In this document: positions 1-41,582 of the stretch, piece by piece | Numbering within the stretch: position 1 is the stretch's first letter | How the letters are laid out: each line of letters starts with the position of its first letter | Assembly: GCA_965612865.1 (NCBI GenBank) | Contig: CBFDTJ010000004.1 | Coordinates: 1 to 41,582 of the forward strand | Direction: 5' to 3' | DNA length: 41,582 nucleotides | From: an uncultured bacterium | GTDB taxonomy: Bacteria; Caldisericota; Caldisericia; B22-G15 | Position numbers and translations under genes: made by a program | The notes under the pieces: model-generated | What the model was told of the DNA's origin: nothing | Seen by the model: the letters and a program-made list of their open reading frames with translations, nothing else | Databases searched by the model: none

Positions 1-699
1 GCAGAAAAACTCGTAAGATCTATAAAGGGAGTAAAAAAGATTGTAAATTCACTTTCAGTTCCAGTGAGAAGGAGTATTTCTGATGAAGATATTGAAGATG
101 CGGCAACCAAAATAATAAAGGAGAGAAACTTATCTGTGAATGTGAGTGTAAGAAATGGCATTTTAAAAATATTTGGTTCCGTTTCAACTCTAAAAGAGAA
201 AAAAACCATAGAGACTTATTTTAAATCTCTCCCTGTAAAGAGGATAGAAAACCAGATCAAGATCGAGCCTCCCTTTCCAGTTAATGATTTTGCTCTTGAA
301 AGCTTACTTTTTGATGCCTTAAGGGAACTTAAAATCTTTCATTTGAGGGTAAAAGTCCTCAATAAAATTGCTTATATAAAGGGAAATGTTGAGAGTGAAG
401 AGGAGAAAAAAGCTGTGGTTGATAGAGCATCAGAGGTTCCGGGAGTTCTTGGTGTTGTAAATGGGATTGTATCAAGAGGAGATAGAAGCAAAGATGTGGA
501 GATAGAAAATAAAATTTCAGAAATCCTTAAGGACAGAATGTTTACTAAAGATAATATTTCATTTTTTTCAGTGGGGGGAGTGGTTTTTCTTGAAGGTGAG
601 GTAACAAATCCTTCCTCCCTCTATGCAATAGAGGAAAAAGTTGGTAAAATTTCAGGTGTTAGGAAAGTAATTAATAGATTAATTGGAGTGATAAGGTAG
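1..699 (+). CDS. Multi-BON domain protein, 5'-truncated by the window edge
   Basis: Frame is open from base 1 (AEKLVRSIKGVKKIVNSLSV...). Repeated BON-type ends 'I/VxGVxxVxNxL/I' and 'V.V.nG.v.l.G.V' segments; three full units plus the end of a fourth. Confidence 0.8.
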   Translation, partial: AEKLVRSIKGVKKIVNSLSVPVRRSISDEDIEDAATKIIKERNLSVNVSVRNGILKIFGSVSTLKEKKTIETYFKSLPVKRIENQIKIEPPFPVNDFALESLLFDALRELKIFHLRVKVLNKIAYIKGNVESEEEKKAVVDRASEVPGVLGVVNGIVSRGDRSKDVEIENKISEILKDRMFTKDNISFFSVGGVVFLEGEVTNPSSLYAIEEKVGKISGVRKVINRLIGVIR

Positions 700-2288
700 T
701 GGTATTAAAAGATATTCTCTTAATGGAAGTAGAAAAGGTATTAGGGGAGAAACCTCCCCTTTCTCTTTACATTCCCAAAAACAAAAAGTATGGAGATATC
801 TCCTCTAATTTTCTTATAAAGTTTGATGATAGCGTAAAGGAGAAGATTTTAAAGATCTTTAGGGAAAATAGGTATTTTGACAAAGTTGACCTTCTCCCAC
901 CCGGATTTCTCAACATGCACTTTTCATCAAAGTTCTATAAAGACTTTGTTTTTGATCTGTTTTTAAAGAAGGAAGATTATTTAAGAAATTCCTTGTCGGA
1001 TAAGAAAAAAATTCAGGTTGAATTTGTATCTGCAAACCCTACAGGTCCTCTAACTCTTGGAAATGGGAGAAATGCTGTTATTGGCGACACACTGGCAAAC
1101 ATACTTTCCTATGTTGGCTATGATGTCCAAAAAGAGTACTATCTAAACGATGCTGGTAGAAAGATTGAGCTTCTTAAAGAATCAGTGTGGGCAAGGATTA
1201 TGGAGATCAAAGGAGAAGATTACGACTTTCCTGAAGATGGATACAAGGGAAAGTATGTTTATGAAATTGCAGAAAGAATCATTAAAGAATTTAATGGAAA
1301 AACATTTAATAAAAAAGAAGTTGGTGAGAGAGCACTACAGATTATAATTGAGTCCATAAGAGAAGACCTCTCCTTGTTTGGAGTTGAGTTTGATAATTGG
1401 TTTTCTGAAAGAGAGATGAGGGAAAGGGGAGAAGTTGAAGAGGTTCTTAGTATCCTTAAAAACAAGGGGTTGATTTATGAAAAAGAGGGTGCTTTATGGT
1501 TTAAGTCATCAGAGTTTGGAGATGAAAAAGATAGAGTTCTTGTAAAATCATCTGGTGATTACACTTATACCCTTACAGATATAGCATACCATGTTAACAA
1601 ATGGAAGAGAGGCTTTGACAGGGTTATAGATATATGGGGATGGGATCACATAGGACACGTTAATCCATTAAAGTGGGCTTTAAGACCTTTTGGTATACCT
1701 GAGGATTTTCTTTATGTAATTCTCTACCATATTGTTCATCTTGTAGAAGGTGGAAAAGAAGTGAAGATGAGTAAGACAAAGGGAGAATTTGTTACCTTAA
1801 GAGAACTTGTGGAAGATATCGGTAAAGATACAGTGAGATTTATGTTTCTTGCCAGATCTCCCTCAGCACCACTTAAATTTGACCTTGAAATTGCAAGAAA
1901 AAAGAGCCTGGAGAATCCTGTTTATTACATTCAGTACGCCTACACAAGGACAAGGGCCATAGAGAGAAAAAGAGTTGAAAGAAATATTCCATTTCCAGAC
2001 ATAAAGAATGTGAGTTTCAATTTTTCTGGTATAGAAAGGGAGATAATGAATAAGATAGTTATCTTTGAGGAGACCCTTTCTTCAAGCGCAAGAAATTACT
2101 CTCCTCATCTTCTTCCATTCTTTGCTCTTGAACTTTCTAAACTCTTCCATTCCTTCTATCATGACTTTCCTGTTTTAACAGAGGACGATGAGGTTAGGAA
2201 TAGAAGACTTGTTGTTGTGAAAAGTGTGGAGATTTTACTCGGATTAATTTTAAGATTTATGGGAGTCTCTACTCCTGAAAGGATGTGA
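699..2288 (+). CDS. argS: Arginine--tRNA ligase
   Basis: VEFVSANPTGPL motif, EYYLNDAG, KMSK, PVYYIQYAY, C-terminal TPERM. GTG start overlaps the BON gene stop. Confidence 0.96.
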   Translation: MVLKDILLMEVEKVLGEKPPLSLYIPKNKKYGDISSNFLIKFDDSVKEKILKIFRENRYFDKVDLLPPGFLNMHFSSKFYKDFVFDLFLKKEDYLRNSLSDKKKIQVEFVSANPTGPLTLGNGRNAVIGDTLANILSYVGYDVQKEYYLNDAGRKIELLKESVWARIMEIKGEDYDFPEDGYKGKYVYEIAERIIKEFNGKTFNKKEVGERALQIIIESIREDLSLFGVEFDNWFSEREMRERGEVEEVLSILKNKGLIYEKEGALWFKSSEFGDEKDRVLVKSSGDYTYTLTDIAYHVNKWKRGFDRVIDIWGWDHIGHVNPLKWALRPFGIPEDFLYVILYHIVHLVEGGKEVKMSKTKGEFVTLRELVEDIGKDTVRFMFLARSPSAPLKFDLEIARKKSLENPVYYIQYAYTRTRAIERKRVERNIPFPDIKNVSFNFSGIEREIMNKIVIFEETLSSSARNYSPHLLPFFALELSKLFHSFYHDFPVLTEDDEVRNRRLVVVKSVEILLGLILRFMGVSTPERM

Positions 2289-2296
2289 GGTGAGTT

Positions 2297-3694
2297 ATGA
2301 GACCAATAATAGGTCTTGAGGTACATACTCAGTTAAATACAGAAACAAAGATGTTTTGTAGATGTAAGATTGATTTTTCTTCTCCCCCAAATACAAATAT
2401 ATGTCCTGTTTGTCTTGGTCTTCCAGGAGCGCTTCCTTCTCTTAATGAAAAGGTAGTTGAGTATGCTTTAAAGATTGGTCATGCTCTAAACTGTAAAATT
2501 TCAAAGACATCTCTGTTTCATAGAAAAAACTATTTCTACCCAGATCTTCCCAAAGGTTATCAGATCTCTCAATATGATATTCCTCTTGCGAAAGAGGGTT
2601 ACCTTGTTTTACCAAAGAGCGGAAAGAAAGTAAGGATTATAAGAGCACACATTGAGGAAGATGCAGGGAAACTGCTTCATCCTGAGGATATAGTAGAGGC
2701 AAATTATTCCTATGTGGATTACAATAGGGCAGGTGTTCCTCTTGTGGAGATTGTAAGTTACCCTGATATAGAAAGTCCAGATGAGGCAGTGGAGTACTTA
2801 ATGGAGCTGAGACTAATACTTATATATCTTGGTGTATCCACTGGAAATATGGAGGAGGGAGCTTTAAGGTGTGATGCTAATGTTTCCATTGAAGGTCATC
2901 CGAGATGTGAAGTTAAGAATATGAATTCATTTAGAAGTGTTAAGAGGGCTTTAGAGTATGAGATAGAAAGACAGATGAAGATTATCAAAGAAGGTGGAGA
3001 GGTTGTTCAGGAGACAAGACACTTTAATGAGTCTGATGGAAAGACATACTCCATGAGGGGAAAAGAGGAAGCAGAGGATTACAGGTATTTCCCTGATCCA
3101 GATCTTCCTCCCCTGGTGCTTACAGATGAAATTATCATAAAGTCAAAAGAAGATATAGGCGAGTTACCCCAGGATGTAAGAAACAGATTGAAGAAATTTT
3201 CTCTGTCAGAAAAAGAAGTTGAAACCCTTGTAGGAAATATTTATTTAAAAGATTTTTATTTTGAATCACTCAAGGTATTTAACAATCCAAAGGCAATAAG
3301 TAACTGGCTTCTTACAGAGGTTTTAGGAATTATGAATGAGAAAGGTCTTAAAGAACTACCATTTACTCCCAGAGATTTATCAAACTCTGTAAAGATGTTT
3401 TCAGATGAAAAAATTTCTTCCAAGATACTTAAAAAAATTATAAAGAAACTATTTGAAGGCAAGAGTTTTAAAGAGATAATTGAGAAGGAAAATATCCTTC
3501 CTATAACATCGAAGGACGAGATAAGAAAATTTGTTTTAGAGGTTCTCAAAGAGAACGAAAAGGTTGTTAATGACTATAAAGAAGGAAAAGAGAATGCCCT
3601 GACTTTTCTTATTGGTCAGGTTATGAGGAAGACAAAAGGAAGAGCGGATCCAAAAATATTAAGAGAGGTATTTTTAGAGGAGCTTAAGAGATGA
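2297..3694 (+). CDS. gatB: Asp-tRNA(Asn)/Glu-tRNA(Gln) amidotransferase subunit B
   Basis: IGLEVHTQL, RKNYFYPDLPKGYQISQ, HIEEDAGK, DYNRAGVPLVEIV, LRCDANVS, DYRYFPDPDL, C-terminal YqeY-like tail. SD GAGGTG upstream. Confidence 0.97.
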   Translation: MRPIIGLEVHTQLNTETKMFCRCKIDFSSPPNTNICPVCLGLPGALPSLNEKVVEYALKIGHALNCKISKTSLFHRKNYFYPDLPKGYQISQYDIPLAKEGYLVLPKSGKKVRIIRAHIEEDAGKLLHPEDIVEANYSYVDYNRAGVPLVEIVSYPDIESPDEAVEYLMELRLILIYLGVSTGNMEEGALRCDANVSIEGHPRCEVKNMNSFRSVKRALEYEIERQMKIIKEGGEVVQETRHFNESDGKTYSMRGKEEAEDYRYFPDPDLPPLVLTDEIIIKSKEDIGELPQDVRNRLKKFSLSEKEVETLVGNIYLKDFYFESLKVFNNPKAISNWLLTEVLGIMNEKGLKELPFTPRDLSNSVKMFSDEKISSKILKKIIKKLFEGKSFKEIIEKENILPITSKDEIRKFVLEVLKENEKVVNDYKEGKENALTFLIGQVMRKTKGRADPKILREVFLEELKR

Positions 3695-6600
3695 GCTTTA
3701 TTCATCTTCATGTCCACAGCGAATACTCAATTCTTGATGGATTCTTAAGAGTAAATGAGCTCATAAAAAGGGTTAAAGAGTTTAAAATGCCAGCAGTAGC
3801 ACTTACAGACCACGGAGGAATGTATGGCATAATACCTTTCTACAAAAGAGCAAAAAAGGAGGGAATAAAACCTATAATAGGTGTTGAAATGTACTTTTCT
3901 CCCACATCCAGATTTGATAAAAAGGGAAAGGAAGATGCTGTAAATTACCACATACTTCTCCTTGCAAAGAATTTTAAAGGTTACCAAAATCTTACAAGAC
4001 TTGTATCCATTGGACACCTTGAGGGTTTTTACTATAAACCAAGAATAGATATGGAGGTTTTAAAAAAGTACAGTGAGGGATTGATTGTTGGAACTTCATG
4101 CCTTAAGGGTGAGATACCTTCTCTTATCCTCTCAGGTCAATATGAGAGAGCAAAGAAAAGAGTCTATGCATTTAAAGAAATCTTTGGAGATGATTTTTAT
4201 ATAGAGCTTCAGAATCATCACCTTCCTGAAGAGGAAAGGGTTATTCCTGAACTTCTCCGTCTTGCCAAAGAGACAGATACAAAATACTTTGCATCAAACG
4301 ATGCCCATTATCTTAAAAAAGAAGATGCAAAGGCACATGGAATACTTTTGTGTATCCAAACTCAGACAACTATAAGTAATCCTGATAGACTTAAGTTTCA
4401 AACTGATGAATTTTATCTGAAGTCCTTTGAGGAAATGTGGGAATTATTTAAAGATATCCCAGACGCCATTCATACTACCATGGAAATTGCTGAAAAATGT
4501 GAGGTTGAAATACCTCTTGGAAAATCAAGGTTACCAAAATTTCCTCTTCCAGAAGGAGAAGACGCATTTTCTGTTTTGAAAAAGAAATGTGAGGAGGGAA
4601 TTGAAGAGAAGTTTGGAAAGGAAACTCCAGAGATAATGGAGAGACTTACAAGAGAACTTTCTGTTATAAAGGAGATGGGATTTTCAGACTATTTTCTCAT
4701 AGTTTCAGATTTTGTTTCTTTTGCCAAGCGTAAAGGTATAAGAGTCGGTCCTGGAAGAGGAAGTGCAGCAGGAAGTCTTGTTTCATACTTACTTGGAATA
4801 ACAGAAATAAATCCACTTCAGTACAATCTTCTCTTTGAGAGATTTCTTAATCCTCAAAGGATTTCCCTCCCAGACATAGACATTGACTTTTCTGATGAGA
4901 GGAGAGATGAAGTTATTGAGTATGTAAGAAAGAAATATGGGGAAGATAGAGTTGCTCAGATTGCCACCTTTGGAAGGATGGAGGCAAGGGGGGTAATAAG
5001 AGATGTTGGCAGAGTTCTTGGGTACTCTGCCAAGGAAATGGACAGGATTGCAAAACTTATACCATTTGGAATGAATTTCAACGATGCCCTGGTTAACGAA
5101 CCCCTGTTAAAGAAGGAAATGGAAAGTGACGAAAACAAAAGAGAACTTTTTGAACTTTCTATGAAGCTTGAAGGACTTATAAGAAACTTTTCCACCCACG
5201 CAGCGGGAATTGTAATAGGTGATACGCCATTATCAGATCTTGTTCCACTTCAGTTTACAAAGGATAAGAGTGTTACAACCCAATATGATAAAGATGTTCT
5301 CGAAGAGATGGGGCTACTTAAAATGGACTTTCTTGGTTTGAGAACACTTACTGTTATTGAGAATGCTTTAACTCTTATAAATAGAGAGAGGGAAGAAAAT
5401 TTTGAAATAGAAAAAATTCCCCTTGATGACGAGAAGACTTTTTCACTTTTAAGGGAGGGTAAAACCATCGGTGTTTTTCAGCTTGAATCTCCCGGGATGA
5501 GGAGAGTTCTTACTGGAGTTAAACCTAACACTATGGAGGATATTATTGCAGTCCTCTCCCTTTACAGACCGGGAACTATTAAGTCAGGTCAGGTTGATGA
5601 ATTTATAAAGAGAAAACATGGAGTTATAAATTATACATCTATTCATCCTTTGCTTGACGAGATCTTGAAACCCACCTATGGAATTATAGTTTATCAGGAG
5701 CAGGTTATGCAGGTTGCCCAAAAACTTGCAGGTTACACTCTTGCTGAAGCGGATCTTTTAAGAAAAGCCATGGGGAAGAAGAAGAAAGATATTATGGCTA
5801 AATTAAGAGATGATTTTATAAATAGATGCATAAACAATGGAATTGAAAAAGAAATAGCTGAAAGGGTCTTTAACACCATAGAAAAATTTGCCGAATATGG
5901 ATTTAATAAGTCTCACAGCACTGCTTACGCCACAATATCTTATCAAACTGCATACCTTAAAGCACATTATCCAAAAGAGTTCTTCACTGCACTTCTTACA
6001 TCTGTTTCTGGAAACGAAGACAGAGAAGCAGATTATATAAAGGAAGCTGAAAGTATGGGAATAAAAATCCTTCCCCCGGATATAAATAAAAGCGACATAT
6101 ACTTTAAAATTGAGGGAGATGCGATAAGGTTCGGGTTTTCAGCCATTAAGAATGTTGGAGAGAATGCTGCAAAGATAATTGTTGAGGAGAGAGAAAAAGG
6201 GGAGTACAGATCCTTCTATGATTTTCTTACAAGATGTAAAAGTGGAAAGATCAATAAAAAGGTTATTGAATCCCTTATAAAGGCAGGTGCCTTCGACAGC
6301 TTAAATCCCGATAGAGTACTTCTCCTGGAAGAGTTAAAAGGGAATGAGAAGAAAAAACCCATGCTTTTTTCTGAACCTGTGAAGAAAAAGAAAGTTTCAA
6401 AGGGAAAGATCCTTGATTGGGAAAAAGAAGCTTTTGGTTTCTATTTTTCGGGACATCCTCTTAAAAACTATATAGAGAAGATGAGGAAGAATGAAATAAG
6501 AATATCAAACTTATCAGAAATAGAAAGTGGAAGCAACGTTAAATTGCTTGGTGCTATAACCAGTTTTAGACACTATAAAACAAAGAGGGGGGATGTAGTT

Positions 6601-7068
6601 TTGAAGTTTGTCTTGGAGGATGAAAGTGGTAAAATCTCCATAGTGGCATTTAACCCCGTTGCCTCTCAGGTGGAGAACTACCTGAGGAAAGAAGGTGTTA
6701 TAAGAATTGAGGGAGAGTATAGAATTGAAAACGATAGAGTTTCAGTAAGGGTTTTAAAGGTTTTGGAGTTTCTTACAAAAAGGGAGCTGGAGGAGAAATT
6801 GAAGGATGTAGAAAAAAGAGGATTCCATCTATACCTTAAACTGAAAAGGAAAAATATTAATGATGAATTTCTTAGATCTCTTCATGAATTCTTTGAAAAA
6901 CATAGAGGGAACGATCCAGTAACAATATATCTTGTGTTAAATGGAAAGAGACTCGAGATGGAGCTTGAAAGAGAACATTTTATAAAAGTAACTCCTAATG
7001 TAATAACTGAACTTAAAAAGCTCATAGGAGAGGAGAATTTCTGGTATAAAGAGGAGATTTTTGCTTAA
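3691..7068 (+). CDS. dnaE: DNA polymerase III alpha subunit
   Basis: N-terminal PHP (HLHVHSEYSILDG), GPGRGSAAGSLV, catalytic PDIDIDF, HAAGIVI, LKMDFLGL, YGFNKSH, OB-fold region. ATGA overlap with gatB. Confidence 0.97.
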   Translation: MSFIHLHVHSEYSILDGFLRVNELIKRVKEFKMPAVALTDHGGMYGIIPFYKRAKKEGIKPIIGVEMYFSPTSRFDKKGKEDAVNYHILLLAKNFKGYQNLTRLVSIGHLEGFYYKPRIDMEVLKKYSEGLIVGTSCLKGEIPSLILSGQYERAKKRVYAFKEIFGDDFYIELQNHHLPEEERVIPELLRLAKETDTKYFASNDAHYLKKEDAKAHGILLCIQTQTTISNPDRLKFQTDEFYLKSFEEMWELFKDIPDAIHTTMEIAEKCEVEIPLGKSRLPKFPLPEGEDAFSVLKKKCEEGIEEKFGKETPEIMERLTRELSVIKEMGFSDYFLIVSDFVSFAKRKGIRVGPGRGSAAGSLVSYLLGITEINPLQYNLLFERFLNPQRISLPDIDIDFSDERRDEVIEYVRKKYGEDRVAQIATFGRMEARGVIRDVGRVLGYSAKEMDRIAKLIPFGMNFNDALVNEPLLKKEMESDENKRELFELSMKLEGLIRNFSTHAAGIVIGDTPLSDLVPLQFTKDKSVTTQYDKDVLEEMGLLKMDFLGLRTLTVIENALTLINREREENFEIEKIPLDDEKTFSLLREGKTIGVFQLESPGMRRVLTGVKPNTMEDIIAVLSLYRPGTIKSGQVDEFIKRKHGVINYTSIHPLLDEILKPTYGIIVYQEQVMQVAQKLAGYTLAEADLLRKAMGKKKKDIMAKLRDDFINRCINNGIEKEIAERVFNTIEKFAEYGFNKSHSTAYATISYQTAYLKAHYPKEFFTALLTSVSGNEDREADYIKEAESMGIKILPPDINKSDIYFKIEGDAIRFGFSAIKNVGENAAKIIVEEREKGEYRSFYDFLTRCKSGKINKKVIESLIKAGAFDSLNPDRVLLLEELKGNEKKKPMLFSEPVKKKKVSKGKILDWEKEAFGFYFSGHPLKNYIEKMRKNEIRISNLSEIESGSNVKLLGAITSFRHYKTKRGDVVLKFVLEDESGKISIVAFNPVASQVENYLRKEGVIRIEGEYRIENDRVSVRVLKVLEFLTKRELEEKLKDVEKRGFHLYLKLKRKNINDEFLRSLHEFFEKHRGNDPVTIYLVLNGKRLEMELEREHFIKVTPNVITELKKLIGEENFWYKEEIFA

Positions 7069-7080
7069 AGGAGGAGTGCT

Positions 7081-8100
7081 ATGAGAATAGGCATTTTGAC
7101 AGGTGGTGGAGATTGTCCTGGCTTGAACTCCACCATAAGAGCAATTTTTATGAGAAGTCTTGACTTCGGTTACAGTGTTTTTGGTTTTTTAAATGGCTGG
7201 AAAGGAGTTATAGATGATGATGGAATTCTTCTAACAAGGGAGGTGGTTGACGACATTATGCCTATTGGAGGTACAATTCTTTATTCCTCAAGAACCAATC
7301 CTTTTAAAGTGGAAAACGGAGTTGAGAAAATAAAAGAAACTTTAAAAAAGGAAAACATAGAAGCTCTTATTGCAATAGGTGGAGATGATACTCTTGGTGT
7401 TGCATCCCGTTTATATGAAGAGCATGATATAAAGACTGTTGGTGTTCCCAAAACAATGGATAATGATATTTCAGAAACAGATTATACTTTTGGATTTGAT
7501 TCCTCTGCTACAGTATCCATGGATGCCATCGAGAGACTTAGAGATACTGCGAAGGCAATGAAAAGGGTAATAGTTCTAGAGGTAATGGGAAGACACGCAG
7601 GTTGGGTTGCTCTATTCACAGGACTTGCTGGAGCAGCAGATTACACCCTTCTTCCAGAAGAAAAATATAATGAAGATGAATTAATTGAGAAGATAAAGAA
7701 AGCATTTGAGAGGAAGAATTATGCCGTTGTTTGCGTATCTGAAGGAGTTGAAATAGGGGAAGATGAGTCCCATGAGGTAGATGCTTTTGGACATAAATTG
7801 TTGCAGGAAAAGGGAGTTGGAAACTACATTGCTAAGGTTATAAAGGAGAAAACCGGAATTCAGACAAGATCTGTTCAGATTGGTCATATTCAGCGAGGTG
7901 GCTCTCCTACTCTTTTTGATAGAATACTTACCATGAGACTTGGTGTTAAGGCTGTTGAGATGGTTAAGAGTGGAGAGTTTGGCAGGATGGCTACCATGAA
8001 AAATGGAGAAATTACATCTGTTCCACTGAAGGAAGCTGTTGGTAAAACAAAGGTGGTAACAGAGGACTGGATAAAGCTAAAGAGGATTTTCGAAAAGTAA
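7081..8100 (+). CDS. pfkA: 6-phosphofructokinase, PfkA family, probably pyrophosphate-dependent
   Basis: TGGGDCPGLN, GGDDT, PKTMDND, EVMGRHAGW, GHIQRGG. SD AGGAGG upstream. Confidence 0.93.
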   Translation: MRIGILTGGGDCPGLNSTIRAIFMRSLDFGYSVFGFLNGWKGVIDDDGILLTREVVDDIMPIGGTILYSSRTNPFKVENGVEKIKETLKKENIEALIAIGGDDTLGVASRLYEEHDIKTVGVPKTMDNDISETDYTFGFDSSATVSMDAIERLRDTAKAMKRVIVLEVMGRHAGWVALFTGLAGAADYTLLPEEKYNEDELIEKIKKAFERKNYAVVCVSEGVEIGEDESHEVDAFGHKLLQEKGVGNYIAKVIKEKTGIQTRSVQIGHIQRGGSPTLFDRILTMRLGVKAVEMVKSGEFGRMATMKNGEITSVPLKEAVGKTKVVTEDWIKLKRIFEK

Positions 8101-9788
8101 TGAAATTTTTTACTTCTTTAAGGTTTCAAGTAGCTGTAACTTTTCTCGTGGTCGTAATAATAACCACGCTTTCTCTTGGTTCCCTTCTCATCAAAGAAAC
8201 AGAGACTAAATTCTGGAAAGCAGAGGAGGAGAAGCTTTCTACTATAGGAAGGCAACTTGTTTCCTCCTACAATCGAGTGAGTGAAAAACTGAAAGTGCAG
8301 GCAGATTTACTTAATACAGATTTGAATGTAGTCAAAAAGACACAGCTTGAGACAGCACTCTTTGATTATACAAAGCCCATTCATGAAGAAAATGAAGAGA
8401 TAGGTGTTGGTTTTTTTATATATGGAGATGATTTCAATAGACCTCTTGCTGTTCAAGAATCAAAGTCAAAAGATAGTGAAAAGATAAGAGTGGTTTTCCC
8501 TATATATGAGAATGGCGAGAAAGCAGGGTTTGTGTGGGTTGAGGAGCCAAAAGATCTTGTGCTTTCTGAGATAGAATCTTTAAAAGCCAAAGAGAGAAAT
8601 ATTATACTTGTGGTTCTACTTATTTCAGGAATTTTAGCAATCTATATATCTTTGATGTTTGTAAAAAAGGTTACCATCATAAAGACTGGCCTTGAAAATC
8701 TAAAATCTGATCTATCCTATAAACTTCCTGTAATGAGTGGAGAGATAGGAGAAATAAGTAGGGCAATAAATGATTTGTCCACATCTCTTCTTGTATCAAG
8801 AAGTAACTCTGAAAAAATCCTTGAGACCATAGCTTCCGGCGTTCTTATTGTTTCCAGGGATGGAACAGTTAAGGAATTTAACAGAGCCTGTGAGGAACTT
8901 CTTGGAGTAAGGAAGAAAGATGTTATAGGAAAGGACTATACTCTTTTTCCCCATTTAAGAGAGATTGTGGAGTCTGTAAAGGGTGGTGGAAGATTCAGGG
9001 AAAAGAAGATTAAAGTCGGGGGTAATGAGAAAATATTTCACATATTTTCCACTCCATTTAATGGAGATGATTTATTAATAAGTGTAGAGGATGTAACTGA
9101 GGAAGTAAAATTGCTGGAGGAAAAGCGTAGAACCGAGGCTTTGAAAACTCTTGGGATGTTTACCACAGGTGTTGCCCATGAAATTAGAAACCCTTTAACA
9201 TCCATAAAAGGTTTTGCTCAAATTCTTGAGAAGAAACTTGAAGGAAAGGGTGGAGATGAAGAAAGGTATATAAAAACAATACTCTCAGAGGTTAGAAGAC
9301 TGGAGAATATTCTAAGAGATCTCCTTATGTACGGAAGGCCCTCCCCTCCAAACAAAATTATGACAAACATCTCAAAAGCTATAAAAGATTCACTATCTCT
9401 GCTTAATGAGAAGTTAAAGGAGAAAAACATAAAAGTTGAGATAGATTTTGAGTATGATCCCAGATTCTCCTTTGATCCGAAACAGATGGAACAGGTATTT
9501 ATAAACCTTATCCTTAATGCTATAGATGCCTCAGAATTTAACAGTAAAATAATCATAAGAACAAAGAGGGCACAGAATGGTATACTTATAGAGATAAAAG
9601 ATTTTGGTTTTGGTATAAAGGAGGAGGATAGGGAGAAGATATTTATGCCATTTTTTACCACGAAGGAAAAGGGAACAGGACTGGGTCTTCCAATATCTCA
9701 AAAGATAGTAGAGATGCATGATGGTAAAATATGGTTTAACTCAAACAAGGATGGGACAACGTTTTTTGTCTACATTCCTATTAAATAG
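8100..9788 (+). CDS. Membrane sensor histidine kinase (2 TM, HAMP, PAS, HisKA, HATPase), NtrB/AtoS-like
   Basis: Two hydrophobic segments, GEIGEIS HAMP-like, PAS-like 'FNRACEELLG', H-box AHEIRNPL, N-box NLILNAIDA, FFTTKEKGTGLGL. TAATG overlap with pfk. Confidence 0.92.
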   Translation: MKFFTSLRFQVAVTFLVVVIITTLSLGSLLIKETETKFWKAEEEKLSTIGRQLVSSYNRVSEKLKVQADLLNTDLNVVKKTQLETALFDYTKPIHEENEEIGVGFFIYGDDFNRPLAVQESKSKDSEKIRVVFPIYENGEKAGFVWVEEPKDLVLSEIESLKAKERNIILVVLLISGILAIYISLMFVKKVTIIKTGLENLKSDLSYKLPVMSGEIGEISRAINDLSTSLLVSRSNSEKILETIASGVLIVSRDGTVKEFNRACEELLGVRKKDVIGKDYTLFPHLREIVESVKGGGRFREKKIKVGGNEKIFHIFSTPFNGDDLLISVEDVTEEVKLLEEKRRTEALKTLGMFTTGVAHEIRNPLTSIKGFAQILEKKLEGKGGDEERYIKTILSEVRRLENILRDLLMYGRPSPPNKIMTNISKAIKDSLSLLNEKLKEKNIKVEIDFEYDPRFSFDPKQMEQVFINLILNAIDASEFNSKIIIRTKRAQNGILIEIKDFGFGIKEEDREKIFMPFFTTKEKGTGLGLPISQKIVEMHDGKIWFNSNKDGTTFFVYIPIK

Positions 9789-9797
9789 TGGTATAAT
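9789..9797 (+). promoter_or_regulatory. Extended -10 promoter (TGgTATAAT) for the response regulator, likely leaderless
   Basis: Perfect TGnTATAAT 6 nt before ATG 9804; no SD. Confidence 0.65.
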
Positions 9798-9803
9798 TTG
9801 GAT

Positions 9804-11204
9804 ATGAATAAAAAAGTTAATAAATTCAGCGTTCTTGTAGTTGATGATGAAGAGAACATCTTAAACTTTCTCAATGAAGCATTGAAGGACGATTACTTTG
9901 TATTTAAAGCAAAGAACGGCAAGGAAGCCTTAAAGAAAGTTCAGGAAATTTATCCAGATGTTGTTCTTATGGATATAAAAATGCCGGTGATGGATGGCAT
10001 GGAGGCTTTCTTAAAGATAAAGGAAATCGATAAAGATCTTCCGGTTATTATGATGACCGCCTATGGCTCATCCAATACAGCAATTCAGGCTATGAAGGAA
10101 GGTGCATACGACTATGTCACAAAGCCTTTAGATCTTGAGGAGATAAAGGTTACTCTTGAAAAGGCAATTCAGCTTAAGAAACTTTCAGAGAAGGCAAAAA
10201 CAACGCAGTTCGGTGAGGATGAGTTTATCACACAAGGGCTTATAGGGAAGAGCCAGAAAATGCAGGATATTTACAAGCAGATAGGAAGAGCAGCATCCAG
10301 TGATGTTACTGTTCTTATTCTTGGTGAAAGTGGCACAGGAAAAGAGTTAGTTGCAAGAAGTATATATATGAATTCAGGGAGGAGAAACAAACCTTTTGTT
10401 ACTGTGAATTGTGCCGCTATACCAGAGGGGCTTCTTGAATCCGAGCTTTTTGGGCATGAGAAGGGGGCATTTACTGATGCCAAGGAGCGGAGGATTGGTA
10501 AATTTGAACAGGCAAAAGATGGAACTATCTTTCTGGATGAAATTGGAGACATGTCACTCTCTCTTCAAGCAAAAATACTCCGGGTTCTTCAGGAGAAAAC
10601 TTTTGAGAGGGTTGGGGGAAAGGAGACAATTTTTACAAATGCAAGAGTAATTGCTGCCACAAATCAAAATCTTCTAAAACTTGTGGAAGAGAAAAAATTT
10701 AGAGAGGATCTATACTACAGGCTAAACGTTTTTACAATTCACCTTCCACCCCTTAGAGAAAGAAAAGAGGATATACCAGATTTAGTGGAGTATTTTATTT
10801 ATAAGTACTCACACAAATATGGAAAGGTTGTTACCGGGGTATCACCTGAGGTTATGGAAATTTTTATGGATTACAACTGGCCTGGTAACATAAGAGAGCT
10901 GGAAAACAGCATTGCTCATGCTATTGTTGTGACTCAGGGATCAGTTATACTCCCAGAGCATCTCCCCAAGGGCATAAAGAGGAACAAATCTGAAATGGTG
11001 GAATCAAATGATGTAGAAGAGAAAGGGGATGTTGTTCCTTTGACGGAAGCTATTGCTCGTTTGGAAAAGGAGATGATAGTTAAGGCTTTAAAGAAAACGG
11101 GAGGAAACAAGACCAAAGCGGCTAAGCTTCTTGGTATCTCAAGAAAATCTTTGTTTAATAAGATAAGAGATTATAATATTAACTTGGAGGAGAAGGAAGT
11201 CTAA
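9804..11204 (+). CDS. NtrC/AtoC-family sigma54-dependent response regulator (REC, AAA+, Fis-type HTH)
   Basis: VVDDE and MDIKMP receiver motifs, GESGTGKE Walker A, ESELFGHEKGAFTDA, FLDEI Walker B, FREDLYYRL, WPGNIREL, GNKTKAAKLLGIS. Start moved from TTG 9798 to ATG 9804 by promoter geometry. Confidence 0.94.
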   Translation: MNKKVNKFSVLVVDDEENILNFLNEALKDDYFVFKAKNGKEALKKVQEIYPDVVLMDIKMPVMDGMEAFLKIKEIDKDLPVIMMTAYGSSNTAIQAMKEGAYDYVTKPLDLEEIKVTLEKAIQLKKLSEKAKTTQFGEDEFITQGLIGKSQKMQDIYKQIGRAASSDVTVLILGESGTGKELVARSIYMNSGRRNKPFVTVNCAAIPEGLLESELFGHEKGAFTDAKERRIGKFEQAKDGTIFLDEIGDMSLSLQAKILRVLQEKTFERVGGKETIFTNARVIAATNQNLLKLVEEKKFREDLYYRLNVFTIHLPPLRERKEDIPDLVEYFIYKYSHKYGKVVTGVSPEVMEIFMDYNWPGNIRELENSIAHAIVVTQGSVILPEHLPKGIKRNKSEMVESNDVEEKGDVVPLTEAIARLEKEMIVKALKKTGGNKTKAAKLLGISRKSLFNKIRDYNINLEEKEV

Positions 11205-11212
11205 TATATAAT
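11184..11212 (+). promoter_or_regulatory. Candidate sigma70 promoter of the giant surface protein gene
   Basis: TTGGAG (11184-11189), 17-bp spacer, TATAAT (11207-11212). AT-rich context makes a chance match possible. Confidence 0.4.
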
Positions 11213-11288
11213 AAAATAAATAAAATTTTAAAAGAGGTGGTAAAGGAGAAGAATAATGAGAAGAGAAAAAAAGAAAGGAGTGGAAGGT

Positions 11289-14200
11289 ATGAGGAAATTT
11301 TTAAGTATTTTAATGGCGTTAATGCTGGTGTTTACATTCCTTCCAAGAATCCCCATAAGTTTTGGAGCTACAAGTACGGCATCTGTGTTGAATGTTATAA
11401 TAACGCCTGCAATTGTGGGGGAGGTTCCACGAATTGACATTGTTTTTGATCTTGATCTTCCAGTTTCGGCAAACTCTGATAATTTAGTTGTTACATTTCC
11501 CATAGACGCTGGTGGTGATATTAACAAGGAGTTTACGCTTCCCTCTGCAATTCCCACAACAGCAGTATTAATTGATGGGAGTAACAACATAGTAGATGTA
11601 CAGGTTGATTTATTGAATAGGAAAATTGCTGTAATAACATCCATAAATCTTTTTGGAGATCCTGGTTCAGTGGATCATCATACCCTTACTTTCCTACCTT
11701 CTGCAGGGATTAAGAATCCAAAGACATCAGGTTACTATTCCCTGAAATTCCATACATCACAGGAAACTGTAGATGCTACATCTCCTTCCTTCTTTATATA
11801 TCCAACTGTCTTTGATCATTTAGAGATATCTCCTGATCCAGCTTTTGTTGAGTCAAACAAATTTCCATCCACCAGTTACGTTGCAGGTTTTGGGAATCAT
11901 GTAATCCTCAGGGCTTATCCAAAAGATATCTATAATAATACTCTCTATGAAGGATTTATTAATCCTTTTGGAACATATGTTACAAACGGTGATTCTGACT
12001 GTGGAATACGTGTAGACGCCAATGACGCTGCTCATTTCCGTTACTGTGATTCAAATGCAAATGGGCACTATGACTGTTATGATTGCCTCTACTTAGATTC
12101 AGATAATTCCTTTACAATTTCAGTTGGAGATATAAGGATTACTGCATCCTCCTGTGGTGGAAGCTATACTCCAGGAAGTGCTGTAAAAGAGGGTGATGTT
12201 GATATTGGAAATCCGCTATATGCCCCTTATATATTCCCCAATCCATCCTATGTAAGAGGAGAAGGTGATTTGACGAGACCACTGACAAACTTTAGAACTA
12301 CTGGAGATCTTAATGAGGAAAGACATGCCGAGAATATTAACTCAAATGGAGCATATGATTATGGAGAGTTTATTTATAGAAATAAGACAGGAAATGATCC
12401 AACAGTCGTTGATGCTGGAGATAGAAGATTAACAAGTGTAACAATTGGGGGAACAACCTATGCTGCAAATTCAGTAGTTGCTGCAGGAGATTTAGATGAA
12501 GGAACCCCACTGGTTCTATTTCAAAATAATGTGGAGATGTATTATGATGCAGATTTATCCACTTACTATACTCCAGGAGAGGATATATATAAAGATTTAG
12601 ATGCTTCGGGTAGCGTTACTGTTGGAGATCAAAGGTTGACCATAGTTACTTTAGGTACATATACATATATATATAATAGCTTTGTAAGAGAAGATGAAGA
12701 TGTGGGAGATGTGTTAACAGCTTTTCCCGTAAACGAACTTTACTATGATGCTAATGGTGATACTATCTATAGTCCAGGAGAGTGGGTGTATAGAGATGTT
12801 GATACTTCTGGTACTGTAACTGTGGGAGATATAAGACTTTCAACAGTAATAATAGGAAGCTCATCCTACCTTGCTGGAAGTGTATGTCAGGTTGGTGAAC
12901 TGGATGTGGATAAAGGATTTGCTCTCACAGCTTTTGCCGGAAATGAAATGTTTGTAGATTCAGATAGCTCAGGAACATATACTCCTGGTGAAAGAATATA
13001 TAGAGATTTAAATGGAGATGGAGCTGTCTCTTACTCAGCTCCAGCAGATTTAAGACTTTCGACACCATCTCTTAGATTCTATGACTCAAATCTTAACGGA
13101 ACTTTCGATTCCTGTGATTTACTTTATCTGGATATGGACAACTCTCACCATGTATCCAGTTGCGATATAAGAATGACCGCGGTAAATGTGTGGACACATG
13201 ATGGGAGGTTTGCTCATTATATGGCAGGAACAAAAGTTTCAGCAGGAGATCTTGATGCAACAGTCTATCCATCCCTTGAGCTAAAAGATATAGGAATTCT
13301 TGAACCAGATAACATGTTCTATCCATTTAAATATAGATTCTACGATTACAATTTAAATGGAGTATGGGATAGCGATGAACCTCTTGCCTATTATATAGAT
13401 TTTGATGATAACAATGTGCTTGATTCAGGAGACTTTAGAATTTCATCTCCTTTCAATTGGCTCTGGTCAGTGCCTCTTGGCGGAGGCGTAATCGATAATA
13501 ATGGATTCTACACCTCACCTACATGGACAGATTCAACTCCTCCACAGACATTTACTGCTTCAGCAAGTTTGACAATTAAAGCTGTGACGAGAAATAATAC
13601 TTCGACTGTTGTTGTCTTTGAAGGACCACCTAAGGTTATTGTGACTCCTCAAGTTTTATGGATTGCACCGTGTACAGATTTTAAGTATTCAGCTACAGTG
13701 GTTGACGCAAATAATAATCCCATTCCAATGGCAGAAAAGAACGTCGATTTCTTTGCTGGCTATCCCAGAAATACAACTGTGGATAGTTCTCCTGATGCCG
13801 GTATATCACTCGTCAATTTTGCTTTCAATGAGAAACACACTGAAAATGTAGAAATAAATGGAAACTATGATGCAGGTGAGTGGGTTTATAGAGATATGGA
13901 CAATAACGGTGCTGTATCAGTAGGTGATATAAGGCTTACACTTGTAAAGATTGGAACAATAACTTATGCAGCAGGCTCTATTGTTGGTGCAATGTGTCCT
14001 ACTTGTGATGTGGATTTAGGAAAAACACTTGTAGCCTTTAATTCAAACGAAATGCACGCTGAAAATGTAAGCTCGACTCTTCCAGCAACTTATGACCCTG
14101 GTGAATGGATATATAGAGATAATGATTCAAGTTCAACTGCAACATTTGGAGATAGAAGACTAACTGATGTTGTAGATTCTGATGGTAATGTTTTTCCTGC

Positions 14201-17200
14201 AAATTCCTTTGTAGGTGACACAGATGGAGGTACAGCACTTATTGCTATAACAAACGTAAAATTTGTAGATTTGAATGGAAATGGTTATTTTGACCCTGGG
14301 GAGTGGCTATATCAAGACTCTGGTGCTACTTCTGGAGTTGTTGATGCAAATGATGTAAGACTCTTCTCCTGCATGTGTGGTTTATCTGCTGGTAATGTCG
14401 TTGCAGGTGATGGAGATATAGGACTAAAGTTAATACCATTTGTTCCAGTTCATTCAGAGAATGTAAGTATCGATGGAAAATTTAATGGAAGTGGTACGGG
14501 AACAAATGAATTTACAGATCTTAATGGAAACTGCACATGGGATCTAGGAGAGGAAATAACCCCTGATCCAAACGGAAATGATGTTGTTGATATCAAAGAA
14601 TATACATATCTTGATGTAGATGCATCTGGTACAGTTTCAATTGGTGATATAAGAGTTGATTCAGTTACAATTCCAGTAAGGAATGCTGGTGGAACAGTTG
14701 TAAGTATAGTTAATTATGATGCAGGAAGTGTAGTTGAAGGTGGTGATTTAGATATTGGCTGGACACTTGCTGCTTTTATTACAGGTACAGAGAAATATGT
14801 TGATTCTAATAACAACGGACAGTATGATGCAGGAGAATACATATATGATGATAGCGGACCTGGTAATACCGATTATGTAGGAGTTGGAGATAAGCGTCTT
14901 ATTAAGTATGAGTCACTTTGTCCAGATACTACAGTTGCAGCTGGAGATCCTGATGTAACCACACCTCCTATGAAACTTTCAGACTTTGTTGCAGTGGTGA
15001 AGTGGGATGCATCCGGCAACCTTTATTTAGATGTAGATAATGATGGAGTTGTATCCTTTGGAGATATAAGACTTTCTGAATTTATAGACTCAACAGTAGA
15101 TATAGATTCAGAAGGGAATTTCCATTCTGCTGCTTGTGGTGGCGGAACCTCAAGAATCTGGGCATCCTTTACCTATAATGATGGTTGTCCAGGTAATACA
15201 TGTGTGGGTAATAATATAGTTTACAATGAAGTACCTGTCTTTGCACAGGTTACCATGGGAATAAAGGTGTGGGTAACACCAGAAAGTATAAGTCTTATTT
15301 CTGGAGAAAGAAAAGAGTTTAGTGCAAGAACAGAAGATGCGCTTTATCATACAGTAGTAACCCCTCCACCTGTATGGAGCATACTGAATAACGATCCAAT
15401 GTATCCAATTGGAACAATAGATCCAGATACTGGTTTGTTTACTGCACAATCTGATACGCATCCATCAGGTTATGTTGTTGCAACAATTCATACAACATGC
15501 TGTGGTGATATATCTTCAACAGTTCCTCCAATTTCTCCACCAGACTGGGTAATAACATCTGGATTTGTTAGAGTGAACGCTCTTGTTGATGTTGTAAAAT
15601 CTTCATTTAAAATTTGTGGATCTGGCTTCAGTGTCAATGTAAGATGGTATGTTGATCAACTGGGAGATAAACTGAGAATTACCATAACCACATCAGGTGG
15701 TTATGCAAAGATTATTGATAAGACTCCTTCTGTTTCAATGCCAGGTCAGTGGATTAATGTCCCTGTTTATGTCTCTGCTCAGGAACTTGGATTACATGTG
15801 GGAGATACTGCTACAGTTACTGTAAGAGGAGAGGTTGTACCTTCCTATCCATCAACAAAGTGGTGGCTTGAAGATTATGAACAATTCTCTTTCCAGGCAA
15901 CACCACTTCTTACCGTTAACGGTTCTACTGGATGTGATGGAATTCTTATGGCAACCATTGGAGATACTCTTCAGGGTACACTTACTACACTCTCTGATGT
16001 TGATTTAGATGGAAACCTTGACCCGATAAGCTTTGCAACTATAGTTCTTTCAGGACCAGGAAGATTTGATGAGTTTGGAAACTTCTATCTTGAACCATGG
16101 GCTTTAACAACTGTTTCAACAGCAACTACTGATCTAAATGGTAATTTCTCTCTTGGTACAGGTTGGTTTGATGCACTTGGTTATCATGGTGCAAAGTATG
16201 ATGGAATATATAGAATTGAGGCTCAAACTTCTCCAAGGGTTTCAATGTTTGTATATCTTAAGTATCAGGAGACAATTACAACTGATCTTGGAACACTTAC
16301 AGTGGATCTTTCAACACCACAGGTAATTGAAGGAACATTCCAGCTTCCAGGAGGTCTTACACCAGGAAATAACGATGTGTATGTCGAACTCTGGAAGGTA
16401 GATCCTGTTAACGGTTTCGAGAGAAAATATATAAGTAATGGTCCAATTAATGAAATTCCACATGCAGGTCTTCCACCGCAAACTTATCAACCTGTAAAAC
16501 TTGGACCAAATGGTTACTTTAAGATTTACGCCATAATAGATGAACTTGGAAGTTATGCTCTCTTTACAAGAGTAGGAAGTGAGAAGACCAAGATAGGCGA
16601 TTATAGATTTGGAAGATACTACGATCAGGCTGGAAATCCTGTTCCATATCATCCCTTCTCCATAGGAGCACCAAATTATCAGGCAAAGTTACTTATCGAG
16701 CCAACAACTCTATATGCAAATAAACTATGCCACTTCACAATTCTTGTAACAGATGGAACAGGTGAACCTGTAGATGAAATGAGCCTGCATCTTGCAAATA
16801 AATTCAGTTATGAACTTCCTCCTGGATGGGTATTCCAGAATCCACAGGTAAAACCTCTATCGAAAGGTACGTATCTCATCTCTGGAACACCAATTCCTCC
16901 AGCAGGTTCTGGAACCGGTTCTCTCATAGTTAAAGTTTCAGGTGCAGCGTTAATTTCTCTTCCAATTCAGGCGGTTTCTCTATATAATCCATACGCATAC
17001 ATTGATGTAACAACTGTCCATCTTGATAGAAAGATGTTCCCACCAGTTGTTGGTGAGGAATATATTCTTGTATTTGGATTCTATGAGCCGCCAACACCAG
17101 GTCTTACAGTATTTGATCCAGACGAGAACTGGACTCTTTCATCAGATGAGACTGTATTTATGGAGGAGGTTTCAAGAGAGGATAGAGAGATAAGAGTCAA

Positions 17201-19856
17201 GGTTATACCAACAATGTATACCCCTCTACCCCTTACATTAACTTTACCTCTGAGAGGTGTGGATAACAGAACGGATGAAGAGAGAGGAAGAGTAGCATCT
17301 GAAACGGCAACATTTAGTGTATTCCCTGTTGCAGATAGTATTAATGGATTTAAGATTGGGGTTACAACCGATCCAGCGGAAGTATCTCAAGGTGGTACAG
17401 GTGCTATCAGTATAAGCGTGACAGACACATCGGATATACCTCAAAATAATGCCTGGATTGAAATATGGGGTTACAATAAAGATGGAACACCAGTTTCAGA
17501 TATGTTCTCAATTGGCGGAGCCGGAACTCCAAATATTGTAATTGACGCATCCCACCTTGATCCACTTAACCAGAATATAATAAACGGAGTTTATACTCAG
17601 ATGAATGTAGGTTTCAACCATTCAGCAGATCCTGAACATGATAGAACACCAATAGAGATTGGAAGATATGTACTTATAAAGGTTTACTCAGGAAATCCAA
17701 CTCTTCCAACATCCAAGATAATGGGATACATTCCTTATGCATTCCCAATAAAACCTCAGATGAACCTTGGAATTTCGCTTCTCTCTATAGATGGTTCTCC
17801 AGCAAGAAATAAAATAACTGCTGGTTTCTCTCACACACTACTTCTTTCTGCTCCCGGTATCCCTGCAGGATCAACAATAATTGCCCTTGGTTCAAAGGGT
17901 TCCACATTTACAGACAATCATGATACAACATATACTCTGACTCTTGGTGAACCTTACCTTGAAGAAGGTGAGGCGAGAATATTTGCTGTTGGACCAAATA
18001 GAGATGTTATGGGAGAACTTGATATACCTATTGTAAAGCCTGTTGCTGAAATAATACCTTCAGATAATATCCTTTCTGCAGAGATAAATGAAACAGTGAC
18101 GATCACACTTAAAGATCCAATAACAAATGCTCCACTGTATGTAGCAAAGATTGGAGTGGACGGAAAGATTGATTCATTCGGTGAACCATTTGGATTTAGA
18201 TCAGCAATAATGACGAAAGAGGAAGTACCAAATGTTTCCAGTGCAACATTTACTGTAAATGCAAGAGATAACCTTAATCCAACACTTCCAGATGCACCAG
18301 AAGTAATTCTTTACTACACAACCACCTCCACTCTTCCAGGGACATATGTTGTTATAAATGAGTTCAGTCTTGTATCTGTAAAAGTGGATGTTGAAATATT
18401 TACATCAAGTGGAAAACCACTGGATAAGGCTATAGTTGGAAAATCAAACAGAATAAAGATAACAGTTACTGATGCACATGGACAGCCTGTGACAGGAGCA
18501 GAGGTAGGAATTACCTTTGCCTATAATTATGATGCCACAATATACGATCTTAAAGGATACACAGATGATAATGGAGTTGTGATATTCACAAACTTTGTAC
18601 CTCAGTATCTTGGTGGTTATGATGTTGTGGTGAAGAAAGAGGATAGAGAATATGTATTTAACGATCTCTTCTTCACCAAAGAACAAACAGAGGATACTGA
18701 ACCACCAGAAATAACAATAACTGAACCAGAGGATGGAGCAACACTAACACAGAATAGCATAACCGTCCTTGGAACTGTTACCGATGAGTCAGAAATTACA
18801 GCTGTCTATGTGAATGGTATGAGAGTTGAACTTCTACCTGATAATTCCTTCATGGTTAATATAACACTTAATGAGGGAGAGAACTTAATAAGGGTTATAG
18901 CCGTTGATGAATTTGGAAATATTGGAATTAAAGAGATCCATGTGACATATAAGATTCCAACATTAACCCTTATCATTGATGATGTTCCAAAGCTTGTGAA
19001 TACCCCAGAGCTTGAAATAACTGGAAAGACTGATCCTGGAGCTACTGTCTATATAAATGATGAAGAAGCAGATGTAGATGACGAAGGAAACTTCTCGATA
19101 ACAGTTACACTCCTTGAAGGTCTTAATACACTTATTATAAGAGCAGAAAAAGGAACACTTTCCAAGACAAAGAAAGTATCAGTAACCCTTGATTCCATTC
19201 CTCCAATACTTAAGGTGAATGTTCCAGAAAAAGTTCAGGATAGAGTATTTGAGGTTTCAGGAACAACAGAGCCAACTGCAACACTTACAATAAACGGGGA
19301 ACCTGTGATTGTTCAGGCAGATGGCACCTTTACATACACAGTTTCTATGCCAGAGGGAGAGAAAGAGATAACTCTTGAATTTAAAGCAGTAGACAGAGCA
19401 GGAAATGAAGCAAAGATAGTAAAGACTGTGATCTATCAGGAAGAGATAATAATAGAGCTTGTGATTGATTCTCCAGTGATTAAAGTAACAAAGAACGGAG
19501 TTACCACATCTGTAATTTACGAAATTGCTCCATTCGTAATGCCACCTGGAAGAACAATGGTGCCATTAAGATTTATTGCAGAGACCTTTGGTGCTACAGT
19601 TGATTGGGATCCAGAAACTGAAGGAATTCACATTGAACTTCCAAGAAGCGATGGAAGTACCATTGTTATAGATATGCAACTTGGAAATAAGATTGCCTAT
19701 GTGAATGGTGAACCATATGCTCTTGAGGTTGCCCCATTCACAGTAGAACCTCAAGGAAGAACTGTTGTTCCAATTAGATTCATCGCAGAGGCATTTGGGG
19801 CTCAGGTTGATTGGGATCCACTCCTTCAGAAGGTCACAATTACATTCTATCCATAG
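11289..19856 (+). CDS. Giant secreted cell-surface protein (~2855 aa): signal peptide, Ig-like domains, two arrays of acidic Ca-binding-like repeats, C-terminal stalk (copper amine oxidase N-terminal-like) domain
   Basis: Signal peptide MRKFLSILMALMLVFTFL at ATG 11289 after AAGGAG/GAAGGT; Ig-like units (DTEPPEITITEPEDG..., GKTDPGATVYIN); duplicated RTMVPLRFIAETFGATVDWD / RTVVPIRFIAEAFGAQVDWD motif at the C-terminus. Confidence 0.88.
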   Translation: MRKFLSILMALMLVFTFLPRIPISFGATSTASVLNVIITPAIVGEVPRIDIVFDLDLPVSANSDNLVVTFPIDAGGDINKEFTLPSAIPTTAVLIDGSNNIVDVQVDLLNRKIAVITSINLFGDPGSVDHHTLTFLPSAGIKNPKTSGYYSLKFHTSQETVDATSPSFFIYPTVFDHLEISPDPAFVESNKFPSTSYVAGFGNHVILRAYPKDIYNNTLYEGFINPFGTYVTNGDSDCGIRVDANDAAHFRYCDSNANGHYDCYDCLYLDSDNSFTISVGDIRITASSCGGSYTPGSAVKEGDVDIGNPLYAPYIFPNPSYVRGEGDLTRPLTNFRTTGDLNEERHAENINSNGAYDYGEFIYRNKTGNDPTVVDAGDRRLTSVTIGGTTYAANSVVAAGDLDEGTPLVLFQNNVEMYYDADLSTYYTPGEDIYKDLDASGSVTVGDQRLTIVTLGTYTYIYNSFVREDEDVGDVLTAFPVNELYYDANGDTIYSPGEWVYRDVDTSGTVTVGDIRLSTVIIGSSSYLAGSVCQVGELDVDKGFALTAFAGNEMFVDSDSSGTYTPGERIYRDLNGDGAVSYSAPADLRLSTPSLRFYDSNLNGTFDSCDLLYLDMDNSHHVSSCDIRMTAVNVWTHDGRFAHYMAGTKVSAGDLDATVYPSLELKDIGILEPDNMFYPFKYRFYDYNLNGVWDSDEPLAYYIDFDDNNVLDSGDFRISSPFNWLWSVPLGGGVIDNNGFYTSPTWTDSTPPQTFTASASLTIKAVTRNNTSTVVVFEGPPKVIVTPQVLWIAPCTDFKYSATVVDANNNPIPMAEKNVDFFAGYPRNTTVDSSPDAGISLVNFAFNEKHTENVEINGNYDAGEWVYRDMDNNGAVSVGDIRLTLVKIGTITYAAGSIVGAMCPTCDVDLGKTLVAFNSNEMHAENVSSTLPATYDPGEWIYRDNDSSSTATFGDRRLTDVVDSDGNVFPANSFVGDTDGGTALIAITNVKFVDLNGNGYFDPGEWLYQDSGATSGVVDANDVRLFSCMCGLSAGNVVAGDGDIGLKLIPFVPVHSENVSIDGKFNGSGTGTNEFTDLNGNCTWDLGEEITPDPNGNDVVDIKEYTYLDVDASGTVSIGDIRVDSVTIPVRNAGGTVVSIVNYDAGSVVEGGDLDIGWTLAAFITGTEKYVDSNNNGQYDAGEYIYDDSGPGNTDYVGVGDKRLIKYESLCPDTTVAAGDPDVTTPPMKLSDFVAVVKWDASGNLYLDVDNDGVVSFGDIRLSEFIDSTVDIDSEGNFHSAACGGGTSRIWASFTYNDGCPGNTCVGNNIVYNEVPVFAQVTMGIKVWVTPESISLISGERKEFSARTEDALYHTVVTPPPVWSILNNDPMYPIGTIDPDTGLFTAQSDTHPSGYVVATIHTTCCGDISSTVPPISPPDWVITSGFVRVNALVDVVKSSFKICGSGFSVNVRWYVDQLGDKLRITITTSGGYAKIIDKTPSVSMPGQWINVPVYVSAQELGLHVGDTATVTVRGEVVPSYPSTKWWLEDYEQFSFQATPLLTVNGSTGCDGILMATIGDTLQGTLTTLSDVDLDGNLDPISFATIVLSGPGRFDEFGNFYLEPWALTTVSTATTDLNGNFSLGTGWFDALGYHGAKYDGIYRIEAQTSPRVSMFVYLKYQETITTDLGTLTVDLSTPQVIEGTFQLPGGLTPGNNDVYVELWKVDPVNGFERKYISNGPINEIPHAGLPPQTYQPVKLGPNGYFKIYAIIDELGSYALFTRVGSEKTKIGDYRFGRYYDQAGNPVPYHPFSIGAPNYQAKLLIEPTTLYANKLCHFTILVTDGTGEPVDEMSLHLANKFSYELPPGWVFQNPQVKPLSKGTYLISGTPIPPAGSGTGSLIVKVSGAALISLPIQAVSLYNPYAYIDVTTVHLDRKMFPPVVGEEYILVFGFYEPPTPGLTVFDPDENWTLSSDETVFMEEVSREDREIRVKVIPTMYTPLPLTLTLPLRGVDNRTDEERGRVASETATFSVFPVADSINGFKIGVTTDPAEVSQGGTGAISISVTDTSDIPQNNAWIEIWGYNKDGTPVSDMFSIGGAGTPNIVIDASHLDPLNQNIINGVYTQMNVGFNHSADPEHDRTPIEIGRYVLIKVYSGNPTLPTSKIMGYIPYAFPIKPQMNLGISLLSIDGSPARNKITAGFSHTLLLSAPGIPAGSTIIALGSKGSTFTDNHDTTYTLTLGEPYLEEGEARIFAVGPNRDVMGELDIPIVKPVAEIIPSDNILSAEINETVTITLKDPITNAPLYVAKIGVDGKIDSFGEPFGFRSAIMTKEEVPNVSSATFTVNARDNLNPTLPDAPEVILYYTTTSTLPGTYVVINEFSLVSVKVDVEIFTSSGKPLDKAIVGKSNRIKITVTDAHGQPVTGAEVGITFAYNYDATIYDLKGYTDDNGVVIFTNFVPQYLGGYDVVVKKEDREYVFNDLFFTKEQTEDTEPPEITITEPEDGATLTQNSITVLGTVTDESEITAVYVNGMRVELLPDNSFMVNITLNEGENLIRVIAVDEFGNIGIKEIHVTYKIPTLTLIIDDVPKLVNTPELEITGKTDPGATVYINDEEADVDDEGNFSITVTLLEGLNTLIIRAEKGTLSKTKKVSVTLDSIPPILKVNVPEKVQDRVFEVSGTTEPTATLTINGEPVIVQADGTFTYTVSMPEGEKEITLEFKAVDRAGNEAKIVKTVIYQEEIIIELVIDSPVIKVTKNGVTTSVIYEIAPFVMPPGRTMVPLRFIAETFGATVDWDPETEGIHIELPRSDGSTIVIDMQLGNKIAYVNGEPYALEVAPFTVEPQGRTVVPIRFIAEAFGAQVDWDPLLQKVTITFYP
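12039..13451 (+). repeat. Protein-level repeat array 1 (about 7 degenerate units, mostly 60-75 aa)
   Basis: Consensus read by eye: (Y/F)xDx(D/N)xxGxYxxGEx(I/V)YxDxDxSGxV(S/T)xGDxRL...YxxGSxVxxGDxDxGxxLxxF. Diverged at DNA level. Confidence 0.85.
13770..15083 (+). repeat. Protein-level repeat array 2 (about 6 degenerate units of the same family)
   Basis: Units such as NGNYDAGEWVYRDMDNNGAVSVGDIRL, VDLNGNGYFDPGEWLYQD, YLDVDASGTVSIGDIRV, YLDVDNDGVVSFGDIRL. Confidence 0.85.
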
Positions 19857-19881
19857 TAGGTTAAGGATTAGAGTTTTAAAT

Positions 19882-19909
19882 AAAGAGGGGCATCTACTGC
19901 CCCTCTTTT
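19882..19909 (+). terminator. Intrinsic terminator after the giant protein gene
   Basis: AAAGAGGGGCA-TCTAC-TGCCCCTCTTT(T): perfect 11-bp inverted repeat 25 nt after the stop codon. Confidence 0.85.
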
Positions 19910-19915
19910 AAATTT

Positions 19916-20506
19916 GTGAGAAAAGAAATGCTTTTAGTTGGAATAGATCTTTCCATAAAAAGAAAATCTGGTATCTGTGTTGTCGACAAATATTTTAAAT
20001 TCATAAACCCTAAGCTTCAGCTTAGTTTAACTGTAAGCTTTGATGAGCTTATAAAGTTCCTTTCAGTAGAAAGAGAGATTCAACTTGTGGCTGTTGATGC
20101 TCCTCTAACATATCCTAATAAAAATTTTAGAGATGCAGAGGTTGATTTAAGAAGAGAGGGGATAAGAACTCTTCCATTGAATTTGTTAAGGGGCATGAAG
20201 AATCTTACTCAGAAGATTACAGGAGTTTATAAAGGAGAAATTGTAGAGACATTTCCAGATGGTGTATTTAAGTTCTTAAAACTTAAAGGCGGAAGGAAAT
20301 TAAAGTCTGATAGAGAAATTTTGTTTAGAGAATTGAAAAGATTTATAAAGTTTCCACATGAGTTCTCAACTACAAACAGAGATTTTATAGATGCATGCTT
20401 GTGTGCCATATGTGGAATATTCTATGTGAAAGGTAAAACAAAAAAGTTTGGTGGCAAAGAAGGAACAATACATCTTCCTCTAATAGAAGATCTTTATAAT
20501 GACTAA
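19916..20506 (+). CDS. DUF429-family protein (predicted RNase H-like fold nuclease); start may be ATG 19928
   Basis: VGIDLS, VAVDAPL, ETFP and DFIDACLCA motifs in the order typical of DUF429. Confidence 0.75.
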   Translation: MRKEMLLVGIDLSIKRKSGICVVDKYFKFINPKLQLSLTVSFDELIKFLSVEREIQLVAVDAPLTYPNKNFRDAEVDLRREGIRTLPLNLLRGMKNLTQKITGVYKGEIVETFPDGVFKFLKLKGGRKLKSDREILFRELKRFIKFPHEFSTTNRDFIDACLCAICGIFYVKGKTKKFGGKEGTIHLPLIEDLYND

Positions 20507-20524
20507 ATTGAAGGAAATTTTCTG

Positions 20525-20533
20525 TGGTATAAT
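20525..20533 (+). promoter_or_regulatory. Extended -10 promoter of the tRNA-Ser/tRNA-Arg/uvrA unit
   Basis: TGgTATAAT ending 9 nt before the mature tRNA-Ser 5' end. Confidence 0.7.
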
Positions 20534-20542
20534 TTAATTTGC

Positions 20543-20636
20543 GGAGAGATGGCCGAGTGGCTGATGGCACCTGCCTGCTAAGCAGGTGAGGGGGTCAACT
20601 CCCCCTCCGCGGGTTCGAATCCCGCTCTCTCCGCCA
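20543..20636 (+). tRNA. tRNA-Ser (GCT)
   Basis: Acceptor GGAGAGA/TCTCTCC plus GCCA; anticodon arm CCTGC-CT GCT AA-GCAGG; long variable arm GAGGGGG/CCCCCTC; GGTTCGAATCC T-arm. Confidence 0.98.
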
Positions 20637-20640
20637 TTTT

Positions 20641-20717
20641 GCGCCCATAGCTCAACTGGATAGAGCGGCGGACTACGGATCCGCAGGTTGTGGGTTCGAC
20701 TCCCGCTGGGCGCGCCA
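20641..20717 (+). tRNA. tRNA-Arg (ACG)
   Basis: Acceptor GCGCCCA/TGGGCGC plus GCCA; D arm GCTC/GAGC; anticodon arm GCGGA-CT ACG GA-TCCGC; GGTTCGACTCC T-arm. Confidence 0.98.
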
Positions 20718-20722
20718 CTTCA

Positions 20723-23542
20723 ATGGAAAAAGATTATATTTTTGTAAAGGGAGCGAGAGTTCATAATTTAAAGAACATTGATGTAAAGATTCCCAGGGGC
20801 AAGATAACAGTGATAACTGGCCTTTCAGGTTCTGGTAAGTCCTCTCTTGCCTTAGATACTATATATGCTGAGGGTCAAAGAAGATATGTGGAATCTCTTT
20901 CTTCCTATGCAAGGCAGTTTCTTGAACTTATGGATAAGCCAGATGTTGATTTTATAGAGGGGTTATCACCAGCTATTGCTATTGATCAGAAATCTACATC
21001 CCATAATCCTCGTTCCACTGTGGGTACAATGACTGAAATATATGATTATATGAGGCTTCTCTTTGCAAGAATAGGAATTCCCCACTGTCCAAAATGTGGA
21101 AGGGAGATTAAGAAACAGACCCCCCAGGAGATAGTTGATAAAATACTGACTTTAAAAGAAGGAACAAAGATAATGATTTTATCCCCTGTGGTTAGAGGGA
21201 GAAAGGGAGAATACAGGAATCTATTTGAGAAGCTAAGAAAGGAAGGTTTTGTAAGAGTCAGGGTTGACGGAAGTATCTTTACCCTTGATGAGGACATTGA
21301 GCTTGATAAGTATAAGAAGCATGATATAGATGTCATTGTTGATAGATTAATTGTAAGAGAGGATATAAAAGAAAGACTCACTGATTCCATAGAGATTTCT
21401 CTTAAATATGGAGATGGACTGGCAAAGATACTCATAGTTGATACAGGCGAGGAGAAGATTTTTTCTGAAAAATTTGCCTGTCCTGTTTGTGGTATCTCTC
21501 TTCCAGAAATAGAACCTCGTTTATTTTCTTTTAATTCCCCTTATGGTGCCTGTCCTGTTTGCGGGGGGCTTGGTGTAAAAATGGAGGTTGATCCCGACCT
21601 TGTTATACCTGATAAGAGTTTATCATTAAGTGAAGGAGCCATAAAAGTTCCTGGATTCCAGAGTATGAATGGGTTTTTCTTTGAGATAATAAGAACTCTC
21701 TCTGAAATCTATGATTTTGACATATATACACCAGTAGAGGAGATTGATGAGGAAGCAATAAAGATAATTCTTTACGGAAGCTCAAGCAGAATTCCCATAA
21801 ATTATATTTCAAGCAATGGGAGAAGTCATAAATACTATATAAGATGGGAAGGAATTATTCCCTCCATTGAGAGAAGATACAGAGAAACAGATTCTCACGA
21901 AATGAGGGAAATATACGAAAGATTTATGAGAGTCCTTCCATGTCCTGCCTGTAAAGGAACAAGATTGAGAGAAGAGGCCCTCTCAGTTACTATAAATGGT
22001 AAAAATATAGCTGAAGTTTCATCTATGAGTATAAGGGATGCACTTATGTTTTTTAAGAATCTAAAACTTACAGAAACAGAAAAGATTATCTCAAAGCAGA
22101 TTTTAAAAGAGATCAAATCGAGGCTTAAGTTTCTTATGGATGTTGGTCTATCCTACCTTACTATAGATAGAGAATCAAGGACTCTTTCGGGAGGAGAAGC
22201 GCAGAGGATAAGACTTGCAACCCAAATTGGTTCGGGACTTACTGGTGTTCTTTATGTTCTTGATGAACCGACCATAGGTCTTCATCACAGAGATACAAAG
22301 AGACTTTTAAATTCATTAAAGAATTTAAGAGATCTGGGAAACACCCTTATAATAGTTGAGCATGATGAAGAAACCATTAGAGAGGCAGATCACATTATCG
22401 ATATGGGTCCGGGTGCAGGAGAGAATGGAGGGAATGTTGTTTGTTCGGGCACCATAGAAGATATAATTAATTGTAAAAATTCCATTACAGGAAGATATCT
22501 AAAGGGTGAAGAGAAAATAGAAATTCCAAAAGTAAGAAGGAGAGGGAACGGAAAATATTTTGAGATTATTGGGGCAAGAGAGCACAACCTTAAGAATATA
22601 AATGTAAAAATTCCCCTCAATACATTTGTATGTATAACAGGTGTTTCAGGTTCAGGAAAATCCACACTCCTGTATGATATAGTTTATAAGGGATTAAAGG
22701 AAATATTCTATAAATCTCCAGAGAAACCGGGGAAGTTTAAAGAGTTTAGAGGTCTTGAGAATATAGACAGGGTTGTTATGGTGGATCAATCTCCCATAGG
22801 GAGAACTCCAAGAAGTAATCCAGCAACATACACTGGAGTTTTTACTCCCATAAGAGAACTTTTCTCAAAAACTCCTGAGGCAAGAGCAAGAGGATATAAA
22901 CCAGGTAGATTTTCCTTCAATGTAAAAGGGGGAAGATGTGAGGCATGTGAAGGTGCCGGAGTAAAAAGGATTGAAATGCAATTTTTACCTGATGTTTATG
23001 TAACATGTGAGGTTTGTAAAGGAAAAAGATATAATAGAGAAACCCTTGAAATTACATGGAAGGGAAAGAATATATCTGATGTTCTTAATATGACTGTGAA
23101 TGAGGCATACAAATTCTTTGAAAATGTACCCAGCATAAAGAGAAGGCTCTCGCTCCTTATGGATGTCGGTCTTGGATATATAAAACTTGGACAACCAGCA
23201 CCAACGCTTTCCGGTGGTGAAGCACAAAGGGTTAAGCTTGCCACCGAGCTTTCAAAGAAGTTTAAGGGTCATACCCTTTATTTACTTGATGAACCTACAA
23301 CAGGTCTTCATTTCGATGATGTAAAAAAACTTCTCTCTGTCTTAAATAAACTCGTGGACAAAGGGAACACAGTTATAATAATAGAACATCATCCAGACGT
23401 GATAAAATCTTCTGATTGGATAATTGATCTTGGACCTGAAGGGGGAGATGAGGGGGGATACATAGTTGCAGAGGGAACACCTGAGGATGTTTCCAAAGTA
23501 AAAACCTCTTACACAGGCAAAATGTTAAGGAGAGTTCTATAG
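20723..23542 (+). CDS. uvrA: Excinuclease ABC subunit A
   Basis: [10 protein letters not shown], two Walker A motifs ([16 protein letters not shown]), CxxC zinc fingers, two LSGGEAQR signatures. Start moved to ATG 20723 because the ORF-track start at 20690 lies inside tRNA-Arg. Confidence 0.98.
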
Positions 23543-24610
23543 ATATGATAACTTCTTCAAAGCTTTCATTTTCTCAGTGTACCCAAGTTTTGCTTTTTCA
23601 ACAGCAGCTCTTAATATTTCTATTGATTCATCGTAGGTTCTTCTATCCACAGGGTATGGATACCCATCCTTTCCACCATGAGCAAAGGAAAAACTCACCG
23701 GATCTTTGAATGATAGATCTGAACCGAATATAAGATGCGAAAGTAGAGCTAATGCTCTTAAAGTTTTTGATCCCACTCCTTCTACAAGTAAAAGTTCCTC
23801 AAAATTATTTAAGGAAAGGTCTTTTAATTTTGCCACTATATTTTTCAGTCTTTTTTCATCATAATCTTCAAAGAATATTGGATGATGGTATGGAAATTTT
23901 ATCTTCTTAATGTCTTTTATTCTGTCTAATTCCTTTAAGGATATCTCCTTAGATATTTTGACAATGTCTTTTCTCGTGGCTTCTATGCTTGAATCAATAA
24001 GATTTAATGGTTTTTCTTTTCTTTCAGAAACTACACCTTTATGGGGATCACTCACAAAACTCTTTATTTCATCTGATAACCAGTGATACCTTCTTGCAAA
24101 CTTACCTTCCTTTTTCATACCCTGTTCAATTACTGCCCATTTTGTATCTTTTGTGTAAATAAAGAAGTGATGATATATTGAAAAACCATCCTGAAGCCCA
24201 TGTGAGTCTACTTTGGCTACAAGTCTTGATATCTTTTTGAGTTCATTTGCTGTGGTAAAGTTTATAAACCCCTTTTCTCCCCATGCCTCTATATCTTTAG
24301 GTGTTCTTATACCTCTTCTTCCCTTGCCTCCTGCAAAGAATATACCAATTTCCCTTTCGACATCCTTGAGACCCTCTTTTAATGCACCTGTAACTGTAGT
24401 TGTAATACCTGATGAATGCCAGTCAAAGCCAAGCACGCATCCAAAGGATTGAAACCAAACTGGATCGGAAATCCTTTTTATAAACTCATCTCTACCAAAA
24501 TCTATAACTATTGAAAGGGTAATTTCCCTTGCCAGCTTAACCATCCGAGAGAACAGCCATTTTGGTGCCTTACCTCCATGAAGAGGTAAGTCTGCATAGC
24601 CCCTTCTCAT
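23537..24610 (-). CDS. DUF763-family protein with C-terminal helix-hairpin-helix-like motif
   Basis: [66 protein letters not shown] 24610 forms an ATGA overlap with the upstream gene stop. Confidence 0.85.
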
Positions 24611-25266
24611 TCTATGGAAACTTCTAAAATCCAATTCTCCTCTGAAAGATTTTCTACGAGCTCATCAATTTTAAGATTGGTAGGTACGCTTATATAAAGA
24701 ATTATATTTAGATATGTCTCAGTTCTCTCAAATTTTACATTATCTATATTTATTCCATGTTCTCCAAGAATTGTTCCAATTTTTCCAAGTTGCCCCGGTT
24801 TATCCGTAACTTTAACCAAAAGGATTCTTTTCCTTCTCTCTTTTTTTCCAAAGACTCCGATCTCAAAATCCTTTAGAAGTATCAGGGTAAGGAATGTCAA
24901 AAGAGAAACAAGGAAGGCTGGTAAATAAAGTCCAATCCCACATGAGAGTCCAATTGCAGCAGATACCCATACAGTTGCTGCAGTGGTTAATCCTTTTACA
25001 GAAAATCCTTCTTTTATGATGGTGCCTGCGCCTAAAAAGCCAATTCCAACAACAATATTTGCAGCAACTCGGCCAGGATCATTGGCAGTTCCAAAGAGCT
25101 TATAGAAGTATATGGAACTTATTGTGAAAGAAGCTGAACCTACAGACACAAGTATATGAGTTCTGAGCCCTGCTGGCCTGTTCATTTTCTCTCTTTCAAA
25201 TCCAATTAACCCTCCAAAGACAAACGCAAGGAGGATTTTAAAAAGAATCTCAAGGAACTCTCCCAT
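24607..25266 (-). CDS. MgtC/SapB family membrane protein with C-terminal ACT domain
   Basis: IGFERE..RPAGLRTHILV, DPGRVAANIVVGIGFLGAG, GLTTAATVW; ACT motif DKPGQLGKIG. Confidence 0.92.
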   Translation of the reverse strand: MGEFLEILFKILLAFVFGGLIGFEREKMNRPAGLRTHILVSVGSASFTISSIYFYKLFGTANDPGRVAANIVVGIGFLGAGTIIKEGFSVKGLTTAATVWVSAAIGLSCGIGLYLPAFLVSLLTFLTLILLKDFEIGVFGKKERRKRILLVKVTDKPGQLGKIGTILGEHGINIDNVKFERTETYLNIILYISVPTNLKIDELVENLSEENWILEVSIE

Positions 25267-25273
25267 TTACTAC

Positions 25274-25282
25274 ATTATAGCA
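25274..25282 (-). promoter_or_regulatory. Extended -10 promoter (TGcTATAAT) for the MgtC-family gene, likely leaderless
   Basis: Minus strand reads TGCTATAAT-gtagtaa-ATG (7-nt gap); no SD. Confidence 0.7.
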
Positions 25283-25305
25283 TTTTGACCTGAATAATTT
25301 ATTGA

Positions 25306-25827
25306 TTATGCCCTTATTATGTTGTTGTTCTTTTTGGTCTTTTTTGTCTCAAGGGTTAAATAGTAAGCTTTTGGATCCTCCTTTTTGAGGAACTTTTCAA
25401 ACTTCTTAATGTTCTTTTTAGGCATTGTTATATAAAGTACTTTCTTGTCTCCATAATACCCTTTACCATCCAGTTCTGTTAATACATAACCTTCCTTCCT
25501 TAGCTTAAACGCAAGGTCAATTCCTCCTGTTGACGGTACAACAATGAATGTTTCAACTCCAATACCTACCTTTTCCTCTATAAAAATGGCAAAGTAATTT
25601 CCAAGAGCGAAACCAAGCGCGTAAACAATTATATTTACAAGATTATCAAGATGAGAGAGCACAAGACTTAAACCATAAATATATATTATTGTTTCAAAGA
25701 AAGATATAACAAATGTCCATAATTTATATCCCTTAACCATGAGTATAGTTCTTAGTCCTGCCATTGTCATTCCAACGAATCTTATAAGGAAGATAAGGAA
25801 GGCGATTTTAAGAGCTTCTATATCCAC
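25306..25827 (-). CDS. UPF0316/DUF2179-family membrane protein
   Basis: LRTILMVKG, FFETIIY, YALGFALGNY..IEEK and a C-terminal PII-like segment 'GKGYYGDKKVL'. Strong SD AGGAGGTG before the GTG start. Confidence 0.8.
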   Translation of the reverse strand: MDIEALKIAFLIFLIRFVGMTMAGLRTILMVKGYKLWTFVISFFETIIYIYGLSLVLSHLDNLVNIIVYALGFALGNYFAIFIEEKVGIGVETFIVVPSTGGIDLAFKLRKEGYVLTELDGKGYYGDKKVLYITMPKKNIKKFEKFLKKEDPKAYYLTLETKKTKKNNNIIRA

Positions 25828-25844
25828 CTTTCACCTCCTTTCGG

Positions 25845-25853
25845 TGGTATAAT
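25845..25853 (+). promoter_or_regulatory. Extended -10 promoter (TGgTATAAT), likely leaderless
   Basis: 7 nt before ATG 25861; no SD on this strand. Confidence 0.65.
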
Positions 25854-25860
25854 TAATTTC

Positions 25861-26331
25861 ATGAAAAGAAAAAATTTAATACTAACTTTTCTCATCGTCG
25901 CACTATTTTATTCCTTTATCTTCATTTTGTCAAGAGGCACGAACCCCTTGTTTTTTATGGGTACAGGATGGAAATTTTATAAATTGGAAGAGAGAGTATC
26001 AGTTAAAGAGATAAAAATACATGAATTGAAAGAAGGGAGGAATGTTTTTGCAAAAAACATAAAACTTTCTCCCAAATGCAGCGGTTTAATCCATGAGGAT
26101 TTAAAAGAAGCACTGCTTTCTTTCTCTTTCGATTCATACCTCTATATTCCCTTAAAAATGATAATTCCAGATGCTAAAGCTGGAGATTCCATCTATGTTG
26201 AGGTGGAAGAAGAGATTGTAAAAGGTGATGCCATAAACTACATTTTTGGACTTCCCGTTAGAATAGAGAGGATAGAGCTTGAAAAACCTATGAGCTTTAA
26301 ACAGGTGAAGGTAAAGAGAGGTGAAGGATGA
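25861..26331 (+). CDS. Hypothetical protein with N-terminal signal or TM anchor
   Basis: 156-aa ORF, MKRK followed by a hydrophobic stretch; promoter upstream; ATGA overlap with the next gene. Confidence 0.65.
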   Translation: MKRKNLILTFLIVALFYSFIFILSRGTNPLFFMGTGWKFYKLEERVSVKEIKIHELKEGRNVFAKNIKLSPKCSGLIHEDLKEALLSFSFDSYLYIPLKMIIPDAKAGDSIYVEVEEEIVKGDAINYIFGLPVRIERIELEKPMSFKQVKVKRGEG

Positions 26332-26681
26332 GATTACCCGGTATAACACTGCCTATTTTTGTTCTCTATCTTATCTACTTACTCCTTGGTGGATTTTTTA
26401 TGTACATGGGGGCAAAGTGGGCTAAGATTAAAAACGTTACCTATATTAAATCCTTTCTCTGTGTAATTATTTCAATATTCGCCCAGTGGGTATTTAGACT
26501 CTACTACCCGGGGAGAGTTGGTACCATTATCGGTGTTATAGCAACACTTTTCTTAATAGAAGCTATATTTGAAACAAGTTTTGGTAAGGCGTTTCTTGCC
26601 TGGATACTTACAATTGTTGCTGAAATAATAGGTGTAATTATTGTATTTCTTGTATTTGGAGCTGTAATTTTTGCATTCTAA
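26328..26681 (+). CDS. Hypothetical integral membrane protein (about 4 TM)
   Basis: 117 aa with four hydrophobic segments; SD GAGGTG upstream. Confidence 0.7.
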   Translation: MRLPGITLPIFVLYLIYLLLGGFFMYMGAKWAKIKNVTYIKSFLCVIISIFAQWVFRLYYPGRVGTIIGVIATLFLIEAIFETSFGKAFLAWILTIVAEIIGVIIVFLVFGAVIFAF

Positions 26682-26687
26682 TATATC

Positions 26688-26696
26688 TGGTAAAAT
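26688..26696 (+). promoter_or_regulatory. Candidate extended -10 promoter (TGgTAAAAT)
   Basis: Intergenic, followed by SD AAGGAGG and ATG 26727. Confidence 0.45.
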
Positions 26697-26726
26697 AAAA
26701 TTGAAGGAAACTCAAAGGAGGGAGAT

Positions 26727-27209
26727 ATGGAGACAAAAGTCATAAAAATTGAGAACCCGGATAACTTAAATGTAATACTTGGTCAGTCTCACTTTATTAA
26801 AACTGTTGAAGATATTCATGAAGCACTTGTTACCTCATGTCCAGGGATAAAATTTGGTCTGGCTTTTAATGAAGCGTCTGGTCCATGTCTTGTAAGATAC
26901 TCAGGAAATGATGAAGAACTTATAAATCTTGCTGTAAAGAATGCAAAAAACGTTGGAGCAGGACATTTCTTTATAATCTTTCTAAAAGATGCATTTCCAA
27001 TAAATGTTCTAAATAAAATCAAAATGGTTCCAGAGGTTGTAAGGATTTTTGCCGCAAGTGCAAATCCAATGGAGGTTGTTGTCTATGAAACACAGCAAGG
27101 AAGGGGAGTTTTAGGTGTTGTTGATGGTTTTTCTCCAAAGGGTGAAGAAACAGAGAAGGAAATTAAAGAGAGAAAGGAACTTTTAAGAAAGTTTGGCTAT
27201 AAATTATGA
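26727..27209 (+). CDS. DUF355 / 'adenosine-specific kinase' family protein
   Basis: [42 protein letters not shown]-terminal RKFGYKL. Confidence 0.88.
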
Positions 27210-27547
27210 AAATTGATGGATATGGTTTCGGCTGGATGAAAATAGAGGGGAAGGTATATAAGAAAGATTTGATAATTTTTCCAGAAAGAATTATAGATAA
27301 TTGGTGGAGAGAGGAGGGACACTATCTGAGAGAAAGCGATATCTTTGAGGTATTTATCGAGAAACCAGATGTCCTTGTAGTTGGAACTGGTTACTATGGA
27401 TATATGAAGATTGACGAGGAGCTTCTAAAAAAATTGAGGAATGAGAGTATAGATCTTGTATATGATAAGACAGGGGAAGCTGTTAAAAAATTTAATGAGT
27501 TAATTAAAAATAAAAGAGTTGTTGGAGCATTTCACCTAACATGTTAA
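27206..27547 (+). CDS. Mth938-like (DUF498/DUF598) protein
   Basis: [24 protein letters not shown]-terminal FHLTC. Confidence 0.88.
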
Positions 27548-27577
27548 GGGGAGAAAAACTTAAAAAGGAGGTGTAAA

Positions 27578-27901
27578 ATGTACTACATTATTTACAAGGA
27601 CAAATTAAGGGAAGGGAAAAGTATGGAAGACTTTAAAAACTGGCTCAGGGAATATATGCCTATTCAAAAAGAATGGGGTGCAAAGGATTTTGATGTCTAT
27701 AAACCCTTATATGGTGAATCTAATGTCTTTTATGTAAGATATACAGTGGAATCACTGGATAAGTGGAAAAGAGGTCTCGAATCTCCCATGGGTAAAAGAT
27801 TAATTGAAGCTATAAATAGACTTATAGATGTTGCTCATGTAGAAGTAGAGGTCATGGAGAAAATAGATATGAGTGATATTGAGTTAGATCAAGGAATTTA
27901 A
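27578..27901 (+). CDS. Hypothetical protein, possibly dimeric alpha-beta barrel (NIPSNAP/Dabb-like)
   Basis: 107 aa, strong SD AGGAGGTG; beta-alpha-beta-beta-alpha-beta-like pattern (LREGK..EDF; ESLDKW). The fold is a guess. Confidence 0.55.
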   Translation: MYYIIYKDKLREGKSMEDFKNWLREYMPIQKEWGAKDFDVYKPLYGESNVFYVRYTVESLDKWKRGLESPMGKRLIEAINRLIDVAHVEVEVMEKIDMSDIELDQGI

Positions 27902-28584
27902 TCAGATAGAGCAAATTCTACCACACGCTTTGCAAGGGAAAGAGTTGCGTCAATTATAGGTACTTTACTCTCTATATACGGAGTAAGGATTGGTATTTCT
28001 GTACATGCGGCGATAAGGATACCTGTTTTTCTCTCAAGTTCCTTTATACACTCATTTAGTATTTCTACCTTCTCCTTAATTTTTCCAGCCTTCACTGCGT
28101 ATATAACATCCATTACTTTTCTCTGAATGTTTTTTTCTGGAACTATGATTGTGTATCCCTCTTTTTCAAAAATTCTATGGTATACTCTTCCAGCTATTGT
28201 TCCTTCTGTAGCCAAAAGCCCGATTCGCTTTACATCTGTGTAGTTCTCTTTTATATCCTTAAGGACACTTTCCACTATGCTTATAAAAGGGACATTTATA
28301 TTTTTTCTTATATCTTCTACGAAGAAGTGAGCTGTGTTGCACGGCATGCATATGGCATTTGCACCTGCGTTTTCCAGTAACTTTGCAGATTTCAAAAGAT
28401 ATGGAAGAGGGTTTTCTCCCCCACCGAGGATAAACTGAGTTCTATCAGGAATTTGGGGATAGTTGTCTATTATTAAGTGAATATGTTCCTGGTCCTTCTT
28501 TGCTGGTGTATTCTTAATTATTTTGTAAAAAAGGTCCAGAGTTGCCTCTGGACCCATTCCACCTATCACCCCGATAATTTTCAT
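27898..28584 (-). CDS. Aspartate racemase (Asp/Glu racemase family)
   Basis: IGVIGGMGPEAT, DQEH, IPDRT, and both catalytic cysteines (PCNTAH, ACTEIP). Confidence 0.9.
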   Translation of the reverse strand: MKIIGVIGGMGPEATLDLFYKIIKNTPAKKDQEHIHLIIDNYPQIPDRTQFILGGGENPLPYLLKSAKLLENAGANAICMPCNTAHFFVEDIRKNINVPFISIVESVLKDIKENYTDVKRIGLLATEGTIAGRVYHRIFEKEGYTIIVPEKNIQRKVMDVIYAVKAGKIKEKVEILNECIKELERKTGILIAACTEIPILTPYIESKVPIIDATLSLAKRVVEFALSD

Positions 28585-28587
28585 TGC

Positions 28588-29868
28588 TTATTTCCACTTA
28601 CTCTCGTCTAATTCTCCTTCAGTTTTTGCAACAATGCTTGTTCCAGCAAGGTCTCCAGTGACATTGATTGATGTTCTTCCCATGTCAAGTATTGCATCTA
28701 TTCCAAGAATCATTGCGTATGCAAGAGCCACAGGAGAACCCTCTTCAACTGGCATACCAACAGAGTTCAAGACGAGAAGTAGCATTATTGCACCGGCACC
28801 TGGAACGCCAGCAGTTCCAATGGAGGCAAGTACCGCTGTTAAAATAACTATCATCTGTTGAGCGAAGTTAAGATGTGCGCCAATGGCAAAAGCAATAAAG
28901 AGTGCACAGACACCTTGGTAAATTGCTGTACCATCCATGTTTATTGTTGCACCAAGTGGAAGGGTGAAGGAGAATATTCCTCTGTTTATACCCATATTTT
29001 CCTCTGCCACTTTCATTGTAACAGGAAGGGTTCCACTGCTGCTTCTTGTTACAAATGCTGTGATCATTGCTTCCTTTGCCTTGGAAAGGAACTTGGCAAA
29101 GTTTATCTTGAACATTGAGAGGAGTCCTCCATAAACAACAATTACATGGACTATAAGAGCAAGATAGACTGTTAAGGTTACCATTCCAAGAGGTCCAAAT
29201 GCTTTTGCTCCCTGTTTTCCAAAGACAACTGCGATGAGGGCAAAAACTCCTATAGGTGCATACTCAAGCACCCAACCAACAACTTTATACATAACTTCTG
29301 CTGCGCCATCAAACACTTTGAATACAGTGGTTGCTGATTCTTTAATTCTCTCATTGGCACTCTGCATAAGATAGGATAAACCAATACCAAATATTATTGC
29401 AAAGAATATAGTAGGAAGAACCTGTCCGTTTGCAAGAGATGAAAATGGATTCTTTGGTACTATATTAAGAAGAGTTTGAATAACAGAAGGTCTTTTAAGT
29501 TCCCTGACCACGCCTTCTACACCACTGAGGTTCAACCCCAATCCTGGATGGAAGAGATTTGCAAAGAGAAGACCAATGGCTACTGCAATTGCAGATGTTA
29601 CAAGATAGTAAAGAATTATTTTCACTCCCACTCTACCAAGTCTTGCAGGGCTTATACTTGCGGCACCAACCACAAGTGTGAAGAATACAACTGGCATAAC
29701 TATCATTTTTAATAGACGGACAAAGAGGTCTCCGAAGGGTTGAACCCACAGGATTTTTGGACCAAAGATTAGTCCAACAATGGCACCCAAAATCAAACCT
29801 ATAAGAATTCTTACAAGGAGGTTTGATTTAAAGTACCAATCAAGCCAGCCTTTCTTCTTCTCAGCCAT
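28588..29868 (-). CDS. gltP: Dicarboxylate/amino acid:cation symporter (SLC1/GltP family, GltPh-like)
   Basis: TRSSSGTLP (HP1), [20 protein letters not shown] (HP2), [22 protein letters not shown] upstream. Confidence 0.93.
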
Positions 29869-29908
29869 TTCCTACCTCCTTTAAAAATTCTCTCCATAAA
29901 TATTTTAT

Positions 29909-29930
29909 TTGTTTTTTTATAAAAAAACAA
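29909..29930. promoter_or_regulatory. Perfect 22-bp palindrome in a divergent intergenic region (candidate operator)
   Basis: TTGTTTTTTT-AT-AAAAAAACAA, upstream of a TGgTAAAAT element at 29944-29952. Confidence 0.4.
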
Positions 29931-29982
29931 TAGTTAAAAAATTTGGTAAAATCTATTTATAGAAAAACTATGTGGAGGTAAG

Positions 29983-30717
29983 ATGAGTATAAAATCCATT
30001 GATATTAAAGGATATGAAAATGTAGGAGTTCTTTTAATACATGGGTTTTTGGGAACCCCTCTTTCTCTTAAACCACAGATTGAGGCTCTTAAAGAGAAAG
30101 GATACCATGTAAAAGCTCCGCTTCTTCCAGGACATGGAACAGACTGGAGAGATTTGAAGAATACAAATTACTGGGATTGGATAGGCAAAGTAGAGACCGC
30201 TCTATATGAATTAATGAAGGTAACAGATAATGTATTTGTTGGCGGTCTGTCCATGGGGGGCACTTTATCACTTCATATGGCAGAAAACCATCCAGATAGA
30301 ATCAAAGGGATTTTTCCTATAAATCCTGCTATAAGATTGGATAACCCTCTTGTAAAATTTATATGGTTGCTTAAGTATATTGTTCCTTCTATAAAAGCGC
30401 CTCCTACAGATACTAGAGACAGGAGTGTAAAAGAGATTAATTATAATAGAATACCTACCCAAACAGTTTACGAACTCTATAAATTGCTAAGACTAACTGA
30501 TAAACACCTTGACAAGGTTAAATGTCCAGTAATGCTTTTGGCATCCTTTGAAGATCACATTGTTCCGATTGAACAGAAAAGATACATCTTTGATAGCATA
30601 AGCTCTTCGGAAAAGGAATTTATTATCCTTAAAGATTCATACCATACAGCAACGCTTGATCTGGACAAGAACAGAATAAATAAACTTATTATTGAATTTA
30701 TAGAGAGACACCTATGA
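29983..30717 (+). CDS. Alpha/beta hydrolase (carboxylesterase / monoacylglycerol lipase-like)
   Basis: LLIHGF, LPGHG, nucleophile GLSMGG, EDHIV, SYH triad. SD GGAGGT. Confidence 0.88.
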   Translation: MSIKSIDIKGYENVGVLLIHGFLGTPLSLKPQIEALKEKGYHVKAPLLPGHGTDWRDLKNTNYWDWIGKVETALYELMKVTDNVFVGGLSMGGTLSLHMAENHPDRIKGIFPINPAIRLDNPLVKFIWLLKYIVPSIKAPPTDTRDRSVKEINYNRIPTQTVYELYKLLRLTDKHLDKVKCPVMLLASFEDHIVPIEQKRYIFDSISSSEKEFIILKDSYHTATLDLDKNRINKLIIEFIERHL

Positions 30718-32279
30718 GGAAATACATATTTATAACAGGCGGAGTAATGTCTTCCCTGGGAAAAGGGATAATTGCTTCATCTGTTGGGTTAATATTAAAA
30801 GCTATGGGCAAGAAGGTCTCAATGCTAAAGTTCGATCCCTATTTAAATGTGGATGCAGGCTCCATGAATCCATATCAGCATGGTGAGGTTTTTGTAACGG
30901 CAGATGGCGGTGAGGTAGATTTGGACCTTGGTCACTATGAGAGATTTCTTGGTAAGAATATGACAAGAATAAACAATGTTACAAGCGGTAATCTATACAA
31001 AAGCATAATTGAGAAAGAAAGAAGAGGAGATTTTCTCGGACAAACCATACAGGTTATTCCTCATCTTACGCATGAGATAAAGGAAAGAATTAGACTTGTT
31101 GGTGAAAGAGAGGAAAGTGATGTTGTTATTATTGAAATTGGAGGGACTGTTGGTGATATTGAATCTCTTCCTTTTCTTGAAGCGGCCTTTGAGTTTAAAG
31201 GAGAGGAGGATTCCTGCTTCTTTCACGTCACATATGTTCCATATCTTGAAACCACCAAGGAGTTTAAAACAAAACCCACCCAGCATTCTGTTAAGGAACT
31301 AAGGAGTATAGGGATTCACCCTGATGCTCTTTTCTTAAGGTCAAAAATGAAAGTTGGTGAGGCAGAGAAGAGGAAAATTTCCAAGTATCTGGGAATCCCC
31401 ATTAAAAATATATTTGGGGTGGAAAATCTTTCCTCACCATACTTCGTTCCTGAGCACTTGCTTGATTCAGGAATCAAAGATACTCTTCATGAACTCGGAC
31501 TCGAGGGCAAAAAACTGGATTTATCAGAATGGATTGATTTTACCGCTTCCTTAAAAAAAGAGAGAAGGAAAAAGAAAGTTGGAATAATTGGCAAGTATGT
31601 AACTTTGAAGGATTCTTATATATCACTTGAAGAAGCCATACTTCATGCAGGAGCAAAGGCAGGGATTGATCCAGAGATTAACTGGATTTCCTCTGAGGAG
31701 ATTGAGAAAGGAAAAGAGATTCCAAAGGATATCGACGGAATCATTATTCCCGGAGGGTTCGGGAAAAGGGGAATAGAGGGAATGATTATGAGCGTAAGAT
31801 ATGCAAGAGAAAACAAAATTCCCCTTCTTGGAATATGTCTCGGTCTTCAGATTGTGGTAATAGAGTTCTTCAGAAATAGAGTTGGCTGGAGAGATGCACA
31901 CTCTACAGAGTTTGATAAAGATACAGATCATCCTGTTATAGATTTACTCTCCTCTCAAAGAGAGATTGAAATGCTTGGTGGGACCATGAGATTAGGAGAG
32001 GGAGAAGTTATTATAGAGGGAGGAAGTTTAGCTGAAGAAATATATAAAACAAAAGTTATCAGGGAGAGACACAGGCATAGATACACATTTAACCTTTCAT
32101 ACCTTAATGTTTTAAAAGACTACGAAATGGATGTATCCGGGAGATCAAGACAGGGAGAGGTTGAAATAGTGGAGATTAAGAATCATCCGTTCTTTATAGG
32201 TGTTCAGTTCCATCCAGAGTTCTCCTCCAAACCTCTCAATCCAAATCCTTTATTTGTCTCTTTTCTCAAGCATCTCTAA
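30714..32279 (+). CDS. pyrG: CTP synthase
   Basis: ITGGVMSSLGKG, KFDPYLNVDAG, DLDLGHYERF, KTKPTQHSV, PGGFG, ICLGLQ, ERHRHRY, QFHPE. Confidence 0.98.
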   Translation: MRKYIFITGGVMSSLGKGIIASSVGLILKAMGKKVSMLKFDPYLNVDAGSMNPYQHGEVFVTADGGEVDLDLGHYERFLGKNMTRINNVTSGNLYKSIIEKERRGDFLGQTIQVIPHLTHEIKERIRLVGEREESDVVIIEIGGTVGDIESLPFLEAAFEFKGEEDSCFFHVTYVPYLETTKEFKTKPTQHSVKELRSIGIHPDALFLRSKMKVGEAEKRKISKYLGIPIKNIFGVENLSSPYFVPEHLLDSGIKDTLHELGLEGKKLDLSEWIDFTASLKKERRKKKVGIIGKYVTLKDSYISLEEAILHAGAKAGIDPEINWISSEEIEKGKEIPKDIDGIIIPGGFGKRGIEGMIMSVRYARENKIPLLGICLGLQIVVIEFFRNRVGWRDAHSTEFDKDTDHPVIDLLSSQREIEMLGGTMRLGEGEVIIEGGSLAEEIYKTKVIRERHRHRYTFNLSYLNVLKDYEMDVSGRSRQGEVEIVEIKNHPFFIGVQFHPEFSSKPLNPNPLFVSFLKHL

Positions 32280-33164
32280 AACATTACTAAAATAATCTGG
32301 TAGAGGAGTCTCAAAACTCATAAGTTCTTTTGTCCGTGGATGTGTAAATACAATTTTTTTAGCATGGAGCAGTTGACCCTTTAAATTAAACTCTGAAACC
32401 CCATACATTTTATCACCTACTATAGGATAGCCAATATATGAGAGATGTACTCTTATCTGATGAGTCCTTCCAGTTTTTAAGGAAACTTCAAGAAGTGTAT
32501 ACCCCTTAAATCTTTCTATAACCTTAAAGTATGTAAATGCCTCTTTTCCTCTTAGGGAAGGAGTAACTAATTTTTTACCTGTAAATCCCTTAAGGAGAGG
32601 TATCTCGATTTCTCCTTCATCTTCGGGGATTTCTCCCTTTACAAGCGCCCAGTAAATTCTCTTTATTTTTCTCTCTTTTAAATTTCTTGAAAGAGTTCTA
32701 TGTGCAAAATCGTTCTTTGCCACAATCAAAAGTCCAGATGTGTCTCTGTCAAGTCTATGAACAATTCCAGGTCTTAAGACACCCCCAATACCAGATAGAT
32801 CCTTCGAATGAAAGAGAAGCGCATTAACAAGAGTTCCTGTTCGTTGTCTTCCAACAGGATGTGTTAACATTCCTTGAGGTTTATTGACCACTATTATGTC
32901 CTTATCCTCATATAGAATCTCTATTGGAAGGTTTTCAGGTTCAACGTCAAGTTTTCTTGGAGAGGGTATCATTACTTCTATTATTTCGTCTCTTTTTATT
33001 TTATAGGACGGTTTATCTTTTACCTCCCCATTTACAAGAACCTTACCAGATTTTATGAGTTCCTGAACATAGCTTCTGCTTACTCTATGCATTTGTCTTG
33101 TAAGGAAGGAGTCGAGTCTCTCCCCTTCCTCCCTTATTCTAAAGGTTAAATGCCTTTCTTCCAT
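32250..33164 (-). CDS. rluD: RluA/RluD-family 23S rRNA pseudouridine synthase with S4 domain
   Basis: ERLDSFL S4 domain, VNKPQG, VHRLDRDTSG, TGRTHQIRVH, VGDKMYG; downstream of lspA as commonly seen. Confidence 0.9.
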   Translation of the reverse strand: MEERHLTFRIREEGERLDSFLTRQMHRVSRSYVQELIKSGKVLVNGEVKDKPSYKIKRDEIIEVMIPSPRKLDVEPENLPIEILYEDKDIIVVNKPQGMLTHPVGRQRTGTLVNALLFHSKDLSGIGGVLRPGIVHRLDRDTSGLLIVAKNDFAHRTLSRNLKERKIKRIYWALVKGEIPEDEGEIEIPLLKGFTGKKLVTPSLRGKEAFTYFKVIERFKGYTLLEVSLKTGRTHQIRVHLSYIGYPIVGDKMYGVSEFNLKGQLLHAKKIVFTHPRTKELMSFETPLPDYFSNVLEMLEKRDK

Positions 33165-33580
33165 AGGTAGAAAATTGCAATAATTATCCCAATTGTGATA
33201 TAGGAATCTGAAAAATTGAAGACAGGAAAATCAAGAACATGAATGAAGTCTATTACTGATCCATATATAACTCTATCAAGAAGATTTCCAACTACCCCCG
33301 AAAGTAAAAGTGTGAGAATGATAGTTATAAATGGATCCTTCTTTAGATATTTAAAAATAAAAAATAACAAAACTCCTATAGCAATTATCGATAATCCGAG
33401 GAAGAAAACCTTACCCTTTGGAAAAAAACCAAATATCCCTCCAGGATTCTCAACCCTGGTGATTTTTAGAAAATCACCAAATAATTTAATTGTTTCTCCA
33501 TACGAGAGCTTTTTGATTATAAAATACTTGGATATCCTATCCAGAGAAACCAGTACTATAAAAACAATTAAGGCAGTCAT
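33146..33580 (-). CDS. lspA: Lipoprotein signal peptidase II
   Basis: DRISK, NPGGIFG, GNLLDR, VIDFI, FPVFNFSD. Start placed at ATG 33580, 7 nt after TGaTATATT, rather than GTG 33607. Confidence 0.93.
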   Translation of the reverse strand: MTALIVFIVLVSLDRISKYFIIKKLSYGETIKLFGDFLKITRVENPGGIFGFFPKGKVFFLGLSIIAIGVLLFFIFKYLKKDPFITIILTLLLSGVVGNLLDRVIYGSVIDFIHVLDFPVFNFSDSYITIGIIIAIFYLWKKGI

Positions 33581-33650
33581 CTTTATAAATATATCATATT
33601 TTTCCACTTAAGAATTTTTTTAAGTTATCAGCAGTTTGCTCATGATTAAC

Positions 33651-33678
33651 TTGACAAAATCCTTTTATATAATATAAT
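33651..33678 (+). promoter_or_regulatory. Sigma70 promoter of the TetR-ABC operon
   Basis: Consensus TTGACA (33651-33656), 16-bp spacer, TATAAT (33673-33678). Confidence 0.8.
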
Positions 33679-33691
33679 GAACAATGTTCAT
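33677..33691. promoter_or_regulatory. Candidate TetR operator
   Basis: Perfect palindrome ATGAACA-A-TGTTCAT overlapping the -10 end, predicted TSS and start codons. Confidence 0.7.
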
Positions 33692-34199
33692 GAAAAGAGA
33701 AGAGATATTTCAAATTGCTAAAGAGGTTTTTTTAAAAAAAGGCTACAGTGGCATGAATATGCGGGAGATTGCACAACTATCAGGAATCTCTATAGGTACC
33801 TTATACAATCTATTTGGCTCTAAAGAAAATCTCTCTCTTATGATAATGAAGGAGAATCTTGATAAGTTCTTAAAAGATCTTGAGATAAGAGTTAGTGGTT
33901 GTAGAAGCGATGAGGAGAAGGTGAAAATTATCCTTAGTGCCCTTAGAGACTTTTTAACTCTACATGAGAAGTCCTTTAAGGAAATCATGATTGGCCTTAT
34001 AGAAAAGGGAGATAGACCTTTCAGATTATTAAAAAGGCGAGATATTTTAAGAAGGATTGTAAAATCCATTTTTAATATTAAGGATGATTATCTCTCCCAG
34101 CTTGTAGGGGAAATTATAGTTCTACAGGCGAGGAAGGATCCCTCAACAGATGAGAAGTTTTATAAATTTTTTAAGAAATTAATAGAGGAGGAAGTATGA
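33684..34199 (+). CDS. TetR/AcrR-family transcriptional regulator (start 33684 or 33690)
   Basis: F..KGYSGMNMREIAQLSGISIGTLYNLFGSKE helix-turn-helix. Confidence 0.9.
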   Translation: MFMKREEIFQIAKEVFLKKGYSGMNMREIAQLSGISIGTLYNLFGSKENLSLMIMKENLDKFLKDLEIRVSGCRSDEEKVKIILSALRDFLTLHEKSFKEIMIGLIEKGDRPFRLLKRRDILRRIVKSIFNIKDDYLSQLVGEIIVLQARKDPSTDEKFYKFFKKLIEEEV

Positions 34200-35209
34200 A
34201 GGAAATAATCAAGGTTGCATCTTTAAAAAAGACCTATAAAAATGGAACTGAAGCAGTAAAAGGAATCACCTTTTCCATAAATGAAGGTGAGATATTTGGA
34301 TTCCTTGGTCCCAATGGAGCAGGAAAAACTACCACCATAAAAACCATAATAGGTTTACTGAAACCAACAGAGGGAGAGGTTTTTGTGAATGGTATAAATG
34401 TTAAAGAAAATCCTTTTGAGGTTAGAAGACTTATTGGATATGCATCTCAGGAAACAGGAGTTGATGATAATCTTACGGGGGAGGAGAATTTAAGGATTCA
34501 AGCTTCTCTATACCATATACCAGAAAAGGAATACCTTGAGAGAGGTATGGAACTCCTTAAAATGTTTGGTTTGTACGAGAGGAGAAAGGATCTTGTCTCT
34601 TTTTACTCAGGAGGTATGAGAAAGAGGCTGGATATTGCCTGTGCATTAATACACAGACCAAAGATTCTTTTTCTTGACGAACCAACCCTTGGCCTTGATG
34701 TCCAAACAAGGGTGACTATTTGGGATTATATAGTTAAACTTAGAGATAATCACAAGATGACGATATTTTTGACCACCCATTATATGGAGGAGGCGGATGA
34801 GTTGTGTGATAGGGTGGCTATAATTGATCATGGGGAGATAAAGGCTCTTGATAAACCAGGAAAATTAAAAGAATTGATAGGAGGGGACATAATTACCTTT
34901 ACTCTAAATTATACAAATGCAATAGAAGAGTTTTTGACTGCTGTAAAGGAACTTCCAACGGTTAAAGATGTTAGAAAACTGCCGAGAGGAATTTTTCAGA
35001 TTATAGTTTCTCAGAATGGGGATAGGCTGATTCCAAAGATATTTGAAATTTCAAAGGAGAAGGGTGTTGAGATTACATCCATAAGGCTTAAGAGGCCAAC
35101 CCTTGACGATGTTTACCTACATTTTACAGGTAGAAGAATAAGAGATGAGGAGGCAACTAAGGAGGATCATGTAAGAAGAAGAATAATGATGAGGAGGACA
35201 AGAAGATGA
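34196..35209 (+). CDS. ABC-2 exporter ATP-binding protein (DrrA-like)
   Basis: GPNGAGKTT, YSGGMRKRL, FLDEPT, TTHYMEEA, C-terminal PTLDDVYLHFTG. Confidence 0.93.
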   Translation: MKEIIKVASLKKTYKNGTEAVKGITFSINEGEIFGFLGPNGAGKTTTIKTIIGLLKPTEGEVFVNGINVKENPFEVRRLIGYASQETGVDDNLTGEENLRIQASLYHIPEKEYLERGMELLKMFGLYERRKDLVSFYSGGMRKRLDIACALIHRPKILFLDEPTLGLDVQTRVTIWDYIVKLRDNHKMTIFLTTHYMEEADELCDRVAIIDHGEIKALDKPGKLKELIGGDIITFTLNYTNAIEEFLTAVKELPTVKDVRKLPRGIFQIIVSQNGDRLIPKIFEISKEKGVEITSIRLKRPTLDDVYLHFTGRRIRDEEATKEDHVRRRIMMRRTRR

Positions 35210-35991
35210 TGGGATTAGTTTTGGATACATTTACAATATGCAAAAGGGAACTTATAAAATATTTTAGACAGAAACCAAGAATAATTGTAACAATGATACA
35301 ACCTGTTATCTGGCTTGCATTGATGGGAAACACCATGAGCAAGATAACCAATAACCCCTTTGCTTCTAAACTTTTTGGCACAGGCAATTACCTTTCCTTT
35401 ATGACCCCAGGAATTGTAATAATGACATCTCTATTCAGTGGTATCTTTGCAGGAACAAGTATAATCTGGGATAGAAGAATAGGATATCTGGACAAACTCC
35501 TTGCTGCTCCGATAAAGAGAGCATCCATTCCTTTTGGGAAGACACTTTCAGCTTCAATTCAGGGGGCACTCCAGTCTGCAATAATATTGCTTTTCGCGTA
35601 TATTCTTGGTGTTAGATTTGCTTCTGGATTTCTTGGTGTACTTGTGATAATTTTAATTTCCATGCTTTTCTCATTCATCTTCTCTGGAATATCTCTAATT
35701 CTTTCTTCAACCATTAAAACCATTGAGACACTTATGGCTATTATAAATTTTATGACTCTCCCATTAATGTTCTCAAGCACAGCTTTATTCCCGTCCAAAG
35801 CCATGCCGGACTGGTTATCAGTTATTGCAAAGATTAATCCACTTTCCTATGCTGTGAATCCTATAAGGACACTTACTATAAAGGGCTGGGAATTTTCATC
35901 GATCCTACCAGGTGTTATCATCATACTAATTTTTGATTTAATTGTAGCCTTTCTATCATACTATGTGTTTAAGCGTCTGACAAGTGATTAA
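35206..35991 (+). CDS. ABC-2 type transporter permease
   Basis: About six TM segments; FMTPGI, WDRRIGYLDKLLAAP, MPDWL..IAKINPLSY. Confidence 0.92.
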   Translation: MMGLVLDTFTICKRELIKYFRQKPRIIVTMIQPVIWLALMGNTMSKITNNPFASKLFGTGNYLSFMTPGIVIMTSLFSGIFAGTSIIWDRRIGYLDKLLAAPIKRASIPFGKTLSASIQGALQSAIILLFAYILGVRFASGFLGVLVIILISMLFSFIFSGISLILSSTIKTIETLMAIINFMTLPLMFSSTALFPSKAMPDWLSVIAKINPLSYAVNPIRTLTIKGWEFSSILPGVIIILIFDLIVAFLSYYVFKRLTSD

Positions 35992-36006
35992 TCTGTATGT
36001 TATAAT
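35977..36006 (+). promoter_or_regulatory. Candidate promoter of the osmC-glmM-glmS operon
   Basis: CTGACA (35977-35982), 18-bp spacer, TGtTATAAT (35998-36006). Confidence 0.6.
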
Positions 36007-36041
36007 TTATTAGGTAACCTGAAAAGAAAGGAGAGGAGTTT

Positions 36042-36461
36042 ATGCAGCATTTTGAGTTAACCTGGAATGGTGGAATGGAGTTTGTTGGAACAACACCATC
36101 AGGGCATAAAGTTCTTGTGGATTCAACACCAGATAAAGGTGGAGGAGATAAAGGTCCAAGACCGATGGAATTACTCATTGTTGGTTTGGCAGGATGCACT
36201 GCAATGGATGTAATTTTTATTTTGAGAAGAATGAGAGAGAAGGTTCAAGAATTTAAGGTTGAAATTGATACAGAGAGAGAGGAAAGTCATCCTAAGGTCT
36301 ATAAAAGTATACACATAAAGTATTTATTTAAAGGAGAAAATCTCTCAGAGAAAAATATAAAGAGAGCTATTGACCTTTCACAAGATGTATATTGTTCTGC
36401 CTCAGCAACATTTAAGAGAAGTGGAGCTACTGTCACCTACTCCTACGAAATTAAATCATGA
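36042..36461 (+). CDS. OsmC/YhfA-family protein
   Basis: GPRPMELL..GLAGCTAMD and YCSA conserved cysteines; SD AGGAGAGGAG. Confidence 0.9.
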   Translation: MQHFELTWNGGMEFVGTTPSGHKVLVDSTPDKGGGDKGPRPMELLIVGLAGCTAMDVIFILRRMREKVQEFKVEIDTEREESHPKVYKSIHIKYLFKGENLSEKNIKRAIDLSQDVYCSASATFKRSGATVTYSYEIKS

Positions 36462-37795
36462 AACACTTTGGAACCGATGGAATAAGGGGTATAGCAAATA
36501 AGGACTTAACCTCCGAACTTGCTCTAAAAGTTGGGAGAGCTGCTGGTCTATTCTTTGGTGGTGATGTAATTATTGCAAAGGATCCAAGACTTTCATCAGA
36601 TATGCTTGAGACAGCTCTTGTATCTGGAATTTTATCTACTGGGGTTAATGTTTATAGAATGGGAGTACTTCCAACTCCAGCAGTATCTCTTATTCTCTCT
36701 ACCAATGGAAAAAGCGGGGGAGCAATGATTTCTGCTTCCCATAATCCCATTGAGTATAATGGAATAAAATTCTTTTCAAAAGATGGGGTTAAACTTAAAG
36801 AATCCGAAGAGGAAGAAATTGAAAGATTAATGGAGGAGGAAAAACCACTTCCTGTTGGAAAAGGTGGAAGACTCTTTGATTTCACTAAAGCAAAAGAAAT
36901 TTATATTAATGAAATTCTTTCCATGAACAGGTTAAACCTCTCGGGTATTAAGATTGTAATTGACGCAGCATTTGGTGCAACAGCTACTGTAGTAGGTGAA
37001 ATATTCAATAAACTTAAGGCGGAAGTCTATCTATTCAACGGAGAGCCAGATGGAGAAAGAATAAATGTTAATTGTGGCTCAACAAATCCCAAATTTTTAT
37101 CAGAGAAATTATTGGAAATAGGCGCTGATGTTGGTTTTGCTTTTGATGGTGATGGTGACAGAGTTATAACCATTGATGAGGAAGGGAAGATTGTTGATGG
37201 GGACGAGACGATGTTTATTCTTTCGAGGTATCTTAATCTTAAGAGTATAGTAATTACTGTTATGAGTAATTACGGTTTGAGAGCTCTTCTCAAAAAATAC
37301 AATATATCTTTCTATGAGGTTCCTGTGGGTGACAGAAATGTTTTATATAAAATGCTTGAGACAAATTCCCCTCTTGGAGGAGAACAGTCTGGGCATATAA
37401 TATATCTTCCACAGAGTAAAACTGGAGATGGAATAATAACATCTCTTTTGATCTTATCAGTGATGTTAAGGGAGAATAAACCCCTATCTTTACTTACAGA
37501 AGAGTTTATTAGATTTCCACAGGTACTAAGAAATGTAGAGGTGGAGAATAAAGAGTTAGTTATGAAGGATGAGGAATTTTTAAAGGAGGTGATGCTATGG
37601 AATAAGAAATTAAATGGAAGAGGAAGAATTCTTGTTAGACCATCTGGTACAGAGAATTTAATTAGAATCATGGTAGAAGGAGAAAAAGAAGAGGAAACAG
37701 AGACTATCGCAAGTTTGCTTGAGGAGTCTCTAAAGAAGCGCCTGGCCCAGATGAATCTGGGTGACGAGGAAGGGGGTTACCCCTTTAAGGGGTGA
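36458..37795 (+). CDS. glmM: Phosphoglucosamine mutase
   Basis: FGTDGIRG, ISASHNP, FDGDGDR, GGEQSGH, VRPSGTE; directly upstream of glmS. Confidence 0.95.
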   Translation: MKHFGTDGIRGIANKDLTSELALKVGRAAGLFFGGDVIIAKDPRLSSDMLETALVSGILSTGVNVYRMGVLPTPAVSLILSTNGKSGGAMISASHNPIEYNGIKFFSKDGVKLKESEEEEIERLMEEEKPLPVGKGGRLFDFTKAKEIYINEILSMNRLNLSGIKIVIDAAFGATATVVGEIFNKLKAEVYLFNGEPDGERINVNCGSTNPKFLSEKLLEIGADVGFAFDGDGDRVITIDEEGKIVDGDETMFILSRYLNLKSIVITVMSNYGLRALLKKYNISFYEVPVGDRNVLYKMLETNSPLGGEQSGHIIYLPQSKTGDGIITSLLILSVMLRENKPLSLLTEEFIRFPQVLRNVEVENKELVMKDEEFLKEVMLWNKKLNGRGRILVRPSGTENLIRIMVEGEKEEETETIASLLEESLKKRLAQMNLGDEEGGYPFKG

Positions 37796-37896
37796 AAATC
37801 GAGCTATTCGGCGGATGCCCCCAGGGAGTGTGCCCTCCCTAAAGGTCTTCCTTAAAACCACGGGGTAACCTGTGGGACAAAGGGAAGGTCAGGCAC
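37736..37896 (+). ncRNA. glmS glucosamine-6-phosphate-activated ribozyme
   Basis: A|GCGCCTG cleavage motif (37737|37738); P1 GCCCAGA/TCTGGGT; GACGAGG; P2 GGGGG/CCCCC; ATCGAG..TTCGGCGGATGC core; P3 AGGGAG/CTCCCT; P3.1 pseudoknot GTGCC/GGCAC; P4 and P4.1 CCACGGG-GTAA-CCTGTGG with a GNRA loop; just upstream of glmS. Confidence 0.95.
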
Positions 37897-37910
37897 GAGG
37901 AGGAAAGTTT

Positions 37911-39734
37911 ATGTGTGGTATAGTGGGTTATATTGGAGATAGAGAAACTCTTCCCATAATTCTTGATAGTTTAAAAAGACTTGAATACAGAGGATATGAT
38001 TCCGCAGGAGTAGCCCTTCTTGGTGAAGATATCTATATAAAGAGAACTAAAGGAAGGATAAAAGATCTTGAGAAAAAAATTGATGGAACATACACGGTTA
38101 AGAATTTTTATCTTGGTGTAGGACATACAAGATGGGCAACACATGGAATTCCATCAGACTATAATGCACATCCTCATACTGATTGTAGTGGAGAAATTGT
38201 TGTTGTACATAATGGAATAATAGAAAATTTTGACGAGATAAAAAAGGAGCTCATGGAAAAGGGGCACAAGTTTACTTCTGAAACAGATACTGAGGTTGTT
38301 CCCCACCTCATAGAGGAATGCTATAACGGAGATTTACTGTCTTCGGTTATGGAAGCCGCAAGAAGACTTAAAGGTTCTTTTGCTCTTGCTATATTTTCAA
38401 AAAAAGAGCCAGACAAAATAATTGCTGTGAGGAAGGATTCTCCACTTATAATAGGTATAGGTGAGGATGGAAATTTTCTTGGTTCTGATATTCCCGCTCT
38501 GCTTCCATACACAAAGAAGGTCATAATTATGGAAGACGGAGAGGTGGCAGTCATTAAAAAAGAAGAAATAGATATATTTAATATTAATGGAGAAAAACTT
38601 ACCAAAGATATACTTGAAGTTTCATGGAGTCTCGAACAGTCAGAGAAAAAGGGTTATAAACACTTTATGCTTAAAGAAATAATGGAGGAAGGAGAGGTCT
38701 TAAAAGAAGCAATAAGAGGGAGAATTAGAAATGGAAGAGTCTTTCTTCCAGAAATAAGCGATCCCCACTTCTTTAACAATATTAAAAACATCTTTCTTGT
38801 TGCCTGCGGAACTGCTTATCATGCAGGAATGATAGGAAAGTATTTTCTTGAGGATATTCTTCACATTCCTGTTAGATGTGAGGTCGCTTCTGAATTCAGG
38901 TATGAAAACCCAAATGTTGGTAAGGATTCTCTGTTGATTCTTGTATCTCAGTCTGGAGAAACTGCTGATACAGTTGCATCCTTGAGGCTTGGTAAGAAAA
39001 AAGGAGCAAAAACTCTTGGAATTGTAAATGTTGTTGGTAGCACTGTGGCAAGGGAGTCTGATGAAGTTCTCTATATATATGCTGGACCAGAAATAGCTGT
39101 TGCTTCAACAAAGGCGTACGTTGCTCAAATCCTTGTGCTTTTACTTCTCTCAATATATATAGGTAAACTTCATGGAGCTATAAATCCTGATTTTGAGGAA
39201 ACACTTCTGAAGGATATCTTAAAAATAGGGAATCTTGCTGAAGATATTCTTGAAAGAGATGATGAGGCAAAAAAGATAGCAGAGAAGTTGGTAAATTTAA
39301 GAAGTGTATTTTACATAGGTCGACTTCTTGATTATCCTACTGCTCTTGAGGGAGCGCTAAAGTTAAAAGAAATCTCATATATTCATGCAGAGGGGTATCC
39401 AGCAGGAGAATTAAAACATGGTCCCCTTGCTCTCATTGAAAAAAGTGTTCCAACTTTCGCCATAACAACAGACGAAAGAATAGTAGAAAAGATGGTATCA
39501 AATATAAAGGAAGTTAAAGCAAGAGAAGGGAAAGTGTTTTCTATTTCCAGAGAAGACTTTGACGAGATAAGAGAGATTTCAGATGAGACAATTACTATTC
39601 CCAGAGTTCACAGATACCTTACGCCCATTCTTTCAGTTATACCACTACAACTTATTGCCTATTACACCGCAGATATGAGAGGATTAGATGTGGATAAACC
39701 AAGAAATCTTGCTAAATCGGTAACTGTGGAGTAG
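37911..39734 (+). CDS. glmS: Glutamine--fructose-6-phosphate aminotransferase
   Basis: MCGIVG N-terminal nucleophile start at 37911 after SD GAGGAGG; LEYRGYDSAG, GHTRWATHG, SQSGETAD, KPRNLAKSVTVE. Confidence 0.98.
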   Translation: MCGIVGYIGDRETLPIILDSLKRLEYRGYDSAGVALLGEDIYIKRTKGRIKDLEKKIDGTYTVKNFYLGVGHTRWATHGIPSDYNAHPHTDCSGEIVVVHNGIIENFDEIKKELMEKGHKFTSETDTEVVPHLIEECYNGDLLSSVMEAARRLKGSFALAIFSKKEPDKIIAVRKDSPLIIGIGEDGNFLGSDIPALLPYTKKVIIMEDGEVAVIKKEEIDIFNINGEKLTKDILEVSWSLEQSEKKGYKHFMLKEIMEEGEVLKEAIRGRIRNGRVFLPEISDPHFFNNIKNIFLVACGTAYHAGMIGKYFLEDILHIPVRCEVASEFRYENPNVGKDSLLILVSQSGETADTVASLRLGKKKGAKTLGIVNVVGSTVARESDEVLYIYAGPEIAVASTKAYVAQILVLLLLSIYIGKLHGAINPDFEETLLKDILKIGNLAEDILERDDEAKKIAEKLVNLRSVFYIGRLLDYPTALEGALKLKEISYIHAEGYPAGELKHGPLALIEKSVPTFAITTDERIVEKMVSNIKEVKAREGKVFSISREDFDEIREISDETITIPRVHRYLTPILSVIPLQLIAYYTADMRGLDVDKPRNLAKSVTVE

Positions 39735-39738
39735 AAAG

Positions 39739-40521
39739 ATGGAGATAGAGGCAGTTGTTCTTGGTGGACAGGATAAACTTGAAGATTGGGTTAAAGAGGA
39801 AGGAGTGCCTCACAAGGCACTCCTTGATATTGCTGGAAAAAGGATGATTGATTGGATAATAGATGCATTAAAGGATACGCCCCAGATAAAGAGGATTATA
39901 CTTATTGGGAAATCTGATATTTTCCCTGAGGATATTAGAAAAAGGGTGGATGTATTTTTGGAAGACAGTGGAAGTTTTATGAAAAATATTGAAAATGTTT
40001 ATAAGATTGCAAAGTATGAGTATTCTGTCTTTGTGCCTATAGATGTCCCATTGATTACTTCCCAGGTATACACAAAAACTTTTGAGTTTTGTGAGAATTT
40101 TGAAAAAGGGTGCTATCTATATGTTCTCGTTAATAGAAAGAGAGATGTGGAGAAGAAATTCCCAGGGACAAAGAGAACTTACTGGAAACTCAAAGGGGGG
40201 TATTACAAGATTGGAAATATTCTTCCCATAAGAAGAGAACTCTATCCCTCTGCCATAAATTTTGGGTATAAACTCCTTAAGGCAAGGAAATCTCCTATCA
40301 AAATGGCATCTCTGTTTCCAATATCTTTTATGATTAAAGCTCTATTTCATCTTGCAACATTGAAAGATTGTGAGGTTGTTGTGTGTGATATTACAGAGCT
40401 TAGGGGAAGAGCTGTTCCAATACCTTTTCCTGAAATTGCTATTGATGTGGACAAGAAAGAGGACTTAATCTTTGTAAGAAAGATAATGGAGAAATTAAAA
40501 GATGAGAGAACTACCCCTTGA
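39739..40521 (+). CDS. MobA-like NTP transferase family protein
   Basis: AVVLGG, KALLDIAGKRMI, DVPLI, IDVDKKEDL motifs of GT-A fold nucleotidyltransferases. Confidence 0.75.
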   Translation: MEIEAVVLGGQDKLEDWVKEEGVPHKALLDIAGKRMIDWIIDALKDTPQIKRIILIGKSDIFPEDIRKRVDVFLEDSGSFMKNIENVYKIAKYEYSVFVPIDVPLITSQVYTKTFEFCENFEKGCYLYVLVNRKRDVEKKFPGTKRTYWKLKGGYYKIGNILPIRRELYPSAINFGYKLLKARKSPIKMASLFPISFMIKALFHLATLKDCEVVVCDITELRGRAVPIPFPEIAIDVDKKEDLIFVRKIMEKLKDERTTP

Positions 40522-41422
40522 GTTAATGTTTAATGAGGAAGCTGAAATAGAAAAAATAACCAGATTTATAAAAAATCATCTTAATAAATTTGGAAGGAGT
40601 GGAGTTACATTGGGGGTGAGTGGAGGGGTGGATTCTGGTGTTGTATTGAAGTTACTTTTGAGATCTCTTCCTAAAGAAAAGATCTTTGCTTTAATTTTGC
40701 CAGACAGAGATACTGAAAAAAAGAGTGTTTCTCTTGCTCTCTCTTTACTAAAAGAGGAAGAAGTATCATACAAAATCATAAACATTTCTTCAATACTTTC
40801 AAAATTTGGAATTTATAGGAAACTACCCTATTGGTTGCTTCCCACAAGAAAGATGAGGGAGAATATTACGAGGAAGTTTTATAACGATTATACAAAGAGA
40901 TTTAAAAAATCTCCCTTCTTTCTTGGATTGAAGGTTCCTGAAGAGTTGTTAGAAGATAAGTGGTTTTTGAAAGGTATTGCATATCATAGAATAAAACATA
41001 GAATAAGGATGGTTACACTTTACTACTATGCAGAACTAAAGAACCTGCTTGTTGCAGGCACGTGTAACAAAACTGAAAAACTTCTCGGGTTCTTCGTAAA
41101 GTATGGGGATTCTGCAGTGGATTTAGATCCCATTGCCCATCTCTTTAAAACACAGGTCTTCAAACTTGCTGAAAGACTTGATGTACCAGATGAGATAATT
41201 AATAGACCACCGTCTCCAGATTTAATCCCGGGCATCACAGATGAATTCGCCATGGGTTTGTCATATGAGCTGGTTGATAGGATACTTGTAAGGCTCATAA
41301 ATGGGGAGGATCCAGCAGAAATAGCAAAAATTGTTAATCTCAATGTGGAAAAGGTCAAAATCTTAAAGGAGGCGATGGAAAATTCGCTACATATGAGATC
41401 TCTTCCACCTTCACTTACTTAA
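40502..41422 (+). CDS. nadE: NH3-dependent NAD+ synthetase
   Basis: GVSGGVDS PP-loop, KHRIRMVTLY, GTCNKTE, GFFVKYGD, LFKTQV, PSPDL, TDEFAMG; no glutaminase domain. Confidence 0.9.
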   Translation: MRELPLELMFNEEAEIEKITRFIKNHLNKFGRSGVTLGVSGGVDSGVVLKLLLRSLPKEKIFALILPDRDTEKKSVSLALSLLKEEEVSYKIINISSILSKFGIYRKLPYWLLPTRKMRENITRKFYNDYTKRFKKSPFFLGLKVPEELLEDKWFLKGIAYHRIKHRIRMVTLYYYAELKNLLVAGTCNKTEKLLGFFVKYGDSAVDLDPIAHLFKTQVFKLAERLDVPDEIINRPPSPDLIPGITDEFAMGLSYELVDRILVRLINGEDPAEIAKIVNLNVEKVKILKEAMENSLHMRSLPPSLT

Positions 41423-41514
41423 TCTTTTCTTTCAATATCTATTACAATCCCTTCCATTGTCCAGTAATCTGATTCTAAAGTGAGTGTTCCACCTATTTTA
41501 AAGTAATCTTTACC
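41419..41514 (-). CDS. 3' fragment of a convergent gene cut by the contig end
   Basis: Minus frame reads GKDYFKIGGTLTLESDYWTMEGIVIDIERKD-stop; the stop overlaps the nadE stop at TTAA, as at 27898-27901. Confidence 0.5.
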   Translation of the reverse strand, partial: GKDYFKIGGTLTLESDYWTMEGIVIDIERKD

Positions 41515-41582
41515 CTGTCTCTTATACACATCTCCGAGCCCACGAGACTAGGCATGATCTCGTATGCCGTCTTCTGCTTGAA
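41515..41582 (+). other. Illumina Nextera adapter read-through (technical artefact)
   Basis: CTGTCTCTTATACACATCT (Tn5 mosaic end, 41515-41533), CCGAGCCCACGAGAC, 8-nt index TAGGCATG (41549-41556), ATCTCGTATGCCGTCTTCTGCTTG (P7 reverse complement). Confidence 0.99.

Follow-up and report, generated by a model that had tools for sequence, protein, structure and literature searches.

How does the glmS ribozyme, the textbook metabolite-activated ribozyme and one described in an untranslated leader, come to be cut inside the coding sequence of another gene, and what follows for that gene? The question is raised by the window (the whole 41,582-nucleotide stretch of DNA analysed here), in which a complete glmS ribozyme straddles the end of glmM and its predicted scissile bond separates the second and third bases of glmM codon 427 (AAG, the second Lys of a KK pair; Table 1). 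The RF00234 match and the position of the frame together bear out the central claim of the preliminary description, that the cut lies within glmM, and the sequence likewise contains the 18 sense codons it counted between the cut and the stop at 37795 and the out-of-frame TAA it noted at 37731-37733, 4 nt ahead of the cut. Codons 427-445 of glmM are thus within the ribozyme; the site is not in an untranslated region, which is the usual context of glmS ribozymes but no element of the Rfam definition. The originally proposed span, 37730..37911, ends on the first base (A) of the glmS start codon, whereas the ribozyme match runs from 37726 to 37900. A literature search, which missed the main glmS ribozyme survey, found no printed description of a glmM-cut overlap.

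Table 1. Features of the osmC-glmM-glmS region, in window coordinates.
Feature	Position	Strand	Basis or remark
Promoter-like site	35977..36006	+	extended -10; 11/12 sigma-70 matches; precedes osmC; consensus match only
osmC-like gene	36042..36461	+	NF008009 match, below that model's cut-off; 4-nt overlap with glmM start
glmM, phosphoglucosamine mutase, 445 aa	36458..37795	+	TIGR01455, 459.2 bits vs cut-off 447.55
glmS ribozyme RF00234, complete	37726..37900	+	Rfam covariance model
Dual-coding stretch, codons 427-430 (K-R-L-A)	37736..37747	+	Ribozyme A(-1), P2.2 5' strand, P1 base
Scissile A(-1)/G1 (A37737/G37738)	37737..37738	+	Homology to Rfam consensus; predicted cut
P1 helix, 7 pairs	37745..37762	+	
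Inserted hairpin and linker, family-specific	37779..37797	+	Between P2 5' strand and P2.1 3' strand
glmM stop codon TGA	37793..37795	+	End 58 nt past cut
P3, P4, P4a, P3.1 pseudoknot	37823..37896	+	P3.1 3' strand adjoins glmS Shine-Dalgarno
Shine-Dalgarno-like GAGGAGG of glmS	37897..37903	+	Read from sequence
glmS, glutamine--fructose-6-phosphate transaminase, 607 aa	37911..39734	+	TIGR01135, 820.7 bits vs cut-off 418.05

Locus and transcript

The TIGR01455 match of GlmM is full-length with all domains present, and the order osmC-glmM recurs in family genome G003. As the glmS start codon lies 174 nt downstream of the cut, the ribozyme is placed upstream of glmS. Genes overlap at five of the eight same-strand junctions between 32250 and 41422. 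The promoter-like site ahead of osmC is the likely start of a transcript running through osmC, glmM, the ribozyme and glmS; an extended -10 occupies the same place upstream of osmC in all three of the other family genomes checked, and no terminator-like site was found between glmM and glmS.

Architecture of the ribozyme

The ribozyme scores 95.9 bits, where the gathering score is 37, and covers the whole model (positions 1-167); its helix names and registers were assigned from the Rfam alignment, PMC7125110 and the known crystal structure. Across nine family genomes, 96% of cells are paired and 11 of 52 pairs have changed on both sides. All pairs of the double-pseudoknot core (P1, P2, P2.1 and P2.2, together with the conserved cleavage-site bases) are standard in 9/9 genomes, with P2.1 and P2.2 invariant, while in the peripheral P3, P3.1 and P4 89.5-94.4% of cells are paired and every helix has both-side changes. 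With no variation in the active-site helices and covariation in the periphery in all nine genomes, selection on the RNA fold is, as read from these alignments, strong, beyond the coding overlap as well.

Between P2 and P2.1 the family carries an insert of 19-27 nt that was not seen with certainty in other sampled ribozymes. Its hairpin is 100% paired, with both-side changes in three of five pairs among the nine genomes, and the hairpin and linker contain the glmM stop codon in eight of them. Since it ends translation just before the P2.1 3' strand, the insert may have evolved in response to the overlap. As a separate observation, P1 loops occur at lengths of 4, 7 and 8 nt, which gives only two events bearing on a possible preservation of the reading frame.

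The doubly used end of GlmM

In an alignment-based AlphaFold model of GlmM (overall pLDDT 95.5), adopted in place of a single-sequence fold (pLDDT 38.7), residues 411-434 form a helix, and pLDDT falls from 97 for residues 421-430 to 72 for 431-440 and 53 for 441-445. The tail following the MVEG motif measures 41 residues in the window, the ribozyme encoding the extra part, as compared with 23-38 (usually 23-30) from an MVEG-type motif in all 143 other GlmMs. The cut codon is tail position 23; two positions later, at 25, the window has Leu, the commonest residue there in the other proteins (43/143). K-R-L-A is, according to the model, the normal last turn of the C-terminal helix and not a spurious tail, and the overlap could for that reason be retained without any need of regulation. 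Nor can the stop easily move upstream, because the cut codon coincides with the minimum tail length in 143/143 other GlmMs, and if glmM stopped upstream of the cut, the protein would be shorter than every other one sampled. Beyond this last turn the tail is, judging from the comparison of sequences, a passenger shaped by RNA pairing: past position 26 it runs for 6-23 codons in the nine family genomes, and its changes (Ala/Thr at the P1 base, Gly/Glu in P2) keep the pairs and alter the amino acid.

Distribution of the overlap

The bacteria of the family are uncultured and come from vents and sediments. The overlap is present in all nine family genomes, which belong to two genera and have GlmMs 66-95% identical; the stop of glmM having been compared with the ribozyme in these relatives, the frame is open across the cut in 9/9, and likewise in a metagenome contig (L252). 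Their GlmMs form a clade with support 1.0 among the GlmMs of their own phylum. The overlap evidently arose independently in a second lineage, within Bacillota, where a different reading frame is used. In this +8 clade, the ribozyme sequence supplies the end of glmM, Ser-Ala-stop, in nine of ten genomes, and the overlap has been retained (9/10 genomes) over GlmM identities of 55-97%; one member, L372, is a reversion, with a stop before the cut and a GlmM of normal length. In one genome the cut falls inside the glmM stop codon itself. Independent origins of a cut in the coding end of glmM number at least three, and the glmM-ribozyme spacer has been reduced to zero or to an overlap several times independently (the +8 clade, +1, flush stops). 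The arrangement is nevertheless rare, occurring at two of 178 glmM-linked ribozymes in broad samples; glmM stops a median of 117 nt before the cut in an even Bacillota sample (77 loci), and at least 49 nt before it in Bacilli.

The overlap survey was redone by Rfam searches after pattern scans had proved too loose: none of 120 genome-contig loci matched a longer core pattern, and only about a dozen of 120 loci from metagenome contigs were real ribozymes. Ten long open frames over the cut at other, mostly GC-rich loci were judged by eye to be shadow or repeat frames, and apparent overlaps at L258, at L594 (in Bacilli) and at the metagenome locus L182 arose from wrong anchors. With respect to the idea that a hairpin in the spacer usually shields glmM, the hairpin signal in glmM-ribozyme spacers beats all 20 shuffles in only 33 of 91.

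Origin and expected consequences

We favour, with moderate confidence, a history in which genome compaction removed the 5' spacer of a functional glmS ribozyme, which was then locked into the end of glmM. The presence of the overlap in 9/9 genomes, the intact and covarying ribozyme, the tail lengths, the gene overlaps and the shrinking spacers all point in this direction. Lock-in by protein length does not account for the Bacillota +8 clade, because a stop before the cut would there give a GlmM of normal length, as in L372. Escape from the overlap in that clade needs an indel or several substitutions.

By the established mechanism, GlcN6P would trigger self-cleavage of the osmC-glmM-glmS transcript, and the 3' piece, carrying glmS and the downstream genes, would be degraded by RNase J, which is present in the genome and which degrades the glmS ribozyme 3' product in Bacillus subtilis according to PMC3997798. 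The 5' piece would be a glmM mRNA that lacks a stop codon and finishes with the first two bases of codon 427. A non-stop mRNA of this kind was proposed in the preliminary description and gains support from the position of the cut and from the tmRNA and SmpB encoded in the genome. Ribosomes would stall on this piece and be rescued by tmRNA-SmpB, and the tagged, nearly full-length GlmM thus released would be destroyed by Lon, FtsH, or ClpP with another unfoldase, the last being proposed because ClpX was not found. Lon and ClpP are present; as a search of family genomes found no ClpX, RNase R or RqcH, a downstream route of the E. coli type should not be assumed.

Translation would act on the ribozyme in turn. 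Each ribosome completing glmM would unwind half of the core, so that cleavage would probably be slower on a well-translated mRNA. The earlier suggestion that finishing ribosomes unfold the core holds insofar as interference is geometrically unavoidable, since a ribosome on its way to the stop crosses the whole of P1 as well as the 5' strands of P2.2, P2.1 and P2; the strength of the gating is a prediction only. Most likely, these effects on glmM are tolerated by-products and not the reason for the overlap.

Alternative explanations

First, the overlap may have been selected as a two-way switch, which we regard as possible and clearly the less probable reading. A single cut would silence glmS and, via trans-translation, destroy the glmM message and protein, with ribosomes gating cleavage so that it occurs only at high GlcN6P and low glmM translation, coupling GlmS supply to GlmM synthesis. 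Formulated with two inputs (GlcN6P high AND glmM translation low) and two outputs (RNase J decay of glmS and tmRNA-tagged destruction of GlmM), this tentative scheme would cover the convergence in at least two lineages and a lineage-specific hairpin added to halt ribosomes short of the active site's second half. It draws on the repeated origins, the long retention in two clades, the insert, which places the stop immediately ahead of the core's 3' half, and tmRNA in all five genomes searched from both overlap clades; moreover, non-stop mRNA is an established regulatory device for arfA and zntR-arfA (PMC10107115), and P1, which nucleates core folding (PMC7125110), lies on the ribosome's path. 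Rarity in the broad samples, the one reversion and the free length and sequence of the tail count against selection, and protein lock-in suffices in the window's family. Furthermore, losing the GlcN6P-consuming GlmM at high GlcN6P would tend to keep GlcN6P high.

Second, passing ribosomes or the inserted hairpin could keep the ribozyme mostly inactive in vivo, leaving glmM unaffected. Two points speak for this reading: each ribosome that terminates on glmM opens strands of P2.2, P1, P2.1 and P2, and the P2/P2.1 insert was not seen with certainty in other sampled ribozymes. The invariant active-site helices and covarying periphery in 9/9 genomes make the reading unlikely.

Third, and unlikely to a marginally greater degree, glmS may be expressed mostly from its own promoter within glmM, the ribozyme then acting on an untranslated short transcript with minor effect on glmM. 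Weak promoter-like sites do occur within glmM in some family genomes (e.g., 37408-37437, with 9/12 matches), and the sister class uses a promoter of its own before the ribozyme, as read by eye. However, no such site is common to all nine family genomes, one of which has none, no conserved promoter was found in the final 700 nt of glmM across them, and the 27 promoter-like sites in 33400-41582 are close to the 24.2 +/- 5.3 of shuffled sequence. A separate glmS promoter had also been held to refute an effect on glmM; this does not follow, since no glmM mRNA can be complete without including the cut site.

Finally, that a single sequencing or assembly indel created the overlap, an origin suggested earlier by the out-of-frame TAA just before the cut, is excluded for practical purposes by the agreement of nine genomes, one metagenome contig and four runs, and a GlmM ending at that TAA would have a tail shorter than any of the 143 others. 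In the contigs (not raw reads) of 4/4 runs, no indel occurs in 37680-37800, the only one listed being a single base at 37907, past the ribozyme, in one X3 contig; X3 record 10 spans 37571-37906 with 0 differences to the window. The X3 and X5 contigs (records 20/21) come from other studies, and X1 and X2 are possibly the window's own source.

Relation to known systems and implications

In the Bacillus subtilis cdaA-cdaR-glmM-glmS operon, the glmS ribozyme is described in the 5' untranslated region (PMC6171935, PMC3997798). The two systems share the RNA family, the place between glmM and glmS, the downstream gene and the presence of RNase J; the window differs in having its cut in a sense codon, half of its core translated and an extra P2/P2.1 hairpin. 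E. coli arfA and zntR-arfA offer a second comparison, with stop-less mRNA, repression by trans-translation and decay that spreads to the upstream gene (PMC10107115). There, too, a cut or end inside an open reading frame yields the stop-less mRNA, a likeness that in the window concerns position only, the host encoding both tmRNA and SmpB. The arfA and zntR-arfA ends are made, in the same source, by RNase III or a terminator and report tmRNA capacity; in the window, by contrast, a metabolite would prompt the RNA to create its own end, and the protein cut short would be a nearly complete essential enzyme.

The most constrained bases of the ribozyme thus double as codons for a structural helix in an essential enzyme, and the overlap links riboswitch cleavage to ribosome rescue, offering a natural test of ribosome traffic against ribozyme folding and activity in a bacterial mRNA. 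Even if it is only tolerated, cells could evidently live with a metabolite-dependent source of stop-less mRNA from an essential cell-wall gene. What becomes of the upstream cleavage product, which has been little studied, must matter in the lineages that carry the overlap. Solved relatives of the window's GlmM include 3pdk, 6gyz and 7ojr, and its tail is longer than usual.

The glmS ribozyme overlaps the end of glmM

The predicted self-cleavage site of the glmS ribozyme lies inside the glmM coding sequence, in an overlap that is real, conserved and recurrent and that represents a new form of the known glmS ribozyme system, its function being predicted from sequence. The window carries glmM, the ribozyme and glmS in that order, with 18 sense codons and a TGA stop after the cut codon, and the RF00234 match and the glmM reading bear out the cut-site, codon and stop coordinates of the preliminary description. 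Comparing the glmM stop with the ribozyme across relatives, as was proposed there, places the cut inside glmM in all nine genomes of the window's family (two genera; GlmM identity 66-95%), with the frame open across it at the same codon position and 6 to 23 codons from cut codon to stop. The same overlap occurs on a metagenome contig (L252). At the level of literature listings and abstracts, where a prior mention may be missed, we found no account of a glmS ribozyme whose cut falls within a gene's coding region, nor of a natural ribozyme generating a bacterial non-stop mRNA.

Features of the glmM-glmS region and its flanks in the window
Feature	Position	Strand	Basis or remark
sigma-70 consensus, perfect (12/12)	33651-33678		before TetR-like regulator and ABC transporter pair
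promoter-like site, 11/12 matches	35977-36006	+	5' of osmC
glmM	36458-37795	+	TIGR01455, above cut-off
glmS ribozyme RF00234, complete	37726-37900	+	95.9 bits vs gathering score 37 (Rfam search)
scissile bond	A37737/G37738	+	glmM codon 427 (AAG), between second and third base; homology to Rfam consensus
glmM stop (TGA)	37793-37795		
glmS	37911-39734	+	TIGR01135, above cut-off
MobA-like nucleotidyltransferase and NAD+ synthase	39739-41422		directly after glmS
adapter-like sequence	41517-41582		last 66 bases of contig

Distribution and origins

Phylum-wide, Rfam searching detects RF00234 in 17 of 93 genomes, namely 9/9 of the window's family and 8/9 of one family in another class, whose eight ribozymes have no glmM upstream; the remaining five families of the window's class, 75 genomes in all, gave no match. 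This patchy distribution could reflect either patchy retention or gain. In an even draw of 151 Bacillota genomes, 98 gave a total of 103 matches, all of them examined; 89 of these ribozymes have an upstream glmM no more than about 1.5 kb away. Two of the 89 cut inside it (L365, with the stop ending at +8, and L373, with the cut within a TAG stop) and four have the stop ending exactly at the cut. No overlap was seen in the class to which a Ruminococcus genome belongs (33 loci with glmM among the 56 additional ones examined out of 62 matches), in Thermoleophilia (0/3), or among 53 glmM-linked loci in the class of genome G200, presumed Bacilli, where the nearest stop is 49 nt away and the sample (68 of 112 matches, 28 supplied and 40 hand-picked) is skewed to smaller genomes. 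Chloroflexota lack an upstream glmM at the 31 loci examined of 46 matches; many of their ribozymes (L290-L319) have A rather than C at position 5 together with a P1 loop that contains GGAGG, resembling a Shine-Dalgarno sequence. Pooled over the broad samples, the cut is inside glmM at 2 of 178 glmM-linked ribozymes.

The +8 lineage, a second conserved one made up of L365 and its relatives within Bacillota, comprises nine genomes (loci L365, L385, L387, L389, L391, L397, L400, L404 and L406) in which glmM ends AGC GCC TGA (Ser-Ala-stop) from the ribozyme's first bases, the frame being other than the one used in the window. A tree of 118 GlmM proteins (FastTree, rooted at the midpoint; L387 excluded as too short) places the window's family (support 1.0) with other GlmMs from its phylum. 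Of the nine +8 proteins, eight form a separate clade (support 1.0) with L372, nested there with its stop flush with the cut, and L373 sits in a third clade whose neighbours stop at 0 and -14. The simplest reading of these sequences is that a cut inside glmM arose independently at least three times, a count read off the topology. The stop is likewise flush at L367, L403, L420 and L524; at these loci, as at L372 and L373, a terminating ribosome would also cover the active site. In the +8 clade, L530 has the order cdaA-cdaR-glmM-ribozyme-glmS-acpS-like, L404 and L406 have P1 enlarged by short tandem repeats, and L397 and L409 are identical, inverted glmM-ribozyme copies about 4 kb apart on one contig (G470:C6), either a duplication or a misassembly.

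One stretch of RNA, two codes

With the MVEG-type motif's Met as the first residue counted, GlmM tails span 23-38 residues (mode 26) in all 143 other GlmMs, after removal of one duplicate and of two loci whose motif was mis-anchored. The family's cut codon is tail position 23; from there to position 26 the residues K-R-L-A are encoded by A(-1), the P2.2 5' strand and the base of P1; at position 25, Leu is the most frequent residue elsewhere (43/143). AlphaFold, run on an alignment of 94 sequences, gives a model (mean pLDDT 95.5) with a helix at 411-434, with pLDDT 97 over 421-430, then 72 and 53 further on. From these tail lengths and this modelled helix, the ribozyme's first bases specify the final turn that GlmM normally has. 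A stop 5' of the cut would leave at most 22 tail residues, below every GlmM sampled, and such a protein would, we infer, be harmful. The later tail behaves as a passenger, since it differs fourfold in length between genomes and is substituted in ways that preserve base pairs while altering amino acids.

All nine family members carry a covarying hairpin insert (3/5 pairs changed on both sides) between the P2 5' strand and the P2.1 3' strand, an interval that is 28-36 nt long in this family. In non-family ribozymes this interval is 8-10 nt in 147 of 153 located (189 loci given, 162 located in the survey); of the six exceptions, five appear to be mis-anchored and L426 may be a true 24-nt case, and in Bacilli 60 of 61 fit, the lone exception being mis-anchored. 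The glmM stop is inside the insert in eight family genomes and in the P1 loop in the ninth. Past the insert, the three frames first reach stops at 37840, 37853 and 37866, so that in its absence a ribosome would traverse the whole core.

Predicted consequences of cleavage and competing readings

What would a cut at this position do? In B. subtilis, cleavage is induced by GlcN6P and the 5'-OH product is degraded by RNase J1 (PMC3997798, PMC6171935, bioRxiv 10.1101/2023.03.12.532304). Here the 5' product would end two bases into codon 427, where ribosomes would stall and be rescued by tmRNA, tagging a nearly complete GlmM; decay may reach upstream osmC, much as in zntR-arfA (PMC10107115). Conversely, ribosomes completing glmM would have to open P1 along with the 5' strands of P2.2, P2.1 and P2, and since P1 is regarded as the nucleus of folding (PMC7125110), translation should slow cleavage. 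The window's genome encodes tmRNA (contig C72) and SmpB, and tmRNA was found in all five other genomes searched from both overlap lineages, RNase J in 5/5 genomes searched, and Lon and ClpP in 5/5 family genomes. Neither ClpX (three family genomes searched) nor RNase R or RqcH (five genomes searched) was found, several of these genomes being 96-100% complete, and in a search covering tmRNA, SmpB and RqcH, tmRNA is apparently the sole rescue route. The tmRNA tags end AVA, and lon lies directly 3' of clpP with no clpX between (G000:C12:13552-16435; also genomes G001, G003, G005 and G006).

We somewhat favor compaction followed by lock-in, with side effects tolerated; five of eight same-strand junctions around glmM-glmS overlap. 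The tight 4-nt and overlapping junctions after glmS suggest that the MobA-like and NAD+ synthase genes may be silenced with it; in G003, a relative, a MobA-like gene is likewise 3' of glmS. A two-way switch selected as such, for which the stalling and gating steps would supply the two directions, is a less probable reading.

That the ribozyme is silenced is improbable: its fold is kept, with 96.1% of 462 cells paired in a helix model over the nine family genomes, 11 of 52 pairs changed on both sides, and P2.1 and P2.2 invariant. The family's ribozyme thus looks functional, with pairing controls that favor structure and are biased, the model being derived from one of these related sequences. 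Helices were assigned from the Rfam alignment, PMC7125110 and the glmS ribozyme crystal structure.

Similarly improbable is that the ribozyme acts mainly on a separate short transcript; with the stop 3' of the cut, any full-length glmM mRNA includes the cut site, whichever promoter it starts from. The nine genomes share no internal promoter-like site over the final 700 nt ahead of the cut, and the interval from glmM to glmS contains no terminator-like site. The site before osmC, which overlaps the glmM start, has an extended -10 at the equivalent position in three of three relatives checked. The regulator and transporter genes behind the sigma-70 consensus, named by eye from sequence, sit 5' of osmC-glmM.

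An artefact can be dismissed: the feared single indel is ruled out by the frame kept in nine of nine relatives and L252 and by agreement, with no indel in 37680-37800, among contigs (not raw reads) from all four sequencing runs compared, two of which may be the source of the window's DNA and two from other studies.

The contig's last bases resemble an Illumina Nextera adapter with index, presumably an assembly remnant, not genomic. Runs containing at least half of the window's words are recorded as seawater, sediment and hydrothermal-vent metagenomes in six of seven cases, the other being unlabelled.
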